A DNA stretch of 64,000 bases from Rhynchobatus australiae (Eukaryota). This document shows positions 1 to 64,000 of the stretch, in pieces; within the stretch, counting starts at the first letter, position 1, and every line of letters begins with the position of its first letter. The notes below the pieces were generated by a model. That model did not search any database. It saw only the letters and a list, made by a program, of their open reading frames with translations, and was not told the origin of the DNA. Both the position numbers and the translations under genes were made by a program. The stretch is taken from positions 26,893,926 through 26,957,925 of the forward strand of contig JAUZTB010000118.1 of NCBI GenBank assembly GCA_034780895.1. The letters run 5' to 3'.

Positions 1-3000
1 TTCTTTATAATGACACCCAGGTTTAGATTCAACTTTAGTGACGGACCCCTGTACTTCTCCATGAAATATCATGGGGTAGATGTGCCTCATACACCAAAAA
101 CTGATTCCTTACACTGTATATAGAACCCTGATAAACAGTTGAGAATGAAATACACAATCACAGAAAATAATCTGACACAATGTAAACTGTTAATCTTAAA
201 ACAAAAAGAAAAATATAACTGAGAAGGTTTTTATATTTGCGTTTACATATCTAAAATTTTACCTTACATACAAACCACACATTTAAATTAGTTTATTATA
301 AATAATATAGGTAAAAAGTTCTCTTTAACTTTATAGGATCAAACATAATTACATCTCGTTTAATGCATTAGTTATTAAATACTTTAATCGGTACTATTGA
401 AGTAACTTATCAATTATGACGAGTGTAATATTAGTAGATAATAAATGATGCTCATTGAATTTTCATGTAAACTATATTTGACTTCTTACAGAAATTTCAA
501 GATTTTAGTTGAGTTTTGATTTTAATTAGATGCAGGCAAGTTTCCTAAGAGGCTCTTTATCTCTATTTCCATCAATTAACTGGTTCTTTCCCAATCTCTG
601 CTCAGTGATATAATCCATTTAGAATTCATGTGGTAGAATACAAGATACTTAAGATTAAGTGGGAGCAAAAGGGTTATTTACTTCCAGATTCTCATGTGTT
701 TAATAATGCCAGGAAGTCTAAGTAAGTCCTGGCGAAATGTTTATACCCATTTCAAAAGAAGTTCATGCTTTGGAGGGTCCAAGCAGAATTTATGGTTCAG
801 TAAAAAAAATCTTCCACTGATTTTGTATCACTGTGAGTAAAGTGATGATTATTGAATCATGATGACAAAGAAAGCCATTTGGCCATTCAAATCTGTAATG
901 GATCTTTGTACAGTATCTAGTCAGTGCCATTTGGTCACCTTTCAACCTGCATTTTTTAAAAATAACTTTTAAATGTTTCTCCAGTTCCCTTTTGAAAGCC
1001 ACAGCAGAATCTGAATCCACTGCACTTTCAGGCAGTGCCATCCAGAAGATGGCCAGTCCTTCTATAATATCTGCTCCAACTTTTCTCACCTGGATGTATT
1101 CCCTTTCAGATATTCATGCTAAGCACAGCCAGTCTTCTCATTACTGCCTCCTTATCAATTGTCATTGCATTCAGTATCTTCCCTTTTTACTGAGAGTACA
1201 ACAGCATCCTTATCTTTGACAAAGATGAATACAGTATACTCATTGGAGTAAATCATGGTAGATTTGACCTGCTGTCCAAACTGATCATCCATCTGCCTGC
1301 CCACACTGGCCCGGTCTGGACACCAAACCTGGATGAGCAGAATGCAGTGAGGCCTCACAATCAGGGAGGCTACAGGCAGCATACATCTGAGGGCCTGCCC
1401 CAATAATGCCTTGGAAATCTTTGACAGCAACCAATGGCAGGAGTGGAGTGTCACCTTCTGTCAAAGTTGTGAGGCATCTTAAACAGGTTTTATAACACAC
1501 TGATCTTTAGGGACTTGCAAAATACTAAAATGTTATACACATTATTATAATTATTCAAACTATTTAAACATTTTAAAGAAATGATAAAAAATACAAAATA
1601 ATTAAAGATGTTAAAATAAATCAAGTAAAAAAAGATCTTTTTCCTTGTAACCTCCAGGTTGCAAACCCCATTCGAATCAAAGGGGATTCTGATCCAACAC
1701 TGGGTTTGAATGTGACACTGGGAAGTTCCAGTATGTTCAGGTTTCACCACTGGATCCCACATGGAACTTAAGAACACCCACATAAAGTCAATAGATACTT
1801 CCCTCTGAGTGGCTGCATGCAGGCAGTTGCCAGCCAGGTCCATTGTCTCCACGCATAAATTAACATTTCGGCCACTAATTAACCCTGTCCTCCAACTTCC
1901 CACTCATTTTATATATGTTTGGTTTTCCTTTCATGTTGACCATCCGCTTATTCTCAAATCCTCTCTTTGCCCCTCTTACCTTTCTCTCTTTTCATCTTTA
2001 GTCATCCACCTTTTCTTTTCCTTCATCATTCACTTTACCTCTTTTGTCATTCCGCAAGCTCTGCTTTGGCTACTCTAGATGACAACCAAACCATTGTTTC
2101 TTCAAAGACAGCCTATTGTTCTCTTGTGATTTTACCAATCAATCACCCATAGCAGGTCTCCTCTCATCACAGTGAAGTTCGCTCTCCTCCAGTTAAGAAG
2201 TTCTAATCTAGATGGCTCCTTGCTAATTTAAACCTGAACAATGATCAGTGTTTCCGTTATATTCCCTCTCACACTAAGTCAACATTGCCCAATTCATTCC
2301 CCAGAACCAGATCCAACAACATCTCCTTCCTTGTTAGGATTGAAGCAGACTTCAGAAAATTCTTCCCCTCTCCCACCCCACTCCTTTTCAATTTCAATCT
2401 TCTTACTCTAACATTTTCCCAACCAGCACTCCAGTACATGAATCCCACATTATCATCACCATAGTACAGTTCTTCCCTCTAGATTTCACCTACTGCCTCC
2501 TTGTCCTAAGCAATGGACTGTGGAATCTCCAGAATATCTCCCAGTAGAGAAATGGTGCATTTATTGTATCTAAACTTTAACTAGAAGGATTCTGGCCTTG
2601 ACGCCTCAGGGACATCCTCTTTCTCCATTACTGTAATAATTTTTATCAATCAGTATTGGCACCCAATCCGTCTTTCTTCACTTCCCCTAAACATATTATT
2701 TACTGAAACGTACAGTACTCTTACCTGCTTATTTCAAACCATGTCTGTATCATTTTACTGAGCACATTTTTTGACTTACTCTAAATACTTTTTTCCCATT
2801 CAATGCAGGTCCTCAGGATATGAACACCCAACTTATGGACACACCCCTTACATACAAGTGAGCGCTTGGGAGGCCAGCGAGATGGATATAGATTCGTTGG
2901 CAGCTGCAGCTTTTCCGTGATTTCCATGTGCCCTCACTCCCCTTTTCCCACTTATTTATTCCTTTCCTGTCCTGTCCTGAAGGTGCTCTTGAATGTTAAA

Positions 3001-4317
3001 CTACAACTGTTCATGCACATTAAGTAGTCCTGAGTTTGAGCTAGAGTGTAAATCTGGCGTTCGACCATAAGACCATCATAGCCAAGCCCAGTTCGTTAGA
3101 TTTCACCTTTCCATGCCAGTGAGTTCCCAATTTCAGTCACACGAATGGAAAGCTCCAAGTAGTAACATCAATTGGGAGAGAGGGAAATTCAAAAGCATAT
3201 CAATTTCTGGAATACTCATATTCTCCTTTGTGTCAGTGCAAAGTAGCAACAAGCCAGAACCCTGACAAAGAGATCAGTAAACAATAACTTGAAACCCTAA
3301 TATAAAAATACACAGTATATAGAACACTTATACAGCACATATTAATATTACAATAAAAGCAAAAAAGTGGCTTATGATTTTCTTTTAGAATGAAATGAAA
3401 TAAAATTGAGTTCCCCAATGTCTGCATTCTGAGCATTTTCATTCTAGTAAAAGAACATTTGCACATTTTGACTCATTCACGCTATTTTTAAGTCATTACC
3501 TATTACATGTGAGTGAAACAAATTGCAAAATTATTAGCAACTAGATGGTCCCCTACTCTGACATTAAAATGCTGATTGCACAGCAAAAATCTACTGCTGT
3601 ACCTCCAAGTAGTTTTAAGTTCTGACTGGATATCTAATATATTTCGTACTGGCTTTAGGTCCCCAATCAAAGCTTTAGGTCCTCAATCTTGGCTGCCTTA
3701 AACATGACTTTCAAATCCCTCCACACCTTTATTGGCATTTTAATCTTTCATCTTTAACCTTTATCCTGAAGCCCAAACTATTCTGTAACTTACAACTGCA
3801 TATTACATGGCCTCAAAAGAAATGTGGATCGGAATCCAAGCCATCAGTGGACTGAGATATAACAATGACCTGTGGCAATGACAGGTGAGTTACCCAGGAG
3901 TTTTCACAAAGCAATGTCAAAATTGTTCCCTAATGAAAGAGCCATACTATAAGAAGTTGGAAAAGAGAAGCCAAAATAAAGTTGTTGTTATCCTCCCATA
4001 TCCTGCAGGTTCTCCACTTGTAGCTTGGATCTATTTTTACTTCCTTCAGTTGATTCAGATTTGAAAATCATCAAGTTATCCTAAAAACTAGGCTGTATTG
4101 GGCCAGTTCTTTCAGCACTTGATGTGCCAATTTGCTTTCAGCTGCATTCACAAATCTTGAGCACACATTTTAGTGTGGATTAAGCTGCTCTCGAACTTGG
4201 ATTGTATGATAGCCTGCAAGACATACGTGCAGAGTTGGCAAGATTTTAATCTTCATGCAACTCTACCTTGCCATCTTCTCGCAGCTACCAACTGAGCAAG
4301 AGGTACTGAGGCCTGAG

Positions 4318-4612
4318 GCCTGAAGCCCCGCAGCACCAGGTTCAAGAACATCTACTTCTCGTCAACCATTTAGTTCTTGAATCAACCTGCACAACCCTAA
4401 TCATTACCTCAGTGAAACAATATCATGACCACTTTGGACTTTGTTTTTTCTTGTTCTAATTGTGTCCTTTCTTGTAAAAATCATATTTAATTTATGTTTT
4501 TCTTCTGAATGCTGCTTATATGATGCTATGTGCCTGTGATGCTGCTGCAAGTAAGTTTTTCATTGCACTTGTGCATGCATGTACTTGTGCATGTGACAAT
4601 AAACTCGACTTG
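4318..4612 (+). mobile_element. Rex1/Babar-like LINE 3' end, same family as 45195 and 8207-8325
   Basis: accaggttcaagaacatctacttc...gatgctgctgcaagtaagtttttcattgcac...caataaactcgactt. Confidence 0.75.
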
Positions 4613-4644
4613 GTGGCAGCATGGTTCCTATGTAGTAGGGAGAT

Positions 4645-4970
4645 ATAGCAATGGAAATGGACCTTTCAGCCTACTGAATCTGTGCTGATCATCCACCACC
4701 CATTTACATTGTTCCTACATTAATCTCAACCTTTATTCTCCCCACCTCCTCAGCAACTGCCCCCAGATTCTATCACTCACCGACACTAGTGGCCTATTTA
4801 CAGTGGCCTATTGACCCACCAAACCTTGGGATGTGAGAGGAAACCAGAGCAGCCGAAGGATAGCAGGGAAAGCATGCAAACTCCACAGAGACAGCACCAG
4901 AGGTCAGGCTTGAACTCAGGTCTCTGGTGTTGTGAGGTAACTGCTCTACTAACTGCGCCACTGCGCTGGC
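4645..4970 (-). mobile_element. tRNA-derived V-SINE (HE1-like) with a CR1-type tail
   Basis: Minus-strand A box tggcgcagttag, B box gagttcaagcc, V-domain gtttgcatgctttccc...tggtttcctctcacatcccaa. Confidence 0.8.
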
Positions 4971-5419
4971 AAAAAGTGGAACAGGTTTTGAGGTATGTAA
5001 CTAGATAATCGAGGTATGTAACCAAGTAACTAACAGATATATAATTACATGGCAGAGCTGTCAAATGCACCTAGAACCTCATTTGGAAGCATTTGTTGTC
5101 TCCATACTACCAAAAGGCAGTTGGAGCACTGGTGGAATGGAAAAGATTTACAAGGATTTTGCCAAAGTTGAAGCTCACTGTCAGGAAGCACTAAGTGAGA
5201 GTGTTTTTTTCTGGAAAAGGGGAAACAGAGTGTTGTGAGAATGTTGATCTGTTGAAGCCAATAGTACTGCCATACTTGTGGGAAGGTTGTTGAATAGGCA
5301 TAGAAGAACATGGCCAGATGTGAGTAGAGCAGGAAGAGGTTCATGCATCACGCAAACACTGGCATGGAGTATTTTAACCACGTTTTCTGTGCTGTGGATT
5401 TTATGAATTTCTACATGAA

Positions 5420-5610
5420 TTTACAGTGGCCCATTAACCTACCAACCCGCATACCTTTGGGATGTGGGAGGAAACTGGAGCACCTGGTGGAAACCCACAC
5501 ATTCACAGGGAGACCATGCAAACTCCACACAGATGACGGCGGAGGTCAGAATTGAACCTGGGTCGCTGATGCTGAGGCAGCAGCTCTACTGTCTGTGCCA
5601 TTACACTGCT
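5420..5610 (-). mobile_element. V-SINE fragment
   Basis: ggatgtgggaggaaactggagcacc..gaaacccacac..catgcaaactccacac..gaattgaacctggg. Confidence 0.8.
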
Positions 5611-5749
5611 GATATTTACTCAAAGGGGGTCCTATTGCCATAACAGACTGATTTGCACATTTCTTTCTGTTTGCCCTGTAACAAACAAAAGGTTTGGTCA
5701 ACAAGTCTTTTGCATGAAATCACTGCCCCCTTAAATGCTGCAAAAGATC

Positions 5750-6032
5750 TCTTTATTAGTCACATGTACATCGAAACACACAGTGAAATGCATCTTTTGC
5801 GTCTTGTGTTCTAGGGGCAGCCCGCAAGTGTCGCCACGCTTCCGGCGCCAACATAGCACGCCCACAACATCCTAACCTATACGTCTTTTGGAATGTGGGA
5901 GGAAACCAGAGCACCCAGAGGAAACCCACGCAGACACGGGGAGAACGCACAAACTCCTTGCAGACAGTGGCTGGAATTGAACCCGGGTCGCTGGTGCTGT
6001 AAAGCGTTACGCTGACCGCTACACTATCGTGC
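5750..6032 (-). mobile_element. Younger V-SINE subfamily, full length
   Basis: A box tagtgtagcgg, B box ggttcaattcc, V-domain, CpG-rich. Tail gcatttcactgtgtgtttcgatgtacatgtgactaataaag. Confidence 0.85.
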
Positions 6033-7267
6033 AATTTCTGCTGCTCAGACCCAGAGTGCAAGAAAGGCATCTCAAACATGAGGCACTGCCTATAAAGAGG
6101 AACATACGAAACCGTGGAATGGAAGCAGGAGAAGGCCATCAATCCCGCTCATGCCTGCTCCATCATTCAATAAGATCATGACAGATCTTTTACCTCAGCA
6201 CCACTTTATTGCAGTAATCTTTAATATCCAAAAATCTATCGGTCTGTCATGAAAATATGAATATACAGGAACATAGAGAGGAAGAATTGTTTACAATAGG
6301 AGGAAACCATGGAGCCTTTGCGTTTAAAATCCAAAGTATTGCAAGGTTTTATTCAACAGTTGGAAGAACAGATGGCTGCAGACGAACAAGCAGTCAAGAG
6401 GCCTGGCTGATTTGAAATACTTGTTCAGGCTGGTAACCCAATAATGGAGTGTCCAGTCAATCTGCCTTGTTAGCAGTAGAGCTTTTAACCAGTCAGCCAT
6501 CCATCAAGGAGATCAGAGCAATTGAGAACCAAACCCTCAACAGACCCACTATCGCCATGCACTTCACTACAGCTTGTTGTTAGGCACCATCCCAAGTGCC
6601 ACATTATGCTGAGGGTCAGCTGTCACTCCATTGTCAGCTTGTCTCTCTGCCTTCACCATTCAATGTATGTGCTAATCAAAATAGTGAGAAGGGGCTTGGT
6701 AAACCATTCATTGCGGGTGATGCTAGTTAATCAAGAAGTACAAAAGCATTCACTCCAGCAGGTATCACAATTAGTATTACAGATCCAATGAAGAACTTGG
6801 GAAATGCATGTTATATGTCATGGAGTGGGTGATGTCAGGCAGTGCCAGGACTGATTGCCAGTTCCATGCAACCTTCTTTACCCTGAGGTCAACTTATGCA
6901 TGTTTCAGAGATCTGCTCGAGCTATCCGAATGGCCAGGCATTTCAGATTCGGTCAGTTACTGCTGGAGCATTCAGTTGCTTACTCATGTTAACTAGGAAG
7001 TGCTACCATGTCTCTACATCTTTATACTCAGCCTCCTGACCCAGAAGCAAGAGTGCTACCAACCACGGGGAAATGGGATCTCCACAGGGGATGGGCGAAG
7101 CAGGAAGACTAGCAGGGTCAGGTGTTGTGAAGGCCAATAACAATCCAAAGGCTACAATAGAGCTGGGAGGAGCAGAAATCTTCAATCCAGCTGGCCCCAC
7201 CTTCACCTGGGTACTTCTACAGTGTTCTGTGCAGTCCTGGTCCTTACTTCGTTCCCTGGAAACAGGC

Positions 7268-7555
7268 ATGGTGGTGTCATGGTAAATTTAGTGGATTAGC
7301 AGCCAAACCTCTGAAGCAGTTATCACAAGGCCCACCTTGGAAAGTGGGGAATTTAATTTCAAGTAATTAAAAAAATTGTTAATTTAAATTTTAACAATAA
7401 CTAGCGTCAATAATCAAAATTTACTGTCCTTACCCAGTCTAGGCTATGTGTAACTCCAGGCACACCAAAGTAGTCAACTCCTATACATCCTCAGAGTTGG
7501 AACAATAACGGATGGATGATAAGTTTCAGCCTTGCCAGTGACATTCTGTGGACAA
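7268..7555 (+). mobile_element. Old SINE-like repeat; related minus-strand pieces at 51200-51420 and 53765-53822
   Basis: Tail ggatggatgataagtttcagccttgccagtgac is the reverse complement of gctggtaaggctggcacttattg and gcaagctgagccagcatttaattgcccatcc. Confidence 0.55.
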
Positions 7556-10399
7556 ATAACTTATATCTCCATAGCTTTTCTTTCATCCACATTCTGACCT
7601 AATCTCCAAGGTGGACACAACTTTGGCTCAGACCATTACCCAAGTTCCAAGTTCTTTGAAGAAAACTTTTAAATTCCATCATACCAATTCCACTTACACC
7701 ATCCTGGTTTGAACATAACTCCTTTACATTAATTCCATTTATATTTTGCATCCACTGCGTGATGAAAACACTTTTCATTAATGCTATGTGTGTGAAATTC
7801 CACATGATAACACCCAACATTTATCTGAACAAAATCACTTTCTTAGAAAGTGATGTCTTTCAGAGTTTGTCTGTTCTGGAGATTTTATCGCTGGCTCTTT
7901 AATTGTCTGAAGGATATCCTAAATTAACAATATTAAAAGAGCAAATTATCTGATCATTGCGACACTTTGGGAGCTTGCTGTATGTTAATCAGTGGCCACA
8001 GTTCTCCACAGTATAAGGTACCTACATATAGGAAATATTTAATTGGCTGTTAAATGGTTTGAGACATTCATGATCAAAGTCTTTCCTTCCCAATCTAAAT
8101 CATATTNNNNNNNNNNNNNNNNNNNNNNNNNNNNNNNNNNNNNNNNNNNNNNNNNNNNNNNNNNNNNNNNNNNNNNNNNNNNNNNNNNNNNNNNNNNNNN
8201 NNNNNNTTCTTCTGAATGCTGCTTATATGATGCTATGTGCCTGTGATGCTGCTGCAAGTAAGTTTTTCATTGCACTTGTGCATTCATGTACCAAGTGCAT
8301 ATGACGATAAACTTGACTTTGACTTTTAACTTTGAGTTGACACCAATACAAATGAATTGGGCTGTTGTGACACTGCCAATGCTATACATTGAATCTTGCT
8401 GACCCCTCGACAAACTACTGGCATTTATCCTTGTAAATGCAAGCAGGTCTGGACTTTGGAACACACTTATTTGAATAAGGAAGTCCCAAATTTGTTAAGT
8501 TTCCTGATATTGAACTTGTTAATACAGTTCATTCCATTACAGAACTCCACAGAGAAGCCAATGACATAACACAAATTTGCTGAGATTCCCCTTGCACACT
8601 TCAATTGGTATTTTATAGCTGCCAGGAATAAACTTAAGAATGAGGTGATACTTTTTCAATAACTATTGGCATTTACTTTGATGCTTTCAGTTACTTTTAA
8701 ATGTTTTGTCATGATTTCATACAGTTTGGAAATGTTTGAATCATTTATTTCAATTTTAATAGTTGTTGAATGCTTTTGGACATTCAGAAGTATTTGAAAA
8801 GCTTTACAGCTTTGACAGATAGCAAAGTCGGCAGCATTTAGAGACTGCCCACCAACGGTTTTCCCCTGCTGTTTTGTGGGTGGGGAAGATTTTGATCCAC
8901 TCATGGGACTAAATTACATGGTGTGAGGGTGCGGCCTTATCGAGGACACTCTCAACTAGCAAGTTCAGACCTAGGCAGCCAAACTAGGTATGTGCAGGGC
9001 AGTGAGAGTGGGTGGTGGATTCCACTGAACAAAATCCAGGTCATTGAGTTAATCACACATGGAAAATTTTTGATGTTTTGCAGTCAAAAGTACTCCCATC
9101 CTAACCTTCCCTACTTTAGGGGTTCCTGAATGCTTCTGCAGGTTTCTTAAGAGTGCAGTTTGTTGGAGAGAAACTGCATATACTTATCTGCTAGAGATAA
9201 TGTTCTGTCAACCTTTCAGAGGATGCTGTGGCAGGGTTTGATCTGACAATCTCTTTAGACACCTCCGCTTCCTGGCACAAATGGGTGCACTAGGCCACCA
9301 CATGATAGGAATGGGAAGAAGAGATGGTCTGATGAGCAAGGCAAGCTGCCAGTAGGAGCAAGAGGTGGAGAGGTCAAGGGGTGGTGAAGGCAGCTCACCA
9401 GGCAAAAGGGTCCAGTGAAGGTGTTCAGGGAGCAGTCACAGTATGTAGATCTGACAGAGGAGAATTAACAACTGAGACCCCACTTCTTCAGGGAGGTTGA
9501 GATCTCCCCTATGTCCTAAGCCACACAATGATGCATGGACCGTTCTGCGTCTGGAAGTAATCATCATCATTCTTTCTCCTGAAGCGTCATTCCAGAGCAA
9601 TTGTGGTTAAGCTGCAAGGTGTCACAAGATGTAGCTCTCTATGCCTTAAGGAAGTAACAGGCCTCTGTTATCCAGGAAAGACAACTTCATCTTCTTCTCG
9701 AGAGCAGCACAGAGGCTACATTGTGAGCTTCCCAGTGATGCATTGTGTGACTGACTGCTACTACATTTGCTTGAAAACTTCAGCTCAGAATGCAGACCTA
9801 TACCATAACTAACGGTCAATGCTAGACCCTGAAGGAGCCCGCATAATCACCCTATCCTCTAGACCACTGGACTGCTGCTTGGTGGACAAGGATTATGGGG
9901 ACACCAGCTCCTGATTCCACTCAGTGTTACATTCATAGAATGCTCTCACAATAAAAGACCTGTTGCCTCCTTTAATCACTATAGATCCTGGTGGTTACCT
10001 GCACCTTGGAATCACACAGGTATCCCCTGCTAGCAGCTGCAGAGAAGAGAGAAGAGGAAGAGACCGAATAGCAATGTAGAAGGCGCTGACCTGTTCCTTT
10101 CCAGTACATACTCAGGAAGAGACATGATGTTCAGCAGCTCCGTTAAGGGGAAGCCCAAGCAGAAATGCCAAAGTTCAGATAATGAAGCAGGTCTTGGTTA
10201 TAAGACATGGACTACATTGTGGCTTTGTGGCNNNNNNNNNNNNNNNNNNNNNNNNNNNNNNNNNNNNNNNNNNNNNNNNNNNNNNNNNNNNNNNNNNNNN
10301 NNNNNNNNNNNNNNNNNNNNNNNNNNNNNNNNNNNNNNNNNNNNNNNNNNNNNNNNNNNNNNCTGGATGGACCTCTTGATTGCTGTGTTTATAATAGTA

Positions 10400-10570
10400 C
10401 TTAAGAAGCTGGGATCCTGTAGTGAGAAAGTCAACTGACTCCACAAAGCCTTTCCACTATGGGCAAGGTACAAGTCAGGAGCACAATGGAAAACTCGCCA
10501 CTTGCCTGGATGGGAGCCCCAATAACACCCGGGATACTTGAAACTATCCAGGACACAGCCCGCTTGATAC
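10400..10570 (+). mobile_element. LINE (CR1/L2 superclade) RT C-terminal fragment
   Basis: ORF 10459: KVQVRSTMENSPLAWMGAPITPGILETIQDTARLI resembles YKAQVRSxMEYxxxxW...LDxIQxxAxRLI. Confidence 0.65.
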
Positions 10571-10573
10571 ATG

Positions 10574-10668
10574 AGCAACAATCTGCTGGAGGAACTCAGC
10601 AGGTCAAGCAGCATCTGTGGGAGGAAAGGAACTGTCAACGTTTTGGGTCGAAACCCTACATCAGGACT
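10574..10668 (-). mobile_element. Short PLE end (family B) with degenerate hammerhead (10634-10667)
   Basis: caacaatctgctggaggaactcagc..; minus strand GUC-CUGAUGUA-GGGU(UUCG)ACCC-AAAA-CG-UU-GAC. Confidence 0.8.
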
Positions 10669-13600
10669 CGCAATATGCTTCACTCACTGCTTGAATTCTC
10701 TCTCTCACCACAAATAGCATGATATGACTGTTGTAGATGAACAGATTGTGGGATAAGAGGAATGTGAGAAAGAAGAACAGGTATGGACATGCTATCATCT
10801 TCAGTGTTCTCTATATCACTGCTGGCTCTGGATCCAATGATGGTCATACTTTCTTTGAGACCAGTAAGTGATGGAAATGGCCATGTCCCTTGCCAATTTG
10901 TTATTGTCTCCTGAAAGAGAGGGAGGGCATTGTGTGGGTGTGTATCTTGCAATGGGTCTGGGGGATTTGCCTGCCATTGTTGAATTAATGGCAATGTGTG
11001 CAAACTGTGAGATGTAGGTGTAATGCTTGTAGCAGTGAGAAGCATGTGAAAATATGGTGCAGTCTATAAATGTTAGGTAAGGTTGACATACTGATGGAGA
11101 TTATTAGGAGGTGAGGGAAGCACAGACAGATGAGTTTGCCTCATGGCCTAAGCAAAAGACAAGACTTGGTGACTACACCACTGTGTACAGGACCTTGGCA
11201 CTTTACTCCTGGATTGTGACCTCCTCCTACTGAAACTTCACAATGGTTGGCTTCCTGTGGATAGAGCACCTTTCTCTTTCTCTTCACATCATCCAATGAA
11301 GAATCTGTGGCAGAGGACAAAAGCTGGGGTGTCCATTCTCATCCAGGGCTTCTTCCAACATGGAGAATGACTTCCACTGACCGCCAGTACCCTAGATGTC
11401 TCCCCATGAGTTCCTGTGAGCCATTGGGCACGGTGGTAGTTTAAAGAGGTAATGACACCTCCCATTTCAGTTATGAGGTATGGCCTCAGTCAGAGCTGCC
11501 TGGAATCAACTGGTGCTCTTCCCCCACAAAATATGATCCCATGGATATCCACCAGGGCACTCAGAAGTCTCAAAGCCAGATAACAAAGTGTAAGCACAGA
11601 CTGTATGTGCAACCTGTACCTAGTCAAAGGACAAAGCTTGACACAGATTGAGATCCCAATGCATGTTTTCCAGTGGCATTCATTAATACTTCCACCCCTT
11701 CCTATGGCGAGCACAACACTATTCTTTGCATGGCAGAGTTAAGTGCTAGTGGTCAACATTACTGCCACAATTCTCCTGTACCGACATGACACAAGTTCGC
11801 TCCACCTTCTGCTGAGTTGAAAGAAACATAACACTAAATAGCCAAGTGGAAGTCATCATTTAGCATGCTGCTCAGCTCTGTCCTGTGGCCTTGCACTTTA
11901 ATGGGCTGCCTCAGCTACTTTTCATTTTCCTCTTCCATCATGTCCAGCAAAATAAGATATAGTAGCGCACAATCATTTCTATGTGAACTGACAGAGTTAA
12001 TTTACACATTAAAATGCCTCTTGGTTGATCCTCTGTTAACTCAGTGACACTTTCATAACAATGCAGTGTTGGTAACAAGGCAAATGTATAATTGTACATG
12101 TTGCCTGTAATTGCTATTTAAAATGCACCCTCCCAAAAAATTAATGTGGCACTTGTGTGCCTTATATTAGTCTTGTCCCATGAAACAAAACTATTCTAAT
12201 GCTCCTTTGATCTTAATGCACTGAAATTCCACACATCAATGCATATTTAAGTATGTTATCCCAACATGGAGTAATTTCACTCATTTTTAAATGCTACAAA
12301 GCAGTTTTATAATTCTAACAAATGCTAACTAATCACTAAGAACATATTAAATACACTTTTAGATAGTAGCTAATATCTGGTTATGGAAGATTACTGAGTC
12401 AAAATGGAACAAGAGAATCACTTATGCTTGCTGGAATTTTGAATTACACAGCAATATCAACACACTTCCAAATCATCTCTTTCAATAATTGCCATAAACT
12501 GCTACAGTCTGAAGAAACACAAGGTAAATTTGGGTAATTTGCTCTCAAGAAAGGACAAACAGAATCTGTCCATTTTTGTTGGAGTGTTAGTAGGGACAGG
12601 AAGTCCATAAACTTAAACAAGCCTGATTTTCCATGGGCTGTCAGTATTTTGACTGCAGTTTCCTTTCTCCATTTCCTTTAGATGAAGCATATGTGGAATG
12701 TGACCCAACTTCCTTCTCACTATATCTATACATTCAGCCTTCACCTTGGCAGTCCTGTGATTTGTCTTTATGTCAAACCATCAATCATAACCCAGGACAC
12801 AATGAGAACATGGAACCTTTGGGATCCTGAATACAGCACACTTCCTTGCACTCCTGAAAAGTTCCCTGTTGGGGGAAGGGCAATCTTAAATCGGTGTGGT
12901 TTTCCATTNNNNNNNNNNGTTTTTCCATTCATCATGTTATCATTACAGCTTCATCCTTTGTGAGACCATCATTTCCATCAACCACCACACTTTAAAGAAA
13001 AGAATTGCAACCCAACAATTCTAAAATATAGCATACGAGTCAATCATGGGATGTCAAATTATTCCTGACAAATGTGTTGCTTTATCAACCTTGAAGACTT
13101 AAAGCCAGAGGAATATGCATGTTAATTTATCAAATGGAAGAACACGACTGATGCATTGTATCACAACCAGAAGTAATCACAGAAATGTAGGACTCAGTCT
13201 AGTAGATGAAGCCAACTACAGGTCCCATACACTGCTACATATCTGCTGTAGTACATTTGTGCTGCTACAGATGTCCTCTGTAAGATACTTTGGAGGAGTG
13301 AGAGTGGGTAGCTGGTGGCATGTCAATTACGGCATGTCTTCCATCTTGTACAACCAATTATAATTTGCGTTATAATCTTTTCATCAATCACCCAAACCTA
13401 ACAAATAGACTGAAACTTTAGTGACTAATCATTGGTTGTCTTGCTCAAGAAATAGCACCAGAAACTTTGGACTTAATTTCAACTACAACCTATTAACTAT
13501 CAGGTTTAACCAAATTAATATATACTGTATTCAGTTGCATAGCAATTCCAGTTTGGTGGATGAAGTATTAAAGAATGGCTTCCTTACCAAGTTGAGGGGC

Positions 13601-16600
13601 TGTTAGTCAATTTAATTTTGCAAATATTAGTTCATTTTTCCTACAATAGAGGTTTTTCTGCCAATAAAGAAAATGTGCTATGTGCAAATGCAGATTCCTG
13701 ATATGAAACATGGGTTGTACTTTATTATATCTATCAGAGTGTCCAAATAAGGATTCTGGTTTCATTCATATACGGTGTTGAAGATCAGTCCAGTGGAAGA
13801 ACTACTGAACTTCTCTCAGTTTGGGGCCTTTACCTTGTCATTAAAAAAAAGATAACAGTGGAAAATTGAAACTGTTCCAATGCATGAATTTAATTCACAT
13901 CAGTCTTCAGTTCAGATACTAAACACAATTTCAGTCTTCACTATACCAAATGAAGGTGAATCTCAACCAGCAGCACCTAGAGATAAGACATGTATTACAG
14001 CATGTAAGGAAAATTGATTTTGGTGATTGCCTTCAGATATATCAAAACAGTAAGGGGGANNNNNNNNNNNNNNNNNNNNNNNNNNNNNNNNNNNNNNNNN
14101 NNNNNNNNNNNNNNNNNNNNNNNNNNNNNNNNNNNNNNNNNNNNNNNNNNNNNNNNNNNNNNNNNNNNNNNNNNNNNNNNNNNNNNNNNNNNNNNNNNNN
14201 NNNNNNNNNNNNNNNNNNNNNNNNNTTGTAATCTCACTGCTTAAAAATGCAGGTTTTCTGGTGCTGATGCAATTTGCTCACTTGATACCTTGTGATTTTT
14301 TAAAAATGTGTTGCTATTCATTTCTAATCGTTACAATTGCTCATTAACCTGACTGGCCAATTAACTACATATACAGACAGAGCAAGCAGTGTACTGATTT
14401 TGCTTGTTGCTGTTTCGATGAGTGCGACAGACCTATTCTGTATGCTCTAATTAGTNNNNNNNNNNCAAACTGCCACCAACTACCTCATGCTGCTTGATTA
14501 ACGGCCATGCCACAGATGTCAGACAGAGACCATGACTATAGATTCCCATCAAGATTCAGACTTCCTTTATACTGACAGATGAAAGAGCTCTAAGTAGTTA
14601 GAAAACTATAAGCCATGTCCTGTCTTTCTCTATGCATTCTGCCACGTTTGCATCACTTTGAAAAGAAACTACCAGTTTCAGCAGATCAGTATTTCAGAGA
14701 CTAATATACCTGCATACAAAAGCATTAAACGAACACTTATAGTTGCCCCAAGTTAATAGACTAACCCCACATACATTCACTAAGATGCCTTTGTTTAAAT
14801 AGATAGCGGAATTATATTTTGGATCAATTGACACAAGGATTGTAACAGGGTGCTATCAAAATTTTATTTGTTTAATTGACTTTTTCCCACGATAATATGT
14901 TCTGTAAAGTATTACCCTCTGATTTTTGTGGCTTGGTTCTTTTGCAATTAAAGATTACAGGGTGAAATATTAGCAAATACATCTATGCTCAGAGTAGCTA
15001 TGGATCTCAGAGCAACATTATTTATTATTAAAGCTGAATGATACCTGGAATCTTGAATGTCGCTTCTTGTAAGCAACTTTATCACACTTTTATTCAATGA
15101 AATGACTGCAGAAGTAGTAAAGAGATGCAGCTTATCCCACTACAGGCCTGACATAGCTTTGCTGTCCACAATTCATCTGTAGAAAAATTCCAGGTTTTTC
15201 TTGGAACACAAGCCACTTAACAATGCCATAACAGAGCATATGGTCATATGATATTGTACCGCAGATATATAAATCACAACGCAGGCAGCAACAGCAAAGC
15301 GAGAAGGGTTACACAACTGATGTTATTTATACTAAGGGTCACCACCTATTAAAGTATCTGGTGCTAAAAAGATCCATGTTAATTCATTCTTCCCATTATC
15401 TTTCCCCTTTTCTTGGCTCATATGTAATGATAAATACTTATTTTGTTGATTTATTCTGACCTTTCTATTTATGTTCAATTTATTTTTTGCTGTGTAAGTG
15501 CAAAGGAATAAGTATCTAACACTGTAAAGCAGATGAGCAATAAAAGCTTTCTTCTAAATTCATATCTCTAGAGCATTATATAGAATCCAAGTGTCTTCAT
15601 CCAATTCCTTTATATTCACTTTGCTTTCAAGCTCATAAACTACAATTCTGTGTTATATGTACAAAGATAACTATTAAAATTGTTTACTTACAAAAGTGGC
15701 ATGACATTTTCACTTTTTATTCCTTAACTATTCTTAATGTAAATGCAGAAATTACAGATGATGGATGCATATTTAAAATATACCACATACCGGTCTGACC
15801 AATTAAAGTTCATTTCTAACACACTGCAATTTTCTATTTCATGCTAGATCTGTTAACGCTATTTCAGGTATATTGCAAAACTACCAGCTGCTTTGTATGA
15901 TTAACTTACATTTATTTCTAAGCTATACACTTCAGACAATTTGATAACAGCACTTTTTGTTTCAATAATTTGTACAAGGGATATGAACATTGCTACTAAT
16001 GCCACTTCTGATAGCTTCTAGTTAATTTAAAATAGAGAAAAACTGAACTGACTGCCATTTAGTTTGACAGGGCTCTCTATAATGAAAGATTGTTTACATG
16101 TTACAGAGAAATTATGAATGTGTAAATTATACTTTATTATGATTATACTAAATCTAGACACAATAGAAATTTTCACTGTTGAATTTAAATTGGTCATGGC
16201 TCATGAAAAGAATAGAATTTGTGTCTACATGAAATATATAAGACCGCTTCAATCTGTTAAACAAACTTAAAATTTGAATTTGGAATGCTTAATTCTGAAG
16301 TAATAATGTTTTGGGGAGGGTATAGAAAGAAGCATAAAGAATTTTTTCCTTACATTTCTGCTCTTATTGGTTATATGTTGTTAAAACTGTACTAGGAATG
16401 ACAAGGCAGTAGTTCTCATCAGAGACCTAATTTATTGCAGTTTGAGGTCTTGCTTCCATGAATTGATTCTGCTGTGGCTATGAAACATAATCTTGCTTTT
16501 TGGGAAATAAAAACCTCCTAATATCAAAGTTTTCAATAACAAGGTAGCATTGCATTTGGTGTTTATGATCATTTTCTAGGAAGAAATTGATCGCACGTTA

Positions 16601-18958
16601 AATCCCACCAGATAAGAATAGAACATGATCAGAAGAGCTTCTAACACATGAAACTACTTCTGATGGCATTCAAACAAAACCACTAAATACTTATGCTTTC
16701 TAGAATTTAAAAAAACATAAGCAAAAGAAGCATTGATGATTCCTGAACATGAAGCATCCATCAATAGAAAAGATGAGGTTTCAAATCAGGGAGTTGTTGA
16801 TATAAGTTGGCGTAGAGATGGGAGAAAATCTGAGTATATCTTACAGCATAATACATTCAATAACCTCATATTACAGCTTCAGGGTTAATTTATGTTCTTT
16901 GCAGAACCATACCTGGGTGACTAATAGAGGGGCGGTGTGCCAAAATTACCTCATTCACTCAACTAAAGTTCCCTTTGAAAAAGGACCATGTGCAGCTCTG
17001 TCTTAAAGTCATTTGGTCTTCTCATTTCTCTGGCAGTATTGTCTGCAAATCTTCTTGCAGAGTTCAACATACCGTGCATGAGGTTTTAGATGAATACAGT
17101 ATTTTCATTCTGAAAATCTGACTATTTTAAGGGAAATTTAATCAAAAATATTAAAAGGGAAAATTGCAAGGAGTGGCTACAAATAAATATGACAGAAAAG
17201 GACGGAGAAGCAAAACCGTTAATTATTACGTTGTGGCTTTTGTGGTTGGTGTTCAGATGTTCAAAAATGAGCACTTGAGGTTATTCTGGCAAAGAGACAT
17301 TGTTTAAGCAATAATGGACATATGCATGCACTTTATTGCAAACTTAATGTTGAAGCCATCAATTTGTCATGGATATTGCTTTCTCAATTTACCATGGCTG
17401 TGCCCATCAAGTCAGCGACTCTGTTCAATCATATTTCAAGGAGTGTTTACACTTTAGTCATTTTATTAAATGCTGAATTACGGTGGAATGCTATGCCAAA
17501 TCCTGTAATGTTTATATAGATCTTGCCGATCAATACTTAAGTCGTACCATTTAATGACAGGAAGACATCATTAATTGACAATCTGAGTATTGTTTCAGCA
17601 CGTGAGAGCAGTGACAGGGAGATTCCTCAGCACTACTAAGAATTACTCTTATTTCATTATTTGTACATAAATCATATTTACCGACCACCAAGGTATTTAT
17701 ACATTTATGACAAATTCTGTGAAGGAACAAAATAAATAATTTATTAGATTTTCAAATAATTTAAGCACCATCAATAAGGATGCCTATTGTAGATTTATTG
17801 AGTAGCACAGCACAGAAATGGGCCCTCAAATCCACCATACACATGTCGACTGTTGTACCTTCTATACTAATCCCATTTGCCTGGATTGGATGTTGGATGT
17901 TTCTCAGTCTCCCAGCCATCCCCTTTTATTTTGTGATGAAACTTTGAACCAATGGTGTCTGAGGACAAATGTTGGTGCATCATACTGATAGTCCAGGTGA
18001 AGATCAAAGGCAATCTCAGAGCTCGTGACAATTCAGTTGTGTATCCTTCCCCTCTAACTCACACACTATCACCAATGTTGCATTTGAAGGAAATGAGTGC
18101 TGGGGTCTTAACGTGATTCACAAAATTGATTGTAAATTATGTGCAGTTGTTGGCTGTCAAGTTGAGAGATCATCAGTATGCCTGCTTAAGTTTACTTTGA
18201 AATCACTGCAATGGACAACTTAAGTCATCTGTCCCTTCCATGGAGAAAGGCTGTTAAACTGATGGAGAAAATTCAACCCTGGAGTTGTTCATGGAAATGT
18301 CTGACTCTAGAATCAAACCAAATGATGCATGGGATCAGAGAATGGGGAGATTATTCAGCCCAGTGAGTCTGTACTAGCTCTTTTGGAAGTGTAATCTCAC
18401 TCCCCACTCTTTTCCTGTATCCTTGCAGTTGTTTTTTCACCAGGCATTTGCCTGATTCCTTTTCGTTGGTTATGCAACACCTGCTGACAGAAGGTCAGTT
18501 AATTGTGGAGAAGGGTTTTGACTCATCTTTTAAAAACCTACAGGAATGTTAGCTGTCTTCTTTCACAAATAATTGTACTCTTAAGTTCTTCTGATGACAA
18601 CGTTTAGCAGCTATGTGTTCCCACCACTTCAGCAGTCAAGACTCCCATAGCAATGCAACAACACATGGAACACTAACAGTGTGATTAGTAATGCCGTTGT
18701 GAACTCTTGTTTATCCTACAATTAATGAAGCAATGGGAGCCATATTAGGATTCTCATCACAACCAGAGCCTCATTATGTTTTGGAGTGGGGAAGGGAAGT
18801 GGTATTCACTACTGTAAAGGCAAAAATAGGCTAAGTTACCTGTTGGTTTCTCACCAACAGTTTTATGGTATGAAAGGCTTAGAGGATCAATGGTGTGCTA
18901 ATGCTATGAATCTGTAATTGTATATATCTAGACAAAGAGTGACAGGAATTGTGCCCAC

Positions 18959-19044
18959 CTGCTGCTGGTGTAGAAAGGCTGGGTCCCTTGAGCTGAGTCC
19001 CACAAATTGCCGGTTGGCAGGGGGTGTACCTGAACCTGTATAGG
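18959..19044 (-). CDS. NFIB: NFIB exon 10 equivalent, 86 nt: (A/T)[28 protein letters not shown]
   Basis: Acceptor ctttgtctttaccag, donor gtgggc. Matches recalled NFIB [28 protein letters not shown]. Phase 1-0. Confidence 0.95.
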
Positions 19045-19194
19045 CTGGTAAAGACAAAGAGAAGTTAGAATCAATTCAATAGGCCTTTTGCAAACTGTTA
19101 TATATAAACCTTTCATTGCATTATTAAAGCAAACTGTTTTATATGGCAAACTTCTCAGATATGGAGGCAGAATATATTTTTAAGTTAAAAATAA

Positions 19195-19320
19195 AATAGA
19201 AATGCTTGAAGTATTCAGCAAGTCAGATAGCTCCACAGATATTCCTTGATTTGCAGAGTACTTCCAGCACTTGTTTTACTTCAGATTTCGAGCATCTGCA
19301 GCATTTTGCTTTGGATTTTT
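19195..19320. mobile_element. Old decayed fold-back PLE end just upstream of the exon 10 acceptor
   Basis: aaatgcttgaagtattcagcaagtcag ... ttgcagagtacttccagca..tcagatttcgagcatctgcagca: an inverted arrangement like the 42873 copy. Confidence 0.55.
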
Positions 19321-20559
19321 TTTAAAAACTCAGCAAAAAATAGCAACTGGTACCTATGCCTGTCTCAATACTTGGGGTAAAACAGCTTAAGTATTGCTCC
19401 TGGCAATACCAACATAAGAATTCATTCAATGAGACATTTCTTGGTCTGCCTTTTTAAGAGGAGACATTAATTTTCTCTAATGAGTTAACATCTGCTAAAA
19501 GAAATCACATACAGTGGAATGCCATGTGATCAGTTCAATAATTAGCTTAACAAAATGAATCTTGTTTCTTTACAATGTGTTCTGGCTTAATTCTGAAGAT
19601 TGCCCTTTGCCCTAGATTTCAATGGATATTATCATGTTTTTATCACTGTCAGATCAAATTAGCAAATTTCAGTGCATTGACAGCTTTTGGTTCTTGGAAT
19701 ACAGGGAGTGGTCCAATCCAACATCTAAAGGTTAAAGTAATTGCCTGACTGTTTGAGTTAACTGCTGGAGACATACCATTAGAGTGGAGCAAGGAACATC
19801 TCTTCTTTCAGGAAAACCATCTTTCTGAATAAACTGACAGCTGTCATCTTTTTAAGGATGGAGAGCATAGGGTGTAAGTAGATAAAATTTCGTGATCTCG
19901 GTGAAAAATAGTATGAATCCAACCTTTGAACAGAACCCCATTTTGAAAGTTATCTCTAGCCAGATATGTTTAGAGGTGATGTTTGGTAGCAACTGCACAT
20001 TCTATTGTACTTTCCAATATTCATTTGATTAATTTCAATAGACTGTATTTTATAATTTCAGTAGGGCACTCTACTACCACTGAACAGTTCAGCTTTGCTA
20101 ATTTCTAAGCAATCATCCCACATTATTTGAAAGTTTGCTCTAGTGCCAGGAGAGCAAAGCACCTGTCAGGAACATCTTCCTTTCACACTTGTAATCTTTG
20201 ATTAGTTTATGATTTTGGACTTCAGCTGGCTTTTCAGTTTTAATTGGTGGTTTTACATCAAAGTAATTTTTCAAAAGGTATTGGTGCAAAAAGTGCCGAA
20301 ATAAATGGGTATTCCAAGACTAGGGAGTAATTTTTAACAAAGATGACTTAAATACAGATTGTTTTTGTGTAACCCTCTATTCAGATTGTAAGTGTGACCA
20401 GAGTTTCTGGTTGTCTACACTTTTAATTTTCTATCCCACTCTGATTTTCTTCAATGTACCACACTGTTGAGTAAAGTTCAATGTAAGCTTGAGAAATGGT
20501 ACAATATTTTTCACCTATGTTTAACCCAATCTCCTAAATACAACATTAAGTTCAACAGT

Positions 20560-20850
20560 TTAGGTAATGATTTTGCTGTTTCACCTCGACCAGACCTTTC
20601 TTCTATTGTTTTGCACATTCTATTACCGCCCCCCCTTAACTTGTACAATCAACAATTTTATCATTTAATTGCTCCTCCTTCTACCCCATTCTAGGTCTGC
20701 CCTTTTCTTCCTCCATCTTTCTCTGCACCTTAAAACATGCTTTCTCTCTGATCTTTTTTCACTTCTGGTGAAGGGTCACTGATCTGGAATGTTACCTCTG
20801 TCTCTCTCTAACCTGCTAAGTGATTTCTAGCAGTTTCAGTTTTTACCTTA
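20560..20850 (+). mobile_element. Old PLE 3' end with decayed hammerhead (20761-20800)
   Basis: Pyrimidine-rich tract followed by ttCTGGTGAAGGGTCACTGATCTGGAATGTTacc and acctgctaagtgatttctagca, homologous to the other PLE ends. Confidence 0.6.
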
Positions 20851-22465
20851 CCAAAGGTGTACAATGTACGAATTGTGAAATTTATCCTGTAGTTGGTTTG
20901 AATGGAAATGGTAACATTTAAAATAAGCAAAAAAAACCCTAAGTATATAAAAATAAAATTGAAATCTGGAAGAAAATCATCTTTGAAAATACTGAGACCA
21001 AATCTCTTATTGAATTTATTATTGTTTATTTTTGGCACCAATTTAATTATCTTGTCCCTTCCCTTTCTTGCTGGAGCAGAGTCTGTGTCTGCTAATTGGC
21101 TCCAGGTACCTTGCTAAATAGCTAATATTATTGAAAGGCTCTGCATTTGAAGTGTTGGCAAATGGTTCAGTCACGGGGTCTGGCTTTATCTAGTCTTCAC
21201 CCAATACCAAATGTCACAGAATGGCAGTGAGGAGAATGACCCATGGCAAATATTAACTCTCCTAACCAGGAACAATGAGGTCCATTGCAAAGCCACTACC
21301 CCACTATTGTGTGATCAACTAACTAAACATAGAAGGAGGATTAAATTGAGGACTTTCGTTACTGAGCCAGTACTGTTCAGCTACTCACTATGTAAGCTTG
21401 AAAAACTACTGGGGAATTATTGCTGCTCTTACACCATCTTTGTTGAGGAATGGAGAAAACTTGCTCAAACCACAAGTTCATGGCCAGCCACAAATATATC
21501 TTTTTTTCATTGATTTTGAATTAGAAATGATTTTATAAGCATACATGTTATAAATCTCACTGCAATACCATGGTAGAACTGTTCCAATAAAGCTCACCAG
21601 AAGTTTTAGGTTTAGGACAAAAAAAATACACACTTACTGCATTCAGTGTAAGCTCACCTTTAATTCTTGGGCTCAGGACAACTACCTGTACTTTATACGT
21701 GACCAGACACGGGTTTGAACAGCTGNNNNNNNNNNNNNNNNNNNNNNNNNNNNNNNNNNNNNNNNNNNNNNNNNNNNNNNNNNNNNNNNNNNNNNNNNNN
21801 NNNNNNNNNNNNNNNNNNNNNNNNNNNNNNNNNNNNNNNNATTAGTGAGCCTTTGTTAACTTCATCCAGACAGAGATACAGAACACAGTGTGGCAGTTTA
21901 ACCACAGTACTTGGGAAAAAGATGATCTATCTCAGCACGTTCCAGCACATCTGATTTTCATCATTAATACAGTCTGAGACCGCTCTCTTGAAATTTGCTG
22001 TGGTCAGTCAAAGCTCATAATACCATTTCAATTGTAGGTTGCAGCTGTCACAAATCAAATTTTCTGGAATAATTTATTATTACCGTAAAATCAAAAGTTC
22101 AAGTATAATTATATCTCTGTCCAATGCTGTTCATTGTTTAGGAGGAGCTGATAAGTTAGCGGTCAAATAAGCTGGCCTTTACTGAAATTTGTCTTAAATT
22201 GACAAGAATTAGCCCTTATCATCTAATTGGCTGTGTAAGATCATTGCCACTCTATTGTGTTTGCACATTTTAGGTTCTGTTTTAATAATGCAAATGAGAG
22301 AGAAAAGCACAAAAGACAAAACAAATCCGTTTTACCAAGCATATGTAAGTAGCGAAAAATATTTCTACAGATACTATTTTATTTACCTCATGAATGTGAA
22401 TTCTATTCCTGCATCAGGATTTTATAACCACAGGTTAACACCTCATCTAACTTAATGGTACTTAC

Positions 22466-22634
22466 TGGATGATGGGGATGATGATGCCTCACCTTCGGTT
22501 GATGTAGTGATGGGTTTAGTGTCTGAAGACATGGCCAGGGTCACCGGTCTGGACATGCCATGATGGGGTGAGGGAGCCAGTACTGATGTAAAATGACCAG
22601 GCACTTTGCCCACTACTTGACCACTACTATTTGG
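22466..22634 (-). CDS. NFIB: NFIB exon 9 equivalent, 169 nt (142 nt with the internal donor, ending at 22493): [47 protein letters not shown][GEASSSPSS]
   Basis: Acceptor tgttcccttccacag, donors gtgagg and gtaagt. [19 protein letters not shown] is NFIB-like rather than NFIA/C/X. Partly visible in ORF 22452..22718. Confidence 0.96.
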
Positions 22635-22935
22635 CTGTGGAAGGGAACACAAAAAGCAGAAGATCAGTATTCCCTCATCATGGCTTTGCAAAACATAATC
22701 TTTATTTTTAAACTGCAAAAGTCAAGCTGGCTAAAAATCTTATAGAACAAGAATTCAATATCGCTGACAAGTGTCCAACATTCTTATTCAGTCACTATTA
22801 CCTACGATACATGATATGGAAGTTGCCATAACCTGTCCATGCTAGTGTCCAAGTTCCACTTGAGCCTCTTCCCATCTGTTCTCATTTAAATCTCTCAGTG
22901 TAACCCTCCATCCTTTCCTCACTCATACCCTTGTC

Positions 22936-23033
22936 CAACAAACAATCTGCTGGAGGAACTCAGCGGGTCAGGCAGCATCTGTGGGGGGCAAGGGATTGTC
23001 GACATTTTGGGTTTCAACCCTGCATCAGGACTC
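22936..23033 (-). mobile_element. Short PLE end (family B) with degenerate hammerhead (22998-23031), 300 bp upstream of the exon 9 acceptor
   Basis: Minus strand GUC-CUGAUGCA-GGGU(UGAA)ACCC-AAAA-UG-UC-GAC. Weak TSD catacNNNtgtcca at 22924-22937 and 23040-23053. Confidence 0.8.
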
Positions 23034-25699
23034 TGTTTCCATACTTATGTCCACACTTCCCCTAAATGAATCTAAGTGATTTGTTTCAATCACTCTCAGT
23101 GGGAGCAAGTTCCACATTCTCACCGCCCAGAGTAAAGACTTTCCTTTAGAATTCCCCATTGAACTTGATCGCATGCCTTAAAACTTGCTTCCTCATTATC
23201 TCCCTTCATGCCTTTGAAAGCTGCCTATAAACCTATCTGTACAATTGCCTCCATTCTCCTTGATAAGTTGCGACTTTTATTACTTGTAACCTTTTGACCT
23301 CACAGTCCTATGAGATGTTCTTCTAGACTCAATATGTATACAAACTGCTGTGCTGTTGAAATCATGCTATTAACATATTTCCAAATATACACAGGATCAG
23401 ACTTTCCAGGAGGAATGGAAGAAAATATCAGTGTTCAGCATTACTACAAAGCAAAACTGCTACGATTTCTGTTGTCAGTGCTCCTCTGTTTTCCAACTTG
23501 CTCCAGCATAATCAAGTAAAATCAATGTTCTGAGAAGTAATTCAATTATTCACAAACCCTTCCCACTGTAAGATATCTTGAAAGTGCAATGTTTTGATGC
23601 ATGATGTGTAAGGGAGCTTTTAATGATTAATCTTTAAACTAAGATTAACCTTTACCAAAATCTTTGGCCCTCAATCCAAATTTTATGTCTCTGGTTTGTA
23701 ACTTCATCAGACAAATATTTTAAAATATTTTAACACATTTTAAAATAATATGTTTCTGCTTCTAATTGTTCCTGTGGTATTCTAACCTGTATCCTCAACT
23801 TTATGTGTACTCTCCAATCCTTATATCGCACTCTATAAATGTTTACAATATCAGTTAAAATTGTGCTATTTTGTTTGTTTTTTTATGATTCCTGGAATCA
23901 TACACAGATACATTCTACTCCCAATCCATTTTAATGCCTAACTCATATGTCTATTAACACTCAACAAAACAATGTTCAAACAGCACTGTTCTCATAACTT
24001 CAGGACTAAGGCATCCATCATATCCTTTGGGATATGAATGTTGGATTTTCAGAAGGCTGCAACTTATTATGGGGAATGATAAATATGTAGAATTAAGCAA
24101 ACATTTCCAGCGTGTGGAATGTTTATAACAAAACTTACTTGTGTTAAAATAATAGTGCCTGATAAGTAACATTGCTTTTGGAACAAGGGATTAAAAAAAA
24201 TAAGCAAACTTGAACAAAGGCTCATGCAAATGAAGACCACTGCTAAGATATGAGTAAACCTTTATGCCTAATCATTTGAAAATTGTTCTATTCCCCTACT
24301 CAAAAGTTTTACATACTTATTTTGCAAAAAGTTGCTTAATTTCTTTTCCTACATTATTTGGAATTCTGCTTTTATTATTTCTAGTATGGCAATCCATATC
24401 ACATCATATATTTCTGCAAACCTATTGAACCTTTTTCTTTCTTTCAGTAATGGCAGTGAATTTATGCACTCAAGGAAACATTTTCCCTAATTTATTTTAT
24501 TAAGAAACATGATGAACACCTTGGTTTTCAAATTTATTTTGATCTATGAATTTTGTGATTCTAACTTTCGTGTTTTGCATAATACTTTCAAGATCAATTT
24601 CCCTCAAGCTCTTCCAAGCAGTTGGAAAGTAGAAAACTTCTCTCCATAGTTCAGTATCTCCCCTATTCTCTCAAGTTCTAACTACTGGTTATAACTGAAA
24701 TAAGCTATTCGGTGAAGGTAATTATGCAGAATTTATCGAACAAAAAATAACTGCCCTCTTCTCTATCTAGCAAGATCCCCTTTCTTCAGCAAAGCCTCAC
24801 CAAAATAAATCATAGATTAGACATAATAAGACAGAAATATGTTAGAGAACAAGCTCTGGGTTTCTGCAGCTCCTGGGTTTTTTATAGGATAGTTATGACA
24901 GCCTTCATTCAGAGAGGGTGCAGGAGGGAATGGGGGTCAGGGGTGAAGTCTAGAGTGTTTTCTGCAATTTGTTTTCAGAAGTGATGGCATCCATATATTT
25001 TCTAGATTCTGTAGCAAGTGTGCTCTAGAAAAAGGACTCATAATGCAGACTATTTACTGAATACTCAATTACCACTAATCCTCATCTTTGGAAGTAACAC
25101 TTGCTTCCATAAAACAGGATGCATTTATTAATAAAACTACTTGATCAGCCATCTCGCTTCTCCCTTTTTTATCACTTGTAATACAAGAGTTACTAAATGA
25201 AACTTCTTAGCCTGTGAACACCATCTGCTTCATTTTTATTTCTTCAAAAATGTAATCCTATCCAGACTTTTGCAATAACAATGACTGAATTTTACAAGGC
25301 TTCACTTTGCGCTCAGTGACTTAATTTAGAGCTAATATTTTAATAAACATTTATAGGAAATGAGTAAAGGCTAGTTGAGCAATGAATACCAGGGCAGTGT
25401 GTTATTTAACAATTAAAATATTTAACCCATCCTTCATAATTTCCTTATGTCATTGGGTCCACATACATCTTATTAACTAGTATGGAAAAGGTTTAACAAA
25501 CTATTTAACCCCTCCATGACTGCAAGTCAAGCATAACAATGCTAAGTCTCTCAGTAAATTCTACCCTATGAAATATAATCAGAGTTATGATAAAAGCTCA
25601 AATCTTAAATAAATTAACTCGCCAGGAAAAGATTTGTAACAGCTGAGATAGTTCTGCATAACTTTGTAAAGAACTGTATATGGAAATTGAACTTCTAGC

Positions 25700-26420
25700 A
25701 TTAAAAAAAATGTATTTTTTCATCAATAACATGAGTAGTAGATGGAGTATAAGGTAGAGGAATATGAAATTATCCACATTGATAGGCAGAAAAGAAAAGC
25801 AAAATATTACATAGATGGTGTAAGACAGTTGAATGCGCAGGTATAGCAAGTAATGAGAAAGGCAAATGGGATGTTGGCTGTCATTGGAAGGAGATAGGTA
25901 AAAGAACAGGGAAGCCTTATACAGGGCTGTGGTGAGGAGTATTGTGTACAGTTTTGGTCTCCTTATTTAAAGGAAGACATATTTGTCTCAGAGGCAAATT
26001 AAAGATTTGTGAAGGAAAGTTTAAGCAGATTAGACCTATATTCTCTGAAATTTAGAATCATGAAATGGTCTTACTGAAACATATAAGTTTCCAAGGGGGC
26101 TTGACAGATTAGACGCTTAAGGTATATTTCCTCTGGTGTTAGGGAATATAGTTGAGATAAGGGGTTTCCCATTTAACACTGAGACGAGGGGGAAGTTCTT
26201 CTCTAAGTGGTTTGTGAACCTCTGTAGTTCTCTACCTGAGAGCAACATGGAGACTGATTTGTTAAGTACATCCAAAGCTGAGACAGATTTCCAAACTTTA
26301 GGGGATCAGGTAGGAAGGAGCAGTTGAGGCCAAAGATTGGACCAGGCATGAAGACTTTGAATGGCAGAGCAGGCTCCAGAGACCACATTGCCTACTGCTG
26401 CTCCAACTTCTTATGTTCTT
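25700..26420 (+). mobile_element. Decayed CR1 LINE 3' portion
   Basis: gagtattgtgtacagttttggtctccttattt (EYCVQFWSPY) and a 3' UTR aatggcagagcaggctc...cctactgctgctcc..ttcttatgttctta. Confidence 0.8.
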
Positions 26421-26611
26421 AACAGGAAAAAAAAGCAATATATTGAGCAAGACCATTCCTTTTCATTGATTAACTCTACCTACACAGTGTCCTGTCATAT
26501 ATTGTCTCTTGCCAAAAATGTATTCATCTGCAAATTTCAAAAGTTGTCCTTCTATAGGTTTATTGGCCAGGTATGAAATACATTTCACCTCTGTCTGTAC
26601 TCCAAACCACC

Positions 26612-26752
26612 CCATCCTTGTATGTCCCCAACCTCTCCATATCCTTGTATGTCCCCAACCTCTCCATATCCTTGTATGTCCCCAACCTCTCCATCCTTGT
26701 ATGTCCCCAACCTCTCCATCCTTGTATGTCACCAACCTCTCCATCCTTATAT
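26612..26752 (+). repeat. Minisatellite, 5.5 copies of ccat(at)ccttgtatgtccccaacctct (25/27-bp units)
   Basis: Directly visible near-perfect tandem array; it explains the repetitive ORFs at 26463-26825. Confidence 0.95.
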
Positions 26753-27089
26753 ATCCTCGTATTACCCTATATGTTCTGTTACTTTAATTTTTTACCAGAG
26801 CAAAAAATGTCTTTGTGTTAAATGATGCAAGTGTCAAAACTGTTCAGCAGCAGTCCTCTCAATAATCACCTTGGATTGGGGAATGGGAAAAGAATCAATA
26901 CTCTCTACGTTCAAATAACTTAGGGTGCAATGTTACTGGATAATGATCAAAGCAATTTGCTGTTAATTTACAAATAATGCCATGTTATAACATTGAACAA
27001 TGACAAAATGCAACTGCGTCTCAGAACAGTAGTAATTCACTGAAGTGCTCACGCCTATGATTTCTGGGAGTATGAAAGAGCAGAAACTT

Positions 27090-27630
27090 AATGTTCAAGT
27101 GGCAAAGGGGAATTGGAGAGGGACAGTAATCCAGATCAGAAAGAAAGGGAAAGAATGGAGGGATGAGGAAGGGCAGGAGGAAACCAGTAATCAAAAGTGA
27201 AAGGGCAATAATGTAGAGTAGAGAGCAGAAAGCAGAAAGAAATAGTAATTCAGTCTGGAAGAAAGAGAGGACTGCATTCAGAAATGGGAGAATGAGGGGT
27301 ACCAGTAATTTAGAGTAATACGGGAGGAATATTCCAAAAAGGGACAGAGGGGAACAGGAATCCAGGAAGGGAAAGGGAGGAGAAATGACAGGCCAGAGAG
27401 GGAAGGAGAATGGGAACAGGAATCCAGCAAGGAAAAGTGGAAGGAACAATATTCCAGAGTAGGAAGGAGATGGGGATCAGTGATCTAGAGTGGGAAGGAG
27501 GAATTGAGGAGTATTCTAGAAGAGGGAGGAAGGAATCAGCGGTTTTCCAAAGTGGGAAGGAACAATAATCCGGAGCGGAAAATAAAGAAGGGAGGGAATG
27601 GAGAGAAACAGTAATCAAGAATGGGGATTA
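27090..27630 (+). repeat. Purine-rich degenerate minisatellite (recurrent cagtaatccagagtgggaagga-like motif)
   Basis: Repeated cagtaatc/cagtaatt/caggaatcca/caataatcc cores in a strongly G/A-rich tract. Confidence 0.7.
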
Positions 27631-27975
27631 TGACTGAAGATTGGAAAAATTATTCCACTAAGCCGGAATGAGGTATGGAGGGATTTGCAGAGGAACATCT
27701 GGGTCTTAATATCAACAAACGGGGGGAGTGGGGTCATGACCAGTGGGATGTAGGCGGCTCCTTCATAGAGGCATTTCAGGAACAATTAAAGAGGTGGCAT
27801 CTCACACTGCTCTGAAAGGGAGACAGACTGGGTACAAATAAGAAACTTTCAACCCATCATTAACAATAACTAACAGCACAAATAAATTCCCAAACTCTGG
27901 CAGCTGCTGTGAGAAGTAGGAAGATCCTTAAACCTTTCACTGTTCATGTATATTCAGACAATTAACCTGTGTGTA

Positions 27976-28420
27976 CCAACACACAAAATGCTGGAGGAAC
28001 TCAGTGGGTCAGGCAGCATCCATGGAGGACTGGAGAGAAAGAGGGGAGATAGCCAGTATAGTAAGGTGCGGGGGGAAGGGGTGGAGCAAGAGCTAGCAGG
28101 TGGATCCAGCTGAGGGGGGTGATAGGCAGATGAGGGAGTGGGGAGAGTGGGAATGATGTAAGAAGCTGAGAGGAGATAAAGCGACAAAGGGCTGTAGAAG
28201 ATGGAATCTGATAGGAGAGGACAGTTGGACCATGGAATAAAGGGAAGAGGAGGGGAACTGGAGGGAGGAATGTATGGATGATGGGCAGATCAAGAGGGCA
28301 GGGGAGGAGGAAGAGATGGGGTGATGGGGCCAGTGGGATAAGGGGAAAAGGGGGACAGAAGAAAGTGGTTACCAGAAGTTAGAGAAATCGATGTTCACAC
28401 CATCAGGTTGGAGACTACCA
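27976..28420 (-). mobile_element. 5'-truncated Penelope-like retroelement (GIY-YIG C-terminus plus 3' region) with a 12-bp TSD
   Basis: Minus 28419-28369 encodes GSLQPDGVNIDFSNFW*, resembling PLE GIY-YIG C-termini. Perfect flanking direct repeat aacctgtgtgta at 27964-27975 and 28421-28432. The hammerhead segment is deleted. Confidence 0.85.
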
Positions 28421-28685
28421 AACCTGTGTGTATGTCAAGACTTGAAGGCACACTACCTCACATCCCACCATGAAACCCCACCACCACAGGGAAATTACAT
28501 GCATCTTAATAAAGGTAAGAAAACAAAAAGGGCCAAGGGTCTATCTCGCATGTGATTTTCTGCTTTAAAGTCAGGTTCTAATGATTTAGAGAAATAAACA
28601 AGTCATAGGGCAGAACTTCCTACTCAATTATCATAAAAAGATAGCCTTTCAATTGTCAAGAATTAACATTTCAGTATTAACTCAC

Positions 28686-28873
28686 CTGGCTTGTTTGTGG
28701 ATTGGACGGCCCGCAGCCAAGTTGTACGAAGTTCTTTGCTGTGTCCTGAGGGGTAAGATGCGGTGGGTATCTGATTGTAGGGTGCGAGAAGTAACTACTG
28801 GGAGCAGGAGGGAGAATGGAGGAGGCTGAAAAATGTAGCGGTGATGGAGGAGGTGGGCTTCTTGTTGAGATGA
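28686..28873 (-). CDS. NFIB: NFIB exon 8 equivalent, 188 nt: (V)[62 protein letters not shown]
   Basis: Acceptor cttttctgtttctag, donor gtgagt. Proline-rich activation region with the diagnostic [21 protein letters not shown]. Phase 1-0. Confidence 0.96.
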
Positions 28874-29929
28874 CTAGAAACAGAAAAGAAAAAGTTAAAG
28901 AAATTTTCTAGAGTGCAAATTTCTTGTATACCACTGACCTTATCTGTATATCTCATATTTTCATTTCCTGCAACAGTGAACATTGTTTCTGTGCATAATA
29001 TGAGCTTAGTAAAGGCTTCTGTATATTGCAAAAAATAATAAAGACTTAAGGAAGTATAACTCAGTACAGAAAATATTCTGACTAAATAAACCCCTAGCAT
29101 CCAGTCAATATTCTATGTACCATAGTGGTTTGCAATTGTTTAACAGATTTGTTGTTATGATCATTTAAGCCAGTTAATTCAAAGTGTACTGTTCCCTTTG
29201 ATGGATGTCGCTGAAGCACACTTATTTGTCCTTTTTGCATAACTCTTTCAAAGGAAAACTACTCAGATGAGAATAATTCAATTACTATTTTTGAAAAACA
29301 CAAACACAATTCATGAAGAACTATATGCACATAATTCAGAGTGCTAAACTTCAAGATTTTTTCTTGTTAAAATCAAAAAATTAAACTCTTCTACTGTTAG
29401 TAAGCATGAATATCGAATCCTTCAGGAAAACAAGTCATTTTATCTTAAATTTTCCATTAGTTATATTTATTATTGAGTCAATGTGTAGAAAAAGACGATG
29501 CAAGTTGATACAGGTTATATCTGATGTAGCCTCTTCCTTATTCTGTTTTCTTTCAGCAGACTCATTCTGCATATGTTTCCAAGACTCCAGCAGAAATTTA
29601 TTCATCTGTTTGTCGAGACCAAAGAGGTAACAAATAGCCAGGTTCCCCTCAAGCTTCAATGTGCACTGCACAGCACAAAACACAAATGGACACCTAAACA
29701 GCCATGCTCTGAATACTGAGTGCACTCTCCAACTGTGATTTTGCACTGTGCAACAGTTAAAGTGGTCAAGTGAAATGTTCTTGGTTGAAATGAAATCTCC
29801 CCAACCTGTTTAAGAGGAAAATGTAATGTGCATCATCAAAAAAAGGCCCCTGAGAGGATGGTGCATCAACTGTATTTTCCAATTTGTTTGCATTTACTTA
29901 ATACACAGATAAAGTATGAATTGAATTAC

Positions 29930-30058
29930 CACTGTGTCCTGGGATGCCAGGGTGATGATGCGGTGGGAAAGTACTCAGTCGTGGTGATGAACCTTGTGGA
30001 GATGTGGGGTCACTATATATTGGCTTCTCGGGCTTCTTCATTGTAGGAGATGACATTT
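29930..30058 (-). CDS. NFIB: NFIB exon 7 equivalent, 129 nt: (E)[42 protein letters not shown]
   Basis: Acceptor ctatgacttggtag, donor gtaatt. Matches recalled [49 protein letters not shown]. Phase 1-1. Confidence 0.95.
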
Positions 30059-30549
30059 CTACCAAGTCATAGATAGAAATATGAAAACAGGTAAATACTT
30101 ATATACAGGTGTATTAGACCACTTTAGAAAGGTGCATTGTTTCAGTACTATTTTGCCTATACCTCAGGAGAACCCGCTATTACCACTTTTGGGTCAACTG
30201 ATGTGAATCACCTGCATCTGTGATGAACCAAAGTCCAAACAAAAAATAGCAGAGAAAGATGGTTAATAAAATTCTACCAGGACAATTCTTAAAATGCAAA
30301 GACTACTATTTGGAATCCACTTCTCACCCTAACAATCCAGAAACTTCCATCAGCAAACTAAAAGCAAAAGACATGGTAATGAAATTACTACAACCAATTA
30401 AAATAATTTTGCTGCTGCTTTGTCTTTTAACTCAAGAAAGGAAGGAAGAGTTTGGAGCATTCTGCATGAATACATTGAAGTGCAGTTAATTTAGGGGAAT
30501 ATGTCAGCTAATAAGGTCTCATGAACAACAATAAAATTATCAAATCATT

Positions 30550-30800
30550 CCCTTTAACAGTGTTGGTAAGGAATACATATCAATAAGGACACTGGGTGAC
30601 CTTCTCTTGAATGGAACCATATTCTGCCCAAATAAGAAAGCAGGTAAGAACTTTGCTTGTCACCTCATCCAAAAGACTAAGCCCTTGCAGTGCAGCACTC
30701 TAACATTGCTACAAGGAAGTTCCATTTTGGACTATATGTTCAACTTTGCAGAATGTGAGCACTGGAGACAAGAGTATGACCGACACCTTATGCCAGTAAT
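30550..30800 (-). mobile_element. Decayed DeuSINE-like element
   Basis: cacctcatccaaaagac...gcagtgcagcactc is the reverse complement of the Deu core seen at 61.5 kb. Confidence 0.55.
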
Positions 30801-31294
30801 CTGGGAACCAGTAGCCTGTGAACAAAAAGCTAAAACTGGTAATACATGGTATATCTGTGGATAATTTATTTTCAGGTGGGGAAAAGAAATCAACTGATTT
30901 TATTGGCAGACCTATTGGTGAATCACTAATCAAGGAAAGAGTTAACAGAAGAATCCTCTTAAACTCCTGTGATCAAAAATCCTTGGTTGAAGGTTAGCTA
31001 TCAGGATGGGTCATAGAAAGCTGTACTTTGTTTAACATAAGACCAGTGCAGATGAAACATGTTTGAGGTTTGGTTTGTTTCAAAGCTCAGGTAGATGAGA
31101 AGCACGTTTATGTCATTTTATTATACATCATAAGAAAAAATCTGTATTTAAGTAAATATGCTTTGACTATGGCTATCATTTTGCACACTAACTTGCTGAC
31201 TGTGAAATTAAGCAGTTTAATGATTCAGATTCTGGCCTGTCCTCAACAAATTATTTTCAGTTCACTTACTAAAAGTTTGGAAAAGCATACATGA

Positions 31295-32900
31295 GGGCAG
31301 AAATTTATTTGCACGGGAAACCATTTCTGAAAATAATATTGCATGGAGATCCATGCCAGTTTGTCATCGCACCTTTTGCAATGATTTGTCCATCTAAAGA
31401 ATGTGATCAACCTATTTTTCATGAAAGCCTATTGTTAGGATGAATAACTTCAGGACTACCAGACAGGGTACTAATTGAAGTTGTACTTGTGACCATTAAA
31501 ATGAAATGTCCAATGCCTCAAAGTCATTAAGCATGTTGAGGAAGTGGAAGGATGCAGAGTCACTCAGGGAATATGCACTCACTTCTCAGAGGAAGCCTTG
31601 AGCATTCCTGTAGAAGAGAGGTCCTGGAAGCCAGTCAGGATATAGCATTGGAAAAAGATCATCATGGAAGTCAATGCAATGAGCAATCTCCCCTGACCTA
31701 GTTCCAGTTCAAGAAAAAATTTAAGAACCTTGCGTGTGTAACCAAGGTCAGAGTTACAGAAACACATTCTATCCATGCACATTTACCATTACTTACATAA
31801 ATACCTTGCATACCCTTTGTTATTCAACATTACATATAAATATTGTGATACCTTTAACATACTTCCCTCTTTTTAAAAGGAAAAGGCTGCAAGCAACAGC
31901 CAACTGCAGCAGCACCTTGTAAGGGGACCCTACAATGGTCAGGGTCTTCCTGAGGAGAGGGTGCTTATGAGTGTGAGCTGTGCTGCAATGGAGAACGTTG
32001 TAAGTTCAGAGTTCAATGNNNNNNNNNNNNNNNNNNNNNNNNNNNNNNNNNNNNNNNNNNNNNNNNNNNNNNNNNNNNNNNNNNNNNNNNNNNNNNNNNN
32101 NNNNNNNNNNNATGCAAATGAATGAATTTACTTGGCCTCAGCCATTAGGGAAGCAGTGTGTTAAAGTGGTCATACAGGCAAGGCACACAGAAGTTAGGCA
32201 TGGTTTTCGTCCTATCTGGATTTAAAAGTTAGTTGGTATTTTGCTTTAATTGTGCTCATCACTTGTGTTTAAGCTGATGTTTAGAGAATGAAGGACAGAG
32301 TAATGGGAATATGGAGACCACCACTTTGGGGTTGGGTTTCCCTTAATTCATGGGAGATGCACCCAACTTTGGTGTCAGTATTCATTGATGATCTTATGGC
32401 ACTGAGGATGTGGAGAAGTCACCTCCCTGACCTGCTGCAGTACTTGTTCTAAAGTAACTCCTGCAGTTCTGTTACATCGAGCAGCTCCAACAATGCAAAT
32501 GAACAGCCTTAGAGAACTTGCAATGGATTTCCACATTACACTTGGAGGGCACCTTGCATGTGTAACAAATTTCACGAAATTAATGTCTTGTTCTTTTATG
32601 TAGTACAGGTTGAGGGATATTGCAACCAATGGGTCACAGGTGGTCAGCAGTGAATTGGGTTGTTGATAGATAGGTTTGGCACCCAAGAGTGTTACTTAGT
32701 CCTGAATAAATCCAAGCTTCTTCAACATCTTCAGGTAACATTCTTCAGACCCTATTTCCTTAAGATGATGTATTACTTGCATCTATGATGCCCAAGTGAC
32801 ATGCCTGGTGCCAAATGACCATTGCCTAATGGTTGGTGTCACCAGTCGGTACATCAGGCATGACCACACAGTACAAATAAACAAGTAGCATAAAGTGCAC
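31295..32900 (+). mobile_element. Decayed Harbinger-like relic with a Myb/SANT-like ORF remnant (boundaries approximate)
   Basis: 31580-31750 translates in pieces as FSEEAL...WKKIIMEVNAMS.../LT*FQFKKKFKNLACVTK, resembling Myb/SANT (MSANTD-type) W..IA..VNA....RT..QC.KKF.DL. Confidence 0.5.
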
Positions 32901-34589
32901 ATTACTTTGCTCATCACAAGTTGTGAATTGAATTACAGACAAGTGGGAGCATGTAGTCAAAGAAAATATCTGCTGTGTGAATGTATGTCTGGGCTGTGAC
33001 ATCCAGTTAGAACAATGTTTTTGTTAATCTTCCTCTCCTTTGCTTTCATCTCCATCAGATATTGGATAACACAAGCACAAGCACTGTATCACTTAGCACC
33101 ACTGACTCAGGAAAATGAGCTCATTCATCTTAACCCAGAATTTGATTATAAAAGTAACTATGAATTTGTTCCGTTGTATGAAAATTAAGTGCAGCATGTT
33201 AAACTTTATCGAGAACAATCTTCACGGTAAAAATATTTGACTACATTCAAGTCATTGTTTAAAGCTGTAGCCAAGGCACATCACATATGAGAAGAACCAA
33301 GTATTATATGTCTGCACATGGTGAAAAGAATATCAAATGGCTTATTTTTAAAAAAACTTTTATCCATTAGAAAAGTTATGGTTGAAAAAGTCTAATCGGT
33401 TTTTGCCTCAACTACATTCTAACTAAAGGAATTCAATGTGCAGTGAGTTGTTCCATGTGCAATGTATGAACAGAAAACAATTTCATTGTGCTTGTTTACC
33501 TCCTCCTGACTTCTCCTCCATTCCAGCTTTCTGTTTCATTTATCCTCATAAACTCATCTACTTTCCTTTTGGAAGCACTTAAACCATTTTCCACAAACAC
33601 TTCCTGGGGCAGCAGTTTTCACATAATTACCACTCTCTGAGTCAAGATCATTTGTCCTGAGTTACCTATTAAACCGATCAACAAGTTTCTTGGAGTCCTA
33701 ATTTTCCAAAACAAAAATATTCTCTTTGCACACTGCCAAGCCAATCCATTCATAATTTTAAAGATCTTCATTAGATTCCCTCAAAGTTTTCTATTTTCCA
33801 AAAAAAAATCAAACTCACTCAGTAGTTATATCCTCTTAGTTCTGGTACCATCAATGCATATCTTTTATTAATTTTTTCTAGCATCTCTTTGTCCTGTAGG
33901 TGGTGTGGAGATGAGCTACAGGCTGGTCCCAACCCACATTATGTACAATTTTAACACTACATATAATTTAATACTCCAAGAAGTGTACCCTAATTTATTA
34001 CAATGTTTTGCTTAATTTTAACCTTGCTTAACCTTGACCTCATGCTCTTCTATCCCATCCAGTTTATTTCTCAACCAAATCAAACTTTCACATGTTACAT
34101 TCTCTTAGTTCTGGTACCATCGATGATTCCTTTAATGAATTGCATTATATTTTCTTGTGCAATCATTCGTTAGTCACTGCCCAGTGCAGGTTTTCTGAAT
34201 GGATGGCTGGGATAAGATAAAAAAAAGAGTTCCCACTGCATTCCTCAATAAATGAAGTTTCATTCATCTTTACAGGATCAATTATAAATGCAGAAAAGCA
34301 TCATCATAACTTAAAGCAATTGATAAGTTCACAAAACTGATCACAAGTATTCATTTAAAGGAACAAAAAACCTATTGCTCTCAAAATCCAGTGCGTGTTC
34401 ATATGTGGAAAACATGAGCACATTTAGTTGGAGACACAAGAGATTCTACAGATGCTGGAAATCTGNNNNNNNNNNNNNNNNNNNNNNNNNNNNNNNNNNN
34501 NNNNNNNNNNNNNNNNNNNNNNNNNNNNNNNNNNNNNNNNNNNNNNNNNNNNNNNNNNNNNNNNNGAAAACATGAGCACATTTAGTTGG

Positions 34590-34750
34590 AGACACAAGAG
34601 ATTCTACAGATGCTGGAATCTGGAGCAACACTCACAAAATGCTGGAGGAACTCAGCATGTTAGGCAGCATCTATGGACGGAAATAAACAGTCGACATTTC
34701 GGGTCAAGACCCTTCGTCAGAACTGGAAGGGAAGAGGGTAGAAGCCAGAA
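34590..34750 (-). mobile_element. 5'-truncated Penelope-like element end (family A) containing the hammerhead
   Basis: Shares gacacaagagattct..gatgctggaatctgga..acaaaatgctggaggaactcagca with the copies at 27976 and 63801. Confidence 0.8.
34688..34725 (-). ncRNA. Minimal type-I hammerhead ribozyme motif with intact core, inside a PLE end
   Basis: Minus strand reads CAGUU-CUGACGA-A-GGGU(CUUG)ACCC-GAAA-UG-UC^GACUG. Stem I has 5 bp, stem II 4 bp, core CUGANGA/GAAA/GUC, and a vestigial stem III (AUGU, probably from ACGU). Confidence 0.75.
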
Positions 34751-35419
34751 CAATCTACAACAAATTGCAGAAGTCACACATAACACGCTGATCTTTCTTT
34801 TAAAAGCGTCACCTGCTTGGAGAAACAAGGCACAGTGGTGTCACTCAACTAGAGGCCTTTCATCATTCAGTCCACCCGTTTTACCAAATAATCACAGCAG
34901 ATCAGGACTGTTTAAATGGTACAACCTGTCCGATGACACCACACCTGGGAGAATCCACCTCCCAGTAGTATAGCAAGGGACTGGCCTTGTTGGAAAGTGG
35001 ATAGAAGGTGACCAGCTTGGTGAGCAACTAGTGACTCCACCAACCTGGATACCCCTCAACCAGAAGTTACATGAATAACTTCCAAGATGTGAACTGGGCA
35101 ATCTGGTACATCATGTTAGAATGTGGAACTTCTTCCCACAAGCAGAAGGCAGAGATGAATATGTTTTGTCTATAGCATTAGATGAAGTAAGGTGGATTCG
35201 ATGTGTTGTATAAGCAGCACGTAAATCTGTGGAGGCACAAAGTCCCTTTTAATGTTGCAGTTTCTATGCATTTCCACGTGGTGCNNNNNNNNNNNNNNNN
35301 NNNNNNNNNNNNNNNNNNNNNNNNNNNNNNNNNNNNNNNNNNNNNNNNNNNNNNNNNNNNNNNNNNNNNNNNNNNNNNNNNNNNNNNNNNNNNNNNNNNN
35401 NNNNNNNNNNNNNNNNNNN

Positions 35420-35650
35420 TGTGCATTCTCCCCGTGTCAGCGTGGGTTTCCTCCAGGTGCTCCTGTTTCCTCTCACATTCCAAAGATGTACAGGTTAGGA
35501 AGTTGTGGGCATGCTATGTTGGCACCGGAAGAGTGGCGACACTTGCGGGCTGCCCCCCCCAGCACATTCTTAGCAACGCAAAAAGACATATTTCACTGTG
35601 TGTTTCATTGTACATGTGAATAATAAATAAATATCTTATCTTATCTTAGA
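35420..35650 (+). mobile_element. V-SINE, same subfamily as 5750-6032 (5' end lies in a gap)
   Basis: gcattctccccgtgtcagcgtgggtttcctcc...ggcgacacttgcgggctgcccc...tacatgtgaaataataaat(atctt)n. Confidence 0.85.
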
Positions 35651-36279
35651 TTCCACCCCACTGCAGGCTCCTTTGTTGTGATGGCTGTGCTGTTACCTGT
35701 CAGGAGTGTCTATGCACACAAGTCCTGGCCGTTTCTGGTGCTCAGCTGCAGACCATTGCTGGCTAGGGGTTGGGTCAGTTTGCCAATTTCTCCTATGTAC
35801 GGGTACAGTAATGGGACCTCAGTCTTCCCATGACTGTGGCGGGGTTCCAGAGCCTGCTTGGTGTAGGCGTGTAGTTAGTGAGCCATGTCTGACACAGCAC
35901 CAGGAGTGGAAGTGCTGGTGTCCAGGGAGCGATGGCTTCCTTCTCCTGGTAGCCTTGATGACTGCGCATATCTGAAGTGCAATTTGGCTTAATTCTATTT
36001 AAAGGTTGCTTTGCAAGTGAACCTATCTGCTTGCAATGTTGATGCAATGCAGTGTGATGTCTTACTTTGGGAGCTGTGAGAAGCGAAGAGTGGATTTATT
36101 TTGAATAGCGAGGTTGTAATGCATTGAATGTGGATGATGTGCTCATACTTTGTGGAGAATTGTATTCAGTTGGTGGGAGGGGATAGACAAGCTGTTTGTG
36201 GAGTGGCGCTGGGCAGGGGTGGACGGGTGCAGTCAAACACATGATTTATCTTGGAGTCACCCTGACAGTACTGATCACA

Positions 36280-36420
36280 TCAACAAAAGTATGGATAGGA
36301 AAAGTTTAGAGGGATATGGGCCAAGCATGGGGAAATGGGACTAGCTTAGATAGTCATCTTGGTCAGCATGGATGGGCTGGGCTGAAGGGCTTGTATCCTT
36401 GCTGTATTACTCTTATAACC
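36280..36420 (+). mobile_element. CR1-type LINE 3' UTR fragment
   Basis: atggataggaaaagtttagagggatatgggccaa...gggctgaagggcttgtatccttgctgta; the same family occurs on the minus strand at 44465-44560. Confidence 0.7.
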
Positions 36421-37489
36421 ACATTAAAAATCAAAGCAAGAGTTAACCTACTATGGAGTGCCAGTGACTTTGTACTATGTTCATCACCACTTGTACTGCT
36501 TTATTTTGGCTCAGACAACTGACATGGTAAACTAGTGCAACACCAAATATCGTGGCACAATGAACTGAGCGTCAGGCATGCTTCACCTCACTAAACTCCT
36601 CTGGTTTCCAGTCCTCATCTCTGTACACAAACAATGAAGCATACTTACTAGCCAGAGTCCATTATAATTCAATGCTTCCAGCACACCCACTATCATACAT
36701 CTCCACTCAGGACATCCAGCCTTTCAAAACCCATTGACTCGTCTTCTTTACTTGATGGCATGAAGAATGGTTAGTGTAAGCTCCTGTCAATCAGCATATC
36801 ATCTGAAACCAGAACCAGTCAACCAGAATTGAACTGGCCATGCTGTGGACACTTCCAACCTGTACAGTGTCTCAAATGTACACCAATGGGGTCTTTGTTA
36901 TGGCAACAAATATCCTTCTGGACAATGTCAAACCACGTGCCACGAATTTCACTCCAGCCCACTGACAACCTGGTGGTCTTTAAGCTTTTCATACTATATT
37001 GACATTGCCTTATGTTGGTGTAAGTAATATGCTGAAAACCTACAGCATAACTCGTTAACTTTTCCTCCACATCTGCACTGAGTATTTCTAAGCTCTAGGA
37101 AGGTAAGGCATTGTGTAAGATTGATTACCATTGCAAAGAAAGGCCTCAAACATTAACAGCTTTAACACAGACATGGGCCAGTGAGATAAACAAGATGCAC
37201 TCACTGTAATGTAACTGCCACAACAAAGTTCATTCGACTTTGAAATCTGTGTTGATGAAAGGCGCACATCAATTAATATTACCTTTCCTTTTGTTCAAGT
37301 ACCATTGAATGGGTAGAAAGGGACAAGAGGAATATCACACTGATTTAGACATGAAAACAGAAAGCTTACTTTTTGATATGGCCATTGACAAAGATAATCA
37401 TTGGATAAATAAAAAGAGAATGTACAAAATTACTGCATTAACATTTTGTACTCTACCTTATAAAGCCATTTTCATTACCACTGTAGCTT

Positions 37490-37765
37490 AGGAGCATGGA
37501 AGCAAGGAGAGGTGTGGACCATGAAGCCCTTTAAACCTGCCCTACATTCAAACGATCATGGCCAATCTCTATCTTAATACCACATTCCTGCTTTCTCTCC
37601 ACATATCCCTTTGATGCCTTTTGTGTGCAGAAATCCATCTACCTTCTTAAATATTTCCAGTGACTTGGCCTTCAGTGGTAGAGAATTCCACAGGTTCACC
37701 ACCATCTGGGTAAAGATATTTCTCATCTCAGTTCTAAATATTTTATCCCACAGCCCGAGTCTTTN
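37490..37765 (-). mobile_element. CR1 LINE 3' end
   Basis: ggtagagaattccacaggttcaccaccatctgggtaaag is the reverse complement of the CR1 C-terminus; a CR1 3' UTR follows. Confidence 0.75.
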
Positions 37766-37999
37766 NNNNNNNNNNNNNNNNNNNNNNNNNNNNNNNNNNN
37801 NNNNNNNNNNNNNNNNNNNNNNNNNNNNNNNNNNNNNNNNNNNNNNNNNNNNNNNNNNNNNNNNACCACTTTATTCTGCATTCAGTTACTGATTTTCCCT
37901 TGTACTACCTCGTACTGATGTGATGAAATGATCTGTATGAATGGAGTGCAAAACAGTTTTTCACTGTTCCTCAGTCCATGTGACAATTATGAATCAATT

Positions 38000-38375
38000 T
38001 ACCCTCAGTTGCACCCCTCGAACAATGCAGCACTTCCTCAGTACTTTCCCTCTGACACTGCAGTGCTCCCTCTATACTGCCCCTCAATAGTGTGGCACTC
38101 TGTGCTGTTCTTCTAATAATGCACTAATCTTTTAGTACAACACCACTGACATGAGCGCTCCCTCAGTACCGTCCCCTCAAAGTGTTGCGTCCCCTCAGTT
38201 TTGTACCATTGACAGTGAAGCTTCCATTCATACTGCTCCTGTTCGTGCATGCTCCCTCTTTGCCCAGTGACACCATGGCACTCTCTCAGTTCTGTGTCTC
38301 CCAAGTCCCTCAGTATTGCACCTGTGACAGTGTGACATACCCTCAGTACTGCAGCCCTAACAGTGCAGCATTGCC
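38000..38375 (+). repeat. Degenerate ~30-bp tandem repeat (cctcagtactgcccctctgacagtgcagcactc-like)
   Basis: Recurrent cctcagtac / cagtgcagca motifs at roughly regular spacing. Confidence 0.7.
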
Positions 38376-39904
38376 TGAGAAATGGCGGAAGCAGGTGCTC
38401 TCACAATATTTAAGAATTGTCTCTACATGCACATGAACCACTAAGGTAGAGTAGGTTATGGATCAAGTGCTAGTCAGTAGAGAAAATATAGATGGGTACT
38501 CGATGGTCGGCATAAACAATGGGCTGAAGGGCCTGTTTCTGCTATTTCTGTGGTGTATGAGGATGATTCTGTTCCTTTTCAACGGATTTCTGACAAGTGT
38601 GGCACTCCCTCAAGGCAAGACTAAAATGTTCCTTTCATTTTTGTAGTTTCTAGATTGGAGGCCAAATCCAAAACATTTGACTTGGAGATCTCTCTGAACC
38701 CTGGCTGTCTGCCCAGATACTGTCATCTGGTTTGGTCCACAAACCTTGAAAATTTGTTTTGCAGATTTAAATGTGTTGCAGGAAGCAGAGAATGCTGACA
38801 AGTTGGTGAATTCTCCTTAATGATAACAACCCACCTTCCTGTCATATGGAGATCAGTGGAGCTGAAGCTGAGGCTATTTCTTGGACACAGGAGACTTAGC
38901 CAAGACAGTTAGTGAGGGCTTTGACAAAATTGGGGAGGTGAACCTGCTTTCAGTGGCAGGCAAAGACCAAAGCCACATGGATTAAACAAAAATGGCAGCA
39001 GATCCAGAGGAAATGCTTTTGAGACAGTAGTTTCCACCCTGCACTTACTGTCCAAGGTGGGAGTCAAAACAGATTCAAAGAAAATTCAAAGAGAATTAGC
39101 TATAAACAGTGTAAGGATAAAGCTTGTAGGAAAAGCTTGTAACTGATTAGGTAGCTCATTCAAAGAGATAGCACACGTATAAAATGCCAAATGTCTCCTA
39201 CAAATGGGGTACAATCCTTATAGGTTGACCCGGTGTAGAGTTTCAAACTACTAATCTGATTTTGTTACAGTCCCAAGAATTATCTAGCTAACGGACCACA
39301 CACTCAGCACCTACCTGGGGTCAAACCTGGCACGTTGGGCACTCTGTGGCATATTGAGACCTCAGCTTTTGACAATGAATTCCAAAGGCTGTCCCAGAAC
39401 AAAGGACTGATGAATGAAACCATGATCAGGGAAATTCTTAGGTCCCCAAACAATGACACAGGGATACAATTCCACCAAAACAGACCACCCCCCTCCCCCA
39501 ACCAGGTAAACTTGTTCCCCACATCCAACCTGTTGAGTCCTTTGAATTTATTATCTCTTTTTTATATTTCCAAGAAATCCCCTTTGAAACATGTGAATTC
39601 AGGCTTAGATTATTAAAGCTCTCCTTATGCAACAATTCCGCCATCCCACAAATCTGTCTGACAGACACTCACTCTCTGGCAAGTATGTCCTCTCTTAGGT
39701 AAGGAGACTAAAACTGTACACATTACTCCAGGTGTGGTCTCACCATGCCATGTATAACTGTAGCAAGACATCTTTGTTCGTGCAGTCCCAGATCAAGACA
39801 ATAGCTTGATTTCACAGGGAGAAAATATTTAATAAAAGAAAGCAGCTGACATTGTAAGACAATCAAAAGTTAAGCATTCTACAATGATAGTTTTAATTCT
39901 TCAT

Positions 39905-40230
39905 ATTCATAGATTCATAGATTTATACAACACACAAATAGGCCCTTCAGCCCAACTCATCCATACCAATCAAGATGCCCATCTAAACTAATCCCATTTG
40001 CCTGTGTTTGGCCTATATCCTTCTCAACTTTCTCCATCTATGTATCTGTCCAAATGTTTTTTAAATGTAATTGTTTCTGCTTCTACCACCTCCTCTGGCA
40101 GTTTATTCCATATACCCCCCACCCTGTGTGTGAAAAACTTGCCTCTCAGATCTCCTTTAAATATTTTCCCTCTCACCTTAGATTCCCCTACCCTGGGAAA
40201 AAGACTATGACTATCTACGCTATCCATACC
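39905..40230 (-). mobile_element. CR1 LINE 3' end
   Basis: ORF 40024..40227 (FKGDLRGKFFTHRVGGIWNKLPEEVVEAETITFKKHLD) is a CR1 ORF2 C-terminus, with an (attcatag)n tail. Confidence 0.85.
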
Positions 40231-42339
40231 ACTATCACGGTCCCAGTTAGTGATACTTTGATGAAAGCGACAAAGAAAAAAAAATTGAAGATCTTCTGCA
40301 GAGCCAAGAGAGTAGATGTCACCAGTTCAGTTGCTGCGCAGGTCTTGCTGATCAAAATGTGGTCAGCACCAATGCCACTGCTTTGAAATCTCTGCGTATT
40401 ANNNNNNNNNNGCCTTGGCTTCGGGGATGGGGTGGGAGGGGCAGAAAGGCAGGCAGGATTGAACTTGGTTGGAAAATGTGTGCTGTACAGTTGCTGGGTA
40501 ACAAAAGAAAAATCAGGCTTGGCCACAATGCTCTGCCCAGGCGTTGTGGGCCTCCCCTTCAGTATCACTCTTCTGGAATTAATATAAAGGTGTCACATGA
40601 CTCTGACAGTTGGCATTTACACTGACAAATGCTGGTGCTGCAAAACTGAATGGAAATTGAACAGAACCATCAGATGAGATTAACAGAGAAAATGATTCAA
40701 GTATTTTATGTTCAGGCACTTCCAAAGTGCTTCATTAGACTTCTCCTTTGTTATTACTCCCAGATAGTCTACTCCATTTAATATATGTTTCCTGCACAGA
40801 TTTATTACTCTGTTCTCCTAACTTTCCTTTTAAGCTAGAGTTTCTGCTAATTACAGTTATTCTTCTTACTCACACATTGCTAACTATTTACAAATGCATT
40901 TCATTTTTGTGTGTTCTGGCCATGCTTATTACAGCCACCAATTTATCAAACTGCTGAATTACTGCAAACTACTTTGGCAAAGGCAGTGGTGACTCACTGA
41001 CAAACATCTTTTGTGTAAACTTAATAACGGGTGGGGAATATTAGTTTGTCCGCTAGTAATTATTATTCAGGTCCAGCAATTCTGCTTTAAGTCACAAAGG
41101 ACCGGTATTTAAAACTTGGCTGTACAACATACAAGTGCTGTTCTTGGGTTGTCAAAGCTTCTTTGTGTTAAAGCAATTTTTCTGAAGTAGAAATAATATA
41201 TTGTTCACCAGATTTTGGCATTAGTCATAGTTAACATCATTTAAAATATTTTTTAAAAGTCACCATTATTAATAAATTGCTTTACATAGCATTGATTCAT
41301 GTGTTCCACTCTATTAGTGAACAAGTAGTCTCCGAACCTGTTAGTGAGTTGAGGCAGTGCATCGTTTAAGGGAGTATTTTCAGCAGGATGGTGTGTTTAC
41401 AGGCAGAAATTTAAACAGATTGATTCGCGAGCATAATGCAACTTGGTGCTTGACAGCCACCCCTCTGTGAGTGTGAGTATTTTTATGTTAGGACACAGTG
41501 GGGTCTTCAGACAGAAGCTTTCAGTTGAGGATCCAGTTGCTAAGCAGTTTACAAGTAACACTGTGAGGAAAGGTTATTTCAGATGTGCTGTTGCCCAGCC
41601 AGGCTGGTTACAGATACTGGTATCCGTAGCAGCTTAAGTAAAAATAAACTAATGCCAATCACAGATTGCCACATATGATGTCAAACTCAATCATCCCCAC
41701 ATAAGATGATAATGTCCTTTTAATATTTTTAGAACCAGATTTCATCTTGACTAACTGCTCATAAACTCAGCTTCAAAATCAACAGGGACAGTACTAAAAC
41801 AGCATAACTACATCCTAAAAACAGATCATGTTCGTCTTCCAGTCAAAACAATGGGATTGAAGCCATAGCTAGCAAAATAAATAAGCTTCACTAGGGGGAA
41901 TAAAGTCAGAAGTTAAACTGGTGTACTTGATGGAACCAAGATTCAATCTATCATACTCCATAACCAATCTTAATGACTCCTTAAACTTTTGCCCTTTCCA
42001 TCTTGAAGATTACTTTAATTAGATGCCTCCATTTAGTGAAATAAACCCAGTAAGGTCAAAGAAATCAATATCTTGCAAGGAGTCATCACTTAGAGAGAGA
42101 CCTTCACATTGCACTCAATCTCATTTAACACTCTATGCACTGAGTACCTACATCAGTTGCTGAAATATAACCAACAGTTCTGTTTTCTCCTAATTCTAAA
42201 TATTTCTGCTTTGATGCCCCTGTATTATCTCATGAAATCATTTTTATTGATAATTGCAGAACAAAATAGGCCAATTTTAATACAATTATAATAGACCACA
42301 AGGTAATTATTAATATTATAGAGTAATATAGAAACACAA

Positions 42340-43530
42340 AATTAAGGACACATGGGGTTGAAGTGACATATTTGTATGTATAAAGGATTGGTTAAGAGAC
42401 AAGAATCAGTGCAAAGATAAATGTATGGTTTTCAGGTTGGCAGACTGTTACTAGTGTGATGTCACAGAGTCAGATATAAGCTATTCATAATATATACTAA
42501 TGGCTTTGATAAAGAAAGTGTTATATATCCAGATTTGCTGATGATTTAAAGCTAGATGGGAAAATGCACTGTGAGGAGGATGCAAAGTGTCTGCAAATGG
42601 ATGCAAAAAGATTAAGCCTATGGGCAAAGAGATGGCAGATGGACAAGGTGGACACCCTGCCAATGCACTGGTATGATACGACATTGTCCAATTTAATAGG
42701 AATGACAGAGACTGAAGTTTTTAAATAATAGTATATAGATCAATTCTGGTGTGCTGGTTCATGGGAAGCAGAGGGTGATCATGCAGGTACAGCCAGCAAT
42801 TAGGAAGGTGCATAGTTTATTGGCCTTTATTTCACTGGTTGGATTGGAAAAGCAATGAAGAGTTGTTGAGATAAAAAGACAAAATGCTGGCAACACTCAG
42901 ACTAATGTCTCTGATCTGAAATGTTGGCTCTATTTCTCTTCCACAGATGCAGACTGACCAGCTGAGTGTTCCCAGCATTTTCTGCTTCTGTTTCAAATCA
43001 CCAACATCTGCAGTTTTTTTTGTATTTCAACAATTACTGAGATTGTGCAAAGCTTCAGTGAGACTTCATTTGGAGTATTGTGTGCAGTTTTGGTCTCCAT
43101 GTCCAAAGATCGATTTGCTTGAGTTACTGTCAGTGCAACATGGGAAGTACTAGATTGATTTCTGGGATGAGGGAGGTTGTTCAATGAGGAGAGATTATGT
43201 GGGACTAGCCATACTCACTGAGGCTAAGAGAAATGAAGTGTGATCTCAAGCAGGCAAACAAGATTTTGACAAACAAAATCAGTTCACTCTTTCTGGAGAT
43301 TCTCACAATCTCAGAATGAAGGACTGGCTATATGGCATTGAAATAAGGAGAATTAATTAATGCCACAGGTCGTAAATTTTTGTATTTTTCAGGCTGAGAT
43401 TTTTTGAACAGCAATGAAATAGGGTGATATGGGGATTGGATGGGGCAGTGATCCCGAGTCTTTTTATGGAGTGGTAAAACAGATTTGAGAGGCCATTTTA
43501 CCTATTCCAGCTTCCAATTCTAATGTTCTT
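42340..43530 (+). mobile_element. Decayed CR1 LINE interrupted by a PLE end
   Basis: VRLHLEYCVQFWSPC in ORF 42947..43153; upstream RT-like remnants (actagtgtgatgtcacag, tccagatttgctgatga); CR1-type tail. Confidence 0.8.
42873..43033 (+). mobile_element. Older fold-back PLE end nested in a decayed CR1
   Basis: Inverted repeat aaaatgctggcaacactcag (42881-42900) / ctgagtgttcccagcatttt (42962-42981). Partial hammerhead ctgatctgaaatgttg. Degenerate TSD ttgttgagat / ttactgagat. Confidence 0.7.
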
Positions 43531-45194
43531 ATAAGGTCAAGAGTATGGCCAATCTGACATCTGTATGTTCCATTAACCATTATTACCCCTATGATTTTTC
43601 ATTATCTTTAAAAGAAATCTGATTTTCATTAGATTTATTGAGTAACTGTAACTTTAGTCTTCTGGATTTAAGTGTCCTCTTTAAACTCTGAGTACACAGT
43701 AATGCCCATCTCAGTGCACTGCCAAGATCAGCGAGGATCCTTGTTATGGGTGTGCTGTACTTGGAAACACCTTTGAAGCAGTATCCAAGTAAATGAAGAA
43801 CACAGCCCCTTTCAACTACTATTTTAAAAAAAGCAAAAGAAAAAGTTTCATCAGTTGAATGCTCCATATTTGATTTTAATTCTGGATGTCATTCTGGATG
43901 TCAGTTGACGTTAGATATGGCACTTAAAGAACTAATCACCTGTTAAAAAGCTATCTAATCTTGCTTGCCCAGCCAAGCAGGATATTTGCAGTCAAATGTA
44001 ACACAATATTAACACTGGAAACACAACAAACATTATAATACAATAATGCAACATTTGAATATTATGGAGTTTGATCCTATAAACAGTTTGTGTAATATGT
44101 ATATACAGTATCTCAGCTCAGTTTTCTCAAGTTGCAATGAAACGTATTTGTATAGAAAAAAGGTCCAATTGGGAAAATCCTTAGAGTGAGCAAAACTCCA
44201 TGGCCTAATTTCATTATAAGACACTCAATGGGCTGCCAGTGCACTATCTGTGTCAACTATACCATGAATTTGTGATATTTGTTCTTACTAATCAGCTTCT
44301 GAAAAATGCACTGCTTGGCTGTGGAACTTACCTTCTTGCTGGGTCCTGAATGTGATTCATATTGTGGTATACATATAAATAGTGTGTTATAACTGCATTT
44401 AAGTTGCTGCCTCAATAGCTGAAAGTATACAGTCTATTTTTAACAAAGGTTAACCCTAATGCTAATAGAGTCAGAGGAATACAGCACGGAACCAGGCCCC
44501 TCGGCCCAACTGGTCCACGCTGACCAAGATTCCCATCTAAGCTTGTCCCATTTGCCTGCGAACGCATTGCTTTGGGAGTAAACTTTGGTCCTTGACATCC
44601 TTTCTGATGGTGACCATGGTAACCGCTTCCCCTTTATCCTTCCTGACCTATCTTCAGCTTTCAACAGGATTATCCACATTGATTCTGTGCTGTTCCTCCA
44701 TCTTTTTGCTGGGTTGAACTGCTGTAGCCTGGATCCATCCCTGTTTGGCCACTAGTAGCAAGGAAATCTCTGGCAATTACTTCATGACTGTGACAGTACT
44801 GCTCTCTCACAAGTGATCACTGACCCTCTCCTTTCTATTTCTCAGCTACGCATTATCCCACGCAACATCAGCAAAAATCCAACACGAGGTTCTGCGTCTA
44901 TGTTGACGACAGCCAACTCTGCTATACCTCCACCTCACTCAAGGTCTCTGTTCTCTAATTTGTCATGCAGTTAGTCCATAAAAGCAGTATTGGAAGGTTA
45001 GAAATTTCCTCTAATTGGGAAGACTAAACCCATTGTCATAATTCCCAACACAACCTCTGTTCCCTGGACACTGATCCATCCTCTCCCTGGTCACTGTCTG
45101 AGAATGAAGCAGACTGTTTGTCCCTTAAAAAAAAGTCAGAACATGTTGATACTACTCTGGGTATTTTCAGCATATCTATTTTTGGATGTGCCTG

Positions 45195-45650
45195 TGATGT
45201 ACTGGACTCGGCCCAATACATCACTGGCACATCCCTCCCCACCATCAGAAGAATCTACATAAGGCGCTGCCTCAAGAAGGCAACATGTCTCATCAAAGAT
45301 CCCCACAATCCAGGTGACACCATCTTCTCACAGATACCATGGAACAGAAGGCTGAAGTCTCACACCACCAGTTCGTGAACAGCTACTTCCCTTCAACCAT
45401 TCGGTTCTTGAACCAACCTGCATAACCCTAATCACTACCTCAGGAGAGCAACACTATGACCACTGTGCGCTACAATGGACTGGTTTTTATTGTTCTAATT
45501 GTGTTCTTTCTTATATAATTTTGTATAATTTATGTTTAATTTATGTTTTTCTTGTGAATGCTGTGTCTCTGATGCTATGTACCTGTGATGTTGCTGCAAG
45601 TAAGTTTTTCATTGCACCTGTGCATAAGACAATAAACTCGACTTTGACTC
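45195..45650 (+). mobile_element. Rex1/Babar-like LINE 3' end
   Basis: SAQYITGTSLPTIRRIYIRRCLKKATCLIKDPHNPG..LKSHTT, then aacagctacttcccttcaaccatt, with a 3' UTR ending caataaactcgactttgac. Confidence 0.8.
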
Positions 45651-46487
45651 TTTTCAGATTTCCAGCATCCATTGTTTACTGCTGCTTTTGTAGCCTTTGG
45701 CATGCGATTTGACTTTGACATTATCTTCAAAGCCCTCAGGCATCCAATCACACAGAACACCCACTGTCCTGTCCATAACACCAGCACCTCTGCCTTGGAT
45801 TCAGCTCATTGGTGCTGAAATCTTCCTCATGTTTTTACTGCTAGACTAGACTAGACTACTGTAGTGCCTTCCAGGACAGTAGTCAACATGTATGCTCTGT
45901 AAATCTCACATTCATCCAAAATTTCCCAATTTTAGCTCACAGTCAGCATTACCTTGTGCTCACTGACAAGCCCAGGTTCCTGGTCTTGTAGTACACATAT
46001 GTCTCTTTGACTTTCAGCACTCTGCCACTGGCCTTTGGCTACATAGACCCTACGAAGATCTGGAATTCACAATGTTTTACTACATGAATAGCACTCACAG
46101 TGCTATATAAATGTATGTTATTGTAATGTAGCAATTTGAAGCTCCCTGGGCTCCAGATGTCATTCACTCGTAGTATCAACTTCATCAGGAGGAAAATGTT
46201 TGCTGTTGTTGTGGCTCATCTTTTTTTAGTGACGTTATCTGTAGATGTGGATGCTTTCAGTGGGAAAGTTACATAAAAACTCCTTCACATACAGCTACAA
46301 TCTTATTGTGGCCAAGTCCTTTCAATATGATGAATCATCATCTTAATTTATAATACCAGCTTTAGTATGTCACTTGGCATGGAGCATAAATTATATTTCA
46401 TCTCTATTTATGTCCAAGTGTTTGTGGAAGTACACCAGTAATCAGTGTTATATATCACAACGCATCAAGCTCACTCCAAGAACTAAC

Positions 46488-46606
46488 CTTGATCCCTTTC
46501 ATGCCATGTTCTGCTGACACTTGTAGGTGAGCTGGGAGATGGATAGAATTCTCCAGCTGGACTGGTGTCTATGCTGTCATCAATAGAGATGGTCTTAGGC
46601 CGTTTG
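46488..46606 (-). CDS. NFIB: NFIB exon 6 equivalent, 119 nt: [39 protein letters not shown]
   Basis: Acceptor tttattttccag, donor gttagt. Matches recalled [44 protein letters not shown]. Phase 2-1. Confidence 0.96.
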
Positions 46607-48179
46607 CTGGAAAATAAATACATAATTCAGATTAAGGTGCGGTGCTAAAACTGTCAATTCTCTTTGAAATAATATCAGCACATCTTGCAAAATTCAGCTT
46701 TAAACATTGTCGATAAAATGTTAGAGTGCCCTCAAGGAAAATGGGATATTTTCACGTTGTCTCCTCGTCCCAAATATTGGCAGTGAATTTACGAACAGTT
46801 AAAGAATGCTCCTATTACTGACCCTGTAAGATGCTCACCACAGATACTGTATCTAGAGACCTCTGTGGTAAGCACTTTCCCTTTCTGATGCCTTTTGTTG
46901 CCATCTGGCAAACTGGCTGAGCAACCAATCATGTCACAGATTTGGTACAGAACGCAAATCAGGAAGGAAAAAGCCCAATTTTTAATTAACTTGTTAAACA
47001 TATAAAGAATGCCAAACAACTTTACACACATGAAAGCAGAAGCTGAAATAACAAGCACAATCTTTTTATAAATTTTTACAGTCCCATATATTCTGAAATG
47101 TTTATATGAAAGGATTACAACACATGTACAATAAATATAGTTTCTTCGCCAGCAATTGTGGATAAGTTCATGATGGAAACTAATGACACTAATGCAATAA
47201 TCATTTCCATGATATTTTGCAATGAAAATAGTTTGTAACTAGATTAAATTCAGGCCAATTCAATGATTCATTTGACTGAGGTGGAGAAGACCATATGCAA
47301 CAGTCTGTGGAGTGACAATGAATCATTTATAGCAAGTTTGAGGTTTACATGTTAGACAAAAGCTGCAGAAAATATAAAGTTGCTCGCCCTCTTACAATGC
47401 AATGCTGGTGATCATTAATAGTTTCTCTGTTATCATTAACATAAAATCTGGGCAACTTCAGCGGAAGAACACCTGTATACTTGCTTATATATCTCATCAG
47501 TTTTATGAACAGTTAGACGTGGTCTGAAAACATTTTTGTCATGGGGTTTCATTCTCGCATAAGTCAAGCATTTACAATCAAGATAAGCCAGAACCTGTTG
47601 AGTTTTATGTGCCTGCTGCACTGGAGGATCCAGCACATCATGTCCCTGCTTTCCACCATGATGCAATTTGACCTCTTTCATTACTTCTATTTATATTATG
47701 TTTCTATGAACCAGACAGAGTACTCAGGAGCACCATCCATTGAACATTGCAGGTGTTTCTTATCTAAATTAATGTTACCTGCACAGAGAAATGTATCATC
47801 ACATCCCCATACTTATGAAGGACTTATCAACAATCATTAATCTCGATGGTTTACTGAGTTTTATATTTAAAATTGTTCTAAGTATGTAATTTCCTTTAGT
47901 GGACCCATTGATGGCACCTCACATTCAAATCTCCCGCATGTTCAAATCTCCCTCACACTCATTTCTCTCAGTTTCCAGATATTGCCAATGGTTTAACCAT
48001 GGCAGGTACGTCACCCGAACACCTTGTACGATAATCGCTAGCAGATATATCACTTTTCTACATAATCACATCTGGAGGAGCAAACCATGGCTCGAGCAGT
48101 TCCATCCATGTCCTCCATTCCCCTGGAACACAGTGTGTTAGCTGCTATCAGTCACCTGGACTGGATGGACTACACCCCA

Positions 48180-49715
48180 GGGGTTTGAAAGAGGCAGCTG
48201 AAGAGATCGTGGAGGCATTAGCAGTGATCTTTCAAGAATCGCTAGATTCAGGAATGGCTCCAGAGGACTGGAAATTTGCAAATATCGCTCCACTCTTTAA
48301 GAAGGGAGGGAGGCAAAAGACAGGGAGTTATAGGCCAGTTAGCCTGACTTCAGTTGTTGGTAAGATGTGAGAGTCCATTATTAAGGATGAGGTTTCAGAG
48401 TATTTGGAAACACATGATAAAATAGACCAAAGTCAGCATGGTTTCCTGAAGTGGAAATCTTGCCCAACAGATCTGTTGGAAATCTTTGAAGAAGCAATGG
48501 GCAGGATAGACAAAGAAGAGTCAGTGGATGTTGTTCACTTGGATTTTCAGAAGGTCATTGACAAGGTGCTGCACACGAGGCTGCTAAACAAGAAAGAAGC
48601 CCATGGTATTACAGGAAAGATACCAGCATGGATAGAAGATTGGCTGACCAGCAGGAGGCAAAGAGTGGGAATAAAGGGGGCCTTTTCTGGTTGGCTGCTG
48701 GTGACTAGTGGTGTTCCACAGGAGTCAGTGTTGGGTCCGCTAATTTTCATGTTATATGTTAATGATCTGGATGATGGAATTGATGGCTTTGTGGCCAAGT
48801 TTGCAGATGTTACAAAGATAGGTGGAGGGGCAGGTAGTGTCGAGGAAGCAGGGAGTCTGCAGAAAGACTTGGACAGGTTGGGAGAATGGGCAAAGAAATG
48901 GCAGATGGAATACAGTGTAGGGAAGTGTATGGTCATACACATTGGCAGAAGGAATAAAGACGTAGACAGTTTTCTAAATGGGGAGCAAATTCAGAAATCG
49001 GAAGTGCAAAGGGACTTGGGAGTCCTAGAGCAGGATTCCCTGAAGGTTAACTTGCAGATTGAGTCAGTAGTAAGGAAGGCAAATGCAATGTTAGCATTCA
49101 TTTTGAGAGGATGATAATATAAAAGCAAGGATGTGATACTGAGGCTTTATAAGGCATTGGTCAAATAACATTTGGAATATTGTGAACAGTCTTGGGCCCC
49201 ATATCTAAGGAAGAATGTGTTGGCATTGGAGACGGTCCCGGATCCTGGGGATGAAAGGGTTAACGTATGAGGAGCGTTGGATGACTCTGTGTCTGTACTT
49301 GCTGGAGTTTGGAAGTATGAGGGGGGATCTCATTGAAACCTACTGAATATTGAAAGTCCTGGATAGAGTGGACATAGAAAGGATGTTTCCAGTGGTGGAA
49401 GAGTCTGGGACCAGAGGGCACAGCCTCAGAGTAGAAGGACATCCCTTTAGAACAGAGCTGAGGAGGAATGTCTTTAGCCAGAGGGTGGTGAATCTGTAGA
49501 ATTCATTGACACAGATGGCTGTGGAGGCCAAGTCATTGGGTTTATTTAAAGCAGAGGTTGATAGGTTCTTGATTAGTAAGGGCATCAAAGATTACGGGGA
49601 GAAAGCAGGAGAATGGGGATGAGAGGGAAATATAAATCAGCCATAATCGAATGGTGGAGCAGACTTGATGGGCCGAATGGCCTAATTCTGGTCCTACGTC
49701 TTATTGTCTTATTGA
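48180..49715 (+). mobile_element. 5'-truncated CR1-clade LINE (RT domain plus 3' UTR), inactivated
   Basis: ORFs 48185..48370 and 48404..49114 show CR1 RT motifs (PEDWKFANIAPLFKKG, YRPVSLTS, SQHGF, LDFQKVIDKV, TSGVPQESVLGP, YVNDL, FADVTK). In-frame stops and frameshifts are present, FADD is changed to FADV, and there is a (tcttattg) tail. Confidence 0.95.
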
Positions 49716-51876
49716 AACAATTCATCCTCAGTCCTGAACAACTGACCAAGAAGATCCCTGTGAGTTTCTGCTTTTAGTAGCAGCATCTTTTCCACATTGC
49801 TTCTTGGTGAGATGAATAGAGAACTGTTTGCTGAAGATCGTTTCTGGATAGGATTTCCTTCTTAGAGCCATATCCCCATTTTGGCTTGACTGCCACCTCT
49901 GCAATGTTGCACACTCACAGAGGTGTCATCCACAGACCCCAAATGGCAGCATCAAGTTGAGGCAAGAGCATGGATGTATCTTCAGCCATAGCACTCACTC
50001 CCAATCTTTCAAACTCCAACGTTCTCTAATTATCAAGAAACCTAGCAAATCAATACAACCAACTCGCTGTCTAAACAATCATCACCAAACCTTCAAACTG
50101 ATTAATGGTTTCTTTAAAAAGGGAATTGAGTTGTGGGTTGATTTTGTGTGTTTGTTTGGGTAGGTGGGGTTCTGTCTACTGTTAACCACTGGGGTCTCTG
50201 TGTGAGAAACACATGTTGTTAGCTGGACTGTTGAGACAGTTTGGCAGCACTGATGTCAAGTCGGTTTTGAATGAAAAATAACATCAAAATCTGGCTACAT
50301 AACATATTTTTAGAATGTGTGAGCTACCACCCTTCCAAATGTGGCAAGTGCCGTGAGTCACACTAAAAATATGTGCAAACATCACGCTTGAATTTCTAGT
50401 CAAACTGGCATAATAGTGACCAAACAAGGGATGCAACATGACCTGATTGTGTAGTCATTGTCTTTTTGCAAAATTAGGTTTATTACAGTTAAAATAAATG
50501 ATGTCAACTGCCTTCCACTCAAAATTCTTTTGCAGATGTTTAAATTTTCAGTAGGATTTTACTATAATCCCCATATATCCATAATTTGTAAATGAATTCA
50601 GGTCCCTCATATTACAAATTTGTGCTGCATTTGATTTATAGCTGTTATTTGGAAAGCAGATTCTTCTTTATATATTTTAAATTTTTACAAAATATATTGA
50701 TGCACTTTTATATCTTGAAGTAACATTCCTTAATTTGTGCAACCTTCTATAGCATCAAAAAGGTTTAAGTATCACAGTAGAAACCAGTGTGCTTGTATCA
50801 TCATTTGTGGACATTTTATAAATACAAGACTCATTAAGTTTATTTGTTATAAACTTAAAACTGGTATAGACATTCATTACAATTCTACAGATATAAACCT
50901 TTCAAGGCAATTTCCTGGGATGGAGTAAATTACACTTTTGTTCTGCAAGCAGAAGTTTAATAGTATCAATCACAGCAGTGCAAATTGGCATTTGCCAAAA
51001 AGTTACATTTGTCCGTTTTAACTTCCTGTAAAGCTGGCGCCAAAATAACAGGGAAAATCTTTTAAGTCAGGGAAAATGGATGCGGAGGAGTGTGTTAGAG
51101 AATACATTTGGTTAAGAAAATGTACCTCTGGAAAGAAAAACAGTTAGCCAAAAGAAAAATATTATTGTGTTTCAACAGTTACATCTTTCTTCAAATATTC
51201 ATTCACTGAGTGTGATATTGCTGGTAAGGCTGGCACTTATTGTCTGCCCTCATCTTCATTGAGAAGATGGTAATGCCCCTTTCTTTGAAAGACAGTCTTA
51301 ATCCTGATAGGTTTTACAGATCTCTAGAAATGTCATGGCCATCAATAATTTAAATTCCCATCATGGGATTTGAACTTGAATCTCTGAGATTATTCGTCCA
51401 GATGATAACTATTTTGCTGCTGTTCCTTGCCGATATCAGGTAAAGATGAGAAGTTTATCCTCTGTGGTATGCATGAAATATTAGACTATGTATCTTGTAC
51501 ACTGCTACTGAAGATCAGTTCCTTTGAAGTCAATGGAGTTAAATTTCACATGCAGGATACAATGCACATACCAATAATATTATGCATTTAGCATATGTAA
51601 CCATGGATAAATTTCCACCAGTCCTGTGTCTTTGGGTCCTTATTGGGCTCTGGGCTACAAATTAATAGTGTTGAAGTGAGCATCTCTGTTCAGATAGGTA
51701 TAAGTTTCTTTTAACAAGTATTATTTCATAGAGAACTCTTATGACCAAATTATTCTACACTATGATGTTTTAATGAACAGGAGAGGGATCAAAACATAGA
51801 CCTTAGGATACATTTCCATATGTTACTTCAGGTATTGATGATTTAAATGAAAAATGTATTAAATCAAAGAAGTTAC

Positions 51877-51991
51877 CTGCCCGGTGGGGAAGACAGTGAC
51901 CTCTGTAGGCTGGAGTTTATGTCATGGTAGAATGGTTGGCTTTGAATCTCTGCAAGGTTGTAACTAATCCCACTTCCTTGTGTTATAGCCA
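51877..51991 (-). CDS. NFIB: NFIB exon 5 equivalent, 115 nt: (M)[37 protein letters not shown](S)
   Basis: Acceptor ttttatgctttcag, donor gtaact. Matches recalled [45 protein letters not shown]. Phase 1-2, in frame with neighbours. Confidence 0.95.
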
Positions 51992-54839
51992 CTGAAAGCA
52001 TAAAACAATTGTGAATTATGATAGTCTCTCTGCACACAAAATAATTTTACATTATTCACAAAGAATAAAAATATTTGGAATACATTTGTGTATTGGATTA
52101 GAGTTTGTTAAGAACACATAACGTGAATACTTTGACTACTTTTAAGCCAATCTGACTTGATCATTATAAGGTATACAAATGAAATCATAAACATTTCTGG
52201 ATAAGATTATCATACACTGATTTGATTTTTGTCCCTAATTTTTCTTCATTACTTTTTAAAAGTTTTTGTATCTCATATATTTCCAAAGTTTGTATCAACA
52301 AACCTGATCAGAAACAATTTTATAAGTCTTCGCTTTGTGTTGGAATGTCTTACAAAGTGTCAGAAGAACAGTCAAAGTGCATCATAACTCAGGCTGATAA
52401 AACCTTCTCCCAAAGTCAATGGAGTCAAGTTTGTCTATCTAGTTACACATAGTTATAGTGAAAAGGCCATTGCAATTTTGAATCACTGTAGGATTGGTCT
52501 GGTAAGTTGCAGGCCTCAGTAGTGGGAGGTGGGGGGAGGTATGGAAGTCCAAATGTTGAAAGATATCCCACTGCCAGACTGAGGCTCCTGGGGAACTCCA
52601 TCCACAAACAGCGAAGGGCAGTGTCAAAACAATGATCTGTAGGAGTCCCACAGTGATAGCAGCCCAAATTAGTTTTTTGGGGCTCTATGGTGAATTTGCT
52701 AAGTTCCTCTCAATCCAAGAAAATTAATTCCAAATGTATTTGGCTGGATTCTTTGGCTCCAATACTGTGAGGCTTGTTGGAATGTATGCGGAATACACAG
52801 TAACTAATTCCTATCAAAATTATATTTTGGGTCTCAGGACTTGATTTGTATATTCAAGGAAGTTACTGCCTTAAGCTTGTCTAACTACACATGCTCATAG
52901 TGTAACGACCATTGTAATTTTGAGCCATTGTAGGATTGGTGTAGTCAGCTGCAGGGATGTGGGGTATAGAAATCTGAATGTCAAAGGATATCCCATTGCC
53001 AAATAAATAATTGGATAGTAAATTTCCAAATATGACATAGTTAATATTCAAATTAGCAATATTTCTACAGTTAAAGAGGGTTCAACAAAAACTGAAGGTT
53101 ATTCTATTAGCAGAGAAATTAAAATTCAATTTGTAAATGAAAGTGAGAGGCAACAAATCTCCTATTACTGAAAGAAAATCATATGGAATGACTACAGAGG
53201 GCAAAAAATGAAAAAGGACTTTTTTTTAACAAAGGATAGAGAAAGAAACCATATGAGAGATGAAAGAATAGTCAAACCAGCAGATGTGACCTCACCCTCA
53301 GGTTCTACAAACAAAGACTGTGGTTGTGGAAATGAATGTGGCTGTAATGATGCAATTAGATACAATAAATATTGTCAAAGAAGCAATATAGAACCTATTG
53401 TTAAGGCAGAAAAAAAACAGTAGGTTTTATGGCATGGACCTTCAAAATGCCAAGGGAAATACCTGGGGTTATAACCACAAATCTTTAAACATTTTGAATG
53501 AAGGATGACTAGGTTATATCTTTTTGTAATGCAGCAAAAGGAATAAATGGACAACCATGAATCAATCAGCCTACCATGGGTTGCAAACATAGAAAATAAT
53601 ACTTGCTTGGAATGCAAAAGAAGCGTGACAGACTGAATTAGAAGACCACATGAACGGTTAATGAATGCTTGGGGAATTAAACTTATTTCAGCCAAGGTTA
53701 AGTGGAGAAACTGTTTCTTCTTGAGGTACATTGAAATAATCTGGACTCATACATTTTTTAAATATATTCATTCGAGGGATGTGGGCTTTGCAAGCTGAGC
53801 CAGCATTTAATTGCCCATCCCACGTTGGGGCAGAATATCCCAACATCAAAATTGCAAATGGCATGAACACAGAAATTTTTTGTTATTTTAAAATGGACTG
53901 TACACACTTCATACAGAATTGTGAAAATGGGCAGATTGGCTGATAAAAGGGTTCAAATCCAGAGACTGGCAATAAACAGGTAAGTAGTTGTAAGACAATG
54001 AAANNNNNNNNNNNNNNNNNNNNNNNNNNNNNNNNNNNNNNNNNNNNNNNNNNNNNNNNNNNNGACTGATACAAAGGTGTAGTTGGACTAAAACATTTTT
54101 CTGATGTATTCCCTTGGAATTAATAATGACTTGCTATAATTATTAATTACATATACTGAATTTAGATTATGGGGCAGTTTGGTGCTGGTAGTTCAGGTTG
54201 TCAATATCTGCATTTATTAAAGTGCAAATAATGGTAGTGCATGGAACTTTATGTAAAATGTACAAAATGAAATGAGTGTGATCACAGGTTTTCAGTGCTT
54301 TCAGGGACAGCACATTGGACTAGGTGTTATAAAGCTGAATCTCGACAGAGGATCCTCATGTTAGCACAGTAATGAGCCACCCTCCAAAGCATTAGAAAGA
54401 GTGAGGCATTTATGGATCACACTCACTGAGATATAGTCACCCAAGAGGCAGCAACAGGCAGCTCTGGGCAGTTCAGAATGAAGAAGAAACATATGGGTGA
54501 CCAGTTCCAGAGGTAACAAAGGATAACATTATTTGCAATTGCAGGGAGTCTTTTGCATTTCTAAACAGGTCCTCTGGATGTTTAATGTGAGACAAAAATG
54601 AGGCAGGCAAAGAGAGTAGTTCAAACGAGTGTAGTCACAAGCAACATCAGAGTGAGAGACGACTCACAGGCTGAAAGACAACTGAATTGCAAAATATAAA
54701 ATAAAATTGGTTATAGGCAGGGATTTTATAGCTTTGGGAATAGGCTGCTTTTATTCCATTGTATCTGACAGTCATGATAAGTTACTTCCATGGTGAAGGA
54801 TCTCACAAAAACAGATGAAAATATTTATGGAAAAAGGAG

Positions 54840-55630
54840 ATCAGCCAAAAAAGCACAAATATGTTTGAGGTCCTGCAGAGGGAATCTATGATAGAAGAAG
54901 AAAATAACTTAAATAAAGTATATCATGTGAAAAAAAGTGAAGTCACCTTGTGTTGGTGCAAAATCTAGAGAAGCAGAGTATTTTTTTAAAAGTTGAGAGA
55001 TGTCAGGTATCCTTATACATAAATAAAAGTTAATTTGTAGGGCACAGCAAGGGGGTAGGAGGCAAAAGGTATGTTGGTCTTTACTGCAGGAGGATTTGAG
55101 TGTGGAAGTAGAGATCTTACTCCAGTTCCATAGAGCCCTGATGAGTTTGCATCTGGGACATTGTGTACAGATCTGATCTCCCTATCTACTTATGATGGAG
55201 GGAGTACATTGAAATTTCACCAGATTGATTCCTGGGATAGCAGGTTTGCTGTAGGAGCAGAGATTAAACAGACTAGGCCTATACACTCAGAGTTTAGATG
55301 AACGAGAGGTGATCTCATTGAAACCTGCACAATTCTTATTGGGATGTTTCCCCTGGCGATGGTGTTGAGAACAGGGATAACAGTCTCATGATAAGGGCTA
55401 TAATGAAAAAACTTCTGAATGTTTGGAATACACTACCAAGAAAGGCATGAAGGCTCAGCTGCTGAGTATATTGACAAGAGAGATGAATATAGATCCTGAA
55501 ATAATCAAAAGTATAGAATTACTGCAGGAAAATGGTGCTGAAGTAAAATATCAGCTGTAGTTGTACTGAAGAGCAGAGCAGACAAGAGGGGCTGACTAGG
55601 TTACTCCTGCTTCCATACGTTCTTGATTAT
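54840..55630 (+). mobile_element. Decayed CR1 LINE 3' portion
   Basis: Remnants catctgggacattgtgtacag and gaggtgatctcattgaaacc, plus a CR1-type 3' UTR, homologous to 48180-49715. Confidence 0.75.
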
Positions 55631-55757
55631 ACTCTATCAGGCATCCATTGTTGCTAGCCATTGGACGTTACCAAATGGCAAATTTTCAGGCTAGAGGAAG
55701 TTGTACAATCAAACAAAAAGGGGGAAGACAACAGCTTCCATCACATCCAACTGGGAG

Positions 55758-56113
55758 CAACAAACATTCTGCTGGAGGAACTCAGTGGGTTGAGCAGCAT
55801 CGGTGGGAGGCAAGAAATTGTCAATGTTTCAGGTCGCAACCCTGCATCAGGACTCAGGATGGACAGGCGAGATGGCCCGCTTAGAGAGGAGAAGGGGAGT
55901 GGCAAGAAAGGATTCCGAGGCCTCGGAATACCTTGTAATCCCCTTCTCCTCTCTAACTGGTCATCTCTTCTCTCCACTCTCAGTCCTGACGCAGGGTTTC
56001 GACCCAAAACGTTGACAATTCCTTTCCTCCCACAGATGCTGCTTGACCCACTGAGTTCCTCCAGCAGATTGTTTGTTGCTCTCTATTCCAGCATCTGCAG
56101 TCTCCTGTATCTG
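55758..56113. mobile_element. ~330-bp palindromic (head-to-head) PLE end pair (family B) with two hammerhead-like motifs
   Basis: Arms are inverted about a perfect centre attccgagg|cctcggaat (55912-55929). TSD-like catccaaNNgggag at 55744-55757 and 56114-56127 (12/14 match). Confidence 0.85.
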
Positions 56114-57444
56114 CATCCAAGAGGGAGTTATGAGGGACACTGTAGAAGCCAGTGCGGGTGGTTAATACACGGAGCAGGTGCTGTCTGTCCTCAACAATGT
56201 GCTGCACTCACCATGTGGGCCACGGTACAGCTCTGAGACCCACATCTCAGCACTGAGTGACTGCATGGCTTGCTCCAGCCAACCCAAACAGCCATTACAC
56301 GATGTAGCTCATTCCACAACAAGCCATTGCCATACAGCCTTGAGATCACTTTGATCATTTCTTTCCGTCGGAGCGCCAGTGTGGGACAGAGCACTCAGCC
56401 GGGTTCCCTGCACAGCAAGACAGGGGATTGTGCCAGTCCCTGGGACAGCAGTGCCATCAGTAACTTATCTCTCTATACACAATGTTATAATGACCCATTT
56501 TAGCACTGATTTACAGCTCTCTCTGCTGAGCACAAAGAACCAATGTATACAACTCTGTTTGATGTCCAAATCTAATTCAGTAAAGTCTTGTTAAACTAGA
56601 CTTTGTTTAATTATTTATAAACATTTCTAGAATGACAACACAAGAACTATTTGGTGGTAAAAAAGCTTTAATTAATTTTGAAAGTTTGGCAATAAAATAT
56701 AATATACAAAAGAGATGATGGCCCATGTGCTTCAGTTTCACTGATTTTCCAGGGTAGATTTTTGACTTCATTGTGTAGTTTGTAATTAATGGAGACAATA
56801 ACAGTTGGATTAGCCACTATACAAGATTGCCAACTTGATGGTAAAGTTAAAAACCTTTTGTTACATGAGCTCGGGCATCAATGGGTCTCCATGAAGATTA
56901 TTTTTCACATTACTCATATCGGCAGGCTAGGAATTATTGAAGACAGTAACATTTCAGAAGCTCTATTGAGCTTCATGTAGTGTAGGAGTAATGTGTTTTC
57001 TGAATAATTTACATTATATAACTTGCTGCAGACTGCCAAATGGAATCTGTAACTCAACTGAATTGGTCTATCACTATGGATCTATTTCTTCATTGATTCG
57101 GGAGATTGGAAATATGGATCCCATATCATTCCATGCTAAGCCAATGGCATGAAGATTTGCTGATTGACTTTTTCAATATTTTATACAGAAGGACAAATTT
57201 CAGTTTATGGTTGGTGGCTTTTCAATGAAAAGTGAATTTTTCAGAAAGCACACATAAGCAGAAGTGTGAGGTAGTCCAAACTCTGGTATAAACTACAACA
57301 GTTTTAAGTTAGTGAAATAGAACAAGAATAGAGCATACAAAGCACAGCTGATACTGTTATCTGCTCAGTGGTAATGAATGAAGATAACTTTCTACCTCAC
57401 CATCTCTAACAGGGTAAACAGACCGTCAACCTCATCCTGATCTG

Positions 57445-57446
<2 letters not shown>

Positions 57447-57476
<30 letters not shown>
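57447..57476. repeat. (AT)n microsatellite, ~150 bp downstream of the exon 4 donor
   Basis: atatatat... run directly visible. Confidence 0.95.
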
Positions 57477-57480
<4 letters not shown>

Positions 57481-57625
57481 CACAGTGAAGAACATGATGA
57501 GACATGGACACTAATCAGCTTTTATCTGAACCAGTTTGTAATGGGAAATACTAGCAGAGTTCTGGCCAATTATAAAACATGTAACTAATTCTTTAAGATT
57601 AATCTCAATGAACAATTATACTTAC

Positions 57626-57694
57626 TTCGAGATACTCGCATAAGTTCGCCAATGCTGAAGACTCCTGATTTTATAAAGCTGTCCTCTAGGTATG
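57626..57694 (-). CDS. NFIB: NFIB coding exon (human exon 4 equivalent), 69 nt: (x)YLEDSFIKSGVFSIGELMRVSR
   Basis: Acceptor ctttctcctttag, donor gtaagt. The peptide matches recalled vertebrate NFIB [23 protein letters not shown]. Phase 1-1. Confidence 0.95.
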
Positions 57695-60600
57695 CTAAAG
57701 GAGAAAGAAAAAAACATTAGCTTAGATAAGTTATTATTAACTAATTGAAAAATCATTTCAGCATTTTGAATGGTCTTGAGCATCATATAAACAAACAGAA
57801 GCAGGGAAAAGTCATTTTGTAAATAATCAGCAGATCAGAAGAGCAGTGACCTTATGACCAAATAGATAGGGCACTGAAGGTTTGGACACCCATTGAATGC
57901 TTCAAACCCAAATGTGGATTTGCATTCCATCTTCAACTACCTCTCAAAGGTAGATTTGCAAGTCAGCTAGAGTAGAATAGGGTTTCTGTATCTTTGAAAC
58001 TCAGGTACATACTGTAGCCAGTAAAATTAAGAACGGAATTTAGCTATGTGCTTGTGAAATATAAACAAGTGAGACACTTTGCTGTTCCACACAAGAGTAG
58101 GATAGTTATGAGAGGGCATCTATAAACAAATAGGAAAAGGTAAATGCTTTATTATAGCTAGAAGATGTTATATCCTATTTATTATGGAATTGAAGCTACA
58201 AATCGGACTAGGCAAGGAGTGAAGTTGACACAAAAGGTGATTTATGGAACACTGTTATGCAGTTGGAAGTTCAAATGATATAATTTTTTATTCTAGGAGT
58301 GTTTATATTACATTTAAAGTGAGTGAGTTAGCATTTGTATAATAAAATCTGATCCAGTCAAAGGAAAACACAGAGAAAAGCTGAAATGTTCATTACAAAG
58401 GTCCAACAATTTTTATTTCTTCAACAATAGTTTCTTCATTCATATGAATGGGTGAATGAGTAAATGGTTATGTTTAGGTTTGTACTAGAGCCCATTTAGG
58501 TATCTGTGCCACAATTGTAGTGGCACTAAATATNNNNNNNNNNNNNNNNNNNNNNNNNNNNNNNNNNNNNNNNNNNNNNNNNNNNNNNNNNNNNNNNNNN
58601 NNNNNNNNNNNNNNNNNNNNNNNNNNNNNNNNNNNNNNNNNNNNNNNNNNNNNNNNNNNNNNNNNNNNNNNNNNNNNNNNNNNNNNNNNNNNNNNNNNNN
58701 NNNNNNNNNNNNNNNNNNNNNNNNNNNNNNNNNNNNNNNNNNNNNNNNNNNNNNNNNNNNNNNNNNNNNNNNNNNNNNNNNNNNNNNNNNNNNNNNNNNN
58801 NNNNNNNNNNNNNNNNNNNNNNCCTAGAAGCTTGATGAGCATTTTGGCTTTCTGTTGTCACTGTTGACACTTTTTTGGTTCATCAAATCAAAGCAGTTCA
58901 TCTGGCATTTTGAAAGAATAGTTGGCAAAATTTATTAAAAGAAGATTTCATTTACTCATAAAGTGACATCATAATAGCTGATCCAAAATAATAACTTGGT
59001 CACAATTCTGTTCAGTTTTTGTTCCAGTTGTGTGCACACATGGACAATTTTTTTTCCTGCACCACTGCATTGATTATAATTGAAGAAAGAAATGCAAAAA
59101 AATGCTTTAACTTACAGGTAAAACAAAACTTCTAATTAGCACAGGAAATTGCAGCATAGTATCATTTGCTCCCTTTTGTTGTGGATGAAAAGTCATGATT
59201 TGTATTACGTATTTAACTTTTTTGGTTCAAAATTACTTCTTGTCCTCTTTCACAACTAACCAAAACCACACAATACTATGATCACTATTCCCAAGATGCT
59301 CATCAATTGCCACATTATCCAACTGACCAACTTTGTTCCCCATGTCTAGATACAACATACAGCAATGCCACCCTTCTGCAAAAATCCTCTTGCGCACACT
59401 TCAGAAATTCTTCCTTTTCTCTTCCAATCACTCAGCATTCAATATTAGAGTGGCCAAAGGCTCCCATTATTACTGCCCTAAAATTATTTCACCTCTCAGT
59501 CATTCTCTACAAGTCTCCTCTTTCTGTTCTGGTAGTATTATAACTCTTTTATTGTAAAACATCTCCAACCAAATAAAGTATGCATTTGATCATTCTTGTT
59601 CTAGCACTGTAATATATTCCTTAATCAAAGATGCTACCTCAGTTTATACGTTTGAGCCAATTAAGATTCATAATATTAAACAGGATAACAAAAGGATAAG
59701 CTAGGTGAATAGACTAAAATATTAGTAAATCATGATATTAGTTAAGGTGAACCAACTAGAGGGACTGAAGAGTCTTTCCTGTTCTTATTTTCTATTGACA
59801 CACTCATCACAAGAATTCCTACTTAATTTGGGCCTTACTGTCAACCTCAAAAGTTGGATGATGCTCTGAGCTTCTTGCCTGAGGCAATTTATTCAGCCTT
59901 TTCTGTGCATCTAAATTGCTCTCTTCATTTTCTTCTTCTGCACTGAGGGAAAGGCAGTATCTGCATCCAAACTGAGCTCTGGTGGTAACGATTCTGCAGC
60001 ACAATTGATTTTTGTCACTAGTAAGGTAACAACTTAAAATAACATGCTTTATTCTGCTATGCAGATAGTTCTACACCTGAATTTGAGATTTACTTTTGTT
60101 CATATTCTCCTTTTCTTAAATCTATGTGAGGGTCTCATTAAATTGTTGTTGTTAATACCTAAAGATATTGGCAATCTAAAGATATTGCCTTTACCAATTC
60201 CATGCACAACATAAAGATTTTGACAAGACTGCTACCAATTTCTTTCTGTTGCACATTTGCATATGTACATTTTGTTAGAATGACTGGAGCAAATTTATGT
60301 AAATACTTATACTTCAATTTGCATAACCAGTTCAATGATTAATTAATCAATAATTTTGGACTCTTCAAGAAACTATATCCATTTCCTAAATTTTAAGGAT
60401 TATTCTTTTCATCATGTTGCCTTAAATCAGTGCATTGCACCAGATTTGTTTGTATTTTAGGTGTTAACATGATTATTAACTGTATTATTTTGTTGGATGT
60501 TTATTCATGATATATTCTTATCGCAATTATATTTTTTGTTAATTCTTAGCAATTCATTTGGCTGCATCAAATAGGAACTAGAGTTCAGCTGATGGTACCC

Positions 60601-61474
60601 CTTTTATGCTGGATAATTATAAGAACCATTCAGAGATTTCATGAAGGAGAATCATGATCCAATCTGTAGAATGAACAATTGCATAATATGAGCCACAATG
60701 CTATTGGATTCGATTCCTGGCCTCAGCTAAACAAAAACTGAATTTAGTTGGTATGGTGATGTGGTTGCTGCAATTTGTCTCAGCATTCCTGGGCCAAAGG
60801 AGTTAATAACTCAGTTAAATAATCTAGTTATGGTTCATACTCGTGATTCCCTTGTTGAAAAGTGCATGCATATGGCATTGGGGAAGATAGGATCAGAACT
60901 GACTGTGATGGCTGTTTGCTTGAACAGCCTGTCAACATTCACTCTTGGGTGAATAAACTCTTGGGCAAGGTACTAGAGACCTTTGAACCACAGCTTGGAT
61001 GACCTTAGGAAAATAGACAACAACAGAGAATGGCAATTTAAAAGCCGTATAAATTGAGCCAGAGCTGCATCAATGAAAGCTTCAAAATTACTGGAACTAC
61101 AAACTTTTTCCATGAGGTTGATTCAAACAGAGTCCACGTGATATCATTAAGGTAACAACATTGCTTTCCAGGTGTTCAGTACTCAGGAACATTCATAAAT
61201 GTGTTAAGTAAACATAGACTTTGAGAGCACTACCCAAACCAATCTGTCTATTTAACATGTTAATAATCATCTCCAAACAGTGGTATGTGAGGAAGCATCT
61301 AATAGATGTGTTAGATTCAAAGAATGCTGAATGCTTCGATTTTCACATTCACTAAAGAGCATCTAATTATTAAATGCTCACACTAACTCTAAAATTAAAA
61401 TTATAAAAGTATCCAGTCCTACACCTGAAAACATAACAAAGGGCTTTGGGTGCGCACAGATTTTTTAATGATGC

Positions 61475-61810
61475 TTTGGCTAAATGGTAGCACTTACTTC
61501 CAAGGCAGATGATCATGGGTTCAAGCCTCACAGAAGACACTTGAGCTATGCTGACACTGAGGGGTGCTACACCGTTGGAGATGTGACCTGGATGTGATAT
61601 TAAACTGAAACTCTGACTGTTCTCTGGGTGGACGTAAAAAAATTATACTATTCAAAGAAGAGTAAGAGGATTTCCCTCAGCCAACATTCATCCAAAAATC
61701 TAGGTATCTTAATATTTTTCTCTGCTGTTTTTGAGATTTTGCTACACTCTTTGCCTCTCTCAATACCCTACACTACAACAGCAACTGTTTTTCAAAAGTG
61801 CTTTAACTCC
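61475..61810 (+). mobile_element. Decayed DeuSINE-like element
   Basis: tRNA-like head (tggctaaatggtagcac..gggttcaagcc) and Deu-domain-like ggatgtgatattaaactga..ggtggacgtaaaa..ctattcaaagaagag. Confidence 0.65.
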
Positions 61811-61984
61811 AATGCACTGTCAGTGTATGTAAAAGATCATTCAGAAAAAGCTGACAATTAGAGAAGCCTATTGCAAGGAAGAAAGGCCCTACAACATGTT
61901 GTGGATATGCTGACTTTTTTCGTTATCTTCCCTTCAACTCCCCCACTGAGAAACAAAACACCTGAAAAGTTTTCAATTGATCAG

Positions 61985-63260
61985 AGAGACAGCGGGAATT
62001 TGTGAAGGGTAAATCATGCCAGATAAATCTGATTGATTGATTGAAGGTGTGACTTAAGTAGTGGACATGGGATGTTATTCTCATGGAATTCCAAAAATAT
62101 GAATTAAATAAATCTTATTCAGTTTGATAGGACTTGACAGGGAAGGATTGGAGTTGGGTCTGGAACTTTTCAGAATGTTTATAGATGACTTAAATGATGG
62201 AACAGAAAGTCACATATCCAAGTATGCCTACAACATAAAGATAGATGGCAAAGTAGGAGTGTAGATACAAGCAAAAATTGACAGGCAGCTATCTCTAGGT
62301 TGAAGAGAAGGGCAAAATTGTGGCAAATGGATTTCAGTGTGAGGTCACTTATTCTGAATTGAAAAAAGATAAAATGGAANNNNNNNNNNNNNNNNNNNNN
62401 NNNNNNNNNNNNNNNNNNNNNNNNNNNNNNNNNNNNNNNNNNNNNNNNNNNNNNNNNNNNNNNNNNNNNNNNNNNNNNNNNNNNNNNNNNNNNNNNNNNN
62501 NNNNNNNNNNNNNNNNNNNNNNNNNNNNNNNNNNNNNNNNNNNNNNNNNNNNNNNNNNNNNNNNNNNNNNNNNNNNNNNNNNNNNNNNNNNNNNNNNNNN
62601 NNNNNNNNNNNNNNNNNNNNNNNNNNNNNNNNNNNNGAGATTACTTAAATTAGGGTCATGTTGTCTGGAATTCAGAAGAAATGTTTAAGATGTTAAGGGA
62701 ATCGATGGGTTACAGGGAGAGAAACATCTACTGGTTGGGATGTTAAAGACCTGCAGGCGTCATCTAAAAATTACATCGAGGTCTTTCAAGAGGGAAAGCT
62801 TGGAATCAGTTCTACACATAGTGGGGTGATGGAACCTCTATGGTTCTGTTGCAAATGGAAATTGGTAAATTATTAATTTTGGATCAAGAGGAAATAATGA
62901 ATCTTTAGGAAAGCCGAATGTAATCAAACCTCATCAATGTGGTTTTATGAAAGGTATATTATATTTGACAAATTTACTCAAATTCTTTGAGGATATGACA
63001 ATGAGAGTTGATAGAGAACTGGTAGATTTTGTGTATGTAGATTTACAAAAGGCAGTTGGCAAGGTGCCACATAAGTGGCTGGTGCGTAGAATAAGAGACC
63101 AAGGTACTGGAGGAAGTGTGTTAACATGTATTGAAAGTTGGCTGTCATATAGAAAACAAAGGATTGGAATAAATAGGTTCTTTTCAGGCTGCAGGGACTA
63201 GTGGAGTACCTCAGAGATCAGTTCTTGGCCCATAATTATTTATTGTTTATATTAATGTTT
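61985..63260 (+). mobile_element. Cluster of decayed CR1 RT fragments spanning a gap
   Basis: ORF 62947..63201 has LTNLLKFFE..VDFVYVDLQKAVGKVPH..WLSYRKQRIGI, followed by actagtggagtacctcag. Confidence 0.8.
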
Positions 63261-63800
63261 TGGAGGAGAGAATTTTCTTGTGTTCTTGTGATAGATTTTT
63301 GTTAACTAAAGCTGTTATAGGATGGGGAGAAATGTTGTATGCATGTGTGGAGTAAGAACACAAATCAGCTTTGATCACACTGAATAGTGGAGTAGGCTTG
63401 AAGATATAAATCTGTGGCAGGCAGGGGTCAGATAAACAATCTAAAAGGGTTCTGAGGGCCACTCATGTGAACCTGGAGATCTTGAACTTCTCAAGAGGTC
63501 CTCTCCAATAACTTGATTGCTCTCCAATCCAAGATTCTTCCTTGTGACTTAAGGCAGACAGCAAATGCCAGCATTTATGAGTGGGAATCTGGGTACTGAA
63601 CCTGTGACAGGTTGGACCCAGACAGATTCAGTGATTCCATTCATTTTAATCAAAGGGACGTGATTAAATTTCAGTTCAATACCGTTTTTCCCAACTAAAT
63701 TTGTAAACCCAAATGTATTAATTGCTTTAAGCATTGTGATTATTTTTATCTTTTAAACAATCTTTAAAATATTCATTTTTTTTAAAGAAGTGTTAACACT

Positions 63801-63961
63801 AAGACACAAGAGATTCTGCAGGTGCTGGAATCTGGACTAACACACACAAAATGCTGGAGGAACTCAGCAGGTCAGCCTGATGAAGGGTCTCAACCCGAAA
63901 GATTGACTGTTTATTTCCCTCCATAGATGCTGCCTGACCTGCTGAGTTCCTCCAGCATTTT
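63801..63961 (+). mobile_element. Fold-back PLE end (family A) with hammerhead motif and 11-bp TSD
   Basis: Perfect 32-bp inverted repeat at 63844-63875 / 63934-63965. CTGATGA-A-GGGT(CTCA)ACCC-GAAA-GA-TT-GACTG at 63877-63909. TSD gtgttaacact at 63790-63800 and 63962-63972. Confidence 0.85.
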
Positions 63962-64000
63962 GTGTTAACACTGAGATTATTTTTTTCTTAATTTTGAATG

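Follow-up and report, generated by a model that had tools for sequence, protein, structure and literature searches.

Does a hammerhead ribozyme motif lying in sense orientation inside an intron of NFIB cut the nascent transcript of its host gene? The question is raised by a 38-nt motif in the genome of Rhynchobatus australiae (assembly GCA_034780895.1, contig JAUZTB010000118.1), within a window of 64,000 nucleotides (positions 26,893,926 to 26,957,925 of the forward strand) that is the whole stretch of DNA analysed here. We propose, with a probability of roughly 0.9, that the motif is the minimal hammerhead of a Penelope-like element (PLE) end whose 5'-truncated insertion in the NFIB intron measures about 165 nt, and that it is likely inactive and neutral there.

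The NFI exons read on the minus strand, which places the motif in sense to the gene, and Pfam assigns CTF_NFI, NfI_DNAbd_pre-N and MH1 to them. The top PDB score of the DNA-binding exon goes to a longer NFIA chain; the exon carries NFIB-type letters at the positions where the PDB paralogues NFIA, NFIX and NFIC differ in the printed PDB alignments. Strand and letters together bear out the sense orientation in NFIB that a preliminary description of this DNA had claimed. The host intron is 16,429 nt long; 11.8 kb separate the motif from the upstream exon and 4.6 kb from the downstream exon. Five coding exons were located upstream of the motif (Table 1). The same description had spoken of intron 6. 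The intronic position in NFIB stands; the number belongs to what we take to be the human numbering of NFIB, which requires a micro-exon 3 that was not located in the searched NFI locus. One candidate for this micro-exon, near extended coordinate 78,847, was rejected, no splice-site pair there fitting the reading phase.

Table 1. Features at the NFIB locus (window coordinates unless marked as extended).
Feature	Coordinates	Strand	Basis or remark
NFI exon 1	near 226,069 (extended window coordinates)	-	
NFI DNA-binding exon	near 220,600-220,059 (extended coordinates)	-	
NFI exons	57693-57625, 51991-51875	-	
NFIB exon upstream of host intron	46488..46606	-	CTF_NFI, E 2.3e-12
NFIB exon downstream of host intron	29930..30058	-	CTF_NFI, E 4.6e-7
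NFI exon	28873-28686	-	
Two further NFI exons	near 22,600 and 19,000	-	
Last coding NFI exon	near -33,855 (extended coordinates)	-	
End of a Penelope-like element, 5'-truncated: pLTR remnant plus 3' extension	34587..34753, approximate	-	repeat depth, identity
Minimal type-I hammerhead motif	34688..34725	-	sequence reading, structure descriptor, folding
Stem I 5' strand; CUGACGA; extra A	34725-34721; 34720-34714; 34713	-	
Stem II with loop; GAAA	34712-34701; 34700-34697	-	
U15.2/G16.2; UC; stem I 3' strand	34696-34695; 34694-34693; 34692-34688	-	
Position 15.2	34696	-	U for commoner C (CpG-type change), breaks ACGU helix III palindrome
53-nt duplicate flanking 100-N gap 34466-34565	34408..34618	.	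repeat family D16
Nearest other sense copy	22946..23033	-	core broken, A9>C and G12>A
Sense copy	55770..55855	-	core broken, A9>C; inverted-pair arm with 55959-56081
Sense copy	10582..10670	-	core broken, A9>T and G12>A
Antisense copy	63876..63960	+	core letters present, 15.2/16.2 non-palindromic G/A

Read directly on the minus strand, 34725-34688 gives CAGUU CUGACGA A GGGU CUUG ACCC GAAA UG UC^GACUG, letter for letter as the preliminary description had it. Each of the 11 invariant core letters is in place, as is H17; the order CUGANGA...GAAA...UH is that of a type-I hammerhead, and the minimal core spans 34720-34693. Of the 5 bp in stem I, the one adjoining the core is a U.G wobble; stem II, closed by G10.1-C11.1, is 4 bp long; and one additional A stands between A9 and 10.1, as in the minimal hammerheads known as min-HHRs. 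Core residues and both stem lengths thus match what had been described, and the predicted cut at 34693/34692 agrees with the motif layout. To call the motif intact is an overstatement: helix III has zero loop nucleotides between 15.2 and 16.2, and these two positions are U/G, so that the palindrome expected of a dimer helix III is lacking, the commonest form in the genome being the palindromic C/G.

A structure descriptor found one match in the window and matches in 3 of 300 first-order Markov resamples; the motif exceeds chance expectation. Hammerhead covariance models, which had been put forward as a check, lent no support: the Rfam search returned no hammerhead family at gathering score or at E<=10, the latter threshold yielding three weak unrelated matches only. 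The NFIB copy likewise lacks the other features of a canonical hammerhead, a closable helix III and a loop I. Its letters are reproduced in an independently assembled contig of run X1, which covers 34691-35276 with 0 differences and may come from the source sample itself.

The motif is one of very many. Repeat depth falls to single copy at 34757 and numerous contigs stop at 34587-34590, which delimits the insertion; inspection of its flanks revealed no obvious target-site duplication. On a 719-nt stretch, 12,642 to 20,607 contigs per run were found in four runs, nearly all on the repeat part, and a profile search gave 69 matches in 364 kb around the locus. The window itself holds several copies on both strands, including inverted pairs. 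Exact patterns detect at least 4,231 core-intact copies in the genome, 2,909 with the ACGU palindrome and 1,322 with AUGU like the NFIB copy; when stems I and II are also required, 1,133 and 460 remain, respectively (reversed-pattern controls, 0 matches).

Several lines of evidence identify the parent of this repeat as a PLE. The element end is 81-86% identical over 161-165 nt to sequence 3' of GIY-YIG-like matches at three loci (L042, L044 and L051), and at these and two further loci (L006 and L007) the same ribozyme follows a GIY-YIG-like frame at a distance of a few hundred bases, which is the pLTR placement characteristic of min-HHRs. At locus L049, whose 3' end falls in an N gap, RT motifs precede a GIY-YIG-like domain on one strand; at E<=1e-20 its 423-aa frame retrieves 346 homologues, the top three from cartilaginous fishes; RVT_1 is found in many of them and GIY-YIG in some. 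This locus displays the order of RT followed by C-terminal GIY-YIG that marks EN+ PLEs, and both domains are represented among its homologues. The element's own frames score below the curated Pfam cut-offs (GIY-YIG E 0.21, RVT_1 E 0.0012), and the RT frame matched no PDB sequence at E<=1. A CX4CxxC-type linker is present in 9 of 16 loci, which agrees with the CX2-5CxxC-type linker reported between RT and EN in Neptune and Nematis (PMC8557442, available text). Copies that are 5'-truncated with an adjacent inverted pLTR, another EN+ PLE feature, occur at 55755-56081 and 63802-63965, with more inverted pairs at extended coordinates 153138-153331 and 249375-249597; the two pairs in the window have the form of the known Penelope insertion footprint. 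In its domain order, linker, 5'-truncated and inverted pLTR copies and 3' extension the family resembles the Neptune-clade EN+ PLEs, as far as these are described in the text of PMC8557442; unlike them, the NFIB copy has no coding sequence, and the clade is assigned from the linker motif alone. The preliminary description was thus right to see in the motif a minimal type-I hammerhead of Penelope type for which a dimeric fold is needed.

Whether such a motif can cut depends in the first place on helix III. There is no loop between 15.2 and 16.2, and therefore a monomer cannot close this helix; dimers use an ACGU palindrome instead, which the change of C15.2 to U has broken. In the double hammerhead each UH would be cut by the core of the other copy, judging from the topology given in PMC4209133. 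The main text of the same paper reports that cleavage of a single min-HHR was not detectable and that dimers showed low activity only. The NFIB copy is predicted to fold into a rod in which G5-A6-C7-G8 pairs with U15.2-G16.2-U16.1-C17, the probability of the G5:C17 pair being 0.99 in the 38-mer and about 0.76 in a 260-nt context. Because two of the three palindromic copies tested fold into the same rod, the predictions indicate that it is a family trait. The computed energy of the double hammerhead is -10.8 kcal/mol for the NFIB copy, versus -21.8 kcal/mol for two monomers, and -19.3 versus -24.8 kcal/mol for a palindromic copy, folding energies that leave the non-canonical contacts of the core out of account. 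The suggestion that this copy might cut on its own is not supported, given a helix III without a loop and a core predicted to be locked in a rod. Cutting at this site is predicted to need the core of a partner, and the eight other sense copies found in NFIB all have core defects; cutting of NFIB nascent RNA by this copy is therefore unlikely and the copy is likely inert.

On the question of selection, the pattern of decay was compared with that of related sequences. Relative to the majority of 14 copies, the NFIB copy carries 11 changes in 166 columns; ten of the 14 were picked by ribozyme pattern, so that the majority letters in columns 34706 and 34696 are biased. Four of them fall inside the 38-nt motif, in stem I, N7, loop II and 15.2; this excess is not significant (4/38 vs 7/128, p=0.28), and the chance of 12 core letters being spared at such rates is 0.26-0.44. 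The insertion is shared with organism D, in which one contig spans the junction between repeat and flank; it has been retained over a span that corresponds to a flank divergence of about 8%. Thirteen differences to organism D lie in 34697-34875, three in the unique flank and ten in 34700-34756. The repeat part thus differs at 10/57 positions versus 44/529 in the flank (p=0.03), in a comparison with a single relative whose paralogues hide the positions of the ten; up to five of these may be changes of the Rhynchobatus lineage itself, and the core in organism D may be intact. Organism B was left out of the comparison, its two contigs being unjoined: 34635-34720 shows 1 difference in the first, and 34820-35209 shows 10 differences and 5 gaps in the second. 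Organism C gave almost no cover of the unique flank. Within the gene, repeat matches are distributed evenly between the strands (21 sense, 23 antisense; p=0.88). The motif had been thought to be either a selective liability or a regulatory element; the even strand distribution, together with the lack of any sign of constraint on the insertion, favours neither.

We propose the following course of events. In the parent element, two copies would pair through the ACGU palindrome into a double hammerhead, probably with the aid of the element's protein. The solitary NFIB copy, having lost both the palindrome and the ATG at N7, could not close helix III by itself; it would fold into a rod that sequesters the core and leave with the spliced intron, uncut. 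Its unbroken core letters would represent chance survival at 7-10% decay. Some observations run contrary to this reading: the core letters, the GUC cleavage triplet and both stems do survive, the substrate half GUC^GACUG is intact, and the motif is the only whole-core sense copy among nine in the gene and is retained in organism D; the many N gaps in the assembly may also conceal further copies. On balance, the NFIB copy is a decayed member of the PLE minimal hammerheads that lacks the palindrome characteristic of the family. It is neither a canonical hammerhead nor a retrozyme of tandem units, and nothing seen here marks it as an intronic ribozyme that was domesticated.

The best surviving alternative, which we consider improbable, is conditional cleavage in trans, in which the protein of an expressed element would pair the remnant with intact element RNA whose core then cuts the NFIB intron. 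A precedent exists in the PLE hammerhead of Anolis, for which PMC11167929 reports in its available text that there is no cleavage without the element protein; the same source finds that no RNA-seq reads ended at the ribozyme site of the Anolis element itself, which weakens the case. The NFIB copy keeps 131 nt past the former start codon, close to the RT start region of 111-118 nt given for Anolis in that text, and retains its intact substrate half. A heteroduplex of the NFIB copy with intact element RNA, at -15.4 kcal/mol, is computed to be more stable than the homodimer, at -10.8, but it still lies 7.9 kcal/mol above the separate folds (-23.3 kcal/mol). Many motif-identical copies of one variant suggest that a younger subfamily exists, yet identity to the query does not exceed 66-80% in the best matches to the endonuclease domain, many of these have stops, and no intact master element emerged. 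The NFIB repeats, moreover, show no strand bias. If it were true that Penelope remnants lying in sense in introns, the NFIB copy among them, are cut in trans upon expression of element protein and RNA wherever their substrate half is intact, transposon activity would attenuate long developmental genes such as NFIB by way of a protein-assisted ribozyme, at hundreds of cartilaginous-fish loci; we regard this broader proposal as highly improbable. Protein-assisted cutting of host introns would tie transposon expression to the loss of host transcripts, and the present family would make a good test set for it.

Still less probable is that the NFIB copy dimerizes in cis, its partner being another copy on the same pre-mRNA such as might lie concealed in the neighbouring N gap. 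This idea draws on the 53-nt duplicate that flanks the gap and includes the 3' end of the element. End-to-end duplicates, however, flank 12 of 39 gaps of 100 N and none of 95 other gaps, and because of this the 53-nt duplicate is probably an unmerged contig overlap and not a tandem copy. Nor do the visible copies offer a partner. Nine sense copies in NFIB cover the ribozyme and only the motif studied here has a whole core; the other eight, at distances of 11.7-174 kb, each have at least one core defect, in U4, G8, A9, G12 or at further positions, so that cutting together with another sense copy, as the preliminary description had envisaged, finds no support. One-site hybrids with the NFIB copy as the cutting strand are computed at -1.4 to -7.3 kcal/mol, versus -10.9 kcal/mol for its own rod. 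Duplicates at 100-N gaps in this assembly are in general unfit to be read as tandem repeats or target-site duplications. Elsewhere in the genome, core-intact palindromic copies occur as same-strand pairs 76, 371 and 406 bases apart (G000:C1:2828230-2828339, C2:515704-516108 and C64:3329605-3330038); such close pairs are far better double-hammerhead candidates than the NFIB copy.

Least probable of all is a domesticated regulatory ribozyme that tunes NFIB output through competition with splicing, in the manner of the conserved intronic hammerheads that the text of PMC6155905 describes for RECK and other amniote genes. The orientation in sense, the full set of core letters and the retention in organism D are compatible with it, but loop I is absent, helix III is unclosable, two changes in the NFIB copy make helices I and III less stable, divergence from organism D is greater in the repeat part than in the flank (one relative, with the core positions hidden), and at least 1,133 better-preserved copies are dispersed through the genome.

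The motif resembles several known systems. Like the min-HHRs, it combines type-I topology, a helix I of 4-5 bp, an extra nucleotide between 9 and 10.1, G10.1-C11.1 and no loop III with thousands of mostly single copies per genome and opposite-strand pairs close by. It differs from the Schistosoma min-HHR families in its helix II of 4 bp, compared with 7-8 bp, and from min-HHRs generally in the loss of the 15.2-16.2 palindrome. The min-HHR motif was described in 2014, with thousands of copies in vertebrate genomes, and is in this sense already known; the consulted passages of PMC4209133 make no mention of cartilaginous fishes. As in PAc, the Poseidon element of Anolis carolinensis (PMC11167929, available text), a minimal ribozyme lies over the start codon, with some 110-130 nt between it and the 3' limit of the insertion. 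PAc, in contrast, was assayed as full element RNA with protein, according to that text, whereas the NFIB copy is a remnant, decayed and isolated, with ACG replacing ATG, and its family belongs to another clade by the linker motif. With the amniote intronic hammerheads (RECK and others) it has in common the type-I form and the location in an intron of a vertebrate. The accessible part of PMC6155905 presents the amniote hammerheads as conserved throughout amniotes and draws them with tertiary contacts; the NFIB copy is a minimal, high-copy remnant. The non-LTR retrozymes, in the portion of bioRxiv 10.64898/2026.07.22.740005 available to us, are likewise type-I hammerheads derived from PLE pLTRs and are reported in one chondrichthyan genome; they are tandem units with at least two complete ribozymes, and the NFIB copy is solitary. 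Among the papers found, mostly as titles and abstracts whose supplements may list shark or ray families, none dealt with this family in sharks or rays or with the NFIB locus. In one hammerhead paper the word 'shark' referred only to the shape of the motif.

As found, the NFIB copy matters little, being one worn copy of a known motif. It does serve as a warning: cores that look intact and lie in sense are to be expected many times per genome, and helix III together with the availability of a partner decides whether such a core can cut.

Copies of the family around the locus also fall into distinct core variants. One has A for U at position 4 (CAGAUGA) and accounts for 625 exact-pattern copies in the genome and 10 of 33 local copies, for example at 67440, 115588, 159348 and 182839 of the extended window; a subfamily may thus have spread despite its non-canonical core, which would fit ribozyme cleavage being dispensable for insertion. 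Another, with C at position 9 (CUGAUGCA), is seen in 7 of 33 local copies, among them 23033, 55855 and 55981 in the window and 184168 and 208377 in extended coordinates, and is probably another subfamily. A third combines CUGAAGA with loop CCUG and a GUU triplet in many genome copies with identical letters, suggesting a younger subfamily with a perfect motif. Finally, three gene models from rays or skates that bear the names of host genes (P0035, P0059 and P0060) are 59-69% identical to the element RT and are probably gene predictions that took in repeat sequence.
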